This document shows positions 1-64,000 of a stretch of 64,000 bases of DNA, piece after piece. Each line of letters starts with the position of its first letter. Positions within the stretch are counted from its first letter, which is position 1. The stretch spans positions 320,163-384,162 of the forward strand of contig CBDCDL010000001.1 of NCBI GenBank assembly GCA_965215345.1, read 5' to 3'. The position numbers and the translations under genes are program-made. The notes under the pieces were generated by a model, which made no database searches, had not been told where the DNA came from, and saw only the letters and a list, made by a program, of their open reading frames with translations. Origin of the DNA: Spirochaetia bacterium (lineage in GTDB: Bacteria > Spirochaetota > Spirochaetia > SZUA-6 > Bin103).

Positions 1-4
1 CGGT

Positions 5-478
5 GTGGCATCCACTGGTACGGCGATCTCCGCGCTGTCGGGTGCTGCCGCTACTAGCGCAGCGCTTGCGTGGCTCGGCGGGGGCGCGCTGGCTGTAGGC
101 GGGGGCGGAATGGCAGCCGGCAATGCCCTTCTGGCCCTTGCAGGCCCGGTCGGCTGGACCATCGGCGGAGTCACGGCGGCCGGCACAGCCCTGATGGTAC
201 GCAGACGCTACGCAAAGCTCGCCGAAAAGGCCACCAAGGCAAGGATCGAGATTGCAGGGAAAGTTCGCTCCTTGCGCACTGCTCGACGAGAGATCGAAGG
301 CTTGGCCGCGCAAACGAAGACGCACGCAGACGGGTGCCTTGGCGACCTCGCAGTGCTCCGGCGGAGCGCACCCCCCGACTATCGAGAGTTCGACAAAGCG
401 CAGAAGGAGCGGCTCGGAGCCGTCATAAACCACATCCGCTCATTGGGAAAGCTCCTTCAAGCCGAAGTGGCGCTTTGA
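5..478 (+). CDS. Small protein with a Gly/Ala-rich glycine-zipper-like hydrophobic N-terminus and a coiled-coil/charged C-terminus. The reading frame is open to the window edge, so it may be 5'-partial.
   Basis: ORF track; GTG at 5 with no upstream stop. N-terminal segment SALSGAAATSAALAWLGGGALAVGGGGMAAGNALLALAGPVGWTIGGVTAAG, then KLAEKATKARIEIAGKVRSLRTARREIEGLAAQ. Codon usage looks coding. GC is lower than the core. Confidence 0.45.
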   Translation: MASTGTAISALSGAAATSAALAWLGGGALAVGGGGMAAGNALLALAGPVGWTIGGVTAAGTALMVRRRYAKLAEKATKARIEIAGKVRSLRTARREIEGLAAQTKTHADGCLGDLAVLRRSAPPDYREFDKAQKERLGAVINHIRSLGKLLQAEVAL

Positions 479-582
479 GGGATACGCTGCACGAGGACCG
501 CGATCCTCATGTCTCGGCTCAAGTAGCGTCGAGCATACTGGCTGAGGAGCGCGCCGCGCATCAGGCCGCGACAGACTCCGAG

Positions 583-1947
583 TTGTCCGAGATACATGAC
601 GCCTGTGAGAGTGCCAGAGCCGAGTTTGAGAAACATGTCCATGATTTCATCGATAATCCCGATACGCCTGGACCACGCGGGTCACTTTCCACGCAGCACG
701 GCGAGATCGCGGAGAAGCTTACGGTCGCGGAAATCAATGCATGGGACATCATGGAGGGGCGAAACCCGACGGCTACCTTCGATGGAGTAGGGGGCAAAGG
801 GCCAACGGACTACATAGTCGATGGCACATTAATCCAATCGAAGTATGGCAAGTTCGCCTATAATTCTCTGGAACTCGTTATTGAGCACCTCAAGCAATAC
901 GAAAATGTCGGTATCCCCGATACGCACGTTTACCACATACCGGCTAACCAGTACGCCGAATTAAACAGACTTTTTGCCAGCGACACGATCGAGGGCTGGA
1001 CTTCTCGAGACGTCGAGGCCGTCCGCGGGCAACTAAGAGAAATCAGGAATTTGACGCGCCGAGATCCCCAGGAGGTTATCCAGCCCGGAAAGGGAACCTA
1101 TGACGAGGTTCAACTGGATCAAATACGCGATACTGTCAACGAGCATGAGCAAACGATCGGTGAATGGGCGGATAGACAGAAGAACCAAGCTCTCATGGAT
1201 CATGCGCCGTCTGCAGCGGAACTGGCGCAAGCGGGGGCATTCGGTGGTGTCGCCGGAGCCGGAGTCGGAATAGCCGAGGCCATCCTCGCCAAGTGGCGGG
1301 ACGGCAAGAACCCGTTTAGAGGTGAGTTCACGAAAGAGGACTGGGCTGATGTCGGCGTCTCGGGAAGTATGGGAAGTGGCCGTGGCGTGGTAGGTGGTAG
1401 TGCCCTATACCTGTTGACGAATGCAACGAATCTTGCGGCACCGTTCGCAGGGTCCTTGGTGAGTGCGACGATGACCATCAGTAATCTGCGCCGCAGCCAC
1501 CGTGCAGGACACATCGACGACGACCAATTCCTCGACAATTGCCAAATCGTAGCCAGCGAAGCGGCAATCGTTGGGCTTGCCGCAGCTGCGGGGCAAGCGA
1601 TGATTCCGATCCCGATATTGGGCGCTTTCGTAGGAAGCATCGCGGGGAAGATCGTCGCGACTACCCTCAAGGGCAGGTTGGAGAAGGACGCTGCGGAACT
1701 GGCGTCAAAATTTGGGGACTACGAACGATGGGCGATGACGCAACTTGACGAGGAATGCCGCAGGTTCATGGAGCAGATAGATCGACACTTTATGGAGTTG
1801 GAAAGGCTCGAGAAGCTTGCCTTTGATCCTGATACGAACACCGATCTTCGCCTACGTACCTCTGCAGCGCTGGCTCGAAGAATGAACGTTGCAGATGAGT
1901 TCATTGTGGATTCTACCGAAGAGCTTGATGCATTCATGACAGAGTAG
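583..1947 (+). CDS. Hypothetical protein with three central Gly/Ala-rich hydrophobic (glycine-zipper-like) segments flanked by charged helical regions. The start is uncertain: the frame is open from 480, with TTG at 583 and the first ATG near 751.
   Basis: Long ORF in frame 1. The Arg-rich N-terminal 136 codons of ORF 70..1947 overlap the previous gene and are rejected. A/T-ending codons (gaa, aat, ata, tta) are atypical for this genome, consistent with foreign origin. Segments AGAFGGVAGAGVGIAEAIL, GSMGSGRGVVGGSALYLL and ILGAFVGSIAGKIVATTL. Confidence 0.5.
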   Translation: MSEIHDACESARAEFEKHVHDFIDNPDTPGPRGSLSTQHGEIAEKLTVAEINAWDIMEGRNPTATFDGVGGKGPTDYIVDGTLIQSKYGKFAYNSLELVIEHLKQYENVGIPDTHVYHIPANQYAELNRLFASDTIEGWTSRDVEAVRGQLREIRNLTRRDPQEVIQPGKGTYDEVQLDQIRDTVNEHEQTIGEWADRQKNQALMDHAPSAAELAQAGAFGGVAGAGVGIAEAILAKWRDGKNPFRGEFTKEDWADVGVSGSMGSGRGVVGGSALYLLTNATNLAAPFAGSLVSATMTISNLRRSHRAGHIDDDQFLDNCQIVASEAAIVGLAAAAGQAMIPIPILGAFVGSIAGKIVATTLKGRLEKDAAELASKFGDYERWAMTQLDEECRRFMEQIDRHFMELERLEKLAFDPDTNTDLRLRTSAALARRMNVADEFIVDSTEELDAFMTE

Positions 1948-2201
1948 CCTACTAGTATAGTTCCTGCCCGGCAATCCTCGGTTTCGGGAGAGCGAGTCGG
2001 GAGGAGAGCGTCTCGGGAGTGGACAGGACCTGTGGGAATCAGGAATCGAACGCAGAAGAAGTTGGTTTTGACACCCCTTGGGGAGCCGATTTCGTCGTGA
2101 TCGGCCATATGTTCTGCTCTATCGAGACACGGAACTCGCACGAATCCCATCAATGCACGTAAGGAATTGTCAGAAGGAAGACCGACTGCGGCCGGATCGC
2201 C

Positions 2202-2550
2202 TCAAGTGGGCAGTAAGCGAACCAGCCTCATCAGGTTGTGGGCGAACACCGCCGAGTGCACGTACGCCTGGAACTGTTCCCAGCCGCTCCAGTTGCAGCG
2301 GTCCAGACCAAAGCAGCGCTTCAGATACGATATGCCTGCTTGCGCACCGGCCCGAAAGCGCTTCAGTTGGTCGTACATCCACGTCGAAGCTGTCATGTCG
2401 GTCTGCTTCAGACCACGCTTCTTGTGGAACATCACGTGTTCGACGCCCAATTTTTTTGGCCTCCGCCAGATTCCCCCGCGACGCATACCCGCCATCGAAT
2501 GCCGCCCGCTGCGGCGGCTCGCCGTAGAACTCCGCATGCCGCCTCAGCAT
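2202..2550 (-). mobile_element. C-terminal remnant of a DDE transposase (IS5/IS1182-like), split over two frames by a frameshift near 2430. It is a non-functional IS stump.
   Basis: Frame B (2170..2550) carries the DDE region signature AAFDGGYASRGNLAEAKKIG. Frame A (2202..2537) carries the typical transposase C-terminus ISYLKRCFGLDRCNWSGWEQFQAYVHSAVFAHNLMRL. There is no N-terminal DNA-binding or catalytic core and no inverted repeats. Confidence 0.55.
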
Positions 2551-2998
2551 CGGCAGGCAGCGCGTGCTCCATCAGTATCGAAATATCGCTGATGTCTCCG
2601 ATATCCAGGATGAGCGGGCCGTTTCCTTCGACGCCGGTTATGGCGATTCGGTATTCGTGCTGATGTTCGTACTCATCCCGTTTATTGAATATCGGTTCGA
2701 TCTCTTCCGGGGACCCGCCATGGAAGCTTCGCGGATCGTAATATTTCACGAGCCGACCATGAACGCCGTAGTTCTCGCGGAGAGCGGCGGCTTTGACACG
2801 TTTCAGGAACTCGGAAGCGTTCGTGATGACAACCGCGTGACTTCCAAACGATAGGCAGTCTTCCGGTATTCTCATCATCTCCCTGAAGTCGTCGATGCTC
2901 TCAACCGACACGGTCTCCTGGTTACCGCTATGTGCGGCGTACATACAGAACACACTCAGGTTGTCTATCCGATTCATCGTCGATTGCGTGGCGCCCAC
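2432..2998 (-). CDS. Hypothetical protein of unrecognised family. The last ~40 codons (2432-2550) run into the IS remnant and are probably not native.
   Basis: ORF track; lower-GC coding-like composition with no recognisable motif. The C-terminal tail ACGVLRRAAAAGGIRWRV... looks like read-through into the IS fragment. Confidence 0.35.
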   Translation of the reverse strand: MGATQSTMNRIDNLSVFCMYAAHSGNQETVSVESIDDFREMMRIPEDCLSFGSHAVVITNASEFLKRVKAAALRENYGVHGRLVKYYDPRSFHGGSPEEIEPIFNKRDEYEHQHEYRIAITGVEGNGPLILDIGDISDISILMEHALPADAEAACGVLRRAAAAGGIRWRVCVAGESGGGQKNWASNT

Positions 2999-3103
2999 GC
3001 CATTTCAGTGGCTGGATGCCGCTGGTGGCAGCGCGGTGAACGGCGTTGAGCCGGCGGAGTTCGACTCATCCGCACTCGTGAACGGTGTCGTGTTGACTCC
3101 AGA

Positions 3104-5224
3104 TCAGGCGCAGGTCGTCTCGCTGGCCGGATGATCGCCATAGAAGCGCGTGTCGGTCTTCGCCAGGTGGCGCAGCCGGTCGGACGGCGCGAAGCGCTCG
3201 CCGTGGCGTCCGCGCAACTCGTTCAGGAGCGCTACGATCCGGTCCGGGCCGTGGTCGTCGGCGTGTGCCAGGATGCCGCCGCGATCCTGTGGGAATCCGG
3301 TGCCCAGAATCATGATCATGTCCAGCGGCATCGGCTCGTTGACGATGCCTTCCTCCAGACAGCGGCTCGCCTCGTTGGCCATGAGCGCCAGGCAGCGGTG
3401 CAGGTCGTCGGCAACCGCCGGACGGCGGCTGCCGGGGCGTCGCAGCGCGTGGGCGGCCGGATTGGGGTGCGCGTCTCGGCCGGCGCCGTAGGCATGGAAT
3501 CCCTGGCCGCTCTTGCGGCCGAGCATGCCCGCGTCGGACAGCCCCCGCGCCAGTTGCGGGCACCGGTACCGGTCGCCGAACGAGCGCTCCAGCGATTCTG
3601 CGATCTTGACCGTGACGTCGATGCCGATCTCGTCCATGAGCCGGTACGGCCCCATCGGCAGGCCGAACTCCCTGGCGAAGCGGTCCAGGCCGTCGAGGTC
3701 GTCGATCCCGTCGTCTTCGGCCAGGTGGAGCGCCTCCAGGAGGTAGGGAAACAGCACGCGGTTGGAGACGAACCCCGGCCGGCCGCCGACCACGATCGGC
3801 GTCTTCCCCAGGTTCCGGGCGAGGGCCACGGCGGTCGCCAGCACCGCGTCCGTGGTCGCCGGCGCCCGCGCGATCTCCACCAGCGGCATGCGGTTCACGG
3901 GATTGAAGAAGTGCACGGCCACGAACCGCTCCGGCCGAGCGAGCACGCCGGCCAGCTCGTCGACCGGCAGCGACGAGGTGTTGGTGGCGATGATGGCATC
4001 GGTGGCGACCCGCCCTTCCAGATCCCGCAGCACCCGCTTCTTGAGGTCGGGGTCCTCCGTCACCGCTTCGATCACCAGGTCTGCGTCGGCCAGCGCGGCG
4101 AGGTCGGTGGTCGGCTCCATCCGGGCGAGCTTCGCTTCCACGTCCTCCACAGTCATCCGTCCGCGCTGCATCGGGAAGTCGTACACCGCGCGGGCCGCGG
4201 CCATACCCCGATCGAGCCGGCCCTGGTCGACGTCGCGCATGGTGACCGGCAGGCCGGAGTCGCAGAGCGCCCAGGCTATGCCGGCCCCCATGGTGCCCGC
4301 GCCGAGCACGGCCGGGCGCTCGACCGGCAGCGGGGCGGCGGAGAGACCCCAGCGCTCCTTCCGGAGCCGGTCGCGATTGAAGAACATCCGCATCAGGTTG
4401 CGCCCGGCGCGGCTGCGTACCCGGTCGACGAAGGCGGCCCGCTCCACGTCCAGGCCGGCGGCCATCGCCGTTCCGGCCGTGCGGACGACGACCTCCAGCG
4501 CGGCCAGCGGCGCTTCGTCGTGCAGCCGCCCGCGGGCGACAAGCTGCCGTGCCGCCTCGGCCTGCTCATCGCCGACTGCGGGCGCCGGCATGCGCAGGTC
4601 CGGCCCGTCGGGCGCGGGCGCCGCCGCCAGCAGCTCGTCCAGGGCCCGGTCCAGGTCCTCGCGCGCCGCGCAGGCGGTCGCCAGTCCCAGCTCCACGGCG
4701 CGCGGTCCGTCCACGGGCCGACCGCTGCAGATCATCCGCAGGGCCTGCGCCACCCCCACCAGCCGCGGCAGCCGCTGGGTGCCGCCCCAGCCGGGGATCA
4801 GGCCCAGGGTCACCTCCGGCAGGCCCAGGGCGCAGCGGCGATCGTCGGAGACCAGCCGCCATGTCGTCGTCATGGCGAACTCCAGCCCGCCGCCCAGGCA
4901 GGCGCCGTCGATCACGCTGACGGTCGGCACCCGCAGGGCCGCAAGCCGGCTGAACAGGCGCTGTCCGCGGCCGATGAAGGCGTCCGCCACCTGTGGATCG
5001 GAGAGCGTGCGCAGTTCGCCGATGTCGGCGCCGGCGATGAAGCAGCCCGGCTTGGCGCTGCGGAACACCACCACGCGGACGTCCTGGTCGGCCGCGATCT
5101 CGTCGAGCAGGCGCTCCAGTTCGTCCAGTACCGGGGTAGAGAAGGTGTTCACCTTCGAGCCCGGCTGATCGAAGAGCACTTCCAGGCGTCCGTCGGGCCG
5201 CCGCTGCGTGGTGATGCTCGCCAT
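3104..5224 (-). CDS. Fatty-acid oxidation multifunctional enzyme (FadB/FadJ-type): enoyl-CoA hydratase domain followed by a 3-hydroxyacyl-CoA dehydrogenase domain.
   Basis: 706 aa. Crotonase signature FIAGADIGE...GGGLEFAM; NAD-binding GXGXXG LGAGTMGAGIAWAL; C-terminal 3HCDH region. Antisense ORFs 3131..5269 and 3762..5168 are GC artefacts. Confidence 0.9.
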   Translation of the reverse strand: MASITTQRRPDGRLEVLFDQPGSKVNTFSTPVLDELERLLDEIAADQDVRVVVFRSAKPGCFIAGADIGELRTLSDPQVADAFIGRGQRLFSRLAALRVPTVSVIDGACLGGGLEFAMTTTWRLVSDDRRCALGLPEVTLGLIPGWGGTQRLPRLVGVAQALRMICSGRPVDGPRAVELGLATACAAREDLDRALDELLAAAPAPDGPDLRMPAPAVGDEQAEAARQLVARGRLHDEAPLAALEVVVRTAGTAMAAGLDVERAAFVDRVRSRAGRNLMRMFFNRDRLRKERWGLSAAPLPVERPAVLGAGTMGAGIAWALCDSGLPVTMRDVDQGRLDRGMAAARAVYDFPMQRGRMTVEDVEAKLARMEPTTDLAALADADLVIEAVTEDPDLKKRVLRDLEGRVATDAIIATNTSSLPVDELAGVLARPERFVAVHFFNPVNRMPLVEIARAPATTDAVLATAVALARNLGKTPIVVGGRPGFVSNRVLFPYLLEALHLAEDDGIDDLDGLDRFAREFGLPMGPYRLMDEIGIDVTVKIAESLERSFGDRYRCPQLARGLSDAGMLGRKSGQGFHAYGAGRDAHPNPAAHALRRPGSRRPAVADDLHRCLALMANEASRCLEEGIVNEPMPLDMIMILGTGFPQDRGGILAHADDHGPDRIVALLNELRGRHGERFAPSDRLRHLAKTDTRFYGDHPASETTCA

Positions 5225-5287
5225 GGCCGGCCGATTGTAGGCCGCCGCAGGATGGTTTGGAAGCCGTAGCCGCGGCGGTGGGCCGGG

Positions 5288-6232
5288 CTACTCCTTGATG
5301 GCGCCGATCATGATGCCTCGCACGAAATAGCGCTGGATGAACGGATACACCAGCAGGATCGGCGCCACGCTTACGATGACGATCGCGGCGCGCATCTTGG
5401 CCAGCCAGCCGTTGCGGATGTAGGCGGCGCTGGCGTCTTCTTCCAGTCCCTCGATGATGCTGTTGATGTTGCCGCCGAAGTCGCGCAGGATGAGAAATCG
5501 GCGCAGGACGATCGTCAGCGGCATCTTCTCCTGGTCGTACAGATAGACCATCGGGCGAAAGAACTCGTTCCACATCGACACGGCCGCGAACAGGCCGATC
5601 GTCGCGAGAATCGGCACGATCAGCGGCAGCACGATGCGGAGGTAGATCAGGAAGTCGCCACCGCCGTCGATGTACACGGAGTCCTTCAGCGATTGATGCA
5701 CCGTCTGCCGGATGGCGGTGCGGAAGATGAAGATGAAGAAGGGATTGACCGCCGTGGGCAGCACGATGGCCCACAGCGTGTTGACCATTCCCAGGGTCCG
5801 GATCCACAGAAACACCGGGATCAGTCCGCCCTCGAAGAACAACATCGCCGCCAGATACAGGGACACCGACCGCTTGAAGCGGAAGCGGTCCTCGGCCAGC
5901 ACGAAACCGGCCATCGAGGACAGCCACCCCACCAGCACCGTGAACACGGTCGCATACAGAATGGAATTCAGATAGGCGCGCAGGATGAGCGGATTGCGGA
6001 ACACGAACTCGTAGATTTCGAACCGCATGTCATGCGGCCACAGCACGATGCGGCCCAGCCCGACGGACTCGTAACTGCTGATCGACACCGAGAACAGGTA
6101 GATGAACGGGTACAGGCAGACTGCGCAGACCAGGACGCCGAAGGCGGCGTTGCACAGGTCGAACACGCGCGCCGGCATCGACTCCCGGTAGCGGACCGGC
6201 CGCTTGGCGTGCGGCTCCGTCGATGCGGCCAC
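5288..6232 (-). CDS. Carbohydrate ABC transporter permease (CUT1 family, LplC/AraQ/MalG-like).
   Basis: 314 aa, multi-TM. Conserved EAA-loop region DSVYIDGGGDFLIYLRIVLPLIVPILAT. Adjacent to a second permease and a solute-binding protein on the same strand. Confidence 0.85.
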   Translation of the reverse strand: MAASTEPHAKRPVRYRESMPARVFDLCNAAFGVLVCAVCLYPFIYLFSVSISSYESVGLGRIVLWPHDMRFEIYEFVFRNPLILRAYLNSILYATVFTVLVGWLSSMAGFVLAEDRFRFKRSVSLYLAAMLFFEGGLIPVFLWIRTLGMVNTLWAIVLPTAVNPFFIFIFRTAIRQTVHQSLKDSVYIDGGGDFLIYLRIVLPLIVPILATIGLFAAVSMWNEFFRPMVYLYDQEKMPLTIVLRRFLILRDFGGNINSIIEGLEEDASAAYIRNGWLAKMRAAIVIVSVAPILLVYPFIQRYFVRGIMIGAIKE

Positions 6233-7174
6233 TTACCAGATGCCCTCACCGCGGACACGGATCGACAGCTTGTTGATCGCGAGCACGACCCCGAACGATA
6301 CGAGATTGTTGAGCAGACCGATCGCGGTTCCATAGGAGAACTCGCCTCCCTGGATGCCGCGACGATACACGTAGGTGGCGATGACGTCGGCGGTCTCGTA
6401 GATGCCGGGGTTCTGCATCAGGAAGGCTTTCTCGAAGCCGACCTGCACGACGTTGCGGGTGGCCAGGATGAACAGCACCACCATCGTCGGCATGATGCCG
6501 GGCACCGTGATGAAACGCACCTGCTGCAGGCGCCCGGCGCCGTCGATCCTGGCCGATTCGTAGAGCTCGACGCTGATGCCGGCCATCGCTGCCAGGTAGA
6601 TGATCGTCCCCCAGCCGACGTCCTGCCAGACGCCGGAGGCGACGTACAGTGGGCGGAACCAGGCAGGGTCGCTCAGGAAGTCTGGCTGGAAACCGAAGCG
6701 GTTGGCCATCTGTGTCACCAGGCCGTCGAAGCTGAAGAACTGGTAGATCAGGCCGACGACGATGACCACGGCGATGAAGTGTGGCAGGTAGGAGATCGAC
6801 TGCACGACCCGTTTGAACCAGCGCACGCGCATCTCGTTCAACAACAGCGCGAAGATGATCGGCGCCGGGAACCCGAAGGCCAGGTTGAGCGCGCCGAGCA
6901 GCAGCGTGTTGCGCACCAGGCGCCAGAGAAAGGGATCGGCCAGGAAGTCGTTGATGTACTTCAGGCCGATCCACTCGCCTCCGAAGAACCCGTCCAGCGG
7001 GGTGTAGCGCTTGAAGGCGATGGTGATGCCGTAGATCGGCACCCAGTGGAAGACGAACGACCACAGGATGACGATGCCGATCATGACGTACAGCGCGGGA
7101 GCCTGTCGGATCGAGCGGACGATCCCTGCGTGCCGCCGAGCGGCGCTGTTCACTGCGACGGCTTGCTGACTCAT
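6233..7174 (-). CDS. Carbohydrate ABC transporter permease (CUT1 family, LplB/MalF-like).
   Basis: 313 aa. C-terminal motif YRRGIQGGEFSYGTAIGLLNNLVSFGVVLAINKLS is typical of LplB-type permeases. Its start abuts the stop of the downstream permease. Confidence 0.85.
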   Translation of the reverse strand: MSQQAVAVNSAARRHAGIVRSIRQAPALYVMIGIVILWSFVFHWVPIYGITIAFKRYTPLDGFFGGEWIGLKYINDFLADPFLWRLVRNTLLLGALNLAFGFPAPIIFALLLNEMRVRWFKRVVQSISYLPHFIAVVIVVGLIYQFFSFDGLVTQMANRFGFQPDFLSDPAWFRPLYVASGVWQDVGWGTIIYLAAMAGISVELYESARIDGAGRLQQVRFITVPGIMPTMVVLFILATRNVVQVGFEKAFLMQNPGIYETADVIATYVYRRGIQGGEFSYGTAIGLLNNLVSFGVVLAINKLSIRVRGEGIW

Positions 7175-7246
7175 GTGCGGTGTTGTCGCGGGCCGGGGAC
7201 GACGCGGTATCGCCGTCCCGGTCCGCGAAGGGCCATGCCGGTGAGG

Positions 7247-8887
7247 CTACAGCGAGCGGTAGCGCTCCAGCGCGGCTTGGTAGATCTCCTCGAGGCGTGC
7301 GTGTCCCAACTCCTGCAGGCGCGCCACGAAATCGTCCCACTCGGCGATCGGCCGGTGGCCGTTGACGAATGCGACCACCTGTTCGTCGACGTAGGTGGCC
7401 AGCGCCGCTTCCAGGGAGTTCTTCTCCTCCTGCTCCTCGGGCGTGAACGGAAAGCCCGGTTCGGGCGTCGCGTTCCAGACGCCGGCCGCCTTGAACTGCT
7501 CGATCACCGGCAGGTTGGGCAACTGCGATTCCACGCCCGGAGCGGTCACGTCGTAGTAGCGTCCCAGGTTGTCCTTGCCCCACGTGTCGCGCGGATGCAT
7601 CACCGAGAACTGGCCGATGCCCAACCCGCGGGTCTTCGACCGGGCCGGGTCCGCTTCGACCTCGGCGGCCGGATAGAAGCCGCTCCAGTTGAGGATCCAG
7701 CGGCGACCCCAGAACGGGTTGGGGTCGGCGACCCAAGCGTAGCCCTCCGGACCGTAGTTGAGCAGCTCCGCACCTTCGTCGCCATAGGCGAAGTCCATCA
7801 TGCGCACGGCGGCGTCGACCGAGCGGCTCTTGGCATCGATCACCACGACGCTGTCGGACACCCGCTTCGGGGCGCGGATGTTCGCCTGTACACCCTCGTA
7901 GACCGGCGGCAGCAGGTTGACTTCCTGAGAGAGCAGCAGGTCCAGGTGCTCGGGCGGCTTGTTGACCATCCGGTCGCCGAAGTTGCCGCCGATCGGGCCG
8001 AAGAAGACCGCGTATCCGTCCTGCTCGTACAGGGAGACCTGCTCCTCCTCCGTCATGGTGACCCACGCGGGATGCAGCCAGCCGTTGGCGTACGCCTTGG
8101 AAAGGAACTCGATCGCGCCGCGGAACCGGTTGGTCGCCGGGCCCCAGACGTACTGGTCGCTGTCGTCGTACCACATGCGGATCCAGGTGCCCAGCATGTG
8201 GGTGATCGGCCGCACGACCCAGCCGCGGATCGCGCTGCCTCGCCGGTTGATGATCATCGGTTGCGGCGTGCGGCCCTGGTTGTAGCCGCGGTACACGGCG
8301 GCGAATGCCGTCTCCCAATCCTCCAGCGTCTTGATCGAGCCTGCGACGTCGTCGATGTCACCGTCCCAGCCCCCGGCGGTCAGGTGGTCCTTGCGCACCT
8401 TGATGCCGACCATGGGTGCGCTGGCCCACATGCTGAGCCGCGGCAGGGCGTAGGTATTGCCGTCCGGGGCGATCTTGAGCGCTTCCGGAACGTCGGCGAG
8501 CACGCCGGCCAAGTTGGGCATGGCGCCCGCCTCAAGCTGTTCGGAGATGCTCACGAATGCGCCGCGCGGGCCCAGGTCGAAGTGAATGTTGCGGATGTCC
8601 GGACTGGACAGATTCATGACGTCGGGCAGGTCGCCGGCGGCCAGCATCGTCTGTACCCGCGTCGCCTGGTCCTCGGTCGGCACGTTGACCGGCACGATGT
8701 GCGCGCCGACCTTCTCGCCCCACCAATGAAAGATCTCGGTGTCGGCGGTGGCGTCGGGCGTGAACTCGAAGAACCCGAGGAACTCCAGCTCCGGCGTGTC
8801 GCCCCCGGCTGCAGCCTCTTCCTCTCCCGAACCCCATGCGGACATGCCGACTGCCAGCGCCAGCAGGACGATGAGAATGTATCTCAC
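7247..8887 (-). CDS. Large extracellular solute-binding protein of a CUT1/Lpl-type ABC importer (LplA-like). The first ~20 aa are hydrophobic and signal-peptide-like.
   Basis: 546 aa. N-terminal MRYILIVLLALAVGMSAWGSG; size and position upstream of two CUT1 permeases. No ATPase gene is in the locus, so it presumably uses a shared MsmK-type ATPase. Confidence 0.8.
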   Translation of the reverse strand: MRYILIVLLALAVGMSAWGSGEEEAAAGGDTPELEFLGFFEFTPDATADTEIFHWWGEKVGAHIVPVNVPTEDQATRVQTMLAAGDLPDVMNLSSPDIRNIHFDLGPRGAFVSISEQLEAGAMPNLAGVLADVPEALKIAPDGNTYALPRLSMWASAPMVGIKVRKDHLTAGGWDGDIDDVAGSIKTLEDWETAFAAVYRGYNQGRTPQPMIINRRGSAIRGWVVRPITHMLGTWIRMWYDDSDQYVWGPATNRFRGAIEFLSKAYANGWLHPAWVTMTEEEQVSLYEQDGYAVFFGPIGGNFGDRMVNKPPEHLDLLLSQEVNLLPPVYEGVQANIRAPKRVSDSVVVIDAKSRSVDAAVRMMDFAYGDEGAELLNYGPEGYAWVADPNPFWGRRWILNWSGFYPAAEVEADPARSKTRGLGIGQFSVMHPRDTWGKDNLGRYYDVTAPGVESQLPNLPVIEQFKAAGVWNATPEPGFPFTPEEQEEKNSLEAALATYVDEQVVAFVNGHRPIAEWDDFVARLQELGHARLEEIYQAALERYRSL

Positions 8888-8974
8888 GGTAGTATCCCCA
8901 TTTCTTTGGTATCACCCGTAGCGGGCGTAGGGAGCGACGGTACAGGGTCGGCAGCGATGTTTCAACACGCCTGC

Positions 8975-9640
8975 CGCATTGCCCGCGGGTCGCCGCCATG
9001 CCCCGCTCGAGCCGGCCTTGGGCGACATCGCGCATGACGACCGACAGGCCACGGTCGCAGAGCGGCCCCAGGCGATGCCGGCCCTCATGGCGCCGGCGCC
9101 AGGCACCGCCGGGCGCTCCACCGGCAGCGGGTCGGCGATGCTCCCAGCGCTCCTTCCGCAGCCGGTCCCGGTTGAAGAACATCCGCATCAGGTTTGCGCC
9201 CGGCCCGGCTGCGTACCCGGTCGACGAAGGCGGCCCGCTGCACGTCCAGGCCGGTCGCCATCGTCGTCCCGGCCGTGCGGACGACGACCTCCAACGCGGC
9301 CAGCGGCGCCTCGTCGTGCAGGCGCCCCGCGGGCGAGCTGGCGTGCCTCCTCGTCCTGCTCAGGGCTGATCGCCGGCGCCGGCATGCGCAGATCCGGTCC
9401 GTCTGGGTCGGGCGTGGCCGCCAGCAACCCGTCCAGGTCCTCGCGCGCCGCGCAGGCGGTCGCCAGTCCCAGCTCCACGGCGCGCGGACCGTCCACGGGC
9501 CTGCCGCTGCAGATCATTTGCAGGGCCTACGCCACCCCTAACGGCCGCCGCCGCTGGGTGCCGCCCCAGCCGGGGATCAGGCCCCAGGGTCACCTCCGGC
9601 AGGCGCGGGGCGCAGCGGCGGTCGTCGGAGATCAGCCGCC
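8975..9640 (-). pseudogene. Decayed partial duplicate of the central part of the fadB/J gene, corresponding to ~4193-4860 of the intact copy. Multiple indels and frameshifts; non-coding remnant.
   Basis: Direct nucleotide comparison. For example 9541-9640 versus 4761-4860 and 9121-9300 versus 4340-4520 are ~85-90% identical with indels. Fragment ORFs 8532..9188 (MRMFFNRDRLRKERW...) and 9188..9517 (MICSGRPVDGPRAVELGLATACAARED...) repeat FadB/J peptides in broken frames. Confidence 0.75.
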
Positions 9641-9713
9641 TGTCAGATTGTCCTTCACCGTCACGATATCACTCGTGCTGCCAACGTTTCGCGTAGCTGT
9701 CCGCGACTCGACG

Positions 9714-10373
9714 TCATTCCGGTTCCCATTCGTCGAAATAGACGTCCTCGAAGCTGACGGCCCCGATGTTGACCTTCGCGTGCAGTCGGGAACCGGTCGT
9801 TTTCAGGCGCGGCAGTATGTCGTGAGGAATATCGTGGAAATAGAGCCTGATCGCCTGGTGGGGATTCCAGGCGGGCACGACTACGTGACAATAGTTCCCA
9901 TCCTGCGATACGTCATCTACCCTGACCAGGGTTCGCCAAGGTCTCCTGGCGCGATGAAAGGAGCCGCCGAGTTCATCTCCGCAACGGCGGAGCGACATGA
10001 GGATGGCATCCGGCTCGGGAGAACTGGTCCTGAGCAGGGACGGAATGAAGCGCAGAAGCCGCCGGTTCATCTCGGTCACCACGTCCGTGTACTGCGTATA
10101 AAGCAGACCGGGAATGCGGTGCCGATAGCACGCGGCGACCAACTCGTCCCCGTTGAACGACGAATACGGACCGGTCGTCTTCAGTCGATAATCGCACAGC
10201 ACGGCCTGCGCTCGGTGCGGCACTTCGGCGACGAAGCGGTCGAGATCCGTTATAGGGCCTTCTTCGGGAACGGGTATGATTCCCAGGTCCTCGATCGAGT
10301 ACGCCAATCCCTCCCTCGCTGCTGCATTGTCGTCGATGATGAGAACGCGGTCGATCACATTGCTGCTGCTCAC
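9714..10373 (-). CDS. Receiver (REC)-domain protein with an uncharacterised ~110 aa C-terminal domain. Start taken at the GTG of VSSSNVIDRVLIIDD.
   Basis: CheY-like pattern VLIIDDNAAAREGLAYSIEDLGIIPVP...AVLCDYRL...NGDELVAACYRH..IPGLLYTQYTD (acidic pair, phospho-acceptor Asp, T/K-region equivalents). The C-terminus has no recognisable output domain. GC is lower than flanking genes. Confidence 0.5.
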   Translation of the reverse strand: MSSSNVIDRVLIIDDNAAAREGLAYSIEDLGIIPVPEEGPITDLDRFVAEVPHRAQAVLCDYRLKTTGPYSSFNGDELVAACYRHRIPGLLYTQYTDVVTEMNRRLLRFIPSLLRTSSPEPDAILMSLRRCGDELGGSFHRARRPWRTLVRVDDVSQDGNYCHVVVPAWNPHQAIRLYFHDIPHDILPRLKTTGSRLHAKVNIGAVSFEDVYFDEWEPE

Positions 10374-10374
10374 G

Positions 10375-10650
10375 TCAGGCCCCCAGGAGAGGAAGTTGAA
10401 CGGTGATCTCGCCGGCGGCCGCCGCTTCCTCACCGGCGCCGGCTTCGGAAGCGGTGGCGAGCTCGTCCTCGTCCAGGTGCTTGAGGATGCGCACGTTCAG
10501 GGCGGCGCGGATGGCATCGACTTGACCGCGGGCAACCGGGTCGTCTTCGGGGTGGCCGTGCTCTTCGTGGATGAGCGCGTGCGCCTCGTCGGTGAGCGCG
10601 TCGCGCGCGTCGATGTCGAGTTCCCGGTCCTTGACGATCGCTTCGAACAT
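10375..10650 (-). CDS. Small acidic hypothetical protein (~91 aa), immediately upstream of the REC-domain gene on the same strand with a 1-nt gap.
   Basis: Internal Met of ORF 10375..10809, MFEAIVKDRELDIDARDALTDEAHALIHEEHGHPEDDPVARGQVDAIRAAL.... Upstream codons overlap nothing else. Weak call. Confidence 0.3.
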   Translation of the reverse strand: MFEAIVKDRELDIDARDALTDEAHALIHEEHGHPEDDPVARGQVDAIRAALNVRILKHLDEDELATASEAGAGEEAAAAGEITVQLPLLGA

Positions 10651-10799
10651 CGCTCGGTCCTGGTCCCCTTGGTCTCGGTGCTCCTCTGGAAGGAACGCTC
10701 GGCGTGACTCTCGTCCATCGGGACCTATCCTACCGTTTCCTGCCGGTGCAGGAGCGTCAGGAGCGTGCGGGAGCTTGACACCCTGTGACCTGACGGCCA

Positions 10800-11783
10800 G
10801 TGTCGCCACCCGTGGCGCAGATGACGTTCGCGCAATCGGTCAACGCCGGCCTCCGGGAAGAGATGCGGCGCGACTCCGGCGTGGTGGTGATGGGCGAGGA
10901 CGTCGGCCACTACGGAGGCGTCTTCGGGGTCACGCGCGGCCTGCAGGACGAGTTCGGCGCCGAGCGGGTGCGTGACGCGCCGCTGTGCGAGGCGGCGATC
11001 GTCGGCTTCTGCGTCGGCCTGGCGGTGGCTGGCAAGCCGGCGGTGGCGGAACTGGAGTTCATGGACTTCGTCACCTTCGCCATGGACCCGATCGTCAACC
11101 AGGCCGCCAAGCTGCGCTACTTCTGGGGCGGGCAGGTGTCGGTGCCGCTGGTGGTGCGCGCCCCGGTGGCCGCCAACCTCGGCTTCGGCAGCCAGCACTC
11201 GCAGAGCCTGGAGGCGTGGTTCATGCACGTGCCCGGCCTGCGGATCGCCATGCCCTCCAACGGGTACGACGCCAAGGGCCTGATCAAGACGGCGATCCGG
11301 GACCCCAACCCGGTCCTGTTCATCGAGAACATCAGCCTCTACCCCAGCCGCGTCGAGGTGCCGGACGATGCGTACCTGATCCCGTTCGGGGAGGCGCGCG
11401 TGGTCCGCACCGGCAGCGACGTCACCGTGGTGGCGCTGGCGTCGATGGTGCCGCGCGCGCTGGAGGCCGCCGACGCGCTGGCTGCGGACGGCATCAGCGT
11501 GGAGGTCATCGATCCGCGCACGCTGGCCCCGCTGGACATCGACACGATCGTGGAGTCGGTGCGCAAGACGGGCCGCGTGGTGATCGCCCACGTGGCGCAC
11601 AAGACCGGCGGCGCCGGCGCCGAGATCGCGCAGCAGATCACGGAGCTGGCCTTCGACCACCTGGAAGCGCCCGTCCGGCGGGTCGCCGCGCTGGACAATC
11701 CCGTGCCCGCCAGTCAGCCGCTGGAGGCGCAGTTGTTCCCGGGAACGGACGAGCTGGTGGAGGCGTGTCGTGCCCTCGGTTGA
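10800..11783 (+). CDS. 2-oxoacid (pyruvate/acetoin/branched-chain type) dehydrogenase E1 component beta subunit (transketolase-like).
   Basis: 327 aa. MTFAQSVNAGLREEMRRDSGVVVMGEDVG...EFMDFVTFAMDPIVNQAAKLRYFWGG, with C-terminal transketolase-C region. The start could alternatively be the ATG at 10821. Confidence 0.9.
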   Translation: MSPPVAQMTFAQSVNAGLREEMRRDSGVVVMGEDVGHYGGVFGVTRGLQDEFGAERVRDAPLCEAAIVGFCVGLAVAGKPAVAELEFMDFVTFAMDPIVNQAAKLRYFWGGQVSVPLVVRAPVAANLGFGSQHSQSLEAWFMHVPGLRIAMPSNGYDAKGLIKTAIRDPNPVLFIENISLYPSRVEVPDDAYLIPFGEARVVRTGSDVTVVALASMVPRALEAADALAADGISVEVIDPRTLAPLDIDTIVESVRKTGRVVIAHVAHKTGGAGAEIAQQITELAFDHLEAPVRRVAALDNPVPASQPLEAQLFPGTDELVEACRALG

Positions 11784-12735
11784 TCGATCCTCGGCTGAGC
11801 AGCGCGCGGAGGTGCTGCGGCGGATGTGGCTGATCCGCCACTTCGAGGAGGCGGCGGTACGCCTGTACGGCGAAGGCCGCTACCGCGGCTCGACCCATCC
11901 GTACATCGCCCAGGAAGCGACTGCGCTGGCGGTGTGCGCGGCGCTGCGGCCGACCGACACGGTGCTGGCCACCTACCGGGGACACGGCGCCGCGATCGCC
12001 GCCGGCTGCGACTTGAGCGCCATGATGGGCGAGCTGCTGGGCAAGGAGAACGGCCTGTGCAAGGGCAAGGGCGGCTCCATGCACTTCAGCCACGTCGGCG
12101 ACCGCCTGTTCGGCTGCAACGCCATCGTCTCCGGGCAGATCCCCATGGCCGGCGGCATCGCGCTGGCCGCGCGCATCGACGGCGGGGACGGGGTGACGGT
12201 CGCCTTCTTCGGCGACGGCGCCTCCTGCGAGGGGGTGTTCTACGAGACCCTGAACATGGCAGCGCTGTGGAAGCTGCCGCTGGTGCTGGTGTGCGAGAAC
12301 AACGAGTACGCGATCTCCACCCACTACACGCAGGCGGTGAGCGTGCCGCGCATTTCCGACCGGGCCAGGGGATTCGGCCTGCCGGGCGTGCACGTGGACG
12401 GCTGCGACTACGACGCCGTGCACGCGTCCGCGGCGGAGGCGGTCGCGCGGGCGCGGGTGGGGGAGGGCCCCACGCTGATCGAGGCGAAGACCGTCCGCTG
12501 GACCCGGCACAGCGCCGTGGCCGCCGGCGGCTCGAGCGAGGGTGGCGAGAAGTGGCGGGAGACCGACCCCATCCCGCGCTTCACCGAGCAGGCGATCGCC
12601 GAGGGGGCGCTGGACGCCGCAGCGGCCGAGCGTATCCGCGTCGAAGCTCGCGAAGAGGTCGAGCGCGCCGCCGAGGCGGCGATCGCGGCTCCCTATCCGC
12701 CGCCTTCGGCGCTGGCCACCGACGTGTTCGCCTGA
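11770..12735 (+). CDS. 2-oxoacid dehydrogenase E1 component alpha subunit (TPP-dependent).
   Basis: 321 aa. GTG start overlaps the beta gene by 14 nt. TPP motif region GDGASCEGVFYETLNMAALWKLPLVLVCENNEYAIST. The gene order is beta then alpha, which is atypical. Confidence 0.9.
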   Translation: MPSVDRSSAEQRAEVLRRMWLIRHFEEAAVRLYGEGRYRGSTHPYIAQEATALAVCAALRPTDTVLATYRGHGAAIAAGCDLSAMMGELLGKENGLCKGKGGSMHFSHVGDRLFGCNAIVSGQIPMAGGIALAARIDGGDGVTVAFFGDGASCEGVFYETLNMAALWKLPLVLVCENNEYAISTHYTQAVSVPRISDRARGFGLPGVHVDGCDYDAVHASAAEAVARARVGEGPTLIEAKTVRWTRHSAVAAGGSSEGGEKWRETDPIPRFTEQAIAEGALDAAAAERIRVEAREEVERAAEAAIAAPYPPPSALATDVFA

Positions 12736-12740
12736 CGCGC

Positions 12741-13229
12741 ATGGTCGAAGCGGTCATCCCCAAGCTGGACGAGACGACGGAGGCCGCCACCGTCGAGCGC
12801 TGGCTGGTGCAGGAGGGGCAGCAGGTCGAGCAGGGACAGCCGATCTGCGAGGTGGAGACCGACAAGGCGCTGGTGCAGGTGGAGGCGCCGGCCGCGGGCA
12901 CCCTGCGCCGCCAGCTCATCGCCGAAGGGACCGAGGTGCCGCCGCTGACCATCGTCGCGCTGGTGGGGGACCCGGCCGAGCCGGTTCCGGAGGTCGATCC
13001 GTTCGCGCGGGCCGCCGGTGGGGCGCAGCCCGCCGCGCCGGCCGCTGGCGCACCGGCGGCGGCGCCGACCGCAGCATCGCCACCCGCGCCGAGTTCGAAG
13101 GGAGCGGTTGCCTCGCCGCGGGCCAGGCGGTTGGCCGAGGAGCTGGGCGTCGACCTGGAGACGGTCACCGGCACCGGGCCGGGCGGCAAGATCACCGATC
13201 GCGACGTGCAACGGGCGGCCGGACGGTGA
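12741..13229 (+). CDS. Lipoyl domain plus E3/peripheral-subunit-binding domain protein. This is an E2-like protein lacking the catalytic acyltransferase domain (163 aa).
   Basis: ATG at 12741, 5 nt after the E1alpha stop. Lipoyl-lysine motif CEVETDKALVQVEAPAAG; Ala/Pro linker; PSBD SPRARRLAEELGVDLETVTGTGPGGKITDRDV. The ORF then stops, with no 2-oxoacid_dh catalytic domain. Confidence 0.8.
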   Translation: MVEAVIPKLDETTEAATVERWLVQEGQQVEQGQPICEVETDKALVQVEAPAAGTLRRQLIAEGTEVPPLTIVALVGDPAEPVPEVDPFARAAGGAQPAAPAAGAPAAAPTAASPPAPSSKGAVASPRARRLAEELGVDLETVTGTGPGGKITDRDVQRAAGR

Positions 13230-13582
13230 GCCGGGCGGGCGCTCCGGTCTTCTTCGACTCGGACGCCATCGAGTGGCAGGCACACCCGCTGTTTCCGCCG
13301 ATCGACATCAAGGACCTGCAGCCGGGAGCCGCCCATCCGGCCGGCTCGTTCAGCCTGATGCGGGTCAAGGTGGCAGCCGGCGGGCGCATCGACCCGCACA
13401 CCCATCCCGTGGAGACCGAGACCGCCTACGTGCTGCGCGGCTCGGCCCGGCTGCTCTGCCAAGGCGCGGCGACCGAGCTGCGCGCCGGCGGCGGCGTCTC
13501 CATCCCTCCCGGCCTGGAACATTCGCTCGAAGCCGGTTCGGAGGTCGAGCTGCTCGCCATCCACACCCCGCCGCTGCGCTGA
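13226..13582 (+). CDS. Cupin-domain protein (~118 aa).
   Basis: GTG start overlaps the stop of the E2-like gene (GTGA). Cupin motifs RIDPHTHPVETETAYVLRGSARL and GVSIPPGLEHSLEAG. Confidence 0.7.
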   Translation: MSRAGAPVFFDSDAIEWQAHPLFPPIDIKDLQPGAAHPAGSFSLMRVKVAAGGRIDPHTHPVETETAYVLRGSARLLCQGAATELRAGGGVSIPPGLEHSLEAGSEVELLAIHTPPLR

Positions 13583-13613
13583 GCGCGTACCGCCATGGTA
13601 GCCTGACGGACCC

Positions 13614-14177
13614 ATGGCGATCGTCGTCGACCGCAAGACCAAGCTCACCTACGAGGGTTACCTGCAGTTCCCGGACGATGGGCGCAGGCACGAGATCATC
13701 GATGGAGACCACTACGTGAGCGCAGCACCGTTCATCTCCCATCAGCGAATTCTCAAGAAGCTGCTCCGGCAGCTCTGCCGCCAGATCGAAGACACGGGAT
13801 GGGGAGAGGTGCTGCCGGCGCCCGTGGCGACGGTGCTGAGCGACACCGACGTGGTCGAGCCGGACCTGGTCGTGGTGCTGGCGCCGAACGCATCGAAAAT
13901 CACGCGCGAGCGTATCGACGGCGCCCCTGATCTGGTGGTGGAAGTCCTTTCGCCATCGACCGCGCACCGGGATCGCGGGCTGAAGCTGGACCTCTACCAG
14001 AAATCGGGGATAGCCGAGTATTGGATCGTCGATTCTGAGCGCCGCGTGGTGCACCAGTACGTGCTGGAAGACGGCATCTTTCGCGCCGCAGGCGAGCACG
14101 CCGAGCGCATCACTGTCGCCTGCACGGCCGGGCGTACCGGCCGAGCAGTACGGATCGACCTGACCGAAGTCTGGTAG
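13614..14177 (+). CDS. Uma2 family endonuclease (DUF820, PD-(D/E)XK-like putative restriction endonuclease).
   Basis: 187 aa. Hallmark YEGYLQFPDDGRRHEIIDGD...PDLVVEVLSPST...LYQKSGIAEYWIVD. Confidence 0.85.
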   Translation: MAIVVDRKTKLTYEGYLQFPDDGRRHEIIDGDHYVSAAPFISHQRILKKLLRQLCRQIEDTGWGEVLPAPVATVLSDTDVVEPDLVVVLAPNASKITRERIDGAPDLVVEVLSPSTAHRDRGLKLDLYQKSGIAEYWIVDSERRVVHQYVLEDGIFRAAGEHAERITVACTAGRTGRAVRIDLTEVW

Positions 14178-14489
14178 TCGGGATGAACGACGTTTCGACG
14201 CTGGGCGCCTATACATTCCCCGACGCCGCTCGCTATGTGGTGGCGCCGGTGGCAACCGTCCGTGCCTGGTTTCTTGGCACGACGACCGGAGCGCGAGCAC
14301 CGTCGAGGAACTCGGCGCGCGAATCACGAAGGAGACCGTTCGGATCGTGTTCCGGCCCTGAGAGCGTCAGGTCAGGTGGATGCACGCGAGGGCGACGTCG
14401 GGTAGAATGGCCGCATCGAACTGAGACTGGCCGGAGCGGACTTCACCTTTCCTCTGCTGTCGCATGACGATTCGCTGAAGCTGATCGTC

Positions 14490-15251
14490 ATGCTGGGGCT
14501 GACCGGGGTCGACATCGGTCTGTTCGAGGACCGCTCGCACCTGTACCCTAGCCACGTGCTGGCCGATCCCAAGGCGTCCTCTGCCGACTTGGTGGCCCGC
14601 GTGACCGACAAGGGGCTGGCGGTCGCGGACATCTTCCTGCAGACGGCCGGCTTCGACACCATGACGGTGAACCACCCCGACGCCGGCGAGCGGCGCGGAT
14701 CACGCGACCTGTTCGAGCGCACGCTGGAGTTCGTGCAGCTCTGCGAGACCGGCCACATGACGATCCTGCCGGGGATCGAGTTCGAGGGGGAGTCCGCGGA
14801 AACGTCGCTGGCGCGCGCCGCCGAGGAGCTCTCGTGGCGGCTCGAACGGGCGGCCGGCACCGGTGTCACGGTAAGCGTCGAGGCGCACGTCGGATCCATC
14901 GTCCCGAATCCGGACGCTGCGCTGCGGCTGGTGGAGATGACGCCGGGGCTGACCCTGACCCTGGACTACACCCACTTCACCCGCGACGGCCTGCCCGACA
15001 GCGAGTCGGAAAAGCTGGTCCCGCACGCGTCCCATTTCCACGCCCGCGGCGCGGCGAAGGGCCGGCTGCAGGTCAAGTTCACGGAGAACGTGATCGACTA
15101 CGCCGGCGTGCTGCGCGCGCTCGACGCCGCCGATTACCGGGGCTGGGTCGGCGTCGAGTACGTCTGGCAGGACTGGGAGCGCAACAATGAGGTCGACAAC
15201 GTGTCGGAGACGATCCTGATGCGCGACTTCCTGCTGGCCAACACGCCGTAG
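14490..15251 (+). CDS. Sugar phosphate isomerase/epimerase (xylose-isomerase-like TIM barrel). The true N-terminus probably lies upstream (see findings).
   Basis: 253 aa from the first ATG. The frame stays open upstream to a stop at 14403 and encodes RIELRLAGADFTFPLLSHDDSLKLIV before the Met. TIM-barrel isomerase patterns HVGSIVPNPD...LDYTHF...GWVGVEY. Confidence 0.75.
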   Translation: MLGLTGVDIGLFEDRSHLYPSHVLADPKASSADLVARVTDKGLAVADIFLQTAGFDTMTVNHPDAGERRGSRDLFERTLEFVQLCETGHMTILPGIEFEGESAETSLARAAEELSWRLERAAGTGVTVSVEAHVGSIVPNPDAALRLVEMTPGLTLTLDYTHFTRDGLPDSESEKLVPHASHFHARGAAKGRLQVKFTENVIDYAGVLRALDAADYRGWVGVEYVWQDWERNNEVDNVSETILMRDFLLANTP

Positions 15252-15260
15252 GGAGGCCTC

Positions 15261-16037
15261 ATGGGGGCTGACATGCGCGTCGACGGCCGGATCGCGATCG
15301 TCACCGGAGCGGGACGCGGCATCGGCGCCGCCATCGCCGAGACGCTGGCCGGCGCGGGGGCGGCCGTGATGGTCTGCGACATCGAGGGGGAACTGGCCGA
15401 GGCGCAGGCCGACCGCATCCGCAGCGCCGGCCGCAGTACCGACCCGAACAGGGCGGACGCGATCGCCGCCGACGTCAGCAAGCCGGCCGAGTGCGACCGC
15501 GTGGTGGAAGAGACCGAGCGGCGGCACGGCGCCGCGCACATCCTGGTCAACTGCGCGGCGATCTGCCCGCGCATCGACATCCCGGAGATGACCGAGCCCG
15601 ACTACGACCGGATCATGGACACCAACCTCAAGTCCGTGTACTTCCTGAGCCGGGCCGCCGGCCGGGCGATGCGGCGCGCCGGCTGGGGCCGCATCGTCAA
15701 CATGACCTCGGTCGGGGCGCGCACCGGCGGCATGCACCGCGTCACCGTCTACGCCGCCAGCAAGGCCGCGATCATCTCGATGACCAAGGGATTCGCCCGC
15801 CACCACGCCCCCGACGGCATCCTGGTGAACGCGGTGGCGCCCGGCGCCGTGGACACGCGGCTGATCCGCATGCTGGCGCCGGAGGACCGGCAGGCCACGG
15901 TCGACGTGATCCCGCTGAAGCGGCTGGCCGCGCCGGTGGAGATCGCGCGCGCGGTCCTGTTCCTGGCCTCCGATGCGAACACGTACATCACGGGGGCCAC
16001 CACCGACGTCAACGGCGGCTCCTTCATGCCGGACTGA
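15261..16037 (+). CDS. Short-chain dehydrogenase/reductase (SDR) family oxidoreductase.
   Basis: 258 aa. TGAGRGIGAAIA Rossmann motif; NCAA...; catalytic YAASKAA motif. Confidence 0.85.
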   Translation: MGADMRVDGRIAIVTGAGRGIGAAIAETLAGAGAAVMVCDIEGELAEAQADRIRSAGRSTDPNRADAIAADVSKPAECDRVVEETERRHGAAHILVNCAAICPRIDIPEMTEPDYDRIMDTNLKSVYFLSRAAGRAMRRAGWGRIVNMTSVGARTGGMHRVTVYAASKAAIISMTKGFARHHAPDGILVNAVAPGAVDTRLIRMLAPEDRQATVDVIPLKRLAAPVEIARAVLFLASDANTYITGATTDVNGGSFMPD

Positions 16038-16077
16038 CCCGATGACCCGATGACCCGATGCAACGGGGTGTGATGAG

Positions 16078-17214
16078 ATGAAGATCGTCGAGGTGCGCGC
16101 CTATCCGCAGCGCTACCAGGAGCCCAACGACCGCATGATGTGGCGCCACGTCACCTTGGCGCGCATCACCACCGACTCCGGCCACGTCGGCTGGGGCGAG
16201 TGCATCTCGCAGTGGCCGGAAGCGGCGCTGGCGGTCAAGGTGCTGATCGAGCAGGGACTCGGCCCGTCGGTCCTGGTCGGCAGGAACCCGCTCGACAACG
16301 GCGCGCTGTTCGCGGCCATGAAGGCGCACGACTGGTGGTACGGCGACACCGGCATGGCCAACTTCGCGGTCAGCGCCCTGGACGTCGCCCTCTGGGACCT
16401 CAAGGGCAAGATCCTCGGTCAGCCCGTGCACCGCCTGCTCGGCGGCAAGGTGCACGACCGGTTGCGCGCCTGCGCCAGCACCCACCCGTCGAAGGCCGAC
16501 CTGCAGGACCTGGCGGACGAGCTGGCCGCACACGCCGGCGACGGCTACACGGCGGTGAAGGTCGGCTTCGGCAAGGCCGGCGACGCCGCGCTCGGCGTCG
16601 ACCCCAGGCGCGACATCGCCTACGTGCGCACCGTCCGGCAGACGATCGGCGACGACGTCGACTTCATCGTCGACGTCGGCAACAAGACGCGCTGGGACTA
16701 CGCCTCCGGCGTGCGCATGGCGCGCGCGTTCGAGGAGTACCGGCTGCGCTGGCTGGAAGACCCGTTCCAGCCGACCGACGTGGCTGCCTACCGGCACCTG
16801 CGGGAGGCGATCGAGACGCAGATCGGCGCCGGCGAGCGCTCCTGGCAGGCCGCGGACTACCGGCGCCTGATCGAGCTGGGCGTGGCCGACGTGTACCTGG
16901 TCGATCCGGGCCGGGCGGACGGCATCACCGGCTACAAGCAGGTCATGGACCTCACCGCGCAGGCGCACCTGTTCTTCAACGCCCACTCGTGGAGCAGCGC
17001 CATCAACACCGCCGCCTCCATTCACGCGACCGCGACAGGCGCCAACTACATCGTCTTCGAGCTCAAGCCGGTGCCGAGCCCGATGCAGCACGAGCTGGTG
17101 CGGGAGCCGTTCGAGCAGCGCGACGGCTGGGTGACGGTGCCTGACACCCCCGGCCTGGGAGTGGAGATCGACGAGGAGGTGGTGGAGCGCCATGGGTTCA
17201 CTTCCGTCTGCTGA
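16078..17214 (+). CDS. Enolase-superfamily enzyme (mandelate racemase/muconate lactonizing enzyme family; sugar-acid dehydratase-like).
   Basis: 378 aa. MKIVEVRAYP...HVGWGEC...ALDVALWDLKGKILGQPVHRLLGG...KVGFGK...FIVDVGN..WLEDP... Confidence 0.85.
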   Translation: MKIVEVRAYPQRYQEPNDRMMWRHVTLARITTDSGHVGWGECISQWPEAALAVKVLIEQGLGPSVLVGRNPLDNGALFAAMKAHDWWYGDTGMANFAVSALDVALWDLKGKILGQPVHRLLGGKVHDRLRACASTHPSKADLQDLADELAAHAGDGYTAVKVGFGKAGDAALGVDPRRDIAYVRTVRQTIGDDVDFIVDVGNKTRWDYASGVRMARAFEEYRLRWLEDPFQPTDVAAYRHLREAIETQIGAGERSWQAADYRRLIELGVADVYLVDPGRADGITGYKQVMDLTAQAHLFFNAHSWSSAINTAASIHATATGANYIVFELKPVPSPMQHELVREPFEQRDGWVTVPDTPGLGVEIDEEVVERHGFTSVC

Positions 17215-18445
17215 ACGTTCGGGGGCGACCGCAACGGCGGCCGCGGACAGCCGCGGCACAGCGTCCGCGATGGACCGTCTGGGCACGGAGACCGCGTTCG
17301 CCGTTTCGGCCGACGCGGCTGCGTGGGCGGCGCAGGGCCACCGCGTCTATCCGTTCCACCTGGGCGACATCGATCTGCGCACCCCGCTGAACATCATCGA
17401 GGCCGCCGAGCGCGCCATGCGTGACGGCAAGACCGGCTACACGCCCGCTCCGGGCATTCCGGAGCTGCGCGAGGCGCTGGCGGAGGAGATCGGCGCGGCG
17501 CGCGGCGTCCGCTACGGCCCCGAGCACGTGTCCGTACAGCCGGGAGCCAAGCCGATCATCGGCAAGATGCTGATGAGCGTCATGAACCCGGGCGAGGAGG
17601 TCGTGTACCCCAACCCCGGCTATCCGATCTACGAGTCGCAGGTCGACTACCTGGGAGGGCGCGGGCGCCCGTACGCCTACGTCGAGGAGGCCGACGGCTT
17701 CCGCATCGACCGGGCGTCGATGGAAGCGGCACTGAGCGACGCGACCCGCGTGCTGATCGTCAACGGCCAGCACAATCCCACGGGCGCCGACGCGTCGGCC
17801 GACGAGATCGCCTGGCTGGCCGGGATCGCCCGCGGGCGCGACCTGTGGGTGCTGGCCGACGAGCCGTACTTCGATGTCCGCTACGGCGGCTCGAGCCGCA
17901 GCTTGGTCTCCGAACCGGAGATGGTCGAGCGCACCGTGATCGGCTACTCCTTCTCCAAGACGTACGCGATGACCGGCTGGCGGCTGGGCGCCGCGATCGG
18001 CCCGGCGCGCGTCGTAGACCTGATCAACAGGATCAATACCAACCACGAGTCGTGCACCTGCGGGTTCATCCAGCACGGCGGCGTCGAGGCGTTGCGCGGT
18101 GACCAGTCCGGCGCCCGCGAGATCCTGGCCACGCTGCGCGAGCGGCGCGACGCCGTGGTCGACGGCCTGAACGCCATCGACGGCGTCAGCGCGCATCGCG
18201 CCACCGCCACCTTCTACCTGTTCGTGGACGTTACCGGCGTCTACCGGCGGCTCGGCTACGAAGACCCGCAAGCGTTCCGCATGGACGCGCTGCGGGAGAC
18301 GGGGGTCTCGTTCTGCTCGCGCATCCATTTCGGGCGCGCGCTTCCCGGCGAGGAGCGTCTGTACGTGCGCTTCGCCTACTCCGGCATCGACGCGGCCGAT
18401 GCCGCCGAGGGGCTGGCGGCGCTCAAGGAGTACTGGGAGCGATAG
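17192..18445 (+). CDS. PLP-dependent aminotransferase, class I/II (aspartate aminotransferase fold). The start may instead be the ATG near 17267 (MDRLGTET).
   Basis: 417 aa ORF overlapping the previous gene by 23 nt. Motifs NPGYPIY, NPTG, and the PLP-lysine region YSFSKTYAMTGWRLG. Confidence 0.8.
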   Translation: MGSLPSAERSGATATAAADSRGTASAMDRLGTETAFAVSADAAAWAAQGHRVYPFHLGDIDLRTPLNIIEAAERAMRDGKTGYTPAPGIPELREALAEEIGAARGVRYGPEHVSVQPGAKPIIGKMLMSVMNPGEEVVYPNPGYPIYESQVDYLGGRGRPYAYVEEADGFRIDRASMEAALSDATRVLIVNGQHNPTGADASADEIAWLAGIARGRDLWVLADEPYFDVRYGGSSRSLVSEPEMVERTVIGYSFSKTYAMTGWRLGAAIGPARVVDLINRINTNHESCTCGFIQHGGVEALRGDQSGAREILATLRERRDAVVDGLNAIDGVSAHRATATFYLFVDVTGVYRRLGYEDPQAFRMDALRETGVSFCSRIHFGRALPGEERLYVRFAYSGIDAADAAEGLAALKEYWER

Positions 18446-18463
18446 GTCAGCCGAGTGGGTCGG

Positions 18464-19651
<1,188 letters not shown>

Positions 19652-19658
19652 GGGGCGG

Positions 19659-20687
19659 TTACTCCTTGATATCCAGAACGACCTTGCCGCAGCGACCGGC
19701 GGTCATGGCCGCGAAGCCATCCTCGAAGTCGCCGAGCGCCAGGCGGTGCGTGAGCACCGGCGAGACCTCCAGGCCGCTGCGCAGCATCTGCGTCATCTTG
19801 TACCAGGTCTCGTACATCTCGCGGCCGTAGATGCCCTTGATGCGCAGGCTCTTGAGGATCACCTGGTTCCAGTCGATGGTGGTGGACTCCGGCAGGAAGC
19901 CGAGCAGGGCGATCTGGCCGCCTGAGTACATGTTGGCCAGCATGCTCCGGAACGCATCGGGGTTGCCGGACACCTCGATGCCGCGATCGAAGCCGTTCGA
20001 CATGCCAAGCTGGGCGACGGCGTCCTCGACCGAGTCACGGGTCACGTTGACGGCGAGGGAGGCGCCCATGCGACGCGCCAAGTCCAGCCGGTAGTCGTTG
20101 ACGTCGGTGACCACCACGTGGCGGGCGCCCAGGTGGCGACAGATGGCCGCGGCCATCACCCCGATCGGACCGGCGCCGGTGATCAGCACGTCCTCCGCCA
20201 CCAGGTCGAACGACAGGGCGCAGTGCGTGGCGTTGCCCAGCGGGTCCAGGAAGGCGGCGATCTCGGTCGGAATGCTGTCGTGGATCGGCCACAGGTTGCT
20301 CTCCGGCATCACGACCAGCTCCGCGAATGCCCCGTCCCGGTGTACGCCGACCCCCCGGGTGAGGTGGCACAGGTGCGGCGTGCCGGCGCGGCAGTTGCGG
20401 CACAGGCCGCAGGTGATATGCCCCTCGCCGGAGACCCGGTCGCCGACCCGGTGCAGCGTCGCGCCGGGGCCCAGCGCGACCACCTCGCCCACGAACTCGT
20501 GGCCCAGCACCAGCGGTGGCTCGACGACGCTCCGCGCCCATTCGTCCCAATGGTAGATGTGCAGGTCGGTGCCGCACACCGCCGCCTTGACAACGCGGAC
20601 CATCACTTCCTTGGGGCCGGGCTCGGGCTCCGGCACCTCGGTCAGCGTCAGGCCGGGGCCGGCCGCCTCCTTGAGCAGTGCTTTCAT
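19659..20687 (-). CDS. tdh: L-threonine 3-dehydrogenase (zinc-dependent MDR family).
   Basis: Start at the internal Met [13 protein letters not shown] (cat at 20685-20687, checked against the ORF frame); 342 aa. Zn ligands CGTDLH...GHEFVG..; [15 protein letters not shown] motif. Forms a tdh-kbl operon. Confidence 0.9.
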
Positions 20688-20900
20688 GGATGGCCGGCCG
20701 ACAGTGTAGCGCACCGTCGGCCCGAGGCTATGATGGGCCGAACTGGTCGTTCCACTCCCGGCACGCGGTCTCGATCTGGATCGCCCGACTCGCAGAACCC
20801 GGTGGTCTGGTCTCGCACGCGCGCGTCCATGTTCGTTTGACCACACGGCCACTCCCAGCGATGAACCGGCATACAGGAAATGTCTCCCTGTCGTACACGG

Positions 20901-21329
20901 TCAAGCCGGGTCGGGTTGCGGGCGGTTCCGAAGACATTCATCGACGAACGCACTGGGGCTCCGCACTCGCACGTCCGGCATCCGCGGCTCCGGGAAGTGC
21001 TTCCGGTTGCCGGTTACCAGAACGTCGGCATCGGCTGCGGTCGCCACCTCGACGAACATCGCGTCGTCGGCGTCCGGAAGCGCTACTCCAAGCGGCTCCG
21101 CCAGCACGGACTCTCCGTTCGTTTCAATGAGTTCCAATATCTCGTCGATCCGGTCTTCGTCAAAGGCGAAGCTTCCGCGCGTCAGGACGTCTCGATACTC
21201 GGCGAGGATGCGCTCATCGAAGCAGAGCGCAATGCTGCCCGTCAGAATGGACCTGAGAATCGCGCCGGGCGGGCCGTGGGGAGAGAGGAATCCGGACACC
21301 AGGACGTTGGTGTCGAGCACGATCCTCAC
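20901..21329 (-). CDS. PIN-domain toxin (VapC-like; putative toxin-antitoxin system toxin component, PIN family).
   Basis: 142 aa. MRIVLDTNVLVSGFLS...DADVLVTGNRKHF. Overlaps the upstream antitoxin by 4 nt. Confidence 0.8.
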   Translation of the reverse strand: MRIVLDTNVLVSGFLSPHGPPGAILRSILTGSIALCFDERILAEYRDVLTRGSFAFDEDRIDEILELIETNGESVLAEPLGVALPDADDAMFVEVATAADADVLVTGNRKHFPEPRMPDVRVRSPSAFVDECLRNRPQPDPA

Positions 21330-21616
21330 CGCGCACTTCGACTCGTGCGTGCTGCCTTGATCTCGGCGTCGATCTGTTCCATCGACATCCGGTCGAGACC
21401 ACGGCGTGCCGCCTCCCGTTGGATGTCACGGAGCGCATCACGCGCCCGCTGACGACGGATCTCGGCCAGCGACCGTTCGAGTGACTCCGCGGTCGTGGCG
21501 CTCAGAATCGCGACCGGTTTCCCATGGCTCGTGACGACCAGATCTCGTTCCTCCGCGAGGTCTCTCCAGAGCTGTGACGTGTGGTTGCGAAGTTCCCGAA
21601 CCGAAACGAACCTCAT
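21326..21616 (-). CDS. Phd/YefM-family antitoxin partner of the PIN toxin.
   Basis: 96 aa. MRFVSVRELRNHTSQLWRDL...VVTSHGKPVAILS. Confidence 0.7.
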   Translation of the reverse strand: MRFVSVRELRNHTSQLWRDLAEERDLVVTSHGKPVAILSATTAESLERSLAEIRRQRARDALRDIQREAARRGLDRMSMEQIDAEIKAARTSRSAR

Positions 21617-21735
21617 CTCACTCCCTCGGTGTTAAACAATAGTGTGTCCGATCGTAGTCACAAAGGAGGCTCCGATTCAAGCCGCCGAAACGGGAGCTGC
21701 CGCTGCAGACGGACTTGCTGTAGACTCATCGCCGC

Positions 21736-22071
21736 ATGGCGTTCGACACGTCGGTGCTCGACGCGGCGATCCGGCGCCGCCGTGATCGGCTGGAGCGGGA
21801 ACGGGCCGAGCTGCTGGAGCGGGTGTCGGCCGCGCTTCGCGCGAAGGCGGGCGCACTCGGTATCCGCCAGGCGTATGTCTTCGGTTCTCTGACACGCAAG
21901 CACGGCTGGGGCGACGCCTCGGACGTGGACGTGGCGATCCACGGTGGCGACCTGCTTGCCGTCATGCGCTTGGTAGAGGATGCCTCCGGACGCGAGGTGG
22001 ACGTGGTCGACCTGGATCGGCACCCGGTTCCGGAGCTGCTCCGGCGGAACGGAGTGCATGTCGTTGGATGA
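21736..22071 (+). CDS. Minimal nucleotidyltransferase (MNT/MntA-like), the antitoxin component of an MNT-HEPN pair.
   Basis: 111 aa. GS..(9)DxD motif VFGSLTRKHGWGDASDVDVAI. Confidence 0.8.
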   Translation: MAFDTSVLDAAIRRRRDRLERERAELLERVSAALRAKAGALGIRQAYVFGSLTRKHGWGDASDVDVAIHGGDLLAVMRLVEDASGREVDVVDLDRHPVPELLRRNGVHVVG

Positions 22072-22528
22072 TCAACGCCTGGCGCTGCTTCGCCGGGATC
22101 TGCAGGATCAGTGGGAGATCATCGACCGCGTGTTCGCGAAGATCGCCGAGCGGCGCCTCGGCGCTTCGGCATCGGCGGTGCAGGTGGAGGCGCTGGCCTA
22201 CCAACTGCACAACCTGTACGGCGCGTGCGAGCAACTGTTCGAGCTGATCGCGCGGGCGTTCGAGAACCAGATCGACGGCGCGACCTATCACGTCGATCTG
22301 CTGCGCCGCATGAAGGCGGAGATCACCGGCGTCCGGCCCGCGCTCCTCACCGAAGGGCTCGCCGGGCGCCTGAACGAGTTGCGCGGATTCCGCCACTTCT
22401 TTCGCCACGCGTACGACTCGGAGCTTAACTCCGGGCGGGTCACCGCGCTGGCGGCAACGGCGCTGGCGCTGCGTCGGGAGATCCGGGACTCCCTGGACCG
22501 ATTCATCGCCAGTCTGCAGACCGGTTGA
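22058..22528 (+). CDS. HEPN-type toxin partner (nucleotidyltransferase-substrate-binding / HepT-like).
   Basis: ATG at 22058 overlaps MNT by 14 nt. 156 aa. Rx4-6H-like motif RNELRGFRHFFRHAYDSE near the C-terminus. Confidence 0.7.
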   Translation: MSLDDQRLALLRRDLQDQWEIIDRVFAKIAERRLGASASAVQVEALAYQLHNLYGACEQLFELIARAFENQIDGATYHVDLLRRMKAEITGVRPALLTEGLAGRLNELRGFRHFFRHAYDSELNSGRVTALAATALALRREIRDSLDRFIASLQTG

Positions 22529-22686
22529 GCCACGACGACCCACTCACCATGACTCAACTGACCGAGCGAGCGCCTTGACGCGAGCCGAGCATTACAGGTA
22601 GCTTCTCCGGGATTGCCCGGACGGCTCTTCGGGCCGATGGGCACAATCTCATATCAACCCCACGTGAAAGGGAGGTTCGCAGAACG

Positions 22687-24501
22687 ATGAGAAAACTGCT
22701 CATCTCGCTTCTTACCCTGGGCTTCGTCCTTGGATCCGCCTTTGTGGCGACCGCCGAAGGCTCGCAAGAGTCGATGGCGGAAGGTCCGATGGAGATCAGC
22801 TTTCAGGGCATTTACGGCGACGCGGTCGTCGAAGGCAACGCGATCCAGAAGGCTCTGGAAGAGAAGTTCAACATCAAGATCACCGACTCCACCCTGGCCC
22901 GGCGCCCGCAGGAGACGATCGACTTGATGATCGGCGCCAACGAGCATCCGGACGCCATGTACTCCTGGACGAATCACGACCAGTGGTTCGCCGCCGGTGC
23001 GTATCGCTCCATTCCGATCGACATGGTCCGTGAGCACGCGCCCAACCTGGCGCGCGACTGGGACACGATCGGTCCGGGCGCCTGGATGATGTCGGCGGTC
23101 CCCGGCGATGCGTCCGCCCTGCGCGGCCTCCCGCGCGGCTATGCGCACCAGGCCGGTGCCGGCGCGGCGGTCAACTTCCGCTACGACTGGCTGGGCATGG
23201 TCGGCGCGCGCGAGGCGCTCGGCGTGTCCCAGGACATGGAATCGAGCCCCGAGAGTCCGGAAGGCGTGCTCGACAGCAATCCCGGGTTCGACCCCGGCCA
23301 CTGGTTCGTCAGCTACAACACGCCGAACATCGTCGACGTGGAGGCGGCTCTGGAAGCGATCGTCGCGGCCGACCCGGTCGGCGGCGGCCGGACCCTCGGC
23401 TACAGCGGCTGGCCCCGTGAAGGCAGGCCGTGTTACTGGTGGTCGTTCGGTGCGGTGTGCCAGGCATACGGCGTCGCGTCGGAGTCCTGGTGGATTCACG
23501 AGGCCGCTGACGGCAGCGCGACGATCCACTACGGCTGGGACAACGTGAAGACGGCCCTGGAGACCCTGCAGCGCTGGTATCAGAAGGGCATCCTGGACAG
23601 CGAGATCCCGGCATTCGACCGCGCCGCATTCGATGACAAGGTCGGTGCAGGTCTGGTCGCGATGTATGGCCGCGGCGCCCAGGGATGCTGGAACGCCGAT
23701 GACGGTCCGGCCAATCCGGTCGTCGGCTGTCTGGCCCGTGTCAACAACCCCGATTTTCAGGAGCTGATGGTGCATGCGGTGACCGCTCCGGACGGGACCT
23801 ACGGGCTCCGGCATGAGAACACGGCGCTGCCGCTGGGCGGTCCCGGCGAGTGGTTCGTCGTCCGCCATGACGTCTCCGATGAGAAGCTGGCCAAGATCCT
23901 GCAGATCTTCGACTACACGACCGGCACCTGTGAAGGCTTGATGCTTGCCGACTACGGTATCGAGGGCGTTCATTACAACGTCGAGGGTGGCGCACCGATG
24001 TGCGCGGACGACGGGATCGAAGCTGCCCGCGCCGGCGGCGTGGCGGTCCGCACCAGCGCGGATTGGGCAGCGCTCACCGCCGACGGCGTAGCCCACTACT
24101 TCGACAATAATGGGTTCTACACGCGGCTGTACGGCGACGGTTTCCCCGGCAACACCCAGTGGGAGCCGCTCAAGTCCTACGGCCAGTGGCGCGGTCCGGG
24201 CGGTGCCGGCACCACCCACCTGATCCGCATGTACAAGGAGGACGTGTTCAACGAGACCCGGCACAATGAGCTGCGCGCTCAGTACAAGGGTGCCCTGGAC
24301 ACGATCCACGGCGAGTTCATGTACAAGGCCATGACCACCGACCTCGACATCGATGCCGAGTGGCCGAAGTACATCGAGCAGCTCAACGCTGCCGGCATGG
24401 CTGAGATCAACGCCGAGCTGAACAAGCTGCAGTACACGGTCGCCGAGCTGAACTCCGTCGGCGTGACCTGCGGTGAGTCCGGGTGCGTCGCTAACAAGTA
24501 G
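22687..24501 (+). CDS. Large extracellular solute-binding protein of a CUT1/Lpl-type sugar ABC importer, with a signal peptide.
   Basis: 604 aa. RBS GAAAGGGAGG upstream. N-terminal MRKLLISLLTLGFVLGSAFVATAEG. Convergent with the permease operon on the minus strand. Confidence 0.8.
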   Translation: MRKLLISLLTLGFVLGSAFVATAEGSQESMAEGPMEISFQGIYGDAVVEGNAIQKALEEKFNIKITDSTLARRPQETIDLMIGANEHPDAMYSWTNHDQWFAAGAYRSIPIDMVREHAPNLARDWDTIGPGAWMMSAVPGDASALRGLPRGYAHQAGAGAAVNFRYDWLGMVGAREALGVSQDMESSPESPEGVLDSNPGFDPGHWFVSYNTPNIVDVEAALEAIVAADPVGGGRTLGYSGWPREGRPCYWWSFGAVCQAYGVASESWWIHEAADGSATIHYGWDNVKTALETLQRWYQKGILDSEIPAFDRAAFDDKVGAGLVAMYGRGAQGCWNADDGPANPVVGCLARVNNPDFQELMVHAVTAPDGTYGLRHENTALPLGGPGEWFVVRHDVSDEKLAKILQIFDYTTGTCEGLMLADYGIEGVHYNVEGGAPMCADDGIEAARAGGVAVRTSADWAALTADGVAHYFDNNGFYTRLYGDGFPGNTQWEPLKSYGQWRGPGGAGTTHLIRMYKEDVFNETRHNELRAQYKGALDTIHGEFMYKAMTTDLDIDAEWPKYIEQLNAAGMAEINAELNKLQYTVAELNSVGVTCGESGCVANK

Positions 24502-24550
24502 GCGCAAGCATCCGGTACGAGCGGTCAATCCTTTGGCTGCTCAGATCTGA

Positions 24551-24580
24551 GAAGGGACGGTCGTTCATGGCCGTCCCTTC
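24551..24580 (+). terminator. Perfect 10-bp stem hairpin (GAAGGGACGG / CCGTCCCTTC) with a 10-nt loop. Candidate bidirectional terminator between the convergent SBP gene and permease operon.
   Basis: Read from sequence; followed by TTCAATGG, which is only weakly T-rich. Confidence 0.4.
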
Positions 24581-24875
24581 TTCAATGGTGCGCCCGGCAT
24601 GGGCTCTCGCCAGGAGGTGCGGCGTGCGCCGAGCATGCCAAGGTCTGCACCTCAAGACCGGCTGGCGACGTAACCGCTCGGCGATCCAGAGTCGCCTCTG
24701 TGACGCAGCCACCTGGACAGGATCGTCATCGCCCGGGTGGTCCCAGGTACACGCTGCCTCTCACATGCGTCGCTTCTGCGGGTTGCAGCGGCGTGAACAA
24801 GCCCCCGTGCGTGTCGCTACGCAGTAGGAGACGATTCCTGTAGGAGAGGGTTGGGGGAGTGATGACCTGCGGGAG

Positions 24876-25799
24876 CTAGCCTTTCACCGATCCGAGCATG
24901 ACGCCCTTCACGAAGTACTTCTGAATGAAGGGGTAGAACAGCACCACCGGGCCGATGGTGATCAGCGTGGTCGCGGCCTGGATCGACCGGTGCGGGATGC
25001 GTGCCCAGTCCGGCTCGATCCCCTGCGCGCGGAGCTCGTCCACCAGGCGCTGCATGGACTCGTCGGTCTGAAAGCCCTGCAGGCGCTGCACGATGGCGCG
25101 CAGCAGGAGCTGCAGGATGCGCTTGTCCTTGTCGGTGATGTAGATCAGCCCGTCGAACCACGCGTTCCAGTGGGCTACGACCGTCCACAGCGCGATGACG
25201 GCCAGCACCGGCCTCGACAACGGGATGAAGATGCTGAACATGATGCGCCAGTAGCTGGCGCCGTCGATCACCGCGGAGTCCTCCATCGCCTGGTCGATGG
25301 TCATGATGAAGTTGCGCGTGATGATGATGTTGAACGCCGCGATCGCAGTGGGGACCACCAGAACCCAGCGCGAGTTGATCATGCCCAGGTTCCTCACCAG
25401 CAGGTAGGTGGGAATGATGCCTCCCTGGAAGAACAGCGTGAACACGAGCAGGAAGGTGATCACCCCACGCCCGGGCAGGTTGCGCTTCGAGAGCGCGTAC
25501 GCGGCGCAGAAGGTGACGAACAGCGTCAAGGTGGTGCCGAAAACGACGCGGTGCAGCGTGTTCAGGTAGGCGGTCCCGACGGCGTTCTCCCTGAACACGA
25601 ACGTCCACGCCTCCGTACGCCACTCGTCGTTCCAGAGGTGCAGCCCCCGGCCGGGCAACGATGCCGGCGACGCCAGCGAGGTGGTGACGACGACCCAGAA
25701 CGGATACAGGATCGACAGCGCGAACAGGCCGAGGAAGACGTAGTTGGCGATGTCGAACGCGCGACCGAGCGGCGTCACCCTGACCAGTGGATTCGCCAT
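24876..25799 (-). CDS. Carbohydrate ABC transporter permease (LplC/AraQ-like).
   Basis: 307 aa. DSAVIDGASYWRIMFSIFIPLSRPVLAVIAL EAA-loop region. Confidence 0.85.
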   Translation of the reverse strand: MANPLVRVTPLGRAFDIANYVFLGLFALSILYPFWVVVTTSLASPASLPGRGLHLWNDEWRTEAWTFVFRENAVGTAYLNTLHRVVFGTTLTLFVTFCAAYALSKRNLPGRGVITFLLVFTLFFQGGIIPTYLLVRNLGMINSRWVLVVPTAIAAFNIIITRNFIMTIDQAMEDSAVIDGASYWRIMFSIFIPLSRPVLAVIALWTVVAHWNAWFDGLIYITDKDKRILQLLLRAIVQRLQGFQTDESMQRLVDELRAQGIEPDWARIPHRSIQAATTLITIGPVVLFYPFIQKYFVKGVMLGSVKG

Positions 25800-25809
25800 G
25801 CCTATCTCC

Positions 25810-26838
25810 CTACCAGACCCCGTACTCGCTGTAGCGGCGCACGATCTGATTGGCGCCGACCAGGACGACCAAGCCGACCGCGTTCTGGAAGAGCTGCACG
25901 GCGGTGGCGTAGGAGTAGCGCGCCCCTTCGATGCCGGAGCGGTACACCAGCGTCTCGAACACGTCGACCACCTCGTAGACGTTGGAGTTGTACAGATTGA
26001 AGATCGGGTCGAAGCCGAACTCCAGGATGTTGCCGACGCTGAGCAGGAACAGGATCGTGATCACCGGCACCAGCGCCGGGATGGTGATGTGGATGACGTT
26101 CTGCCAGCGGTTGGTGCCGTCGATGGCCGCGCTTTCGTAGAGCTGGGGGTCCACCCCCGACAGCGCCGCCAGAAAGACGATCGTCCCCCAGCCGACGCTC
26201 TGCCAGGTCGTCACGGCAATGATCAGGCCTCGGAACAGCTCCGGGGTGGTCAGCACCGGGAACGGCTCCATCCCCACCTGCTCCATCAGGTAGGGAATCG
26301 TGCCGCTCTGCATCGACAGAAGTTCCCTGACGATGCCGCTCAGGACGACCCAGGAGAGGAAGTGCGGGAGGTAGCTGATCGACTGCACGGTGCGCTTGTA
26401 CGGGGTCACGCGCACCTCGTTGAGCAGCAACGCCAGGATGATCGGCGCCGGGAAGGAAAAGACCATCCGCAGGACGGCCAGGATCACCGTGTTGCGCAGC
26501 ACGCGCCAGAAGAACGGGTCGTTGAAGACCCAGTCGAACCACTTGAAGTTGTTCCAGGTGCTGCCCAGGACGCCCTTGACGATGTTGTAGTCGACGAAGG
26601 CGATGCTGACCCCGTACATGGGGATGTACTTGAAGACGAACAGCAGCACCACCGCCGGCGCCAGCAGGACGTAGAAGTCCCGCATGCGCCACACGCGCCG
26701 CACCGTCTGCTTGCGCAGGACCTGCTTGAGGTAGGCGGCGCGCTCCTCCTCGGTGGCGAGGCTGTCGTAGACGCCCACGCTCGGGGCGGGGGCCGCCGAC
26801 GACGCCTGATCGCGTCGTTCGGTGGAGAGGTCAGCCAT
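25810..26838 (-). CDS. Carbohydrate ABC transporter permease (LplB-like).
   Basis: 342 aa. C-terminal YRSGIEGARYSYATAVQLFQNAVGLVVLVGANQIV. Confidence 0.85.
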   Translation of the reverse strand: MADLSTERRDQASSAAPAPSVGVYDSLATEEERAAYLKQVLRKQTVRRVWRMRDFYVLLAPAVVLLFVFKYIPMYGVSIAFVDYNIVKGVLGSTWNNFKWFDWVFNDPFFWRVLRNTVILAVLRMVFSFPAPIILALLLNEVRVTPYKRTVQSISYLPHFLSWVVLSGIVRELLSMQSGTIPYLMEQVGMEPFPVLTTPELFRGLIIAVTTWQSVGWGTIVFLAALSGVDPQLYESAAIDGTNRWQNVIHITIPALVPVITILFLLSVGNILEFGFDPIFNLYNSNVYEVVDVFETLVYRSGIEGARYSYATAVQLFQNAVGLVVLVGANQIVRRYSEYGVW

Positions 26839-26950
26839 CGATCGTTCGGTGTCGCTGTGGGGTCATCACGGGGTGCGGAACGCCGGTGGCGACCCTACCG
26901 GTTCGGGTGCTGCGCGTCAACGCCGCATCACCAGACAACCAGACACCAGA

Positions 26951-27934
26951 TCACCAGATCGAGTAATCGTTGTAGCGGCGCACGACCTGGTTGGCCGCGA
27001 TCAGCAGCACGAACCCCACGACGTTCTGGAACAGGTTGATGGCGGTCGCGTACGAGTATTTGGCGCCTTCGATGCCGGACCGGTAGACCAGCGTCTCGAA
27101 CACGTCGGAGACCGACACCACCACGTCGTTGTACAGGTTGAAGATCTGATCCCATCCCTGTTCCAGGATGTTGCCGATTTGCAGCAGCAACAGGATCGTC
27201 ATGACCGGGATCAGGGCCGGCAGCGTGACGCGCAGCGCCATCTGCATGCGGTTGGCGCCGTCGACGCTGGCGCTCTCGTACAGCTCGGGGTCGATCCCGG
27301 ACAGCGAGGCCAGGTAGATGATCGAACCCCAGCCGACGCCCTGCCAGATGCCGGTCGCCACCAGCAGCGCCCGGAACGTCGGGATGTTGGTCAGGAAGCT
27401 GACGGGCTCCAGCCCGGCGAGAGCCATGAGGTAGGGGACGGCGCCGGTCTGCATCGACAGCAGCTCCCTGACCAGGCCGCCCAGGACGACCCAGGAGAGG
27501 AAGTGCGGGAGATAGCTGACCGACTGGACCGCTCGCTTGTAGGGGTCGTTGCGGATCTCGTTGAGCAGCAGCGCAAGGATGATCGGCGCCGGGAATCCGA
27601 TCGCCAAGCGCAGCAGGCTGAGGATCACCGTGTTGCGCAGCACGCGCCAGAAGAAGTAGTCGTTGAAGACCCAACTGAACCACTTGAAGTTGTTCCAGGT
27701 GCTGCCCAGGACGCCCTTGACGATGTTGTAGTCCACGAACGCGATGCCGACGCCGTACATGGGGATGTACTTGAAGACGACCAGCAGCGCCACCGCCGGC
27801 ACCAGCAGGACGTAGAAGGGGCGCATCCGCCACGCGCGCTCCAGGGTCTGCTGCCGGTCGAAGCGGCGCGTCGCCTTCGGGTCGGCCGCCGGCTCCTCGT
27901 GCGTGGTCGGTGACAGGGTGGGGGACTCGCTCAT
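26951..27934 (-). CDS. Second LplB-like ABC permease, a tandem paralog of 25810..26838.
   Basis: 327 aa. Same motif set: YRSGIEGAKYSYATAINLFQNVVGFVLLIAANQVV. Confidence 0.85.
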   Translation of the reverse strand: MSESPTLSPTTHEEPAADPKATRRFDRQQTLERAWRMRPFYVLLVPAVALLVVFKYIPMYGVGIAFVDYNIVKGVLGSTWNNFKWFSWVFNDYFFWRVLRNTVILSLLRLAIGFPAPIILALLLNEIRNDPYKRAVQSVSYLPHFLSWVVLGGLVRELLSMQTGAVPYLMALAGLEPVSFLTNIPTFRALLVATGIWQGVGWGSIIYLASLSGIDPELYESASVDGANRMQMALRVTLPALIPVMTILLLLQIGNILEQGWDQIFNLYNDVVVSVSDVFETLVYRSGIEGAKYSYATAINLFQNVVGFVLLIAANQVVRRYNDYSIW

Positions 27935-28053
27935 GAAACGAGAGGTGCGTGGCCCGGCGCACGCTAGTGCGGACGGGCGCCTGTGTCAAACGCACCGCCT
28001 CGACCTTGTGGGCAGTTCCTTGACATCATGACCCCCTTGATTACATTGAATCC

Positions 28054-28317
28054 GTGATAACCAGGATCACGGGAAAGAACCAGGTGACCGTCCCCGCCCG
28101 CATCGTGGCCATGGAGGGGATGGAGCCGGGGACGCGGCTGGAGTGGATACCGACGGATCGCGATCACGTGATCGAGGTGCGGGTCCTCCCGAACATCGCT
28201 GGCGTCGCGTCCACTCTGCGCGGGCGGGGCGCCAGATACGCGAAGCAGGCGGGCGGAGCCGTGGACCGACTGATGGGCGATCGCCGGCGTGAAGACCGCG
28301 AGGCAGAGGCTCGGTGA
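28054..28317 (+). CDS. AbrB/MazE/SpoVT-fold antitoxin (VapB-like).
   Basis: 87 aa, GTG start. ITGKNQVTVPARIV swapped-hairpin motif. Putative promoter TTGACA...(17)...TACATT at ~28021-28049. Confidence 0.75.
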   Translation: MITRITGKNQVTVPARIVAMEGMEPGTRLEWIPTDRDHVIEVRVLPNIAGVASTLRGRGARYAKQAGGAVDRLMGDRRREDREAEAR

Positions 28318-28745
28318 GTGCCGTCACCCACGTGCTGGATACGTCTGCCGTTCTGGCGCACTACTTCGACGAGCCCGGCGCGGAGATCGTCGATCGGCTC
28401 TGGCAGGACTCCCGCAACCGAATCGGAATCTGCGTGCTCACGGTGCCGGAACTGCGAGGGCGGCTGGAGGCGGAGATCGAGGACGAGGAAGAGATCGACC
28501 GCGCCTTCAACGAGTACGTCGATGCACTCACGTCGAGCCTTGTCGTGGACAGAACGGTCGCTGAGAGCGCCATGGTGCTTCGCCGGGAGAGCGCGGAGCG
28601 ATTGCCGTTGACGGACGCGATCATCGCCGGCTGCGCCCACGCACTCGCGGCCGTATTGGTTCATCGAGACCGGCACATGGAGTCCATTTCGCAGGCTTTG
28701 GTGGCTCAGATCGTGCTCCCACGCCGCTCCGATTCCGCAGGATGA
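28314..28745 (+). CDS. PIN-domain toxin VapC.
   Basis: 143 aa. 4-nt overlap with the antitoxin. VLDTSAVLAHYFDEPGAE...LPLTDAIIAGCA. Confidence 0.8.
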   Translation: MSAVTHVLDTSAVLAHYFDEPGAEIVDRLWQDSRNRIGICVLTVPELRGRLEAEIEDEEEIDRAFNEYVDALTSSLVVDRTVAESAMVLRRESAERLPLTDAIIAGCAHALAAVLVHRDRHMESISQALVAQIVLPRRSDSAG

Positions 28746-28785
28746 CTCCGGGGACGACTCACCGTAGAAGCCCTGCTTCAGGATC
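28720..28785 (+). repeat. Copy 1 of a ~66-nt imperfect direct repeat. It spans the vapC 3' end and stop.
   Basis: CACGCCGCTCCGATTCCGCAGGATGACTCCGGGGAC... is repeated at 29483-29549. The first 36 nt are identical, with ~7 mismatches afterwards. Confidence 0.6.
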
Positions 28786-29466
28786 TCAGGATCGCACGAA
28801 GGCTCCGGGCTGTATCGACGCCTGCTCGGCCCAGTCGAGGTAGGCATCCAGTCGATGGACCAGGTAGTACGGCAGGTTGAGCAGTCGGAAGCGTCGTCCG
28901 GTCGGCGTCACCGCCGGGTGCAGATCGATGCCGCCGTCCCACACGCGCACCGCCAAGTCGTGATCGACCCGTTCCATGAACTGATGCAGCGAGCGCAAGG
29001 TGCCGGCCTTTCCTGACTTGACCTCGATCGGGATCAGCCGGCTGCGGTGCTGGTACAGGAAGTCGACCTCGGAGCTTGACCCCCGCTGCTGGCGCACCCA
29101 GAACAACGGCATGGTGTGCGACCGCAGGTTCGCGGCGATCAGTTCCTGCCCCACGAGGTGCTCTGCGATCCGGCCCCGATAGACCGCGCTCAGCTCGGCG
29201 ATGCTCAGAAGTGCGTCCTGCACGCCGGCGCGGTAGTTCACGAGTCCGGTGTCCAGATAGAGCAGTCGCGGCGACTTGCGCTGATCGGGCAACGCCGGTG
29301 GCGGTCGACGACCGTGGTCTTGCCACCTGACGTGCGCCGCGCAGCACCAGGGGCTTGCGTTTCGTGGGGTCCGAGCACGCCACGCACGGAGCAGATCGAG
29401 TATCTGACGAGAGATCGTGGAGAATGGCGGCAATAGGTAACGTGTCTTGTCAAGGAATGACGGCAA
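28786..29466 (-). pseudogene. 5'-truncated ATPase gene remnant. Only the DUF4143-like C-terminal domain of an AAA_14/DUF4143 ATP-binding protein remains; there is no P-loop domain.
   Basis: The ORF contains LLYLDTGLVNYRAG...IPIEVKSGK, typical of the DUF4143 C-terminal module. The first ~60 codons look like junk. Bracketed by the 66-nt direct repeats. Confidence 0.5.
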
Positions 29467-29476
29467 TCCGTGACGA

Positions 29477-30776
29477 TCAGATCACGCCGCTCCGATTCCG
29501 CAGGATGACTCCGGGGACAACTCGCTGTAGGGAACTCTGCTTCAGGATCGCGCGAAGACGCCGCGGCCGCACGATTCTCCGTCGGCTTCCACCGGCTCGC
29601 AGGCCGCCATCTCCCAGCCGTGGAACACGACGCCCAAGCCGACGTGCCGTACCGACGGATGACGGCGGTGCAAGCCTTCGTCCGCCAGGTAGCGGCGCAC
29701 CTGCAGCACCGCCTCCCGCGTCTTCTCCGCCAGCACGGATGCGTGCACGGCCTCGCTCCGCTTTCAGGTACTTGAGCTCGATCACGTAGCCGTACGCCAC
29801 GCCGGGGTAGCGAGCCAGGAACGGCTCCAGGTAGAGGTCGGCGTACCCCTTGTTCAGCTCCTGCTCCGAGTGCAACCGACGGAGAACACCTCCACGTCCT
29901 GGTAGGCGTCGCGCAGGTAGCCGTTGTACCACTCGCGCATCACCTCCAGCGCGGCGTCCACGTCCTGGTCGAACACGCCGTGGTCGCGGTACGTCGCAAG
30001 CAGGCCGCGCACCTCCGCCTCCGTGAAGCCGACCATCTCGTTGAACTTCGGCTTCAGACTGATGTTGCTGCCGATGTTGAAGCCGCTGGTCACGTCGTCC
30101 AGGGTGATCGGCGACACGCCCGTGATGAACAGGCGCTCCAGGCCGCCGTCGCTTCGCGCCGTCGCCGCCTTCAGGGTGGCGAAGAAGTTGCGTAGAAGCC
30201 GCCGCCGTGGGTGAACGACTCGTATGCGTCGGCGCCGCGGTATGCCAACACGGTGTTGGCGAAGTTGTCGTACTCGTCGATGAGCACGTACAGCGGTATG
30301 CCCCGGTCGCCGGCGTACCGAAACAACTCGTTGAGCTTGCCGTCGATCGCCGGCAACGAGAGGATGCGCCGCCTCACATCTTCGCCGAACAGGTCGTGAT
30401 TCCGCTCCAGTGTGCCGCGAAGCTCGGTGTGGCAGTAGGTCTCGAAGCGTTCCTGCAAGGTTTCCAGGGTGTCGTCGAACGCCGAGAAGTCGAAGCGCAG
30501 GACGACGTAGCGATTGCGGTGCTCGGTCGGGTCGGCGCCGATGTCGGTGCCGGCGAAGACCGCCTCGAATGCGTCGGCGCGGGTGCGGTCGTAGTAGTTC
30601 TCCAGCAAGGAGACCCAGCAGGTCTTGCCGAAGCGCCGGGGACGGATCAGCACGGCGTAGTCCACGTTCTCCAGCTCGCGCAGAAAGCGGGTCTTGTCCA
30701 CGTAGAGGCGCTGTTGCAGCCGAATCCTCTTGAAGCTGGCCACGCCGTACGGAATGCGGGGATAGGAGGCACGCAT
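29477..30776 (-). pseudogene. Frameshifted pseudogene of an AAA-ATPase-like plus PD-(D/E)XK nuclease (PDDEXK_9-type) protein. It is a distant paralog of the intact tandem copies at 54-58.9 kb.
   Basis: Three consecutive minus-strand ORFs (30776->30171, 30117->29854, 29932->29477) in different frames. The first reads MRASYPRIPYGVASFKRIRLQQRLYVDKTRFLRELENVDYAVLIRPRRFGKTCWVSLLENYYD... (N-terminal family signature). The last reads YVIELKYLK (nuclease core). Confidence 0.7.
29483..29549 (+). repeat. Copy 2 of the ~66-nt direct repeat.
   Basis: See copy 1. Confidence 0.6.
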
Positions 30777-30872
30777 TGGACCGGAACGACCTGAGTATAG
30801 CGCGACTCGGCAGGCGATCGACGCACGTGGACGGCGCGGCTACCTGTGAGCCGTCCGGGTGGCTGTCAACGC

Positions 30873-33248
30873 TCAGGAGCGCACGAAGACGCCGCGGCTG
30901 ATGAGCTTGCGGCGCACGGCGGGCGTCAGGTCGGTCCCTTCGGTCAGTTCCACGACGCTCTCTGAGAGCAGGCGGCCTCGCTTGCCCACCGCGGCCAGCA
31001 CGCGGGCGGCGGTCTCCACGTCACCGCAATCGACCACCACGGCGGGGCGCACGTCGACCCAGCGCACCTCGACTGCCCAGTCCCGGATCTGACGACCCAC
31101 GTTGGCCGGCAGCGGTTGCTTGGACAGGTCGCCGGCCGCGGCGATCACCTGCTCGGCATCGTGGCCGGCCACCACGGCTCGCTGCACCGACGCCCGGTCG
31201 ATGACGAACAGCGTTCCCACCGACTGCGGGCCTTGCAGCGCGGCGGTGGGCGTCGCGAACGTCCGCGCGAGCACCTGATCGGTCGGTGAGGGCGACAGGA
31301 ACACGATCTCGAAGTTGGGCTGGATGACCGCCTCGCCGGTCTCCTCCGGCGCGTCGAGTTCGAAGTCGTCGACCTCGCCCAGCAGGTAGCGACCGACGTC
31401 GGTCAAGGAGAAGCCGGCGCCGCCGTCGGTCAGAGATCCCAGCGCAGCGCCGCCGAGCGGGATCAGCCGATGGTGCAGGAATGTCAGGAGCGCCATGGCC
31501 CAGAGGCGCTCGCAGCCTTCACGTCCCAGGCGATAGTCCAGGATCAGGGCGGCTTCGTCCAGCAGGGGGTTGCGCTCCTCGCTGTGGAACTCGACGAACG
31601 CCTGCAGATCGACCGTCGCCCCGCGGCCGACCGCGCGAAAGGCATCGATCACACCCCGTTCCGGATTGGCGTAGTACCAGATGGCGGACGACTCGTACGT
31701 ACGCGGCAGGAAGCTCAGATGCGCCGCTTCGGCGGGCTGCGGGTCCCAGGGATCGAAAGAGTACGGCTCGGCGGAAGACCGGTCCCTGGCGTCGTCGCGC
31801 AGCAGATCGAGCATGCGCTTGAGCCGCTCCTTGACCGGGAGCATCAGCCATTGCCGGCCGCGAGTCGTCACGACGAGCTTCGAACCGGAGTCGTCGTGCG
31901 CTGCCGCCAGGCTCAGGCCGCACGCGACCTGCGTCGCGTGCGCAACGCGCTGCTCGGGAATGAGCGGCGTCGACTCCGGGGTAACCCACGCGGGCAGCGC
32001 GGAGAGCCGGCGGCCGATGGCGCGGGCGTTGCGGTCGTAGAGAACCTGCGTGCCGGCCCTGAGTCGGGGAGGTTCGGCGATCGCTTCCATCAGGAGCGCC
32101 GTCACGTCGTCGATCAGGAAGGGCCGGCAGAGCACCTCGTCGCCGGCGAACCTCCCCTCCGTCGGCGACGTGGGCCGTCCGCGCTGCAGGCGTGTGAGGA
32201 TGGGCGGCCAGATGTCGATGAACGGCAGCAGGACCGCGTCGACGGCGATCAGCAGCAACGCCTCGCGGGACGCGAATGCCAAGCCGGCTGCCAGCGCGTC
32301 GCGGCGCGAGGTGTCGCTGGCGGATTCCACCAGGTCGCTGATCGCGACCGGGCCGTCGTTCGCCATCACGGCGCCGATCAATTCCTGGGCGGTCGCGACG
32401 GCGGCCGGCGGCGCCTGTTGCCAGCGGCCCGGGGCGTCGAGTGCCGCGAGTCGAGGAAGGGGGGCAGGTTCGGAGTCGACCGATTCGGCCGTGGCCAGCA
32501 GCCGGCGCGCCGCACCGTAGTCGTCGTCGGTCGTGCCGAGCTGCAGGCCGCGCTCTGCCAGCCTGTTCCTGATTTCCTCAAGGGACAGGCGACCGAGATT
32601 GTAGGCCGTGAGGATTTCTTCCTCGCTCTTCCGGGTCAGCTCACCGATCGTGCGGATGTCCTCATTCCGCAGGCAGTTGCGCGATCTCGCCGACAGGTCC
32701 AGAGCATCGACGGACGTGTCGAGCAGAGTGCGCAGCCGCTCGTCCCCGTCGTCCGGCGCGTCATGGCCGCCGAGCTCGTCCTCGACAACCGGTTCGTCGT
32801 GCGCTGCTCGGCCCTTCCAGTCCAGGAACTGGCGCCACCAGTCCACTCGGCCAAGGGCGTAAGCGAGCCGGTAGCGGTCGCTGAATCGACGATCGCGGTC
32901 AAGGCGCGAGATCTCCTCCGCCGTGTAGTGCTGCAGCAGATAGTCCGCGAGGGGTTCGACGTCGGCGTCTCGGGCGGCCACGGATGCGTCGGGGAACGGC
33001 GTCGCGCGGGACAGTTCGCGGATCAGCTTCAGCCAGAACCGCCTGGAGTGCGGTACGAGGTACCGGGAGGCGCTCTTCGTGGGCACCGGCTCCAGCCAGC
33101 CCAGATCGATCAGCGCGTCGTCGCCGGTTCGCGCCCGGTAGCCGGCCCGGACACGATCGATCAGGAAGCGGCGCTGCTCGATCGTCGGCGCCTCCCACTT
33201 CGGCAGCAGGTCGAAGACCTCGCGCCAGTCCACGTCCAGCAGCTTCAA
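30873..33248 (-). CDS. Large (~791 aa) XPB-associated protein containing an RNA polymerase alpha-subunit C-terminal-domain-like helix-hairpin-helix motif. Otherwise uncharacterised.
   Basis: TTG start at 33248 overlaps the XPB stop (TTGA). The 212 Arg/Gly-rich N-terminal codons of ORF 30873..33884 are rejected. Motif LDLSARSRNCLRNEDIRTIGELTRKSEEEILTAYNLGRLSLEEIRNRLAERGLQLG (~32520-32700) closely parallels E. coli RpoA CTD [55 protein letters not shown]. Confidence 0.6.
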   Translation of the reverse strand: MKLLDVDWREVFDLLPKWEAPTIEQRRFLIDRVRAGYRARTGDDALIDLGWLEPVPTKSASRYLVPHSRRFWLKLIRELSRATPFPDASVAARDADVEPLADYLLQHYTAEEISRLDRDRRFSDRYRLAYALGRVDWWRQFLDWKGRAAHDEPVVEDELGGHDAPDDGDERLRTLLDTSVDALDLSARSRNCLRNEDIRTIGELTRKSEEEILTAYNLGRLSLEEIRNRLAERGLQLGTTDDDYGAARRLLATAESVDSEPAPLPRLAALDAPGRWQQAPPAAVATAQELIGAVMANDGPVAISDLVESASDTSRRDALAAGLAFASREALLLIAVDAVLLPFIDIWPPILTRLQRGRPTSPTEGRFAGDEVLCRPFLIDDVTALLMEAIAEPPRLRAGTQVLYDRNARAIGRRLSALPAWVTPESTPLIPEQRVAHATQVACGLSLAAAHDDSGSKLVVTTRGRQWLMLPVKERLKRMLDLLRDDARDRSSAEPYSFDPWDPQPAEAAHLSFLPRTYESSAIWYYANPERGVIDAFRAVGRGATVDLQAFVEFHSEERNPLLDEAALILDYRLGREGCERLWAMALLTFLHHRLIPLGGAALGSLTDGGAGFSLTDVGRYLLGEVDDFELDAPEETGEAVIQPNFEIVFLSPSPTDQVLARTFATPTAALQGPQSVGTLFVIDRASVQRAVVAGHDAEQVIAAAGDLSKQPLPANVGRQIRDWAVEVRWVDVRPAVVVDCGDVETAARVLAAVGKRGRLLSESVVELTEGTDLTPAVRRKLISRGVFVRS

Positions 33249-34987
33249 ACGGTCGGCTCCCGCACCGTCCCGCCGGCGTCGGCGATCGCCTCCGCTACCG
33301 CGGTCGTCGTCACCCGCTCCGCCTCCGGCGCGTCGACGATGGCGTACTCGTAGCCCTGTTCGCACAGGAAGCGCTGCCGGTTCATGGCGAACTCCTGCTC
33401 GACGGTGGCCGCGCTGACCAGCGAGTAGAAGTGCGCCTGCACGCCGTCGCTCTTGGGACGCAGGATGCGGCCCAGGCGCTGCGCCTCCTCCTGGCGCGAG
33501 CCGAAGGTGCCGGAGACCTGGATGGCGACGTTGGCGTCCGGCAGGTCGATCGCCAGGCTGCCGATCTTGCTGACCGCCAGGCAGCGGATCTCGCCGTCCC
33601 GGAACGCCTGGAACAACGCGTCGCGGCGTCTCTGCGAGGAGGTTCCGGTGAGCACCGGGATGTCGAGCGCGTCCGCCAAGCCCTTGATCTGGTCCACGTA
33701 CATCGCCATCACCAGGATGCGGTCGTCGCGGTGGAGCTGCAGGAGGGCGCGCACCAGCTCCCGCTTGTGCGGATTCTGCGCCGCGATCGGGAACTGCTGC
33801 CGGGGGGAGACCGCCGCGTACTCCAGGCGCAGCGCCGGCGGCAGCGGCAGGCGCATCTCCGTGCAGTGGGCGGTGGCCACCCATCCCTGACGCTCCAGCT
33901 CGCGCCAGGGGACCTCGGCCTTCTTCGGCCCGATCAGGGCGAACACGTCCTCTTCCCGGCCGTCCTCGCGGACCAGGGTGGCGGTCAGTCCCAGCCGGCG
34001 CCGCGCCTGCAGCGCGGCGGTGATCTGGAACACCGGCGCCGGCAGCAGGTGCACCTCGTCATAGACGATCAGGCCCCAGTCGGCGCGGTCGAACACCTCC
34101 AGGTTGACCATCGCCTCGTCGCCGCGCCGGCGGTGGGTGAGCATCTGATACGTGGCGACCGTGAGAGGCCGCAGCGCACGCTGCGGGCCGGCGTAGATGC
34201 CGATCTGCTCCTCGGTCAGCGTGGTCTTGTCCAGCGTCTCGGCGATCCACTGCTTGGCGGCCGTGACGCTGGTGCAGAGGATCAGCGTGGTGGTCTGCAG
34301 CGCGTGCATGCAGGCCAGGCCGACGATCGTCTTGCCGGCGCCGCACGGCAGCACGATGACGCCGCTGCCGCCGGCGGAGTGGCGCACGTCCTCGAAGGCG
34401 CGCGCGGCCTCGGCCTGGTAGTCGCGCAGCCGGAACGGCAGACTCGCACGGGTCGTGTGGCGCAGCGCGAACGCCAGCGGCGTGCCGGCGGTGTAGCCGG
34501 CCTCGTCATCCGGCGGGAAGCCGGCGCGGACCAGCGCCAGCTTCAGCAGCCCGCGGCGCTCGGCGTCGACCTGGAACGTGCGCCGGCCGGTGCGGTCGCC
34601 GAGCCACTTGGACACGTCGCGGTTGCGGCGGGCGATCTCCAGGGACTCGTCGTCATGGGACTCGAGCACCAGGCCGTCGTCGCCTGCGAGCAGCCGCAGC
34701 TTGCCGAAGCGTGCCGCGTGGGTGTTGATCTCGACGAGCGTCGCGTCCGGCACCGGATAGCGGCTGAACTCGTGCAGGGTGGCGACGATGTCGTCCACCG
34801 TGACGCCGGCGGAGCGGGCATTCCAGATCGACAGCGCCGTCATGCGATAGGTGTGGACGTGCTCGGGCGCCTTGATCAGCTCGGCGAAGGCGAGCAGGCG
34901 GGAGCGCGCCTCCTCGAACCGGGGACTGGCCACCTCCAGCAGCAGCGTGTCGACACCCTGGACGATGAGGGGTTGGTCAGAGGCCAT
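33245..34987 (-). CDS. XPB/ERCC3/Ssl2-type superfamily-2 DNA helicase.
   Basis: Start at the internal Met MASDQPLIVQ (cat at 34985-34987, frame-checked); 580 aa. Motif I LPCGAGKT; RDYQ; motif II DEVH; XPB-type N-terminal damage-recognition-like domain. The 48 upstream codons of the ORF are Arg-rich and rejected. Confidence 0.85.
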   Translation of the reverse strand: MASDQPLIVQGVDTLLLEVASPRFEEARSRLLAFAELIKAPEHVHTYRMTALSIWNARSAGVTVDDIVATLHEFSRYPVPDATLVEINTHAARFGKLRLLAGDDGLVLESHDDESLEIARRNRDVSKWLGDRTGRRTFQVDAERRGLLKLALVRAGFPPDDEAGYTAGTPLAFALRHTTRASLPFRLRDYQAEAARAFEDVRHSAGGSGVIVLPCGAGKTIVGLACMHALQTTTLILCTSVTAAKQWIAETLDKTTLTEEQIGIYAGPQRALRPLTVATYQMLTHRRRGDEAMVNLEVFDRADWGLIVYDEVHLLPAPVFQITAALQARRRLGLTATLVREDGREEDVFALIGPKKAEVPWRELERQGWVATAHCTEMRLPLPPALRLEYAAVSPRQQFPIAAQNPHKRELVRALLQLHRDDRILVMAMYVDQIKGLADALDIPVLTGTSSQRRRDALFQAFRDGEIRCLAVSKIGSLAIDLPDANVAIQVSGTFGSRQEEAQRLGRILRPKSDGVQAHFYSLVSAATVEQEFAMNRQRFLCEQGYEYAIVDAPEAERVTTTAVAEAIADAGGTVREPTV

Positions 34988-35174
34988 CAGGCGGTTCCCG
35001 ATTATAGCGCGGCGTTGGCCCGGTGCGTTCGCTCCGCTCCCATGAACCGGCGCAGCAATCCTCCGTGCCCATTTCGGCGGCAAGCGCGAAGCGGCCGCCG
35101 TCCGCACCCCTGCGGCGTGCGTCTGAATCACGTCGGGTGTTTACCAATGCAGCAGGAATCACTACCATCGAAGT

Positions 35175-35282
35175 ATGAATGCAGCGGTGTCGGAGAAGGG
35201 TCGGATCACCATGCCCAAGGCACTGCGAGAGCGGCTGGGGACCGCTACGCGCCTGCTTGATGAAGGGCGCGGGGAGCGGTGA
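35175..35282 (+). pseudogene. Truncated AbrB/MazE-fold antitoxin stub (35 codons) with no toxin partner.
   Basis: MNAAVSEKGRITMPKALRERLGTATRLLDEGRGER then stop. KGRITMPKALRERLG matches the AbrB-type swapped-hairpin N-terminus. Not in the ORF track (under 60 aa). Coordinates are approximate to +/-1. Confidence 0.3.
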
Positions 35283-35304
35283 ACATCTACGTGGAGTACG
35301 CACG

Positions 35305-36099
35305 ATGAGAATCGATCGCTATCTGCAGGGGACGCCGTCGTGGGTCGACCTGTCCACCACCGATCAGGACGCCGCCAAGGCGTTCTACGCCGGCCTGTTC
35401 GGCTGGAGCTACCGGGACATGCCGGTCGACGACACGGGCGAGCGGCTGTACACGACCGCGACCATCGACGGCGCCAGTACCGCCGGGATGTACACGCAGC
35501 CGCCGGAGGAGGCGCAGATGGGCGTTCCCCCGCATTGGAACGTCTACCTGACGGTGGACGATGCCGACGCCACCGCCGTACGAGCCGTCGAGCACGGCGG
35601 TGCGGTGCTGGCCGAGCCGTTCGACGTGTTCGACGCCGGCCGCATGGCGACCATCGAGGACCCGACCGGCGCCGTGGTGTCGCTCTGGCAGCCGCGGCAG
35701 AGCATCGGCGCGCAGATCCGCGCCGAGCACGGGGCGCTCTGCTGGGCGGAGGTCCTGACCGGTGACCCCGCCGCGGCCGGCGGGTTCCTGGCCGCGCTGC
35801 TGGACGTGCGCACGGAGACGGCCCCGATGCCGGACGGCGTGGAGTACACGGTGGTCATGGCCGGGGATACCCCGGTCGCCGGCGTGATGAAGATGCCCGA
35901 GCACCTGCTGGAGATGCGGCACCCGGCGCACTGGAGCACGTACATGCAGGTCGACGACACGGACGCTGCCGTCGCGGCGGCCGAGGCCGGAGGAGGCTCG
36001 GTGCTGATGCCCGCCCGGGACATCGCGACGGTGGGGCGCATAGCCGTCATCGCCGATCCGCAGCGAGCCGCGCTCGGCCTGATGACGCCCGGACAATAG
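35305..36099 (+). CDS. VOC-family protein (glyoxalase/bleomycin-resistance/dioxygenase fold), two tandem VOC domains.
   Basis: Start at the internal Met MRIDRYLQG (frame-checked). 264 aa with a duplicated pattern W..L.T.D...A..FY..LFGW / HW..Y..VDD.DA. Confidence 0.8.
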   Translation: MRIDRYLQGTPSWVDLSTTDQDAAKAFYAGLFGWSYRDMPVDDTGERLYTTATIDGASTAGMYTQPPEEAQMGVPPHWNVYLTVDDADATAVRAVEHGGAVLAEPFDVFDAGRMATIEDPTGAVVSLWQPRQSIGAQIRAEHGALCWAEVLTGDPAAAGGFLAALLDVRTETAPMPDGVEYTVVMAGDTPVAGVMKMPEHLLEMRHPAHWSTYMQVDDTDAAVAAAEAGGGSVLMPARDIATVGRIAVIADPQRAALGLMTPGQ

Positions 36100-36109
36100 C
36101 GCTGCCGCC

Positions 36110-37078
36110 GTGCGCTATCGGGTCCTCGGGCGCAGCGGCATCGAGGTGAGCCTGCTCGGCTTCGGGACCGGCGGCCCCACCACCTTCACGGAGGCGAGCA
36201 TCTCGGACGCGGACAAGACGCGCCTCCTGCGCCGCTGCCTGGACCGCGGCATCAACCTGATCGACACCTCGCAGGGGTACGGCGACAGCGAGCGGTTCCT
36301 GGGCGCCGCGCTGGCCGGAGTGCCGCGCGACAGCTACCTGCTTTCCACCAAGTGGGCCTACTCGCAGTGGACGGGGCTGGACAGCGAACCGGCGGAGGGC
36401 GACCTGATCGGCGATCCGGGTGCGCTCGAACAGGCGGTCGACGCCAGCCTCGAGCGGCTGCGGACCGATTACGTCGACGTCATGTTCATCCACGGGCTCA
36501 AGCCCCAGGACTACGACGCGGTCCACGAGCGGCACGGTCCCGCCATCGAGCGGCTGAAGCAGGCGGGCAAGATCCGCATGGCCGGCTTCAGCGAGCGGAT
36601 GGGCGACGACCCGGAGCACCAGGTCACCATCGACGCGGTCACCCGGCATCCGTCGTTCTGGGACGTGTCGATGCTCCGCTACGGCATCCTCAACCAGTGC
36701 GCGCGCGACCGGGCGCTGCCGCTGTGCGCCGAGCAGGGCGTCGCGGTGATGAACATGTCGCCGGCGCGCTACCTGCTGCCGCATGCGGAGCAGCTCGTCG
36801 AGCGGATCGCCGCCTGGAAGGCGGACGGCTCGCTGGCGCCGGACGCGGTGCCGGACGCCGATCCTCTCGGCTGGCTCGTGCACGGCCGGGTCGAGTCGGT
36901 GGTGGGGGCCGGTATGAAGTTCGCGGCCGACCATCCCGGCGTGTCCACCGTGCTGACCGGCACGCGCAGCTTCGACCACCTGGAGGCCAACATCCGGGCG
37001 CTGGAGGAGCCTCGCCTGCCGGACGCCGATCACGAACGCCTGGTCCGGCTGTTCAGCTTCGCCCGGGAATGGCGGTGA
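36110..37078 (+). CDS. Aldo/keto reductase family oxidoreductase.
   Basis: 322 aa. LGRSGIEVSLLGFGTG...IDTSQGYGDSE..LG; TDYVDVMFIHG. Confidence 0.85.
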   Translation: MRYRVLGRSGIEVSLLGFGTGGPTTFTEASISDADKTRLLRRCLDRGINLIDTSQGYGDSERFLGAALAGVPRDSYLLSTKWAYSQWTGLDSEPAEGDLIGDPGALEQAVDASLERLRTDYVDVMFIHGLKPQDYDAVHERHGPAIERLKQAGKIRMAGFSERMGDDPEHQVTIDAVTRHPSFWDVSMLRYGILNQCARDRALPLCAEQGVAVMNMSPARYLLPHAEQLVERIAAWKADGSLAPDAVPDADPLGWLVHGRVESVVGAGMKFAADHPGVSTVLTGTRSFDHLEANIRALEEPRLPDADHERLVRLFSFAREWR

Positions 37079-37258
37079 CCCGCCAGCGGTGCGCGGCCAA
37101 CGCCGTGGCCGAGTGGTCCGTGCAGGCCGGCGTGGACCGCGCCGACCCCTGCGCCGAGGTCGACCGGTACGCGCTGGTGCGCGATCCGCGGGGCCGCGAG
37201 CGCCGCGTGCCCGCCTTCTGGCGCGAGGGGTGCTGGTCGTCGAAGCGGACGACGCGCG

Positions 37259-38260
37259 TCAGAGTTCGAACAGGCGGGCGGCGTTGCCCCAGAACACGTC
37301 TTCGACCTGCCGGTCGGTGAGCCGCTCCGCCCAGCAGGCCCACTTCACCGAGCGCAGATGCTCCAGGACGATGGAGACCGGCTTGATCGTCATGTGCTTC
37401 TCCTCCCAGACCGGCGCATCGTCGTAGACCCAGAAGAAGGTGTCGGCGACCGCGGCGTGGCGGCCGTGGCTGTGGCTGGCGGCGCCGAAGTCGGTGCCGA
37501 ACATGAAGCGGTCGTGGCCGAAGATGCGCATGATCGCCACGTGCGCCATCGGCTCGCAGTTGGCGCTGGAGTCGAAGTACAGGTTCGGCAGGTCGGCCAA
37601 CTCCGGAAGCCCCTCGAAGTTGTGGGACGGCTGAAAGCCGCGCGCCGAATGGGCGAGGATGAGCTTCATGTCCGGGTAGCGCTCGCAGTAGGTGCGGATC
37701 CAGTGCTGGTTGCCGGGGTCGGCGACCGCCCGGTCCTTGACCATGTGCAGGGTCACGTACCACCCCTCCTCGTGCGCCACCTGCATCACCGCCTCCGGCA
37801 GGTACTCCGGGATCTCCGAGTCCAGAGTCGGCGTGCGCAGCGAGAAGGTGTGGTAGCACTTGAGCCCGCGCAGGCCGAGCCGGCGGGCGTGCTCGCGCAC
37901 CCACTCCGGGTCGTCCTCGGGCTTGACCAGGAAGGCGCCTCGGCAGGTGGGCTTGCCGGCCAGGGACGCTCCGACCCACTCGCTGACGCTCAGGGTCTGC
38001 TCCCGGTGCTTGACGATCGGTTTCGGCAGGAACCAGGCGCCGAGCGTCCGGTCCGGGAACACCTCCCGGCTCAGGCGCAGGTAGTCGTCGCTTCCCATGT
38101 CGGCGGGGAAGCCGGGAGGCAGCGGGGCGGCGTAGGCGTCGCCGCGCCACAGGTGGGCGTGGCAGTCGAACACCTTGTCGGGGACGAAGGAGGCCAGCTC
38201 GCGTTCGAAGAACTCGCGGTCGTGGTCCTGGTAGGCATGGTCGCCGGTGTACTTGATCAC
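37259..38260 (-). CDS. Amidohydrolase-2 family (TIM-barrel metal-dependent hydrolase). The start is uncertain: GTG at 38260 or TTG at 38296.
   Basis: Only the C-terminal half of ORF 37259..39292 is real; the N-terminal half is antisense to the Gfo gene. Motifs FDCHAHLW, ILAHSARG, MFGTDFG. Confidence 0.75.
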   Translation of the reverse strand: MIKYTGDHAYQDHDREFFERELASFVPDKVFDCHAHLWRGDAYAAPLPPGFPADMGSDDYLRLSREVFPDRTLGAWFLPKPIVKHREQTLSVSEWVGASLAGKPTCRGAFLVKPEDDPEWVREHARRLGLRGLKCYHTFSLRTPTLDSEIPEYLPEAVMQVAHEEGWYVTLHMVKDRAVADPGNQHWIRTYCERYPDMKLILAHSARGFQPSHNFEGLPELADLPNLYFDSSANCEPMAHVAIMRIFGHDRFMFGTDFGAASHSHGRHAAVADTFFWVYDDAPVWEEKHMTIKPVSIVLEHLRSVKWACWAERLTDRQVEDVFWGNAARLFEL

Positions 38261-38365
38261 GTGCCGGATGGTAGGGGCGGAAAGCGAGCGTGCCAACCGC
38301 ACGTCCCGCAGGTGGTGACGCCGGGCCGGTACCCAAGCGAAGGCCGCTCCCGTAAGCTGCGGACG

Positions 38366-39358
38366 ATGGCTGAGAAGATACGGATCGGTCTGATCGGATA
38401 CGGAGGCTGGACGCGCACTGCCTACGTGCCGGCTCTCCAGGCCGACGGACGCGCGCGGGTCGTGGCGGTGGCCGCACCCAGCGCGGAAACCCGAGAGCGC
38501 GCGGGGCGCGAGCTGGGGCCGGAGGTTGCGGTGTACACGTCGGCCGCTGAGCTGCTCGCCGGCACCGCGGTGGACGGCGTGATGATCGCCGTGTCGGAAG
38601 CCGCGCACGCGGAGGCGATCGGCGCCGCGCTTGACGCCGGCACGGCCGTCCTCTACGAGGGGCCGCTGGCCGCCACTCGGGCTGAGATCCCGGCGATGAT
38701 CGAGCGCCTGGAGTCCGCGCGCGCTCCCACGCACGCCGACATCGAGCTTGGCTTCCTGCCGGTCGTGCGGCGCGCGGCGGAGCTGGTCGCGGACGGGACG
38801 GTGGGCATCCCGCAGTTCGCGGAGGTGCGGCTGGAGTCCGACTGGGGCGCGCTGCCGGAGGAGGACCTCTGCAAGGTGGACCACCTGGCGCCGTGGTACG
38901 TCGATCCGCTCGACCGGGTGCTCGGCAGGACCGCGGCGCGCGTCCTGACCATGGACGGCTCGGGATCGGCCGGCCGGGCGCAGGCGCAGAGCGCCATGCA
39001 GCTCGATTACGGTGGTTGCTGGGGCACCTTCGCCGTCAACACCGGTGCCGTGTCCGGCCCCGACATGCGCATCGCGGTCACCGGCACCGCCGGCGACGTG
39101 CGCGTCGACCTGCTCACGGGCGGACTGCGCTGGCGCAGCGCCGACAGCCCGGCCTGGACGATCGAAACCTGCCCGCCGATCGAGCCGATCCTGGGACTGC
39201 CCGGCATGCACGAGTGCGTGCGCGCCTTCCTGGACTGCATCGAGTCGGGCACGGAAGGCGAAGCGGGCCGCCATCGCGTCGCCCGCCTGCACCGGGTGGG
39301 CCTGGCTGCCGAGCGGTCCCGGGACACGGGCGCCTGGGTCGAGGTCGAACGGCCGTAG
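38366..39358 (+). CDS. Gfo/Idh/MocA family NAD(P)-dependent oxidoreductase.
   Basis: Start at the internal Met MAEKIRIGLIGYGGW (frame-checked); 330 aa. N-terminal Rossmann GLIGYGGW...VVAV; C-terminal GFLPVVRR. Confidence 0.85.
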   Translation: MAEKIRIGLIGYGGWTRTAYVPALQADGRARVVAVAAPSAETRERAGRELGPEVAVYTSAAELLAGTAVDGVMIAVSEAAHAEAIGAALDAGTAVLYEGPLAATRAEIPAMIERLESARAPTHADIELGFLPVVRRAAELVADGTVGIPQFAEVRLESDWGALPEEDLCKVDHLAPWYVDPLDRVLGRTAARVLTMDGSGSAGRAQAQSAMQLDYGGCWGTFAVNTGAVSGPDMRIAVTGTAGDVRVDLLTGGLRWRSADSPAWTIETCPPIEPILGLPGMHECVRAFLDCIESGTEGEAGRHRVARLHRVGLAAERSRDTGAWVEVERP

Positions 39359-39368
39359 AAGTGTGCGT

Positions 39369-39437
39369 CTACAGCTCTGCGAGCAGGCGCAGGTGCTGAT
39401 CGTCGTGAATCCACGCCGACGTATCGATCAGGGTCAC
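39369..39437 (-). pseudogene. Truncated vapC (PIN) toxin stub: 22 codons then TAG.
   Basis: GTG overlaps the vapB stop (GTGA). VTLIDTSAWIHDDQHLRLLAEL* matches the PIN N-terminus (LIDTSAWI) but terminates after 22 aa. Confidence 0.5.
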
Positions 39438-39637
39438 GGCGTTCCGCGCATCTCATCGAGTTCTTTCAGGGACATCAGGTCGTCACAGGTTCCCAGGTAG
39501 CGTGTCAGCGCGGCGCACCGAGCGCGGCGATTGAAATCGGCGACGGCCGTGACGATTGCTTCGCGCTTGGTCTTGGCGCCGGTGAGCCGCATGGCTTCCT
39601 CAAGGACATGACTCGGAATATCAACCGACGTCTTCAT
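39434..39637 (-). CDS. VapB-type antitoxin (ribbon-helix-helix/DUF2191-like), orphaned by truncation of its toxin.
   Basis: 67 aa. MKTSVDIPSHVLEEAMRLTGAKTKREAIVTAV. Confidence 0.7.
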   Translation of the reverse strand: MKTSVDIPSHVLEEAMRLTGAKTKREAIVTAVADFNRRARCAALTRYLGTCDDLMSLKELDEMRGTP

Positions 39638-39685
39638 GCTTCCAGAGTGATGCTTCGAATAATCCTGGTCAAGGATGCGACGAGC

Positions 39686-40648
39686 CTACCCCGAACCGGC
39701 CTCCTGAAGCCTCGCGATCTCCTCGAAGCTGAGATCGAGTTCCAGGGCGGCGGCATTGTCCGCGAACTCCTCCGGCGTCGCCGAGGCGGCGATCGGGTAC
39801 ACGTCCAGGCCGGTCTGCATGATGTAGGCGAGGGCGACGCGCGCGGCCGACACGCCGTGCGCGCGTCCGATCGCCTGCGCCGCCTCCAGGCGGGTGAAGT
39901 TGCCGTCCGAGCAGTAGGTGGCGGCGGAAAGCTCCTCCCGGCCGGAGTCCGGCCGCGGCTTGTCGCGGCCGAAACGGCCCGAGAAGAAGCCGCCGGCCAG
40001 GCTCGACCAGGAGAACACCGGGAGCTGCGTGCGGCGGTACCAGGCGCGGTCCCCGGCCGCGTCGGGGCCGCCGATCGACAGGCAGCCCGCCCACGGCGCC
40101 TGGAGCTGCACGGCCAGGCTGTAGTTGGGGCTCGAGGCCGCGAACGCAGGCAGCCCGTGGCGGGCCGCGTACGCGTTCGCTTCCTCGATGCGCGGCACGC
40201 TCCAGTTGGAGCCGCCGTAGGCGTGGATGCGGCCGGCCGCGTGGTGTTCGGCCATCGTCGCCACGATCGCGTCGACCGGGAGCGTGGGGTCGTCGCGGTG
40301 CAGCAGGTAGAGGTCGACGTAGTCGGTGCGCAGCCGCGCCAGTGAGTCCATCAGGTCGGAGGTCAGGTCGGCCGGCGTCACCCGCACGCGGTCCTGGTTC
40401 GGGTGGCACCCCTTGGTGAGGATCACCACCTGCTCGCGGTTGCCGCGCCGCTCCATCCAGGCGCCCAGCACACGCTCGCATTCGCCGCCGCCGTAGTTCC
40501 ATGCCGAGTCGAAGGTGGTGCCGCCGGCCGCGAACACGCCGTCCAGCAGGTCCACACCCTGCTCCAGGGCGTCCGTGCTCAGCATGGTTGTGCCGTGCAC
40601 GATGCGCGCCACGGGCTTGCCGACCCCGTTCACCCGTCCGTACTTCAT
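39686..40648 (-). CDS. Aldo/keto reductase family oxidoreductase.
   Basis: 320 aa. FDSAWNYGGGECERVLG, RTDYVDLYLLHRDD, IAASATPEEF. Confidence 0.85.
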   Translation of the reverse strand: MKYGRVNGVGKPVARIVHGTTMLSTDALEQGVDLLDGVFAAGGTTFDSAWNYGGGECERVLGAWMERRGNREQVVILTKGCHPNQDRVRVTPADLTSDLMDSLARLRTDYVDLYLLHRDDPTLPVDAIVATMAEHHAAGRIHAYGGSNWSVPRIEEANAYAARHGLPAFAASSPNYSLAVQLQAPWAGCLSIGGPDAAGDRAWYRRTQLPVFSWSSLAGGFFSGRFGRDKPRPDSGREELSAATYCSDGNFTRLEAAQAIGRAHGVSAARVALAYIMQTGLDVYPIAASATPEEFADNAAALELDLSFEEIARLQEAGSG

Positions 40649-40740
40649 CCGATTCAGCCTCCTGCGGGGTCCGGCCGCGTTCGACGTGGTCGCGGCGGCC
40701 GGCGCCGATCGGTAGTATGCCCTGAACGGAGGTATCGCCG

Positions 40741-41955
40741 ATGAGTTCAGAGTGTTGCGGATGGGACGATCTGCTGGCTCGCTCCGTGCCGAGCGAACCG
40801 GTCGCGCGCACCGCGCATCCGACGGCCGCCTACGACTTCGGGGTCGCCTATCCCGATCCCGACTCGCTGCCGCTCGACGAACTGGTCGAGTGCCTGCGTG
40901 ACGAGCTGGCCGTCGCCGGCCGCAGCCTGGCGCACTACCCGCACCCGCTCGGTTACCCGCCGCTGCGCGAGTGGCTGACCGGCCGGCTCGCCGAGACCCG
41001 TGGATTCACGGTGGACGCCGACAGCATCCTCCTGGGCTCCGGGTCGAGCGAGCCCAATTTCCTGGTCGCGCAGGCGCTGGTCGATCCCGGTGACGTGGTG
41101 CTGGTGGAGGACTTCACCTATGCCGGCACGCTCGGCATCCTGCGCCGCTTCGGCGCCGACATCCGGGGCGTGGAGTCGGACGACGAGGGCATGCTGCCCG
41201 ACTCGCTGGAGTACCAGATCCAGGCGGCACTGGACGACGGCAAGCGCGTGAAGGCGGTCTACACGGTGCCGACCTTCCAGAATCCGCTCGGCTGGGTGGA
41301 GTCGATGGCGCGGCGCGAGGCGGTGAGCGAGATCGCCGCCCGCTCCGGCGTGCCGGTGTGGGAGGACGACTGCTACGTCGATCTGGCCTTCGAGGGACAG
41401 GAGGTGCCGGCCGCCATTCGCGCGCTCGACGACAGCGGCCGCACGATCTACGTCGCCTCCTTCTCCAAGAACATCGGACCGGGCATGCGGATCGGCTACG
41501 TGACGGCTGCGCCGGCGCTGATGGATCGGATGATGGCCGTCAAGGGCGTCGGCGCCGTCAGTCAGTTCACGGCGATGGCCGTGCACCGGTATGCGGAGAG
41601 CGGTGGGCTTGCGGCCCACATCGACCGCGTGCGCGGCCTGCTGCGCGCCAAGCGAGACGCCATCCTGACCGCGCTCGACGCGCACCTGGGCGGCCGCGCG
41701 CGCTGGACCAGCCCGTCCGGCGGGCTGTTCGTGTTCGTGCAGATGCTCGACGGCTCGGACGCCGTGGCCGCCAGCGAGCGCGGGGCCGAGAACGGGGTGC
41801 TGTTCGCGCCGGGACCGCGCACCGCCGCCGACGGCGTGTCGGGGCGAGACCGGATGCGGTTGTGCTTCGGCTGGAACAGGCCGGACGAGATGGACGCCGG
41901 CATCGCGGCGCTGGCCGGGCTGCTGCAGCCGGAGCTGGCCGCGGTCAGCGGCTAA
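40741..41955 (+). CDS. PLP-dependent aminotransferase class I/II (2-aminoadipate transaminase/LysN-like), first gene of the operon that continues into the DPA genes.
   Basis: 404 aa. LGSGSSEPNFL, TVPTFQNPLG, FSKNIGPGMRIGY. There is a 19-nt gap to the next gene. Confidence 0.8.
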   Translation: MSSECCGWDDLLARSVPSEPVARTAHPTAAYDFGVAYPDPDSLPLDELVECLRDELAVAGRSLAHYPHPLGYPPLREWLTGRLAETRGFTVDADSILLGSGSSEPNFLVAQALVDPGDVVLVEDFTYAGTLGILRRFGADIRGVESDDEGMLPDSLEYQIQAALDDGKRVKAVYTVPTFQNPLGWVESMARREAVSEIAARSGVPVWEDDCYVDLAFEGQEVPAAIRALDDSGRTIYVASFSKNIGPGMRIGYVTAAPALMDRMMAVKGVGAVSQFTAMAVHRYAESGGLAAHIDRVRGLLRAKRDAILTALDAHLGGRARWTSPSGGLFVFVQMLDGSDAVAASERGAENGVLFAPGPRTAADGVSGRDRMRLCFGWNRPDEMDAGIAALAGLLQPELAAVSG

Positions 41956-41973
41956 GCTAAGCTAAGGCTCGAC

Positions 41974-43439
41974 GTGATCCTGCAGCGGCGTGAGCAGGAG
42001 CGAACCGCCCGACGAGCGGCTCCGGTGCCGCTCGTGGTCGACGTCGACGGCTCCCTGGTCAGCGGGGATCTGTTGATCGAGGGCGTCGCCCGGCTGCTGG
42101 CGGTGGCGCCGTTGCGCTTGTTCGCCCTGCCGTTCTGGTTGGCCGGTGGGCGCGCCGCGCTGAAGCGCAGGGTCGCGGAAGCCGTGCCGTTGCCCCCGGA
42201 GACGCTGGTGCTGAACCCGGCCGTGCTGGATGAGATCGCCGCCGCCACGACGGCGGGTCGCGAGGTGTGGCTGGCCTCCGCTGCCGACGAGCTGGTGGTC
42301 GCGCCGCTCGCCGAGCGGTTTTGCGGGGGGGGGGGGGGGGGGGGGTACTCGCCTCGGACGGACGCACCAATCTGGCGGGTCGGGCCAAGGCCGCCGCGCT
42401 GGTCGAGCGCTTCGGCGAAGGCGGATTCGATTACCTCGGTAACGAGCGGCGCGATGTAGCCGTCTGGCAACGGGCGAGGCGCGCCATCGGGGTCGCCCTG
42501 TCGGCGCGCCTCGCCCGGAAGGTGCGCGCGCTGGACGGCGACGCCCGGTTTCTCCCGGGGCTCGGCGGCCGTCCGCATGACTATCTGCTGGCACTGCGCC
42601 CGCACCAGTGGATCAAGAACGTGCTCGTGTTTCTTCCTCTGATCGCGGCGCACGCGACCGATCCGGGGCGGTACCTGGTAGCGGCCGGGGTGTTCGCGGC
42701 GCTGTCCGCGCTCGCGTCCGGCGCCTATTTGCTGAACGATCTGCTCGATCTGCCGCACGACCGGCGGCACGAGAGCAAGCGTCGGCGCCCGCTGACCGCC
42801 GGGAAGGTGCCGTTGCTGCCGATGCTCGGCCTGGGCGCGGCGCTGGCGGCCGGGGGATTGGCCCTGGGGTTCGCGCTGTCCGCGACCGCAGGGGCGTTCG
42901 TGCTGCTCTACCTGGCCGCGACGCTCGCCTACTCGCTGTGGCTGAAGCGCAAGATCTTCGTCGACGTCGTGGCGCTGGCACTGCTCTACGCGGTGCGCGT
43001 GCTGGCCGGCGCGGCGGCGGTCGCGGTGCCGCTGTCGCCCTGGTTCCTGGCGTTCTTTCTGTTCGTGTTCCTGACGCTGGCGGTCGTCAAGCGGCAAAGC
43101 GAGCTGTGCGCGCTGCGTGATGCAGGCCGTTCCGCGTCCGACGGGCGCGCCTATCAGGCCGGAGACATGCCGGTGATGGCGGCGCTCGGCGCGGCCAGCA
43201 GCTTCGCGGCGGTGGTGGTGGTCACCCTCTACCTGCAGAGCCCGGACGTAGAGCGACGCTATGCCCGACCGGAGCTGCTGTGGCTGGTCTGCCCGCTGCT
43301 GCTGTACTGGCTGGGGCGCATGACGCTGCTCGCTCATCGCGGGACGGTGGACGCCGACCCGCTGGTGTTCGCGCTACGCGATCGAGCGTTCTGGGTGACC
43401 GCCGCCGCCATCCTGGCCGTATTCGCAGCGGCGTTGTGA
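41974..43439 (+). pseudogene. HAD-IB-like phosphatase domain fused to a UbiA-family polyprenyl-phosphate phosphoribosyltransferase (Rv3806c/DPPR-synthase-like). A 21-G homopolymer at the domain junction splits it across two frames, so the gene is currently out of frame.
   Basis: ORF 41974..42459 (GTG start) holds HAD motif I VVDVDGSL. ORF 42267..43439 holds UbiA motifs NDLLDLPHDRRH and multiple TM segments. The frames meet only inside G21 (42325-42345). Confidence 0.7.
42325..42345 (+). repeat. Homopolymeric G21 tract within a coding sequence.
   Basis: Counted directly; both flanking ORF translations show poly-Gly (FCGGGGGGGY / RGGGGGGV) across it. Confidence 0.9.
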
Positions 43440-43441
43440 CG

Positions 43442-43864
43442 ATGACAGTCGGCGTGTCCTCCGCGGCGCTCGCCGCGCGCTATGCCGCCTGTGCCGCGGC
43501 CGCCACGGCGGCCAACGTCGCCACGCAACGAATCACCAGCGCGCTGTATGCCGGCCGCTTCGAGCTGTACGCGGCGATGGCGGCCGGCACGCTCACCGGA
43601 CTGGTCGCCAAGTATCTCCTGGACCGGCGCTGGATATTCCCTACCCGGCGTGCCGCGTTGGGCGGCCACGCCGTCGCGTTCGCCCGCTATACGCTGACGG
43701 GCGCCGCGACGACGTGCCTGTTCTGGGGGACCGAGCTGGCGTTCGCGGCGCTCGGCGACGCACGGTGGCTGCGCTACGCTGGCGCCGTCCTCGGTCTGAC
43801 TGTCGGCTATCTGACCAAGTACCGCCTCGACCGCCGCTTCGTGTTCCGGGAGCCGGCCGCGTGA
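43442..43864 (+). CDS. GtrA-family small membrane protein (Rv3789-like candidate polyprenyl-phospho-sugar flippase/anchor).
   Basis: 140 aa, frame-checked start. KYLLDRRWIF and YLTKYRLDRRFVF GtrA signatures; 4 predicted TM segments. Confidence 0.75.
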   Translation: MTVGVSSAALAARYAACAAAATAANVATQRITSALYAGRFELYAAMAAGTLTGLVAKYLLDRRWIFPTRRAALGGHAVAFARYTLTGAATTCLFWGTELAFAALGDARWLRYAGAVLGLTVGYLTKYRLDRRFVFREPAA

Positions 43865-45192
43865 TGCTCTCCGGGTGGGGTCGGTATCCGGTGCTGGACT
43901 GCCGCGTGGCGTATCTGCGCCGGCGCGAAGACCTGCCAGCGCTGCTCGGGCGCGGCGCTACGCTGATCGCGCGCGGCAACGGTCGCTCCTACGGCGACGC
44001 TGCGCTCAACCCGGAGCTGACGCTGTCGATGCTGGCGCTGGACCGGATGCAGGCGTTCGACGCTGCCACCGGTCTGCTGACCTGCGAAGCCGGCGTGCTG
44101 CTGGCCGACATCCTCGACACGTTCATGCCGCGCGGCTGGTTCCCGCCGGTGGTGCCGGGCACGAAGCTGGTCACCGTGGGCGGCATGATCGCTGCCGACG
44201 TGCACGGCAAGAACCATCACCGCGACGGCACCTTCGGCGCGCACGTGCAGTCGCTGACGCTGGCGACCGCCGACGGCGCGGTTCGCGAGTGCAGCCGCAC
44301 GCAGCACGCGGACCTGTTCCGCGCCACCCTCGGCGGGATGGGGCTGACCGGCGTGATACTCTCCGCGCGTTTCCGCCTGCGGCCGGTCGAAACCGCCTTC
44401 GTGATGGAGGAGACCGTGGCCGCGCGTGACCTCGACGAGACCATGGCCCTGTGCGAGGCGTCCCGCGACTGGCCGTACAGCGTCGCCTGGATCGACTGCT
44501 TGGCGCGGGGCGCGAAGCTGGGCCGGGCGCTGCTGGCCCGCGGAGCGTTCCTGGAGCGCGGCGCGTTGCCGCCGCAGCTGGCGGCCGACCGGCTGCGTCT
44601 GCCGCCAGCGAGCCGGCTCGCCGTTCCGATCGACGCGCCGTCCGTGCTGCTCAACGGCGGCGTGATCGGCCTGTTCAACGGGCTGTATTACCGGCGCGGG
44701 CGCGCGCGCTCCGGGGCGCGGGTGGTGCACTGCGACCCGTTCTTCTTCCCCCTCGACCGGATCGCGGCGTGGAATCGCCTCTACGGGCGCCGCGGCTTCG
44801 TGCAGTACCAGTGCGTGCTGCCCAAGGACGAGAGCCCGGCCGGCGTCGCGGCGCTGCTGGAACGGTCCGCCGCGGCCGGGCAGGGCTCGTTCCTGGCGGT
44901 GCTCAAGCTGTTCGGCCCGGCCGGGGACGGGCTGCTGTCGTTCCCGATGGAGGGTTACACCCTGGCGCTCGATTTCCCCTTACGCCGCGGCACGCCGGCG
45001 CTGCTCGACGCGCTGGACCGGATCACCCACCGCCACGGCGGGCGTGTCTACCTCGCCAAGGACGCCCGCTGCTCGCCGGAGCGGGTGCGTGCCGGCTACC
45101 CCGGGCGCGACGCCTTCGCGGCGGTCCGAGCCGCAGCCGCCGGCGCCGCGCCCAGGTTCGCTTCCACGCTTTCGCGGAGGCTCGGATTGTGA
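43864..45192 (+). CDS. dprE1: Decaprenylphosphoryl-beta-D-ribose 2'-oxidase-like FAD-dependent oxidoreductase (DprE1 ortholog).
   Basis: 442 aa. ATG overlaps the gtrA stop. Close match to M. tuberculosis DprE1 over GRSYGD, PGTKLVTVGGMIAADVHGKNHH, GGMGLTGVIL, GFVQYQCVLP, KLFGP. Confidence 0.8.
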   Translation: MLSGWGRYPVLDCRVAYLRRREDLPALLGRGATLIARGNGRSYGDAALNPELTLSMLALDRMQAFDAATGLLTCEAGVLLADILDTFMPRGWFPPVVPGTKLVTVGGMIAADVHGKNHHRDGTFGAHVQSLTLATADGAVRECSRTQHADLFRATLGGMGLTGVILSARFRLRPVETAFVMEETVAARDLDETMALCEASRDWPYSVAWIDCLARGAKLGRALLARGAFLERGALPPQLAADRLRLPPASRLAVPIDAPSVLLNGGVIGLFNGLYYRRGRARSGARVVHCDPFFFPLDRIAAWNRLYGRRGFVQYQCVLPKDESPAGVAALLERSAAAGQGSFLAVLKLFGPAGDGLLSFPMEGYTLALDFPLRRGTPALLDALDRITHRHGGRVYLAKDARCSPERVRAGYPGRDAFAAVRAAAAGAAPRFASTLSRRLGL

Positions 45193-45272
45193 GCGCTCCC
45201 CGATCCGCGTCGGGAAGGCGCATGGTGCTACGCCACTCGGACAACTCTCACTCACCTGAAGGAAGGAACGCG

Positions 45273-46283
45273 ATGTTGTTACGGACGACAGGAACGCACG
45301 GTGGGCGGCCCCGCATCGGCGCATGGTCGCTGGCGCTGGTGGTTCTGGCTCTCGTGCCCGGAGATACGCTCGCGGCGCTCGACCCGCCGGTGCTCGGCTC
45401 CACTTATCGGATGGAACAGACCGTCGAGCGGGACGAGGACGAGGACGAGCAGGGTGATGAAAGCTTCGCCATCACGGACGTGCGCCACACCTATGCCGTT
45501 ACCGCGACCGTGCGTCAGAGCCTGGGCAACGACGCACGGGTGACGGCGCCACTGCGGCTTACGACCACCCGATCCGACATCAAGGGGACCATGAAGGCAA
45601 ACGTCACCTTCGAGCCGCGGCTCGATCTGACTCTCGGCGACTTCGACCTGGGTACGCTCCTGATCCTGCGCTCCAGCGGCGTGCTCGGTGCCCAGGTGCG
45701 CCCTCGCCTGCGAGCCGGCGACGTGATCCTCGACGGCATGGTGGAGCCTCGGTTCGAACTGAACGAAGACCCCGGCGACAACCGCCAGAGATATACGGCG
45801 GCGCTCGGATTGGGCGTGCGCGCGAGCGACGCCTTGCGTCTGGGCGTCCGCTACAGCGGCACGGCACGCTTCGCCCTCGGGGAAGAGAACACGGAAGACG
45901 CGCATTTCTCCCACAGCCTCCAGCCGCGGCTCGACATGCATCTCGCGGACGGTGTCGACCTGGGTACGGTCCTGATCTTCCGCTACGCCAGCGATCCGCG
46001 GCTCACCGCCGGCGGTCGCCTGCAGCCGCGGCTGCGGGTCGGCGACTTCGTCGTCAACGGCTCGGTGGAACCCTTGCTCGTCGTCTACACGGACGCCCCG
46101 CAGAGCAATCACCTCTCCACCAGGGCCTCGCTCGGACTGACCTACGCGTGGGACGCCGTGCGCCTGAGCACCAACGTCGGCGGCTCCCTGCTCTTCGCCA
46201 TCGGCGAAGCGAGCACCAGGAAGACGCGCGTCTCCCACTTCGTCGACCTGTCTTTGCAGGTCGATCTCGCCAAGGCGCAGTAG
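45273..46283 (+). CDS. Secreted hypothetical protein with a signal peptide, an acidic stretch and internal repeats (PRLD..L.D.DLGT.LI.R ... PRLR.GD....G.VEP).
   Basis: RBS GAAGGAAGG. MLLRTTGTHGGRPRIGAWSLALVVLALVPGDTLAA. Lies between dprE1 and the GT-C genes. Confidence 0.5.
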   Translation: MLLRTTGTHGGRPRIGAWSLALVVLALVPGDTLAALDPPVLGSTYRMEQTVERDEDEDEQGDESFAITDVRHTYAVTATVRQSLGNDARVTAPLRLTTTRSDIKGTMKANVTFEPRLDLTLGDFDLGTLLILRSSGVLGAQVRPRLRAGDVILDGMVEPRFELNEDPGDNRQRYTAALGLGVRASDALRLGVRYSGTARFALGEENTEDAHFSHSLQPRLDMHLADGVDLGTVLIFRYASDPRLTAGGRLQPRLRVGDFVVNGSVEPLLVVYTDAPQSNHLSTRASLGLTYAWDAVRLSTNVGGSLLFAIGEASTRKTRVSHFVDLSLQVDLAKAQ

Positions 46284-46373
46284 TGGTCATCTCGCCGAGC
46301 ACGGCCGTCGCGTGCCGACGTGCGTGCGTGCACGCTATTCCCGGCACGTCGAACGCTCACGGAGGTGCGGCCG

Positions 46374-49300
46374 GTGAGTGAACAGGACAAGGTTACGACG
46401 CCGAAAGACACCGCTCAGCGCAACCGATGGCGCGCCCTGATTGCTGGTTGTCTGGAGATCAAGGCGCGGTTCGAAGGAACGTTCGTGACGCTTGCGAAGA
46501 TCCTGAATACCCCCGTTCTGCTGCCGTTGATCGGCGGGTTGACATTCGTCGTCGTGTTTCATTTCGCGTACTCCGGCGTGGACGATGATCTGTATCAGGC
46601 TCGTGACGACGGTGTCATCACGCTGAGTCATGCCCGGAATCTCGTGGAATACGGGTTCATCGGAGTGAATCCTTCTGGAGGCCGTGTCGAGGGATACTCC
46701 GCGCCGGTTCAGTTCTTCCTGTTCGCCGCCGTGTACGCCGTTACGGGCACGGGCTACGCCGCTTACGCGACGGCACAGACCGTAGTCGCCACCTTCCTGC
46801 TGGGTGCGCTGTTCATACTGTTCTTCAGGAAGCGGAAGGTTCCGAGCCTGATCCTGACAGGGCTGGCTGCGCTGTTGCTCGCGTACGCCCGGCCGTTCAT
46901 CGAGTGGCATGGTTCGGGAATGGAGAACGCGATCACGCACGTACTCTTCCTGGCCACCGTGCTGACACTGGTCTCGTTTGTGCGGATGGAGCGGATCATC
47001 TACCCGCTGTCCTGCGTCGTGTTTCTGGCGACGATTTCGAGAATCGAGAGCATCTTCCACGTCGGCCCGCTGCTGGTCGTGTTCGGCGTATTCTGGCTGC
47101 TCGCGCTCCGGGACTGGCGCGGCATCCGCTTTGCGTTCGTCGTGCTAGGGCTGTGGGCCCTGTTCCAGGTGTGGCGGTATCACTATTTCGGCGAGTTACT
47201 GCCCAATACCGCCCACGCCCAGGGAATCTCCGTGTTCGACAACCTGCGCCCGTGGCTACGGTTGGACGTGGATCACATGCAGCGCGCTGCCACCCGTGCC
47301 CGGGACATGCTCGAGGTGCACGGCGGTATTGTGCTGCTGTTGGCGCTTCCAGCCACGCTAGTGGTCTCCCGCCGCCGGGAGACCGTCCTGTTGCTGCTCC
47401 TCATAGGTACTTTGGTCCTGACCGCCGCGCTTAACGAGTCGGTGTTCGGTCGCGACCGGATCGACCCGAACCGCACGACGACCCATGTGGCGGTGTTCTC
47501 AGCGCTGGGCAGCGCCCTGTTGCTGTTCGCCTGCCTTGACAACCGCCGGCGTGCATTGTGGGCCGCCCCGGCGCTCGGGCTGGTCGTGGTTGTCGTGTTC
47601 GGTATGAACGTCGTTCCTCCCTATCACTTGGGCTGGTCGACTGCCTCTTTCGAAATCCATAGAGACAAGTTCGCCGACATCGCGGCGGCAGAAGATCTAC
47701 CCCGAGCGACCGTAGCGAATCCTGATCTGGGCGCGATGAGCTACCACAAGCAGTTCAACATCGTGGATCTAGGGCGCATCGGTTCACCGATCATGGCGCG
47801 GACGTCGGGACCTGTCAGAGCCGACTATTTATTTGATTTCGCGGCCCCCGACATCATCGAGAGTCACTCCGCGTGGTCATGTGGTTACGATGGGGAGCTG
47901 TTCTCCGACCCCCGATTCGAGAAGCGGTATCAACCCGTTGAGACTTGGGTAACGGACTGGACCAGGAAGTGGTGTACATCCAACCCGGAATCCCAGTCCG
48001 GCTTCTGGATTCGTTCCGCGATTCTCAAGTCTTCGGAGTCCGCGGAGCGGCAGCTCATCGACCGGATGGCCGCGGACCCTTCCGCCGAGCGGCTCCGCGA
48101 CGAGCTGGCGAAGTGCCAGGCGATAGAGGACCCTGATTATCAGAATTGCGTGTACGTCGCCAGAACGGCTTGGCGGTTCCTGCCGGAACTGCGAAAGCAG
48201 CGCCAAGTCGATGCGCTCGACGATATCTTTTCGTCGAGCCTCAGCGCCGCCTTTGACCGCTCTCTCATCAACGGCCACCGCGACGGCCAGGCTCATCGCG
48301 ACGCCGTCGAGTTCATATGGGACAACTACCTGCGTGAGATCACAGACCGACAGCCGACCGTCAGCTCCGAGTTCGACGTGTATCTCGACGGGGAGGAGCT
48401 GATCTACGTCAAGCGGGGGTGCAGCGAGGAGGCCGTCACGCTGCCGTTCTTCGTGCACCTGATGCCGGTCGACCGGAGCGACCTGCCCGAGCATCGCAAG
48501 CAATACAAGTTCGACAACCTGGACTTCAGGTTCGAGGATGCCGGCGGCGTCAGAGAGGGCGATGTGTGCGCGGTAACGCGGAGGCTCCCGGACTACGAGA
48601 TCGCCGAGGTCAGAACCGGCCAGTACGTCTCCGGCGGCGAGCAGACGTGGAAGGTGAAGTTCCAGCCGGGTCAGACGCCGCCGGTACGCTCCCTGCTGGA
48701 CCGCATCGAAGCGCTGGACGGACCAATCATCAGCTCGGAGTTCGACGTATACCTCGACGGAAAGGAGCTGATCTACGTCAAGCGGGGGTGCAGCGAGGAG
48801 GCCGTCGCGCTGCCGTTCTTCGTGCACCTGACGCCGGTCGACCGGAGCGACCTGCCCGAGCATCGCAAGCAATACAAGTTCGACAACCTGGACTTCAGGT
48901 TCGAGGATGCCGGCGGCGTCAGAGAGGGCGATGTGTGCGCGGTAACGCGGGAACTCCCGGACTACGAGATCGCCGAGATCACAACCGGCCAGTACGTCTC
49001 CGGCGGGGAGCAGACCTGGAGGGTGGCATTCTCGACGGGCGGCACACCGCCACAGCCACAGCAGATCGCGACAGCGGCAGCGCAGCACGTCGGCACGGTC
49101 AGCGAGCAGCGTGAGACCGAGGAGGTCGTCGGCATCGACTCCCTCGTGGAACGCATCGAAGCGCTGGGAGGCCCCGTCGTCAGCTCGGAGTTCGACGTAT
49201 ACCTCGACGGAAAGGAGCTGATCTACGTCAAGCGGGGGTGCAGCGAGGAGGCCGTCACGCTGCCGTTCTTCGTGCACCTGATGCCGGTCGACCGGAGCGA

Positions 49301-58859: not shown

Positions 58860-59892
58860 GTCGAGGCTGACCGCCCCCGCGCGCGAGCAGTGCGGAGAGT
58901 CGGTCGGCCAGGCGCCGGCCCATCTCCAGCATGCCGTGGTCGGCGGGGTGGATGAGGTCGGCGCTCAGGCCGCTGATGTCGGTGAGCAACTCGGGTCCTT
59001 CGAGCAGATGCGCGTTCGCGTGCCCGGTCGCCGCCACCGCGTCGCGCAGCGATTGCCGGTACTCCTCCGGCGTGCCGCCGTACTGGCCCGCCGGCTCCCA
59101 GCCGAAGTCGCGGTAGTAGGGCCAGAGCGTGATGCACGCCACCGGCCTGCCGGCATTGGCGCCGGCCACGCGGTCGACCAGGTACTGCACGCGCCGCCGG
59201 AACTCCGCCATCGGGAAGCCCTGCATGTTCACCGACAGGCCCAGGCTGGCGATCTGCCAGTCGGTACGCCCGGCCATGTAGTCGGCGATCTCCGGTTCGC
59301 AGTGGGCGGAGCCGGCCACCCCCAGGTTGATCAGGTCGGCGCCCAGCCGGCGCGCCGCATGACCGACGTAGGTCAGGTGCGGCCCCTCGGCGAAGTAGCC
59401 GTGCGTGATCGAGGTGCCGTAGGTGAGCAGGCACAGTGACGGCAGCTCGTCCGCCGCCGGCGGGCGGACCTCCTCGCCTTCGACCCCGTGCAGCAGCACC
59501 GGATCGCGCTCCGGGCCTCCCAGGACCAGCCGCACCACGCGCGGCGAGAACGCCATGCCGGCCGTGTGGCGGTCGGGCAGGGCGTCGAGCGCCTCGCTGG
59601 GGGTGACCTCGATCGTCTGCGGCTCACGGCCGACGATCGCGCGCTGGAACGAATCGAAGGCGCCGAAGAAGACGCTGACGCGGGTCTGGCCGTGCGAGGA
59701 CAGCGTCACCCGCGAAGGTCCCGTGGCCACGTAGCGGATCTCGGCGTTGTCCGGCTGCAGGACGCAGAGCTGCGCGCCGGGGTTGAGCGCCTTGCGCACC
59801 GTCTCCGGCACACGCTGCAGCCGGTAGCCGCCGCGGCGCGCCTCGTAGTGCAACTCGGCGACGTTGTGCAGCTCGACGTGGTCGTGAATCAT
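58840..59892 (-). CDS. SGNH/GDSL-family hydrolase with an extra N-terminal ~150 aa domain.
   Basis: 350 aa. Block I LTYGTSITHG (GDS-like with Ser nucleophile); block V DLIHPADHG (DxxH). Confidence 0.7.
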   Translation of the reverse strand: MIHDHVELHNVAELHYEARRGGYRLQRVPETVRKALNPGAQLCVLQPDNAEIRYVATGPSRVTLSSHGQTRVSVFFGAFDSFQRAIVGREPQTIEVTPSEALDALPDRHTAGMAFSPRVVRLVLGGPERDPVLLHGVEGEEVRPPAADELPSLCLLTYGTSITHGYFAEGPHLTYVGHAARRLGADLINLGVAGSAHCEPEIADYMAGRTDWQIASLGLSVNMQGFPMAEFRRRVQYLVDRVAGANAGRPVACITLWPYYRDFGWEPAGQYGGTPEEYRQSLRDAVAATGHANAHLLEGPELLTDISGLSADLIHPADHGMLEMGRRLADRLSALLARGGGQPRPTCPTR

Positions 59893-59902
59893 GCGGCCCG
59901 TA

Positions 59903-60961
59903 TCATGCCGGATGCCGTTCGCGGAGCTGTCCGGCGGCGGAGCACATCGCCTTGAGCTTCAGGTACGCCTCGTCGACCGGGATCGGGTTCTGCACCGACG
60001 GGGCGAAGCCGCAGTCGGGGTTGAGCACGATCCGCTCCTTGTCCACGTAGCGCATGGCGGCCTCCACGCGAGCCACGATCGTCTCCGGGGACTCGATGGC
60101 CTCGTCGCAGTGGTCGACGCAGCCGAGCCCCAGGCGCGCGTCCCGGTGGAAGCCGGCCAGCGACTGGATGCCGCCCGCGTCCGGCGTGGCGTACTCCATC
60201 AGGATGGTGCCGACCCGCGCGCGGGCCAGGGCCGGCATGATCGGGTCGTAGGACCCGGAGGTGCTGTGCCGGTGCTGGAAGTGGGCGTGGCACAGATGCA
60301 TGGCGGTGTCGATGCCGGCGACCCCTTCCAGGGTGCGGTTGAGCAGGTCGATGCAGAGCTCCATCTCCGGCTCCGGATCGCCGATGCCCTCGCCGGCGCG
60401 GAAGTCCGGGTCGACCATCACGCTCAGCCACGGCTCGTCGAGCTGGACGACGTCGGCGCCGGCGGCGCGCACCGCCTCGATCTCCCGGCGCAGGATCGGC
60501 ACCATCGCCTCCATCAGGTCCTGGCGTCGGGGGTAGGCGTCGCGCGAGTGGTCGGGGTGCCACATGCGCCGGCCGATGATGTACGGCGCCGGCAGCGTGA
60601 TCTTGAGCCGCCGCGTGGTGCGCGGGCGGGCGAACGCCACCTCCTCGGCGGCGATCGGTCGGTGGTACTCGAGCGGCTCGACCACTGCGGGGTAGGGAAT
60701 GTTGCTCATGTTGAGGTCGTTGCGGAAGCCGCGCACCCGCTCGGCGACCACCTTGACGTAGCTCTCGCGCCGCCACTCACCGTCGGTGACCTCGTCCAGG
60801 CCGGCGCGTTCCTGCAGGGAGATCGCCATGGCGACGGCCCGGTCCAGGTGGGGGGCGGCCTCCTCCTCGGAGATGCGGCCGTCCTTGCGGTCCAGGATCA
60901 GCTCGCGCAGCCACTCCGGCCGCGGCAGGCTGCCGACGACGGTGGTGGGAAACAGCGCCAT
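59903..60961 (-). CDS. Cobalamin-independent methionine synthase MetE C-terminal-domain-like protein (UROD/MetE-like family, short form).
   Basis: 352 aa. Strong RBS AGGAGG. Hallmark N-terminus TTVVGSLPRPEWL; Zn-ligand region H..H...C...E..CGF (LCHAHFQH ... PDCGFAP). Confidence 0.8.
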   Translation of the reverse strand: MALFPTTVVGSLPRPEWLRELILDRKDGRISEEEAAPHLDRAVAMAISLQERAGLDEVTDGEWRRESYVKVVAERVRGFRNDLNMSNIPYPAVVEPLEYHRPIAAEEVAFARPRTTRRLKITLPAPYIIGRRMWHPDHSRDAYPRRQDLMEAMVPILRREIEAVRAAGADVVQLDEPWLSVMVDPDFRAGEGIGDPEPEMELCIDLLNRTLEGVAGIDTAMHLCHAHFQHRHSTSGSYDPIMPALARARVGTILMEYATPDAGGIQSLAGFHRDARLGLGCVDHCDEAIESPETIVARVEAAMRYVDKERIVLNPDCGFAPSVQNPIPVDEAYLKLKAMCSAAGQLRERHPA

Positions 60962-61015
60962 ACTCAGGTACCTCCTGTGTCATGTCTCTACGCGGGTGGT
61001 TGCTGGCCTCTTCGG

Positions 61016-61231
61016 TCAGGCGGTCACCGGTGATAGGGTATATACCTTGCCGTGTGCCGTGGCCGACGCGATGTCTCCTCGCCGCAGTGATTCTCTTACG
61101 TCGTCGAGCTTGTATGCATCTTCCTGGGATAGATATGGCGACCACTCATGGTCGGTGGTCAGCACCTCTACCTCCACTTCAGCAATATAGCGACCCTCAT
61201 GGATCAGTTTCCGGCGGATACGCTTCTTCAT
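61016..61231 (-). CDS. Small protein, a possible partner of the DUF4258-like gene in a two-gene TA-like pair.
   Basis: Internal Met MKKRIRRKLIHEGRYIAEVEVEVLTTDHEWSPYLSQEDAYKLDDVRESLRRGDIASATAHGKVYTL. 4-nt overlap with the upstream gene. Family not recognised. Confidence 0.35.
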   Translation of the reverse strand: MKKRIRRKLIHEGRYIAEVEVEVLTTDHEWSPYLSQEDAYKLDDVRESLRRGDIASATAHGKVYTLSPVTA

Positions 61232-61422
61232 CGGATTCTCCTTCGGAGGTCGTCGAGTCTGTCTCTCTGCACAACGAGCACGCACGGGCCTTTTGGGTAT
61301 TCAGGATAATCCTCCGCGACGGTGGCTCGAAAGACTCCATTCACAACTTCCCGAGCGGTAAGCCCGTCTTCTGCGAGCTCATCGTATCCGTGTTCTGATA
61401 CACGCACGTCACCTTTCATACG
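61228..61422 (-). CDS. DUF4258-like small protein (candidate toxin component).
   Basis: Start taken at the internal Met MKGDVRVSEHGYDELAEDGLTAREVVNGV...AEDYPEYPKGPCVLVVQRD, which resembles DUF4258 consensus (H-A-R/ERGI..EV..V). The 17 upstream codons of the ORF fall in the insertion-boundary repeat and are rejected. Confidence 0.45.
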   Translation of the reverse strand, partial: RMKGDVRVSEHGYDELAEDGLTAREVVNGVFRATVAEDYPEYPKGPCVLVVQRDRLDDLRRRIR

Positions 61423-61433
61423 CGCGCGGCGGC

Positions 61434-61448
61434 GCTCACCGCCAGCGG
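61434..61448 (+). repeat. Copy A of a 15-bp perfect direct repeat, GCTCACCGCCAGCGG.
   Basis: Exact match to 62814-62828. The two copies sit precisely at the edges of the low-GC ATPase gene segment. Confidence 0.5.
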
Positions 61449-61463
61449 CTCGGCCCGTGGTGC

Positions 61464-62699
61464 TCAGCGCCAAGCCGAGGAAGTCTCGCGGTCCTGGCGC
61501 CGGATGAACTTGCCCAGAAGTGGCACGGCAAACGAATACCTCCCATGCCGGTTCTTGAACACAAGGCCCTGCGCGGCCAGCGCCACGAGCATCTGGTTGA
61601 CGTGGCTGCTGCTGAACGGTTTGCCGGAGGATCGTTTCGATTTCTCGACGACCTCCTGAACGGTGAACTCCTCGTCACAGCTCGGCAGGTGGGATATCAC
61701 GGAGAGCAGTTCCCGCTGGCGGTCCGTCGCGCGCGCCCAGCGGCCCGCGAAGAAGTCGGTATCCAGTTTCCGTTCGATCTCGGCGGCAGGCACCAGCGCC
61801 GGATCGCCCCGGTCGATCTTCTGAATAGAGGTGTCGTACACCTCTCTGCAGATGAACTGAATGAAGTATGGATATCCGCCTGACATGTCGATGATCAGAT
61901 CCACGGAGTTGCCGTCGAGATGTACTGGACAGTCGGCGTCATCCACCGGCCGGCGTATTGCGTCTTCACTCTCTTCCCTGTTCAGACTGTGCAGAAACAC
62001 GACTTTGAACATTCGCTCGGAAAAGGTCCGCGCCTCCACGAGCTTGGGGAACAGGGTCGGCAGGCCGGTCAGGACCAGCATCAGAGGGAGTCCCTTTCGT
62101 TGCAGCGACTGGAAGGTGTCGAGCAGCAGGGACAGCGGATACTGCTCCTTGGCCGACTGGTCGGCGAGGTTCTGTGCTTCGTCGTAGGCGAAGACGACCC
62201 CGCGCACGCTCCCTGATCGCGAGAGGGCGGCCCAAGTGATTTCCAGCACGGCCTTGAGCTTGTCGAGGGCGAGACCGGCAGTGCGGTGGTAGATGTCGAG
62301 GAGTTCGTCATAGCCAAGCGTGCGCTGGATGGTCTGTGCGGGCGCGGCGAATCCCGCGGGCCGTACCTCGTCGGTCGCAATGATCACGCCGGCGGTGACC
62401 GGCGCCAGATCGGTGCAGAGCCGTATGGCCATGGTTTCCTCGCCTACGCTGGTGGACTCCGAGATGTCGGTTCCGACCCAGACCCAACCCCGGCGGATCG
62501 CCTCCGGCTTGAACGAATCGAGCAGAACCGTCTTGCCTACCCCTCGAAGTCCTGTGAGAACCATGTTCTCCATGATCGTCGTCTGTCCGAGCAGCCGCAG
62601 AAACTCCCGGCGCTCCTCCTGCCGCCCGGCCAGGTACGGCGGTGGGTGGCCTGCCCCAGGGCGAAACGGGTTCGAGAAGTCGGTCATGGCGATGCTCAC
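61464..62699 (-). CDS. ATP-binding protein of the archaeal-type ATPase family (pfam01637/AAA-like, STAND-adjacent), with a C-terminal winged-helix-like region.
   Basis: 411 aa. FSNPFRPGAGHPPPYLAGRQEERREF...LTGLRGVGKTVLL (P-loop); VVFAYDEAQNL (Walker B region). Lower GC than its neighbours. AT-rich promoter upstream. Confidence 0.7.
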   Translation of the reverse strand: MSIAMTDFSNPFRPGAGHPPPYLAGRQEERREFLRLLGQTTIMENMVLTGLRGVGKTVLLDSFKPEAIRRGWVWVGTDISESTSVGEETMAIRLCTDLAPVTAGVIIATDEVRPAGFAAPAQTIQRTLGYDELLDIYHRTAGLALDKLKAVLEITWAALSRSGSVRGVVFAYDEAQNLADQSAKEQYPLSLLLDTFQSLQRKGLPLMLVLTGLPTLFPKLVEARTFSERMFKVVFLHSLNREESEDAIRRPVDDADCPVHLDGNSVDLIIDMSGGYPYFIQFICREVYDTSIQKIDRGDPALVPAAEIERKLDTDFFAGRWARATDRQRELLSVISHLPSCDEEFTVQEVVEKSKRSSGKPFSSSHVNQMLVALAAQGLVFKNRHGRYSFAVPLLGKFIRRQDRETSSAWR

Positions 62700-62711
62700 C
62701 TACGTCAATCC

Positions 62712-62748
62712 TGTAGATTGAATTTAGTCTAATATATTTATTTAGTCA
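62712..62748 (-). promoter_or_regulatory. Sigma-70-like promoter for the ATPase gene: TTGACT, a 17-nt spacer, then TAAATT.
   Basis: Minus-strand read TTGACTAAATAAATATATTAGACTAAATT in an AT-rich 60-bp island within GC-rich DNA, ~20-50 nt upstream of the ATG. Confidence 0.45.
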
Positions 62749-62813
62749 ACGGAATCATAGGATGTCAGGTTCGGGATGCGGATGCCGCCGTTCCACGGGC
62801 CCCCCCGAGCGCG

Positions 62814-62828
62814 GCTCACCGCCAGCGG
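62814..62828 (+). repeat. Copy B of the 15-bp direct repeat GCTCACCGCCAGCGG. It overlaps the stop codon of the NHL-repeat gene.
   Basis: See copy A. Confidence 0.5.
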
Positions 62829-64000
62829 AGCACCTTGAGCCGGTTGTTGAAGTGGTCAGCGAAGAGCAGGTGGTGGTCCCCGTAGCGCCGGATGCCGCCG
62901 AGGTGGTTGAAGCGGGCGCTTGCGGCCGGGCCGGAACCGGTTTCGCCGGCCTCGCCGCAACCGGCAAGCGTACGCAGCTTGCCGGTCGCGGTCAGGCAGC
63001 GGATCAGGTGGTTGCCGGAGTCGGTGAAGAACAGCGTGCCGTCCGGTGCGACGTCGAGCCCGCGTGGGGTGTCGATGCGTGCGCGCCGCGGGTCGCTCCC
63101 GTCTGTGGCGTACCCGGCCGTGCCGTCTCCGATCACGGTGTCGATGAGCCCGTTCGGTGCCACGCGGCGGATGACGTGGCAGGCGCTGTCGGCGAAGTAC
63201 AGGCTGCCGTCAGGCCCGAACGCGATCGCCGCCGGCGTGCCGACGCGGGCGGCCGTGGCCGCGCCGCCGTCCCCGGCGTAGCCGGGCAGGCCGATGCCGG
63301 CCACCGTGGTGATGATGCCGCTCCGAGGATCGATGCGCCGGACGCGGCCCACCTCGTCGCCCAGGTAGAGCGCGTCGTCCGGGCCGTAGCGGACGGACAC
63401 CACCTCCACCACGCCGGCGCTGATCGCCGGTCCGCCGTCACCCTTGTCCCAGGGCTGGCCGATGCCGCACACGGCGCGGATCGTCCCGTCCGGGTCGACC
63501 ACGCGAACGTGCTGGTGGCGGTTGTCGGCGACGGCGATCCGCCCGTGCCGGTCGACCGCCACGTCGGACGGGTTGCCCAGGTAGGCGCCGGTCGCCGGCC
63601 CGCCGTCGCCGCCGTAGGCGCGCGCGCCGTTGCCGGCGATGGTGGTGATCGTGCCGCTGGCGGCGTCGATGCGGCGTACGCGCTGGTTCCAGCGGTCCGC
63701 GAACAGGATGGAGCCGTCGGCCTCGATGTCGATCCCCAGCGGGCCGCGCAGGTACGCGCCCCCCGCTGCCCCGCCGTCGCCGATGCCGGTGCCGCCCAGC
63801 ACGGTGGTGACGATGCCGGTGGCGCCGTCGTAGCGGCGTAGCCGGCCGGAGCAGTCGCCCCACAGCACCGTGCCGTCCGGGTCGGCCCAGATCCCGGACT
63901 CGACGGAGTTGCAGCCGGTCCGGCTGCCGTGCCGGCCCTCCTCGCCCCAGGCCGGCACGCCGTTGCCGACCAGGGTGGTGACGATGCCGGTGGCGGCGTC
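62816..64000 (-). CDS. NHL-repeat beta-propeller protein. It is 5'-partial, with the N-terminus beyond the window end.
   Basis: The ORF runs to the window edge. Repeated G.GDGGPA..A.L..P.GIA.D..G..Y.AD..N..IRR units (at least six). Confidence 0.75.
   Translation of the reverse strand, partial: DAATGIVTTLVGNGVPAWGEEGRHGSRTGCNSVESGIWADPDGTVLWGDCSGRLRRYDGATGIVTTVLGGTGIGDGGAAGGAYLRGPLGIDIEADGSILFADRWNQRVRRIDAASGTITTIAGNGARAYGGDGGPATGAYLGNPSDVAVDRHGRIAVADNRHQHVRVVDPDGTIRAVCGIGQPWDKGDGGPAISAGVVEVVSVRYGPDDALYLGDEVGRVRRIDPRSGIITTVAGIGLPGYAGDGGAATAARVGTPAAIAFGPDGSLYFADSACHVIRRVAPNGLIDTVIGDGTAGYATDGSDPRRARIDTPRGLDVAPDGTLFFTDSGNHLIRCLTATGKLRTLAGCGEAGETGSGPAASARFNHLGGIRRYGDHHLLFADHFNNRLKVLRWR

What the first reader, a model, noticed from the sequence alone, without database searches (positions are those of the whole stretch)
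30873..34987. XPB helicase translationally coupled to a 791-aa partner carrying an RNA polymerase alpha-CTD-like motif
The XPB/ERCC3-type helicase (motifs I, II DEVH and the XPB N-domain) ends in TGA overlapping the TTG start of a large protein. That protein's only recognisable element is a ~55 aa stretch strikingly similar to the RpoA C-terminal domain (LDLSARSRNCLRNEDIRTIGELTRKSEEEILTAYNLGRLSLEEIRNRLAERGLQLG), the module that binds UP-element DNA and activators. Archaeal XPB works with the Bax1 nuclease. This could be the bacterial functional analogue, or a DNA-targeting or transcription-coupled factor. I know of no characterised XPB partner with an alpha-CTD-like fold.
Basis: partly seen in the sequence, partly recalled or inferred. 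Interest (0 to 1): 0.65.

Follow-up and report, generated by a model that had tools for sequence, protein, structure and literature searches.

The report
Bacterial XPB with p52-like partner
The large protein coupled to this bacterial XPB helicase is a full-length relative of p52/Tfb2, the subunit that holds and tunes XPB in the eukaryotic factor TFIIH, and in one small bacterial lineage it has also picked up a DNA-binding domain copied from RNA polymerase.

Summary
An XPB helicase (33245-34987, minus strand, 580 aa) ends in a TGA that overlaps the TTG start of a 791-aa protein (30873-33248). That protein carries a genuine RNA polymerase alpha C-terminal domain (aCTD) (Pfam E 5.6e-19).

The interpretation needs correcting in three ways.
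- **The aCTD is not the only recognisable element.** The partner belongs to a large bacterial family: 932 clusters at 50% identity, typically about 670 aa. Sequence profiles and a confident AlphaFold model both identify it as a homologue of TFIIH p52/Tfb2. The top 20 Foldseek PDB hits are all p52/Tfb2, and the match runs along its whole length.
- **The family is almost always next to XPB.** It sits directly downstream of XPB in 68 of 73 informative loci, and 43 of 69 junctions show the same 4-nt stop/start overlap. No nuclease or Bax1-like feature was found.
- **The aCTD is a lineage-specific cassette.** It is a 114-aa insert on acidic linkers, found only in one clade of high-GC genomes labelled Spirochaetia. 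It has been lost repeatedly there, even between proteins that are 90-94% identical.

Most likely the partner binds the XPB N-terminal domain and regulates its ATPase as p52 does, with the aCTD acting as an optional DNA tether or transcription-factor tether. I found no paper describing a bacterial p52 homologue.

The parts
33245..34987 (-). XPB/ERCC3-type SF2 helicase-translocase gene (580 aa)
   Evidence: NCBIfam NF045503 scores 784 bits (cut-off 610). Pfam finds ERCC3_RAD25_C, ResIII and Helicase_C. The protein scores 290 bits to human and yeast XPB but 127-150 bits to archaeal XPBs. It is 91-98% identical across the 8 related genome loci.
34592..34969 (-). XPB N-terminal domain (aa 7-132). 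In TFIIH this is the domain that pairs with the p52 clutch.
   Evidence: Pfam Helicase_C_3 at E 4.2e-31. Its role in TFIIH is taken from PMC6422496.
33245..33261 (-). Coupling junction: GGGAG (33261-33257), 8 nt, then TTG (33248-33246) overlapping TGA (33247-33245)
   Evidence: Read directly from the sequence. The same 4-nt NTGA overlap occurs in 43 of 69 related loci and in all 8 genome loci.
30873..33248 (-). p52/Tfb2-like XPB partner gene (791 aa including the aCTD cassette)
   Evidence: A family profile against PDB sequences gives Tfb2/p52 as best hits (E 6e-6). Pfam Tfb2 is hit by 26 of 70 members and Helicase_C_3 by 70 of 70. The AlphaFold model has pLDDT 84.6. The top 20 Foldseek PDB hits are all p52/Tfb2, with E down to 8e-9.
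32814..33248 (-). N-terminal winged-helix-like domain (aa 1-145)
   Evidence: The model shows a helix-helix-helix-hairpin-helix arrangement with pLDDT mostly 85-97. It is conserved across the family: W8, W18, Y103, W137.
32445..32810 (-). Facultative cassette (aa ~147-268): acidic linker, aCTD, second linker
   Evidence: It is a clean in-frame indel relative to close relatives. P0015 and P0016 differ by exactly 114 aa while the rest is 90-94% identical. It is absent from 149 other family representatives.
32553..32735 (-). RNA polymerase alpha C-terminal domain (helix-hairpin-helix) proper, aa 172-232
   Evidence: Pfam PF03118 at E 5.6e-19. PDB RpoA aCTDs match with E down to 3.7e-15. The R265 and G296 equivalents are invariant in 20 of 20 copies. 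In the shallow-alignment model this region had pLDDT 75-82.
31359..32438 (-). Array of three winged-helix-like domains (aa 271-630)
   Evidence: Model secondary structure and pLDDT above 90. The region aligns colinearly with the N-terminal and middle parts of p52 in Foldseek, which gives about 530 aligned columns.
31044..31343 (-). Clutch-like domain (aa 636-735), a paralogue of the XPB N-terminal domain
   Evidence: Pfam Helicase_C_3 covers aa 654-753. HMMER aligns family profile positions 516-586 with yeast Tfb2 residues 334-405. The most conserved motif of the family, VQPNFE(I/V)VFL, lies here.
30876..31043 (-). C-terminal beta-alpha-beta-beta-alpha module (aa 736-791), at the position of the p52 C-terminal domain that binds p8
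   Evidence: DSSP on the model gives E737-740, H744-757, E758-760, E765-768, H776-784. Equivalence to the p52 C-terminal domain is inferred from position only. There is no Tfb2_C or Tfb5 sequence hit.

Best explanation
This is a two-gene, translationally coupled operon. It encodes XPB and a bacterial homologue of p52/Tfb2, the TFIIH subunit that recruits XPB and regulates its ATPase.

**Shown.**
- The partner family has the p52 architecture: winged-helix domains, then a 'clutch' domain that is a paralogue of the XPB N-terminal domain, then a small C-terminal module.
- It is genomically locked to XPB.

**Inferred, core mechanism.** The clutch domain pairs with the XPB N-terminal domain as in TFIIH. 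This holds the helicase and tunes its ATPase and translocase activity. The winged-helix array supplies DNA or protein contacts.

**Inferred, this lineage.** An RNA polymerase aCTD was inserted between the first and second winged-helix domains on flexible acidic linkers. This mirrors how aCTD is tethered in RpoA itself. The key DNA-contact arginine (R265) and the hairpin glycine (G296) are invariant. The aCTD most likely acts as a swinging DNA anchor at the minor groove of A/T-rich DNA. That would give the complex a second fixed point, so that XPB translocation can twist or open DNA, or it would direct the complex to promoter-proximal DNA.

The cassette is accessory, because near-identical proteins exist without it. 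Some genomes carry both forms in tandem after a single XPB gene.
For: **Identity of XPB and the junction.**

**p52 homology, three independent lines.**
1. A profile of 85 diverse family members against all PDB sequences gives yeast Tfb2 (E 6e-6), C. thermophilum p52 (0.003) and human p52 (0.04) as the best hits, ahead of XPB itself (0.18).
2. Pfam Tfb2 PF03849 is hit by 26 of 70 members, best E 5.4e-7. Helicase_C_3 is hit by 70 of 70.
3. An AlphaFold model (pLDDT 84.6, pTM 0.76) retrieves only p52/Tfb2 chains as its top 20 PDB matches. E-values run from 8e-9 to 5e-3, with 19 of the 20 at or below 6e-4. About 530 columns are aligned, which is the whole of p52. XPB N-terminal domains come next.

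**Pairing.**
- XPB is immediately upstream on the same strand in 8 of 8 genome loci and 60 of 80 metagenome loci.
- Only 5 loci with upstream DNA lack it.
- 43 of 69 junctions have the 4-nt overlap.
- No third conserved gene was found.

**aCTD.**
- R265 and G296 equivalents in 20 of 20 copies, and 30 of 61 residues identical to E. coli.
- The cassette is bounded by low-confidence acidic linkers.

**Accessory nature of the cassette.**

**Stable chromosomal locus.** The flanks are 87-94% identical at the DNA level in 7 related genomes.

[quoted passage not shown] It activates and limits the XPB ATPase (PMC7708078).

**Weak external hint of a transcription link.** M. tuberculosis delta-ercc3 is hypersusceptible to rifampin (PMC10534295).
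Against: - No physical evidence of a complex. No complex prediction could be run.
- The window protein itself does not reach the Pfam Tfb2 threshold. It has only a faint TIGR00625 hit (E 0.09), so homology rests on family profiles and a predicted structure.
- Foldseek TM-scores are low (0.14-0.39) because domain orientations differ.
- No p8-like gene is conserved nearby. No homologues of other TFIIH subunits were seen next to the pair.
- The aCTD DNA determinant is only partly kept. The N268 equivalent is present in 12 of 20 copies. The K298 equivalent is present in 3 of 20 and is usually Leu.
- The cassette has been lost repeatedly. It may therefore add little, or it may bind protein rather than DNA.
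- The partner evolves much faster than XPB: 59-89% versus 91-98% identity. This is unexplained.
Confidence: 0.62

Rival explanations
1. The core is the same XPB/p52-like complex, but the aCTD cassette works as a protein-protein adaptor rather than a DNA anchor. It would present the surface that transcription activators or sigma normally contact on RNA polymerase. This would recruit XPB to regulated promoters or stalled polymerases, giving a transcription-coupled repair or remodelling factor. Alternatively it would act as a decoy.
For: In RpoA, aCTD is the contact point for activators as well as for DNA (established knowledge). The DNA determinant is only partly conserved here: K298 is usually Leu and N268 is variable. 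The E286/E288-equivalent acidic patch is well kept, with E or D in 20 of 20 copies. M. tuberculosis ercc3 mutants are hypersusceptible to rifampin (PMC10534295).
Against: The 261 determinant that contacts sigma is not conserved: D259 is replaced by A or T, and position 261 is variable. R317 and L318 of the 287 determinant are replaced. R265, the main DNA-contact residue, is invariant. No partner regulator gene is conserved in the neighbourhood.
Confidence: 0.2
2. The aCTD cassette is a nearly neutral passenger. It would be a domain duplicated from rpoA into a disordered linker, tolerated and now decaying, with no role in the function of the complex.
For: It sits in a linker and is flanked by low-confidence segments. 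It has been lost at least three times within the clade, including between proteins 90-94% identical. The family outside this clade works without it.
Against: It stays a high-scoring aCTD (68 bits) in both divergent paralogue clades A and B, whose other parts are only about 60-70% identical. The fold-critical and DNA-contact residues are invariant. Where two paralogues sit in tandem, the second always keeps it. These points argue for purifying selection.
Confidence: 0.1
3. The pair is an anti-phage or other conflict system. XPB would be the motor and the fast-evolving partner the sensor or specificity subunit.
For: The partner diverges far faster than XPB. Copy number varies: there are tandem paralogues, and one metagenome-assembled genome has two operons (L005 and L008). 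Decayed ATPase and nuclease genes lie next to it in the window. There are weak similarities to PglW and PbeA models.
Against: - No PADLOC system matches beyond generic helicase similarity, apart from a weak PglW match over partner aa 120-299, a stretch that contains the aCTD.
- There is no effector such as a nuclease or toxin.
- The locus is syntenic among metabolic and transporter genes in 7 related genomes.
- There are no relatives in viral contigs or viral structures and none on plasmids.
Confidence: 0.06
4. The partner is the bacterial functional analogue of the archaeal Bax1 nuclease.
For: Only the analogy of a large gene coupled to XPB.
Against: No DUF790 or other nuclease family appears in 70 members. 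No Bax1 chain is among the 50 Foldseek matches listed, although XPB-Bax1 structures are in the PDB. The invariant residues are mostly hydrophobic, Gly, Pro or Arg, not a catalytic set.
Confidence: 0.02

Closest known systems
Eukaryotic TFIIH XPB-p52(Tfb2)-p8 submodule
   Same: - The XPB here has the eukaryote-type N-terminal domain.
- The partner has the p52 domain order, with winged helices, a clutch and a small C-terminal module.
- The clutch is a paralogue of the XPB N-terminal domain.
- This XPB scores about twice as high to human and yeast XPB as to archaeal XPB.
   Different: - It is a two-gene bacterial operon. No p8, p34, p44, p62 or XPD was seen next to it.
- The partner is about 200 aa longer than p52.
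- In this clade it carries an inserted aCTD.
- Binding and ATPase regulation are untested.
- Sequence identity to p52 is only 11-14%.
Archaeal XPB-Bax1 helicase-nuclease
   Same: XPB is encoded next to a dedicated partner that presumably forms a stable complex with it.
   Different: Bax1 is a nuclease of an unrelated fold (DUF790). The partner here shows no nuclease fold or motif. Archaeal XPBs are the more distant relatives of this XPB (127-150 bits versus 290 bits).
RpoA C-terminal domain (aCTD)
   Same: It is the same Pfam domain, well above threshold. 30 of 61 residues are identical to E. coli. R265, C269 (mostly), G296 and S/T299 are kept. It hangs on flexible linkers as in RpoA.
   Different: It is not attached to an alpha N-terminal domain or to RNA polymerase. 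K298 is usually Leu and N268 is variable. The 261 and 287 determinants are largely replaced.
Mycobacterial XPB (Ercc3, Rv0861c) and its neighbour
   Same: Both are bacterial XPBs of the eukaryote-like type, with weak in-vitro helicase activity (PMC3353954). [quoted passage not shown]
   Different: I could not fetch the mycobacterial sequences. Whether Rv0862c belongs to this family, and in which gene order, rests on my memory and was not tested. No aCTD is expected there.

Membership tests
XPB/ERCC3/Rad25 helicase | Full-length match to the curated XPB model above its cut-off | tested here: met
   NF045503 scores 784 bits against a cut-off of 610. TIGR00603 scores 335 against 328.7.
XPB/ERCC3/Rad25 helicase | Walker A, DEVH and RED motifs, plus the N-terminal XPB domain | tested here: met
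   PCGAGKT, DEVH and VREDG are present in the translation. Helicase_C_3 covers aa 7-132 at E 4e-31.
TFIIH p52/Tfb2 | Clutch domain homologous to the XPB N-terminal domain, located in the C-terminal third | tested here: met
   Helicase_C_3 is found at aa 654-753 and in 70 of 70 family members. The family profile aligns to Tfb2 residues 334-405 at E 6e-6.
TFIIH p52/Tfb2 | Sequence match to the curated Tfb2 family models at their thresholds | tested here: inconclusive
   The window protein has no Pfam Tfb2 hit and scores E 0.09 to TIGR00625, far below the cut-off. Of 70 relatives, 26 hit PF03849, best E 5.4e-7.
TFIIH p52/Tfb2 | Overall fold colinear with p52 (winged-helix array, clutch, C-terminal module) | tested here: met
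   The Foldseek top 20 are all p52/Tfb2, with about 530 aligned columns and probability 0.97-1.00. This is based on a predicted model of pLDDT 84.6. TM-scores are low because of domain orientation.
TFIIH p52/Tfb2 | C-terminal module that dimerises with p8/Tfb5 | tested here: inconclusive
   A beta-alpha-beta-beta-alpha module is predicted at aa 736-791. No Tfb2_C or Tfb5 sequence hit was found. No conserved small gene lies downstream.
TFIIH p52/Tfb2 | Binds the XPB N-terminal domain and modulates the XPB ATPase | not testable with these tools
   Only genomic linkage is available: 68 of 73 loci, and a 4-nt overlap in 43 of 69.
RNA polymerase alpha C-terminal domain (PF03118) | Domain match above Pfam's gathering score | tested here: met
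   68.1 bits against 23.8. PDB RpoA hits reach E 3.7e-15.
RNA polymerase alpha C-terminal domain (PF03118) | The '265 determinant' for UP-element DNA: R265, N268, C269, G296, K298, S299 | tested here: inconclusive
   Counts in 20 copies: R265 20, G296 20, C269 15, N268 12, S/T299 20, K298 3. That sequence is consistent with the PDB alignment range.
RpoA (the polymerase subunit itself) | aCTD joined to the alpha N-terminal dimerisation domain | tested here: not met
   RpoA models match only aa 166-249 of the protein, scoring 80 bits or less against cut-offs of 227-523.
Bax1 (DUF790) XPB-associated nuclease | DUF790 or nuclease fold and catalytic residues | tested here: not met
   No such Pfam hit in 70 members. 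No Bax1 among the 50 fold matches listed.
Known anti-phage defence systems (PADLOC) | Match of both proteins to the models of one system | tested here: not met
   There are only partial generic helicase matches (PbeA) and a weak PglW match over partner aa 120-299, a stretch that contains the aCTD.

The most novel reading that the evidence does not exclude
Bacterial XPB plus its p52-like partner is a free-standing, minimal TFIIH-like DNA-opening module. It would act on the bacterial transcription machinery, for example in ATP-driven promoter opening, clearance of stalled polymerase, or transcription-coupled repair. The aCTD-bearing form would be a natural experiment in which the module is wired directly to promoter-upstream DNA or to activators. 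A corollary is that the XPB-p52 core of TFIIH has a bacterial counterpart, and possibly a bacterial origin. This fits with bacterial XPB being much closer to eukaryotic than to archaeal XPB.
Probability: 0.12. Interest if true: 0.9.

Novelty: new variant of a known kind. Interest (0 to 1): 0.62.

Why it matters
The cellular role and the partners of bacterial XPB have been open questions since its discovery. [quoted passage not shown] A 2026 review still calls the bacterial function elusive (PMC13024598).

A widespread p52-like protein locked to XPB gives an obvious missing cofactor to test. Purified mycobacterial XPB is a poor enzyme on its own. The finding also bears on where the XPB-p52 core of TFIIH came from. 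The aCTD-bearing variant provides a concrete handle for asking whether the module works on promoter DNA or with the transcription apparatus, through DNA-binding assays or ChIP.

Tried and rejected
- **First structure prediction.** It used only 15 close relatives and failed (pLDDT 45; only the aCTD folded). It was replaced by an 85-sequence alignment.
- **The search for homologous proteins with the diverse alignment.** It returned only close relatives.
- **The search for homologous proteins with the aCTD segment alone.** It returned one fragment. The donor of the aCTD could therefore not be traced, and no mycobacterial member was retrieved.
- **Plasmid search.** It found only rpoA genes.
- **Viral contigs and viral structures.** No relatives.
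- **PADLOC.** No system.
- **Search for a third conserved gene or a small p8-like ORF.** Nothing beyond close relatives.
- **Promoter and terminator scan of the operon.** Nothing.
- **Literature.** Six searches found no description of a bacterial p52-like protein, of Rv0862c, or of PF13625 function.
- **Rejected readings.** Bax1 analogue, RpoA paralogue, mobile or defence element, chance motif.

Full report
**1. What is at the coordinates**

The window has about 70% G+C, so raw ORF lists are full of shadow frames. Third-position G+C picks out two minus-strand genes here: XPB with GC3 0.95 and the partner with GC3 0.87, uniformly 0.82-0.91 along its length.

XPB (33245-34987, 580 aa) matches the curated XPB equivalog at 784 bits against a cut-off of 610. 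It has the XPB N-terminal domain (Pfam Helicase_C_3, aa 7-132), ResIII, Helicase_C and ERCC3_RAD25_C. Walker A, DEVH and the RED motif are present.

On the minus strand the junction reads gtTTGAag. The partner's TTG (33248-33246) therefore overlaps the XPB TGA (33247-33245), and a GGGAG lies 8 nt upstream. All close homologues begin at the same M/V/L-KLLDVDW.

The 791-aa partner carries a real aCTD. Pfam RNA_pol_A_CTD matches aa 172-232 at E 5.6e-19, and several RpoA equivalog models match the same stretch. Forty-three PDB RpoA sequences match, including E. coli residues 253-319 at E 3e-12.

**2. The partner is not an orphan with one motif**

Pfam also finds Helicase_C_3 at aa 654-753. This is the same domain family as the XPB N-terminus. 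NCBIfam gives a faint Tfb2 hit at aa 636-733.

An exhaustive HMMER search with a profile lacking the aCTD found 932 clusters (50% identity) at E<=1e-3 and 301 at E<=1e-30. Nearly all are full-length proteins of 640-730 aa. Source names are 'hypothetical protein', 'helicase-associated domain-containing protein' or 'Helicase conserved C-terminal domain'. Where an organism is named, the sources are Spirochaetaceae, Acidobacteriota, Planctomycetota and Pirellulales.

A profile of 85 diverse members searched against every PDB sequence gives TFIIH Tfb2/p52 as its best hits: yeast 6e-6, Chaetomium 0.003, human 0.04. These rank ahead of the XPB N-terminal domain (0.18). The aligned region is the p52 'clutch'. 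Scanned one by one, 70 of 70 members hit Helicase_C_3 and 26 of 70 hit Pfam Tfb2, best 5.4e-7.

**3. Structure**

A first model from 15 close sequences was useless except for the aCTD. With the 85-sequence alignment the model reached pLDDT 84.6 and pTM 0.76. Only the aCTD cassette and its linkers (aa 149-270) were of low confidence, as expected because 84 of the 85 rows lack them.

Foldseek against the PDB returned p52/Tfb2 chains from TFIIH, pre-initiation and excision-repair complexes as all of the top 20 hits. E-values run from 8e-9 to 5e-3, with 19 of the 20 at or below 6e-4, and probability is 0.97-1.00. About 530 columns are aligned, which is the whole length of p52. XPB chains come next, through their N-terminal domain. 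TM-scores are low (0.14-0.39), which I attribute to different relative orientations of the many domains. Neither Bax1 nor any other nuclease is among the 50 matches listed.

Read together with the secondary structure, the layout is as follows.
- aa 1-145: winged-helix domain.
- aa 146-270: acidic linker, aCTD, second linker.
- aa 271-630: three winged-helix-like domains.
- aa 636-735: clutch.
- aa 736-791: a beta-alpha-beta-beta-alpha module at the position of the p8-binding C-terminal domain of p52.

The last equivalence is positional inference only.

**4. Is the pairing conserved?**

Yes.
- In 8 genome loci, all titled 'MAG: Spirochaetia bacterium', XPB lies immediately upstream.
- In 80 diverse metagenome loci recovered through the family motif (V/I)QP(N/D)F(E/D)(V/I)(V/T)F, XPB lies upstream on the same strand in 60.
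- Fifteen loci have no upstream DNA, and only five with upstream DNA lack XPB.
- In 43 of 69 junctions the partner's start overlaps the XPB stop by the same 4 nt, and 57 of 69 are within 30 nt.
- Clustering of all ORFs and of small downstream ORFs found no third conserved gene. There is no nuclease and no p8-like protein.

**5. The aCTD is a clade-specific, facultative cassette**

An HMM of the cassette finds it only in the 15 clusters closest to the window protein. None of the other 149 representatives has it, and only 1 of 70 members in the Pfam scan has it.

In alignment it is a clean indel between the first domain and the rest. P0015 and P0016 are 90% identical before it and 94% identical after it, and they differ by exactly 114 residues.

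A neighbour-joining tree built without the cassette columns shows two clades. Clade B contains the window protein and is all aCTD-bearing. In clade A, aCTD-bearing and aCTD-less proteins are interleaved. The outgroups lack the cassette. This pattern fits one gain followed by at least three losses.

At one and the same syntenic locus the genomes differ. The flanks there are 87-94% identical at the DNA level.
- XPB then aCTD-less partner: L006-L008.
- XPB then aCTD partner: the window and L004.
- XPB then aCTD-less partner then aCTD partner in tandem: L001 and L002. L003 has only a partial first copy.

One metagenome-assembled genome has two operons, one of each kind (L005 and L008). XPB is 91-98% identical across these loci, whereas the partners are 59-89% identical.

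**6. What the cassette keeps**

Counts are out of 20 copies.
- R265 and G296 equivalents are invariant.
- S/T299 is always present.
- C269 is present in 15 and N268 in 12.
- K298 is present in 3 and is usually Leu.
- The sigma-contact positions 259 and 261 are not kept. R317 and L318 of the activator-contact patch are also not kept.
- E286 and E288 stay acidic.

So the fold and the principal minor-groove arginine are under constraint, but the domain is not a faithful copy of a UP-element reader.

**7. Context**

The operon sits among ordinary metabolic and transport genes. These include ABC permeases, glyoxalase, aldo-keto reductases, an aminotransferase, a UbiA prenyltransferase and a fatty-acid oxidation enzyme. 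The position is conserved in related genomes. There is no match to a known defence system, no relatives in viral contigs or viral structures and none on plasmids. The 2.1 kb of broken ATPase and nuclease genes downstream is an insertion peculiar to the window.

**8. Mechanism**

*Shown.* XPB and a p52-fold protein are co-encoded and translationally coupled across a broad bacterial family. The partner's clutch is a paralogue of the XPB N-terminal domain.

*Established for TFIIH.* p52 recruits XPB through a pseudo-symmetric dimer of exactly these two domains (PMC6422496). p52/p8 both activates and limits the XPB ATPase (PMC7708078).

*Inferred.* The bacterial pair forms the same clutch and the partner regulates the motor. 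This would explain why purified mycobacterial XPB needs a large molar excess to work (PMC3353954). The aCTD, tethered on acidic linkers as in RpoA, most likely adds a mobile DNA anchor. Alternatively it acts as a protein adaptor, or is a passenger.

The tandem paralogues invite the idea that the C-terminal modules dimerise as p52 and p8 do. That is speculation. A weak external hint of a transcription link is the rifampin hypersusceptibility of M. tuberculosis delta-ercc3 (PMC10534295).

**9. Comparison and novelty**

This XPB is much closer to eukaryotic XPB (290 bits, aligned from residue 5 to 552) than to archaeal XPBs (127-150 bits). That the bacterial enzyme is eukaryote-like has been noted before: PMC3353954 cites a 1997 note on an XPB/ERCC3-like helicase in Mycobacterium leprae.

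What I could not find in the searchable literature is any statement that bacteria have a p52/Tfb2 homologue next to XPB. The 2012 paper says the opposite. A 2026 review calls the bacterial function elusive. Six searches were negative. Subscription-only papers and database notes may exist that I cannot see.

I therefore file the family as a bacterial member of the p52 kind, and the window protein as a new variant of it carrying an inserted aCTD. The Bax1 analogy is rejected.

**10. Limits**

Homology to p52 rests on family-level profiles and a predicted structure, with 11-14% identity. No complex model or experiment was possible. The taxonomic label comes from record titles. The mycobacterial neighbour (Rv0862c) was not examined. 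The faster evolution of the partner relative to XPB remains unexplained.

Noticed in passing
window 28750-30872: About 2.1 kb lies between the partner's stop and the ABC-permease genes. It is absent at the syntenic site in seven related genomes. It holds broken minus-strand ORFs for AAA-ATPase_like (30171-30776), PDDEXK_9 (29477-29932) and DUF4143 (28786-29466). These look like decayed ATPase and nuclease genes inserted here.
   Followed up: partly
window 35176-35241 (+): The first ~22 codons of the glyoxalase ORF read MNAAVSEKGRITMPKALRERLG, which looks like the N-terminus of an AbrB/SpoVT-type antitoxin (my recognition; not run against any profile). Stretches of about 100 nt that are 81-83% identical lie downstream of the operon in L002 (8971-9073), L003 (8746-8846) and L004 (9058-9164). 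This may be a remnant of a toxin-antitoxin module that has moved or been rearranged.
   Followed up: partly
L069 316-1757; L077 3074-4515; L082 632-2022; L087 3542-4033; L060 682-1443: In five metagenome loci, one to three small conserved ORFs (about 150-200 aa, no Pfam hit) are wedged between XPB and the p52-like gene. One of them (MTDEQRLIEKLQRIEALFAGAATPGERDAAAQAR...) is shared by all five. L060 also has a PRiA4_ORF3 gene there.
   Followed up: partly
L001 3973-8388; L002 3971-8367; L003 4729-8403: There are tandem paralogues of the partner after a single XPB gene. The first lacks the aCTD and the second carries it. In L002 the two paralogues are themselves joined by a 4-nt overlap. In L003 the first copy is only partly matched, from residue 369.
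   Followed up: partly
L001-L008 versus window 30873-34987: The partner evolves much faster than its helicase. XPB is 91-98% identical across loci, whereas the partners are 59-89% identical at the same syntenic site. I have no explanation for this.
   Followed up: no
window partner aa 120-299 (about 32352-32891): There is weak similarity to the BREX/Pgl kinase PglW models at profile positions about 750-918 (NCBIfam E 1.3e-3; PADLOC E 1e-5). This suggests PglW may contain an aCTD-like helix-hairpin-helix region.
   Followed up: no
window 46320-50321 (+) and 50204-53278 (+): Two very large ORFs (1333 and 1024 aa) have no Pfam hit. They lie in a stretch of lower G+C (62-65%) than the rest of the window.
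   Followed up: no
window 37259-39292 (-): A 677-aa ORF with a coding-like G+C pattern (GC3 0.84) has no Pfam hit. It lies two genes from the operon.
   Followed up: no
whole window and L001-L008: The record titles call these genomes Spirochaetia. They have about 70% G+C, and their chromosomes or contigs are up to 7.4 Mb, which to my knowledge is unusual for that class.
   Followed up: no

Follow-up and report, generated by a model that had tools for sequence, protein, structure and literature searches.

The window analysed here, a 64,000-nt stretch of DNA from a Spirochaetia bacterium with a GC content of 67.5%, carries on its forward strand a HAD-UbiA (PRP-PPPRS) gene whose coding sequence is divided between two reading frames by a run of guanines. 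The 5' part of the gene (41974..42324, +), which probably begins with the GTG at 41974, encodes HAD motif I (DVDGS) and motif II, and the remainder (42346..43439, +), read in another frame, encodes HAD motifs III/IV, a linker and a UbiA-family polyprenyl-phosphate phosphoribosyltransferase domain. Between the two lies a homopolymer (42325..42345, +) that a count of the window sequence puts at exactly 21 G (G21), and that offsets the frame by -1/+2 with respect to what follows. It is the sole homopolymer longer than 7 nt in the window, and an independent-base model (G = 0.347) expects 9e-6 runs of at least 21 nt. Two open reading frames (ORFs) overlap across the run in different frames, one of 161 aa (41974-42459) and one of 390 aa (42267-43439; Pfam UbiA, 4.5e-21), and each reads it as poly-Gly; both the count and the overlap agree with an earlier account of this DNA made from its letters and ORF list (hereafter the sequence-only reading). 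At 21 G the upstream frame ends at a premature TAG (42457..42459, +), leaving a 161-aa product without HAD motifs III/IV or any of the UbiA domain. GGG is a minority codon in the genes of the window, accounting for 17.5% of Gly codons, and seven GGG codons in succession thus point to a repeat at the level of DNA rather than to a selected poly-Gly peptide. As for an internal start that might yield a UbiA-only product, a scan found no promoter-like signal near the tract, and inspection by eye found no convincing Shine-Dalgarno/start pair.

Apart from this single frame step, the gene is intact. When the two pieces were joined into a repaired protein and used as the query of an orthologue search, more than 800 proteins were matched at E <= 1e-10; each of the best 120 is one protein of 466-543 aa spanning both halves, with 67-76% identity (76% being the best protein identity of any relative found), and many of them are annotated as HAD (PF12710) plus UbiA. 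Look-ups of the exact GtrA and DprE1-like protein sequences of the window gave no record. The sequence-only reading was therefore right to recognise a HAD-UbiA fusion, and the two separate orthologous genes that would have spoken against it were looked for and not found: the orthologues are fused, with no intergenic region. The repaired protein scores 541.6 bits against NCBIfam NF006088 (PRK08238; cut-off 351) over positions 5-479 of 482, and a search with the family profile finds the solved Mycobacterium tuberculosis DPPRS (8j8j) along the entire C-terminal domain, at 5e-35. In a 27-sequence alignment, D23 and D25 of HAD motif I (the DxD of DVDGS) and the UbiA NDxxDxxxD motif (here NDLLDLPHD) occupy invariant columns; among the columns that do not vary between it and 26 full-length orthologues are D23, G26 and S102, and the repaired protein retains all of the ~130 invariant columns, whichever side of the tract they lie on. 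Third-position GC (GC3) is 0.87 in the upstream and 0.85 in the downstream piece, and no further defects were found in 42346..43439. ORFs elsewhere in the window are long and uninterrupted, and a GC3 scan detected no other frame breaks. By homology, the enzyme is predicted to make polyprenyl-phosphate-ribofuranose from PRPP.

The genes that follow, all on the forward strand, place this enzyme within a larger cluster. A small GtrA-family membrane protein (43442..43864, +; Pfam GtrA_DPMS_TM; NCBIfam NF037976, 143.9 bits against a cut-off of 50), whose gene starts 3 nt after the UbiA stop, is proposed to be the flippase for the lipid-linked sugar. It is followed by a DprE1-like FAD oxidase (43864..45192, +; Pfam FAD_binding_4) that matches the NCBIfam DprE1 model over its full length at 433 bits, below the cut-off of 500. 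Next come two large polytopic proteins with repeat modules, both kept in the clusters of relatives. The first, of 1333 aa (46320..50321, +), combines a polytopic N-terminal part with about five 120-aa C-terminal repeat modules, and both modules and N-terminus have homologues in the relatives' clusters; the protein may be a transferase whose modules bind glycan. Its 1024-aa paralogue (50204..53278, +; start uncertain) is 69-77% identical in its N-terminal part to cluster genes of L081 and L084 (L numbers denote the loci of relatives). Searched by sequence for a GT-C signature, the two proteins gave no Pfam, NCBIfam or PDB match. Last is a DprE2-like short-chain dehydrogenase/reductase (SDR; 53275..54027, +), with 346 bits against NCBIfam NF005489 (cut-off 267) and 197.8 bits against the DprE2 model, a full-length match below its cut-off of 250; in tblastn its identity to the cluster SDRs of L166 and L081 is 79-80%. 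The DprE1-like and DprE2-like genes lend support to the arabinose-donor pathway named by the sequence-only reading, both scoring below the equivalog cut-offs. No second lesion was seen in the HAD-UbiA, GtrA, DprE1-like, SDR or two large genes and, as judged from its gene content, the pathway is complete and uninterrupted apart from G21.

The arithmetic of the frame can be read from two conserved codons that bracket the run. From the end of a conserved Glu codon (42315) to the start of a conserved Leu codon (42348), the window has 32 nt, made up of CGGTTTTGC, then G21 without its last base, then GTA; the same interval measures 21 nt in 15 orthologous loci and typically reads ACGGTGGGGGCGGCGGGCTGC. 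It follows that 19 or 22 G would restore one HAD-UbiA ORF, as had been calculated from the window by itself, and that 10 G would correspond to the orthologous (ancestral) length; in general, tracts of 3n+1 G are in frame. The single continuous ORF that is characteristic of the family is therefore absent at 21 G, with the UbiA part in another frame. G21 occupies codons 118-124 of ~488, where changes in its length alter the reading frame, a placement typical of contingency loci.

In one respect the sequence-only reading has to be corrected. It had placed the run at the junction of the HAD and UbiA domains; the alignment places it inside the HAD domain (residues ~118-124), between motif II (S102) and motifs III/IV (K139; GNERRD at 156-161). 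There G21 replaces a segment xVGAAGC, flanked by conserved PLAE and LASDG, while the linker from HAD to UbiA lies at about residues 167-208, some 130-250 nt downstream of the tract. The replaced loop is exactly 7 residues long in 120/120 orthologues checked (the best 120 of the more than 800). An AlphaFold model of the repaired protein, with a mean pLDDT of 65 and used for secondary structure around the loop only, suggests with low-to-moderate confidence that residues 118-124 form a loop leading from a helix (106-117) to a strand (from ~125); the linker at 167-208 is modelled with low confidence. Orthologues have VGAAGC at the window's site and no homopolymer there. The HAD-UbiA fusion without a homopolymer that the sequence-only reading proposed to look for thus does exist, with this native loop at the site; that no orthologue has a tract in this position counts against a contingency locus.

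The best reading of these features, to which we give a probability of about one half, is that G21 is a slipped-strand contingency locus and that the frameshift is its currently OFF allele. A hypermutable homopolymer would thus sit within the coding sequence of a HAD-phosphatase/UbiA-phosphoribosyltransferase, the putative first enzyme of a periplasmic system for pentofuranose glycosylation (probably with D-arabinofuranose) whose other predicted parts are the GtrA flippase, the DprE1/DprE2-like epimerase pair and the polytopic transferases. With 21 G, translation would end after 161 residues, no donor would be made and the pathway would be OFF; slippage during replication to 22 or 19 G would yield one protein of 487-488 residues, in which an insertion of 6-7 Gly in a helix-to-strand surface loop should be tolerated. 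At a length of 21 nt slippage is expected to be frequent enough that any population would be a mixture of lengths, and the assembled sequence would merely be the modal, currently OFF allele.

The OFF state could be leaky, through slippage of polymerase or ribosome, and in a stronger form of the same idea the 21-G allele would be expressed through recoding, either by RNA polymerase slippage to mRNAs with 22 or 19 G or by a ribosomal -1 shift on G GGG GGG, in which case the tract would tune dose and be no ON/OFF switch. Transcriptional slippage does rescue frameshifted genes at homopolymers in other bacteria (PMC4256274, PMC5009743), and the run offers many overlapping X XXY YYZ heptamers when read from the sequence. 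The documented cases are, however, mostly runs of A or T, and downstream of G21 no stimulatory RNA structure is found, the fold being no better than that of shuffled sequences (z-score -0.22); recoding is considered very improbable.

Evidence bearing on the contingency locus itself comes from relatives. The nearest loci belong to complete or near-complete metagenome-assembled genomes labelled Binatia, Bryobacterales, Gammaproteobacteria, Entotheonella, Pseudomonadales, Arenicellales and Alphaproteobacteria; a further group of near relatives consists of ENA contigs with names of the form ptg...c and ctg...l, which we take to indicate hifiasm and metaMDBG (long-read, HiFi-type assemblies). A literature search for the relatives' accessions gave no papers, and their probable habitat is read from record titles such as 'Candidatus Entotheonella'. 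In these relatives, uninterrupted stretches of G or C, 8-31 nt long, are found in the HAD-UbiA gene and in neighbouring cluster genes, in frame in some cases and out of frame in others. Within the HAD-UbiA gene they occupy three sites other than that of the window. At site A (the N-terminus, codons 3-10), a C14 in L001 leaves the ATG one base out of frame, with no alternative start codon ahead of the DVDG motif, and a C22 in L084 is in frame and encodes seven Pro. Site C is a UbiA-domain loop around residue 289; the runs there, G22 in L083 and G20 in L167, keep the frame although their flanks differ, and the 93%-identical relatives P0086 and P0052 lack the tract. At site D (a C-terminal loop), the G31 of L081 is in frame, and four other alleles (L082 G26, L165 G23, L166 G24 and L013 G12) are out of frame, their proteins stopping soon after the run. 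L082, L165 and L166, which come from one sample, share a common phase despite different lengths and flank indels, and all four OFF alleles at site D are in +1 phase; this single phase is contrary to what free switching would predict.

The HAD-UbiA gene is not the only member of the cluster with runs. The G11 of L005 and the C12 of L008 each lie in the 5' coding part of a polytopic membrane protein, and the C11 of L081 in a 391-aa cluster gene; a C18 in L008 lies ~100 nt upstream of a small membrane-protein gene, and a C20 in L009 just upstream of a gene for a secreted Ig-repeat protein, divergent from HAD-UbiA. L083, L084 and L167, which derive from a single sample, share a gene at 96% identity in which the run varies: G8 leaves 633 aa intact, G10 splits the gene into 258 + 366 aa and G14 splits it as well. 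Near-identical genes thus differ in run length, both here (G8/G10/G14) and at site D (G23/G24/G26/G31). The slipped-strand switch put forward by the sequence-only reading is in this way partly supported: comparative support, in the form of the 8-31-nt tracts of relatives, their ON and OFF phases and the differences in length among near-identical genes, is strong, and reversible switching in this organism is what we infer.

The same loci bear on whether the lengths can be believed. A run of 21 nt is where consensus lengths are least reliable, and the frameshift itself may therefore be an assembly error, an alternative already named by the sequence-only reading, the true modal length being 22 or 19 (or another 3n+1) and the tract, although real and still mutable, being out of frame only in the assembly. 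Such an error would fit a gene that is perfect except for one frame step within 32 nt. It would also fit the contig names of the nearest relatives, whose form suggests long-read assemblers: the length of a homopolymer of 20-30 nt may be miscalled in HiFi-type assemblies, and the window may be of the same kind. Runs longer than 10 nt are rare in bacterial genomes and still hard for long-read consensus, and homopolymers of at least 10 nt are acknowledged to be problematic there (PMC9262707). Among the ~15 tracts of relatives, 7 break the frame, which fits noisy lengths and also fits switching. Against an error stand the consistent look of the relatives' lengths, with G22 and G20 at one site both in frame between different flanks, the common phase of the G23, G24 and G26 contigs with their flank indels, and the long, unbroken ORFs of the window with no other frame break by GC3 scan. 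A miscalled length is possible on this evidence, if unlikely.

Some of the relatives tell of a more permanent loss. In L013 the HAD domain is deleted, in L165 DprE1 is truncated, and in L082 a transferase is truncated, with IS elements around the cluster. Decay in these three loci shows that fixed inactivation does occur in this gene-cluster family, and G21 could likewise mark a fixed pseudogene, in which slippage of the tract put the gene out of action and the lineage is losing the pathway through genome decay of the symbiont type. The clear decay of the same cluster in L013, L165 and L082 is weighed against the lack of any second lesion in the window's own cluster genes, and against GC3 and invariant residues that are intact on either side of the tract; moreover, a run of 21 nt would revert readily, and a fixed state would be hard to keep without further mutations. 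Inactivation for good is accordingly judged improbable, and a currently OFF contingency allele is preferred.

Whether the runs are confined to this cluster and absent from more distant loci was followed through a set of controls. A search of JGI metagenomes with the exact tract flanks and a variable gap gave no match, and related JGI loci, at <=56% identity, were used as a tract negative control only. No G/C run of at least 9 nt was found in 530 kb of these JGI orthologous loci, and one (a G9) in 831 kb of the remaining genome loci, making a single run of at least 9 nt in ~1.36 Mb of distant orthologous loci, a comparison in which sequencing technology and lineage are confounded. Runs are absent from six long-read loci of close relatives (L003, L004, L006, L010, L011, L055), and the sequencing platform alone therefore does not create them. 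Outside the cluster, none of at least 10 nt was found in the 64-kb window or in the 10-kb housekeeping flanks of L081, L083, L084, L166 and L167; across the window and the fetched flanks, all runs of at least 10 nt lie in or adjoin the cluster, with the exception of L013 592.

It might still be supposed that no such tract exists and that, for instance, a two-colour poly-G read tail or a chimeric join has taken the place of ~13 nt of native sequence. Two details could be taken that way. The TTTTGC just left of the run mismatches the orthologue consensus GTGGGGGCG, and the length of the run, 21, happens to be a common smallest k-mer size. Read tails, however, would be expected to give G on one strand and C on the other, and not an interior run between collinear homologous codons; independent assemblies and samples have equivalent runs at homologous sites (L013, L081, L082, L165, L166), and some long-read loci of relatives have no run at all. 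The two-colour read tail was rejected on the strand logic and the homologous tracts in independent assemblies, and a tract that is artefactual throughout is regarded as exceedingly improbable.

The immediate flanks of the runs were also compared. Oriented as C-runs, 5 of 11 independent sites, the window included, have TA directly before the run (background 0.026; binomial p 5e-6). At the same five sites there then follow G or A and an AT-rich 7-mer, with A or T at 25 of 35 positions against a background of 35% (p = 1e-5). At gene-start sites the AT-rich flank may simply reflect AT-rich 5' regions, which is not so for the window, L005 or L013, and the TA of the window may belong to a Tyr codon that was there originally, like those of L004, L009 and L010.

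Uncultured bacteria assigned by label to different phyla have this cluster in common, at 70-80% identity, and a wider proposal can be put forward for it, tentatively and with more doubt than conviction. Many sites of one mobile arabinofuranose-type cluster may have acquired very long G/C tracts (up to 31 nt) in repeated, recent events, with a common flank signature (TA-Cn-G and an AT-rich 7-mer) at about half of them; this would imply a biased or dedicated process that generates tracts, together with stochastic switching, at the level of the population, of surface pentofuranose in a host-associated microbiome, of which the G21 of the window would be one instance.

If the tract does switch, a single mutable run would govern the step that commits the cell to making a lipid-linked pentofuranose donor, and with it the presence of that sugar on the cell surface altogether. 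The kind of mechanism is already known; the setting and the tract lengths are unusual. Poly-G phase variation operates at contingency loci of Campylobacter and Haemophilus, and poly-G runs at such loci are ~8-17 nt long. To our knowledge, homopolymer contingency loci have been described almost only from a few cultured pathogens with genomes that are AT-rich or of moderate GC. The present case, if true, would extend stochastic switching of surface glycans to environmental or symbiotic communities, with runs that are unusually long and recurrent in GC-rich uncultured bacteria, where such switching could matter for escape from phage or for host recognition. There is also a practical consequence: gene callers split or truncate such genes, orthologues being recorded as truncated proteins of 466-470 aa, and long-read consensus lengths at runs of this kind need a check at the level of reads before a pseudogene is called.

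Among characterised systems, the closest in gene content is that of Citrobacter youngae, where the HAD domain of ORF15 is a phosphoribose phosphatase and its UbiA domain a polyprenyl-phosphate 5-phosphoribosyltransferase; the two activities together supply a GtrA flippase and a GT-C transferase with undecaprenyl-phosphate-ribofuranose (PMC11127046; Kelly et al., PNAS 2024). Like ORF15 (PRP-PPPRS), the gene of the window fuses an N-terminal HAD domain to a C-terminal UbiA domain. The three-component systems that add arabinofuranose also carry homologues of DprE1/DprE2 (PMC11127046), and the window resembles three-component pentofuranose systems in its GtrA-type neighbour, its candidate polytopic transferases with C-terminal modules and its homologues of DprE1/DprE2. 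It differs from them in that its candidate transferases show no GT-C signature by sequence, and in the run itself, since the portion of the published account available describes no homopolymer or phase variation in three-component systems (PMC11127046). The likeness to M. tuberculosis is that of individual enzymes: the UbiA domain matches Rv3806c (DPPR synthase, 8j8j) over its full length (E = 5e-35), and the oxidase and reductase are homologous to DprE1 and DprE2, with the window scoring below the NCBIfam equivalog cut-offs for DPPRS, DprE1 and DprE2 alike. Rv3806c itself is without a HAD domain, and its phosphatase Rv3807c is unrelated (PMC11127046).

As a frameshift within a homopolymer of an otherwise intact gene, G21 also recalls tssM of Citrobacter rodentium (PMC4256274; reviewed in PMC5009743); cases of the tssM type are runs of A or T with demonstrated heterogeneity at the level of RNA, whereas here a G run is read from DNA. 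The nearest functional parallel is found in Neisseria gonorrhoeae, in which poly-G tracts in the lgt glycosyltransferase genes switch the structure of lipooligosaccharide (LOS), the length of an intragenic G run in lgtA, lgtC and lgtD setting the frame of a surface-glycan gene (PMC2192423), as it would here. As in the gonococcal locus, several genes of one glycan cluster carry runs, and their lengths differ between close relatives. The gonococcal case nevertheless differs from the present one, which is known from sequence alone, and from the genomes of uncultured bacteria with 60-70% GC. Runs reach 20-31 nt here against ~8-17 nt there. Finally, unlike the runs of the gonococcal lgt genes, that of the window lies in the synthase of a lipid-linked donor, and a change in its length would affect a whole branch of surface glycosylation rather than one linkage.

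The clearest tract-length polymorphism seen among relatives carrying a HAD-UbiA orthologue lies in a gene downstream of DprE1 that is 96% identical across three contigs from one sample. Its tract is G8 in locus L083 (13682-13689), where the gene is intact at 633 aa, G10 in L084 (13329-13338), where it is split into 258 + 366 aa, and G14 in L167 (13682-13695), where it is also split. Within the HAD-UbiA gene itself, out-of-frame tracts occur in the C-terminal loop, a different site from that of the window: G26 in L082 (3720-3745), G23 in L165 (11366-11388), G24 with two flank indels in L166 (11355-11378) and G12 in L013 (6879-6890). All four alleles share the +1 phase and terminate ...TGTV-stop, a uniformity that neither random switching nor random length error would predict; it may be that cells tolerate the shortened protein or that selection favours it. 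The L013 gene is probably a pseudogene, because its G12 frameshift, close to the 3' end, is accompanied by deletion of the HAD domain (5950-6020), where the N-terminal leader ...EPPLV is fused straight to AVWKRARR.

When read as C-runs, roughly half of the independent tract sites have common flanks, TA-Cn-G(C)A followed by an AT-rich stretch (GCAAAACC, GAAAAATC, AATTTTCC, GAATTCTG, GCATATTC). The observation concerns the window tract (42325-42345, as its reverse complement) and tracts in the relatives L001 (5963-5976), L005 (12012-12022), L008 (1607-1618 and 3909-3926), L013 (592-608) and L084 (10019-10040). TA directly precedes the C-run in 5 of 11 independent sites (p = 5e-6). On the 3' side, sites with the signature are enriched in A/T (p = 1e-5). 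Besides G21, the window holds only two G/C runs longer than 6 nt, both C7 (51395-51401 and 62800-62806), one of them within the 1024-aa cluster gene. A pentanucleotide repeat, (GCTAA)x3 at 41951-41965, runs across the aminotransferase stop codon, its 3' end 8 nt upstream of the HAD-UbiA GTG start; after it comes a Shine-Dalgarno-like motif, AAGG.

Across loci L001-L013, L081, L082 and L165, HAD-UbiA genes share 69-81% identity even between metagenome-assembled genomes whose labels place them in separate phyla or classes (Binatia, Bryobacterales, Gammaproteobacteria, Entotheonella), and transposases, integrases or ParB/helicase genes flank the cluster in several of the contigs; together these features suggest that the cluster has spread horizontally. 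Beyond the cluster, window positions 54060-58859 show a recurring pattern of antisense ORFs in the GC3 scan and probably contain three paralogues in tandem, the first of which has weak AAA-ATPase matches; a further gene, AAA_16, lies on the minus strand at 61464-62699.

The two adjoining large genes of the cluster (46320-53278) carry near-identical repeat modules of ~120 aa each, in about five and about three copies, with at most 83% identity between the genes; the module is also found C-terminally in cluster genes of relatives. These modules may bind glycans, comparable in this to the CBM in ORF12 of C. youngae (PMC11127046).

Follow-up and report, generated by a model that had tools for sequence, protein, structure and literature searches.

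The archaeal ATPases SSO1545 (PDB 2fna) and PAB2304 (2qen), of the PF01637 type, and the Orc1/Cdc6 proteins (1fnn, 2qby, 1w5t) have about 350-400 residues and begin with an AAA+ domain, followed by a helical lid and, C-terminally, a winged helix; archaeal cdc6 genes adjoin origin boxes. An ATPase of about this size and apparently of this build is encoded at the locus described here, which lies in a 64-kb stretch of Spirochaetia DNA (the window). Its gene likewise adjoins short DNA boxes that recur within an AT-rich segment. It differs from the archaeal and Orc1 ATPases in being bacterial or phage-borne, and its boxes coincide with the -35 and -10 elements of a promoter.

The unit that carries this gene also resembles several kinds of mobile DNA. 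As with phage morons, the module is a self-contained promoter and gene with a base composition unlike its surroundings, found between phage genes in three loci (L009-L011). It differs in that the same module, boxes included, recurs over several phyla, often with long flanking repeats, which to our knowledge are not a described moron feature. Integron cassettes likewise have the size of a single gene, and the ATPase and toxin–antitoxin (TA) units lie side by side at one spot; cassettes, however, are promoterless and end in attC, whereas the ATPase module has a promoter and neither attC nor an integrase. The elements e14 and phage 21, both residing in icd, have an att site that repeats a protein gene's 3' end; they are of a class 10-40 kb long that encodes an integrase. 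The ATPase loci share with them a duplicated 3' end, synonymous differences between the copies and homology ending at the stop codon, but the unit is only 1.35-1.8 kb long and holds one ATPase gene.

Published precedents are homology-facilitated illegitimate recombination (HFIR; PMC3240628), the Vibrio cholerae T6SS effector/immunity arrays (PMC5361080) and transformation merodiploids (PMC3784515). In these cases, too, incoming foreign DNA reportedly has a homology anchor on one side, leaves behind remnants or duplicates of a conserved gene end and needs no recombinase of its own. They reportedly concern related cargo swapping at one locus, whereas the ATPase module is one conserved cargo behind many unrelated genes, and we infer its mechanism.

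The features of the locus, in window coordinates, are as follows.

59903-60961, minus strand: MetE-like (Meth_synt_2) gene, conserved, flanking the insertion site opposite the NHL gene.
61016-61231, minus strand: antitoxin-like ORF, 71 aa, intact, sharing 87-90% identity with its counterparts in L025, L027 and L028.
61228-61419, minus strand: DUF4258 toxin remnant, 63 aa, shortened at both ends relative to the 98-aa toxin of L028.
61421-61448, read on the minus strand as CCGCTGGCGGTGAGCGCCGCCGCGCGCG: second repeat copy, 28 nt, beginning 15 nt past the ATPase stop.
61464-62687, minus strand: AAA_16 ATPase, 407 aa, with a C-terminal winged helix.
62718-62749, minus strand: promoter and two boxes (-35 TTGACT, 62744-62749; -10 TAAATT, 62721-62726; 17-nt spacer).
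62750-62805, minus strand: GC-rich leader from the repeat copy to the -35, conserved within Spirochaetia alleles only.
62806-62828, read on the minus strand as CCGCTGGCGGTGA, a 5-nt deletion and GCCGCGCTCG: repeat copy at the NHL stop (exact 15-mer, 62814-62828).
62816-64000, minus strand: 3' portion of the target, an NHL-repeat gene (702 aa in relatives) with a duplicated stop region.

The module measures 1.35 kb and comprises a short leader, a sigma-70-type promoter and a single ATPase gene. The first-pass annotation had described a low-GC cassette bounded by repeats that contained only a 411-aa gene and its promoter. The GC content of the ATPase gene was indeed lower than that of the flanking genes (0.62 vs 0.69-0.75). 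Nevertheless, the low-GC zone extends from about 60980 to 62800 and takes in the TA pair, so that the left repeat copy lies inside the zone and does not form its edge. The interval was found to contain a single real gene (minus strand), of 407 rather than 411 residues. The start is better placed at ATG 62687, because the homologs have 401-407 residues and begin with M-A/T-D/E-F-S-N-P-F, and because AGGTGA lies 9 nt upstream.

The protein matched Pfam AAA_16 (PF13191) over residues 23-211 with 42.3 bits against a cutoff of 32.6, a profile present in all listed homologs. Walker A (GLRGVGKT, G46-T53) and Walker B (FAYDEAQ) motifs were as in AAA+ ATPases, with G46-T53 and D169-E170 invariant in a 32-sequence alignment. 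More than 7,760 homologs were found (over 7,700 clusters at the 90% identity level, none of them named), and members from distant hosts and phages are 73-80% identical; further relatives share 30-50% identity. The match to PHROG 6841 led to a family annotated as of unknown function, and look-ups with the 411-aa and 407-aa forms returned no exact record. With an AF2 model of mean pLDDT 75, the best Foldseek matches in the PDB were the archaeal ATPases 2fna and 2qen, followed by Orc1/Cdc6 (E 3e-9 to 1e-5, probability 1.0), at sequence identities of merely 12-18% and TM-scores of 0.3-0.44; for Orc1/Cdc6 the TM-scores were 0.3-0.37. Residues 75-135 form an inserted beta-hairpin region. No Cdc6 or ORC domain was matched in Pfam or NCBIfam, a PDB search by sequence was empty, and PF01637 (ATPase_2) gave no match at E<=0.01. 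One homolog, P0102, has a precomputed PF01637 match, and solved PF01637 members are the best fold matches of the window protein. The earlier description as an archaeal-type ATPase is thus borne out at the level of fold but not of sequence family. The label STAND is not supported: no C-terminal sensor, repeat or effector domain was found, the protein stopping directly past the winged helix at residue 407.

The promoter proposed for the gene, TTGACT-17-TAAATT, was found on the minus strand at 62749-62721 and is the sole sigma-70-like match within 2 kb, against 0.3 expected. Two degenerate palindromic boxes, at 62736-62745 (CTAAATAAAT) and 62718-62727 (CTAAATTCAA), lie 18 nt apart and overlap the -35 and the -10. 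Across the family the consensus is CTAAATTTAG-N8-CTAAATTTAG. At least one TAAATTTA box was present in 81 of the 84 distinct upstream regions (background, 0.09 per 150 nt), and within these regions the spacing of successive boxes was exactly 18 nt in 63 of 82 cases. In 1.64 Mb scanned, two-box sites were confined to ATPase cassettes or their remnants. From this co-occurrence of box and gene, and from that alone, the ATPase most likely binds the two boxes over its own -35 and -10 through the winged helix, and would act as an autoregulated, nucleotide-dependent DNA-binding switch. A literature search on the box sequence and on Cdc6-like defence ATPases found no relevant report.

The 15-mer GCTCACCGCCAGCGG reported to bound the cassette was recovered exactly at 61434-61448 and 62814-62828, with no further exact copy in the window. 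With one or two mismatches it occurs at five more window sites; the sole 1-mismatch site (46001) lies within a long ORF, and recurrence of the 15-mer at cassette boundaries was not supported in the window. Four isolated exact 15-mer direct pairs less than 2 kb apart form the chance background of this GC-rich window, and the 15-mer pair alone is at chance level and not significant. The repeat gains its significance from the relatives, in which the two copies are preserved at greater length and empty sites carry a single copy.

The NHL-side copy spans the final NHL codons (R-W-R) and the TGA stop. Its undeleted form aligned in the relatives L003, L006 and L007 as CGCTGGCGGTGAGCGCCGCC, from which the window copy lacks 5 nt. 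The second copy runs on into native NHL-MetE intergenic sequence as far as GTATG and, bar a few substitutions, equals both the copy in L003 and L006 and the single empty-site copy of L024 and L029-L032. The duplicated sequence consists of the NHL stop codon and the first 15 nt or so of the NHL-MetE spacer; its coding part, only 10-13 nt, is too short for a donor-allele test. On this alignment the 15-mer is apparently the part still exact within a direct duplication that spans at least 28 nt. The proposed insertion with a 15-bp target duplication therefore stands as an insertion with a duplicated target, but the length was underestimated, the NHL-side copy having lost 5 nt.

Two further repeats were considered and rejected. 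Just inside both window copies (61449-61460 and 62793-62809) lies an inverted repeat that matches at 12 of 12 positions, with a 5-nt gap; as a candidate for element ends this imperfect repeat was judged to be chance, being missing in L003, L006 and L026. An inverted near-copy of the repeat within the ATPase gene (61713-61735) encodes the invariant ATDRQRE, for which L003 uses different codons, and was put down to codon-driven chance.

Related Spirochaetia genomes contained the site in four states: empty, with the ATPase only, with the TA pair only, and with both. In L003-L008 the gene order is NHL-ATPase-MetE and both repeat copies are kept, identical over 21 nt and extending to about 28 nt if mismatches are allowed. 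Five sister species (L024, L029, L030, L031 and L032) have an empty site, in which the NHL stop is followed by one copy and the MetE-like gene, with a spacer of 42-45 nt. L024 is the closest relative (NHL 95% identical) and has no ATPase gene at the site. The predicted single-copy empty site was thus observed, but with the NHL stop joined to the MetE-like gene and not to DUF4258. In occupied and empty sister genomes the flanks remain sister-like right up to the site, and no large imported flanking tract was detected around the cassette at 150-nt resolution. ATPase alleles only 79-83% identical share the site, with slightly different repeat limits (L026 vs L003). The comparison shows the ATPase module to be an accessory insertion at a polymorphic hotspot, and it likewise shows the NHL-MetE spacer to be an insertion hotspot in the Spirochaetia clade of the window.

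The DUF4258 pair is itself, by the same comparison, a variable, truncated insert. It is regarded as separate because it is missing from the ATPase-only relatives and truncated in the window. The toxin scored 28.5 bits against a cutoff of 25 and covers only profile positions 2-48 of 71, and the ATG of the remnant comes from the native intergenic GTATG. No family match was obtained for the 71-aa antitoxin-like ORF in Pfam, NCBIfam or PHROG. The ATPase had been placed beside a DUF4258-type TA module; the adjacency is real, but the toxin is truncated. The TA-only loci L027 and L028 have the same two-box promoter and no ATPase ORF, which speaks against binding of the boxes by the ATPase. A supposed ATPase 3' remnant upstream of the toxin in these loci proved to be the N-terminal coding region of the full-length toxin, so that the two-box promoter alone counts there as a remnant of the ATPase cassette.

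The promoter and ATPase module is solitary and occurs in about 80 different contexts, phage contigs among them (19 viral contigs and 80 metagenome loci), its hosts being phages and the chromosomes of several phyla. In the P22-like prophage of L009-L011 it separates the coat/scaffold genes from the portal gene and is encoded on the opposite strand; elsewhere it sits between housekeeping genes. The 161 neighbouring ORFs fell into 131 clusters with no recurrent partner. A search of viral contigs for an empty site of the L106 context gave no exact match.

Flanking direct repeats above the null maximum were found in 10 of 78 loci, 23-137 nt long and spaced by 1.38-1.82 kb; at the other 68 no flanking repeat was seen, so the repeats may not be the norm but a side effect of certain transfers. 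Where present, they often copy the 3' end of the upstream gene. The repeats of L014 (58 nt) and L173 (23 nt) are perfect. In L148 (behind an ABC-F gene) and L153 (a class IV aminotransferase gene) the repeat copies the upstream gene's final 113-137 nt, as far as the stop. In these two loci 11 interior differences separate the copies, every one synonymous and at a third codon position; the stop codons are not the same. Because every difference is synonymous, one copy would come from a related donor.

No sequence was shared across contexts outside the promoter and ORF, conserved ends included, and no extra small gene or RNA was found between repeat and promoter. In gene tables and neighbour clustering, no recombinase was present in the repeat-bounded units or within 8 kb in the Spirochaetia loci. 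No attC was found, and the 15-nt gap from stop to repeat leaves no room for one. A weak test for a free circular form revealed no short contig with terminal overlap. The features of an insertion sequence, MITE or transposon are lacking, as there are no conserved terminal inverted repeats and no transposase and the repeats are 23-137 nt long. An integrase-mediated islet is matched in one respect, the repeat lying over the 3' end of the target (NHL, ABC-F in L148, aminotransferase in L153), but not by an adjoining recombinase.

With no conserved ends, no recombinase and no attC, homology-anchored, recombination-mediated capture is favoured over transposition as the probable mode of insertion. 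Among the options named by the first-pass annotation, an integron-less cassette or miniature element finds no support in these results, while recombination-mediated capture fits best in view of the gene-end repeats and synonymous differences. The module would have entered by recombination anchored in short homology to the 3' end of the upstream gene, with neither an end-recognising transposase nor an integron. This may have proceeded by one-ended homology-facilitated illegitimate recombination, or by Campbell-type integration of a circularised fragment bearing one repeat copy. Either route would leave the gene end duplicated on both sides of the module, and the flanking repeats would permit its precise loss, regenerating the single-copy empty site. 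Against this reading, a length of 23-28 nt lies at the lower limit for RecA-type recombination (minimal processing segments). A fresh 28-nt target duplication at the primary insertion would fit the Spirochaetia locus equally well. Taken as a whole, a duplication of at least 28 nt bracketing a foreign ATPase module, with homology-anchored recombination, autoregulation and a role in conflict, is a reading that we consider reasonably probable.

It is unlikely that a site-specific recombinase encoded elsewhere mobilises the module in trans, as with cis-mobilisable or satellite integrative elements. The repeats would then be attL and attR, with an att that mimics the 3' end of the target so that integration restores the gene, as it does for phages that enter icd or tRNA genes. 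Such a process would account for repeats that overlap the upstream gene's end, reach no further than its stop codon and differ only synonymously, for two divergent alleles at one site with slightly shifted repeat limits, and for precise gain and loss without imported flanks. However, an integrase is absent from every repeat-bounded unit and from the 8 kb around the Spirochaetia loci, target genes and repeat sequences differ in each context, and no conserved arm-site candidates occur from repeat to promoter or from stop to repeat; a tailor-made att site would be needed for each cassette.

Insertion at widely staggered breaks, by a trans-acting transposase like that of IS1634, whose repeats are long and variable, or by end-joining at two offset nicks, would create long, variable and genuine target-site duplications. 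The range of repeat lengths agrees with this, as do the perfect repeats of L014 and L173 and the fact that the Spirochaetia repeat reaches 15 nt into the spacer past the stop. Neither conserved ends nor terminal inverted repeats were found, however (the imperfect 12-nt one of the window being absent in L003 and L026), and 11 of 11 synonymous differences in L148 and L153 are unexpected under neutral decay of an orphan copy (estimated at about 0.42^11 = 7e-5, from our own derived per-difference synonymous probability of 0.42), which makes this mode distinctly unlikely. That GC-rich DNA produced the repeat by chance, around an ATPase that is an ordinary resident gene, is scarcely credible: the isolated 15-mer pairs and near-matches in the window would allow it, but comparison with relatives refutes it, the copies being conserved and longer there, the empty sites single-copy, the gene absent in the closest relative and its contexts elsewhere unrelated.

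Phage and variable-island contexts suggest that the ATPase takes part in conflict, by exclusion or defence; this is the weakest step of the reading and a conjecture. None of the PADLOC v2 defence models matched at E<=0.01. It is very doubtful, though conceivable, that the module is a minimal selfish unit, an ORC/Cdc6-like initiator-type ATPase with two cognate boxes. It would either be a tiny replicon that can survive in circular form or actively bring about its own capture downstream of host genes, using short homology to gene 3' ends for integration and excision with no recombinase of its own, and the boxes would be origin-like or a recruitment site and not a plain operator.

What had been an anonymous 'AAA family ATPase' becomes a defined object, a widespread single-gene module with a conserved two-box control region and a recognisable insertion scar. 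In annotation, the DUF4258 ORF of the window is to be treated as a remnant. With duplicated gene ends that differ only synonymously, the movement of single promoter-carrying genes from one related genome to another, with no recombinase of their own, becomes measurable; little of such movement has been documented in morons and defence islands. Binding of the boxes by the ATPase, if it occurs, would give easy experimental access to a large and uncharacterised family of ORC/Cdc6-like proteins in bacteria.

The 15-mer GCTCACCGCCAGCGG is present in exact copies at 61434-61448 and 62814-62828, as reported in the first-pass annotation. The genes at this site are arranged as follows:

62816 to past 64000, minus strand: NHL-repeat gene, with its final codons R-W-R-stop inside the right-hand repeat copy
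61464-62687, minus strand: ATPase gene
61228-61419, minus strand: DUF4258 ORF
61016-61231, minus strand: 71-aa ORF
59903-60961, minus strand: Meth_synt_2 (MetE-like) gene

For the ATPase, the ATG at 62687 is the most likely start, giving 407 aa and not the 411 aa annotated previously, since its homologs are 401-407 aa long and the closest (99% identical) begins at the equivalent ATG. The proposed promoter, TTGACT-17-TAAATT, proved to be the sole sigma-70-like match within 2 kb. The interval had also been described as a low-GC cassette, and the GC content of the ATPase gene is indeed 0.62 compared with 0.69-0.75 for neighbouring genes. Nevertheless, the low-GC zone includes the toxin-antitoxin (TA) pair formed by the DUF4258 and 71-aa ORFs, so the left repeat copy is not at the edge of the zone. 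Four isolated, exact 15-mer direct pairs no more than 2 kb apart occur in the window; hence the GCTCACCGCCAGCGG pair by itself is not beyond chance. The ATPase gene also contains an inverted near-copy of the repeat (61713-61735, plus strand), exact over 11 nt and 83% identical over 23 nt. This stretch codes for the invariant ATDRQRE motif, and the match was judged a codon-driven coincidence, because the corresponding codons differ in the related locus L003.

In relatives with ATPases 88-90% identical (L003-L008), the gene order is NHL, ATPase, MetE-like, GDSL lipase; the TA pair is absent and the gap between ATPase and MetE is just 72 nt. Alignment A1 showed both repeat copies to be conserved in these relatives and longer than in the window; in L003 the exact match extends to 21 nt, and to about 28 nt with two mismatches allowed. 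The NHL-side copy has lost 5 nt (GCGCC) in the window and in its 99%-identical relative L001. When the MetE-like protein was used to scan species-representative genomes, NHL-MetE-GDSL synteny was identified in nine 'Spirochaetia bacterium' MAGs, among which the state of the site varies.

State of the NHL-MetE site
Empty: L024 (closest relative; NHL 95% identical), L029, L030, L031, L032
ATPase only: L003-L008
ATPase only, different allele: L026
TA pair only: L027, L028
Antitoxin only: L025
ATPase and TA pair: window

Empty sites have a 42-45 nt spacer from the NHL stop to MetE with a single repeat copy, e.g. CGCTGGCGGTGAGCGCTGCCGCGCGCGTATGCTCG... The suggested insertion with target duplication is supported, both copies being found in occupied relatives and one in empty sites, with a duplication of at least 28 nt in place of the 15 nt first assumed. 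The predicted empty site was located, except that its downstream partner is MetE, not the DUF4258 gene as anticipated. The surroundings of this hotspot in relatives are variable and defence-like (L007/L008 11670-17224; L008 1-539), with genes for a PLD-like protein and SNF2 helicase, GmrSD, AAA_15/21 and an N6/N4 methyltransferase.

Neighbour-joining trees of NHL and MetE gave three clades, each with both occupied and unoccupied members. The site-proximal flanks of the window are closest to empty L024, and those of L026 to empty L029 and L032; thus, presence and absence of the cassette switch without import of long flanking tracts. Exact excision through recombination between the two copies would fit this pattern, and so would exact acquisition of just the cassette. 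The L026 ATPase shares only 79-83% identity with the remaining Spirochaetia alleles and is almost as far off as a phage copy. L026 also differs in leader, trailer and C-terminal tail, its repeat limits are shifted slightly, and it is read as a probable second acquisition or allele replacement at the same site.

The element that travels with the ATPase gene is its promoter. At least one TAAATTTA box was found in 81 of 84 distinct upstream regions, and successive boxes were spaced by exactly 18 nt in 63 of 82 cases from this set. The family consensus is TTG.CTAAATTTAG-N8-CTAAATTTAG, the two boxes covering the -35 and -10 elements; those of the window are degenerate (CTAAATAAAT and CTAAATTCAA). 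Owing to this tight association with two palindromic boxes, the winged helix of the ATPase is predicted to bind both, which would make the gene autoregulated. Perfect or near-perfect CTAAATTTAG-N8-CTAAATTTAG sites were also seen 0.15-1.3 kb downstream of the ATPase in two homolog loci (L124 4992-5019 and L188 3845-3872). No ATPase ORF lies behind either; a second cassette may have left them as relics, or they may be additional binding sites.

An ATPase-type two-box promoter (CTGAATTCAG-N8-CTAAATTTAG) without an ATPase ORF precedes the full-length DUF4258 toxin in L027 (5441-5468) and L028 (5305-5332), while L025 retains one box fused to the ribosome-binding site of the antitoxin. These boxes are taken as remnants of ATPase cassettes, because two-box sites of this type were otherwise confined to such cassettes in the 1.64 Mb scanned. 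Compared with the 98-aa L028 form, the DUF4258 ORF of the window is shorter by about 25 residues at the N-terminus and 30 at the C-terminus, and it is fused to native spacer directly after GTATG; it appears to be a remnant and no intact toxin. The TA pair, previously regarded as a resident neighbour, is itself variable and decayed and shares the hotspot with the ATPase cassette.

Flanking repeats were assessed at 78 loci by comparing the 640-700 nt preceding the ATPase gene with the 700 nt that follow it, using the maximum of 600 mismatched-pair controls as the null; an exact-match version was also run. Ten loci exceeded the control maximum, with repeats 23-137 nt long and 1.38-1.82 kb apart, including L148 (137 nt), L153 (113 nt), L167 (63 nt), L014 (58 nt, perfect), L106 (40 nt) and L173 (23 nt). 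Comparison of the repeat-to-gene interval among contexts revealed nothing common beyond the promoter, and hence no element ends. An older, outer pair of ~380-nt repeats in L014 (3864-4247 and 6688-7056; 83-84% identical, 2.8 kb apart) lies outside the perfect 58-nt repeats and was read by eye as putative transposase C-terminal fragments.

In L148 the left copy corresponds to the 3'-terminal 137 nt of a gene for an ABC-F protein; in L153 it corresponds to the 3'-terminal 113 nt of a gene for a class IV aminotransferase. In both, the repeat terminates at the stop codon and the stop codons differ between copies; the interior differences, 11 in all, are without exception synonymous and fall at third positions. 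This is not expected of a neutrally decaying orphan copy (about 0.42^11 = 7e-5, where the per-difference synonymous probability of 0.42 is our own derivation), which argues that the copies diverged each within a working gene. One copy at each of these loci thus derives from a related donor genome. The Spirochaetia repeat has a coding part of just 10-13 nt, so the donor-allele test is powerless at that locus; this repeat is possibly a fresh 28-nt duplication formed at the primary insertion.

The insertion is bracketed by a duplicated piece of its target. No recombinase was found in or near the ATPase unit, nor attC or terminal repeats within it; repeat length and position are both variable and the copies differ in an allele-like manner. 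Together these observations point to recombination-mediated capture, which among the mechanisms first listed fits better than the integron-like or transposon-like ones. Lower weight is given to a site-specific recombinase supplied in trans and using att sites that mimic gene ends, and likewise to staggered-cut insertion giving long, variable duplications. Recombination-mediated capture would be anchored in homology with the 3' end of the upstream gene. It may proceed by homology-facilitated illegitimate recombination at one end, or a circularised fragment bearing one repeat copy may integrate through a single crossover. Recombination between the copies would then remove the cassette.

Elsewhere in the window, a 48-nt direct repeat (28720-28767 and 29483-29530; 94% identical, 763 nt apart, each copy ending TAG) brackets a minus-strand DUF4143-like gene fragment, with a VapBC-like pair just upstream (28054-28317, AbrB-like; 28314-28745, PIN-like). 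The repeat and the fragment that it brackets look similar to the ATPase cassette, as though a gene end had been duplicated on either side of an insert. Three tandem paralogous genes for products of 460-530 aa, with a weak AAA_22 match (54060-58859; period 1585-1616 nt), lie directly upstream of the GDSL lipase gene. A ~300-nt repeat (48359-50296 and 52135-53253; eight copies, 74-100% identical, periods alternating between 369 and 450 nt) lies inside very long ORFs, presumably encoding a repetitive surface protein. Two paralogous genes side by side at 25812-27664 (DNA identity 76-79%, period 1141 nt) look like membrane permeases.

The ATPase is assigned to Pfam AAA_16 and to PHROG 6841, a family of unknown function; it has no NCBIfam equivalog, and PADLOC and PDB sequence searches gave no match. 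Both Walker motifs, A and B, are invariant throughout the alignment. In the AF2 model (pLDDT 75), an AAA+ core and helical lid are accompanied by a winged helix at the C-terminus. Among PDB structures the model most resembles the archaeal ATPases SSO1545 and PAB2304 and, after these, Orc1/Cdc6 and ORC subunits, all with low TM-scores (0.3-0.44). The phage-moron position and the variable, defence-rich neighbourhood in relatives weakly suggest a conflict-related role.

More than 7,760 protein matches were obtained, the best 120 being 73-99% identical, and clustering at 50% gave 197 representatives (E<=1e-30); the gene also occurs in 19 viral contigs and 80 metagenome loci. The contexts are mutually unrelated. 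In a P22-like prophage the ATPase lies on the opposite strand, with coat and scaffold genes on one side and portal on the other; in a Spirochaetaceae MAG it is flanked by DHDPS and a Cys/Met-metabolism gene, and elsewhere by small hypothetical genes and IS fragments. The 161 neighbour ORFs fell into 131 clusters, those with several members arising solely from resampling of one context, so the ATPase has no fixed partner gene. The module, a promoter plus an ATPase gene, is uncharacterised and very widespread, and its two-box control region is conserved.
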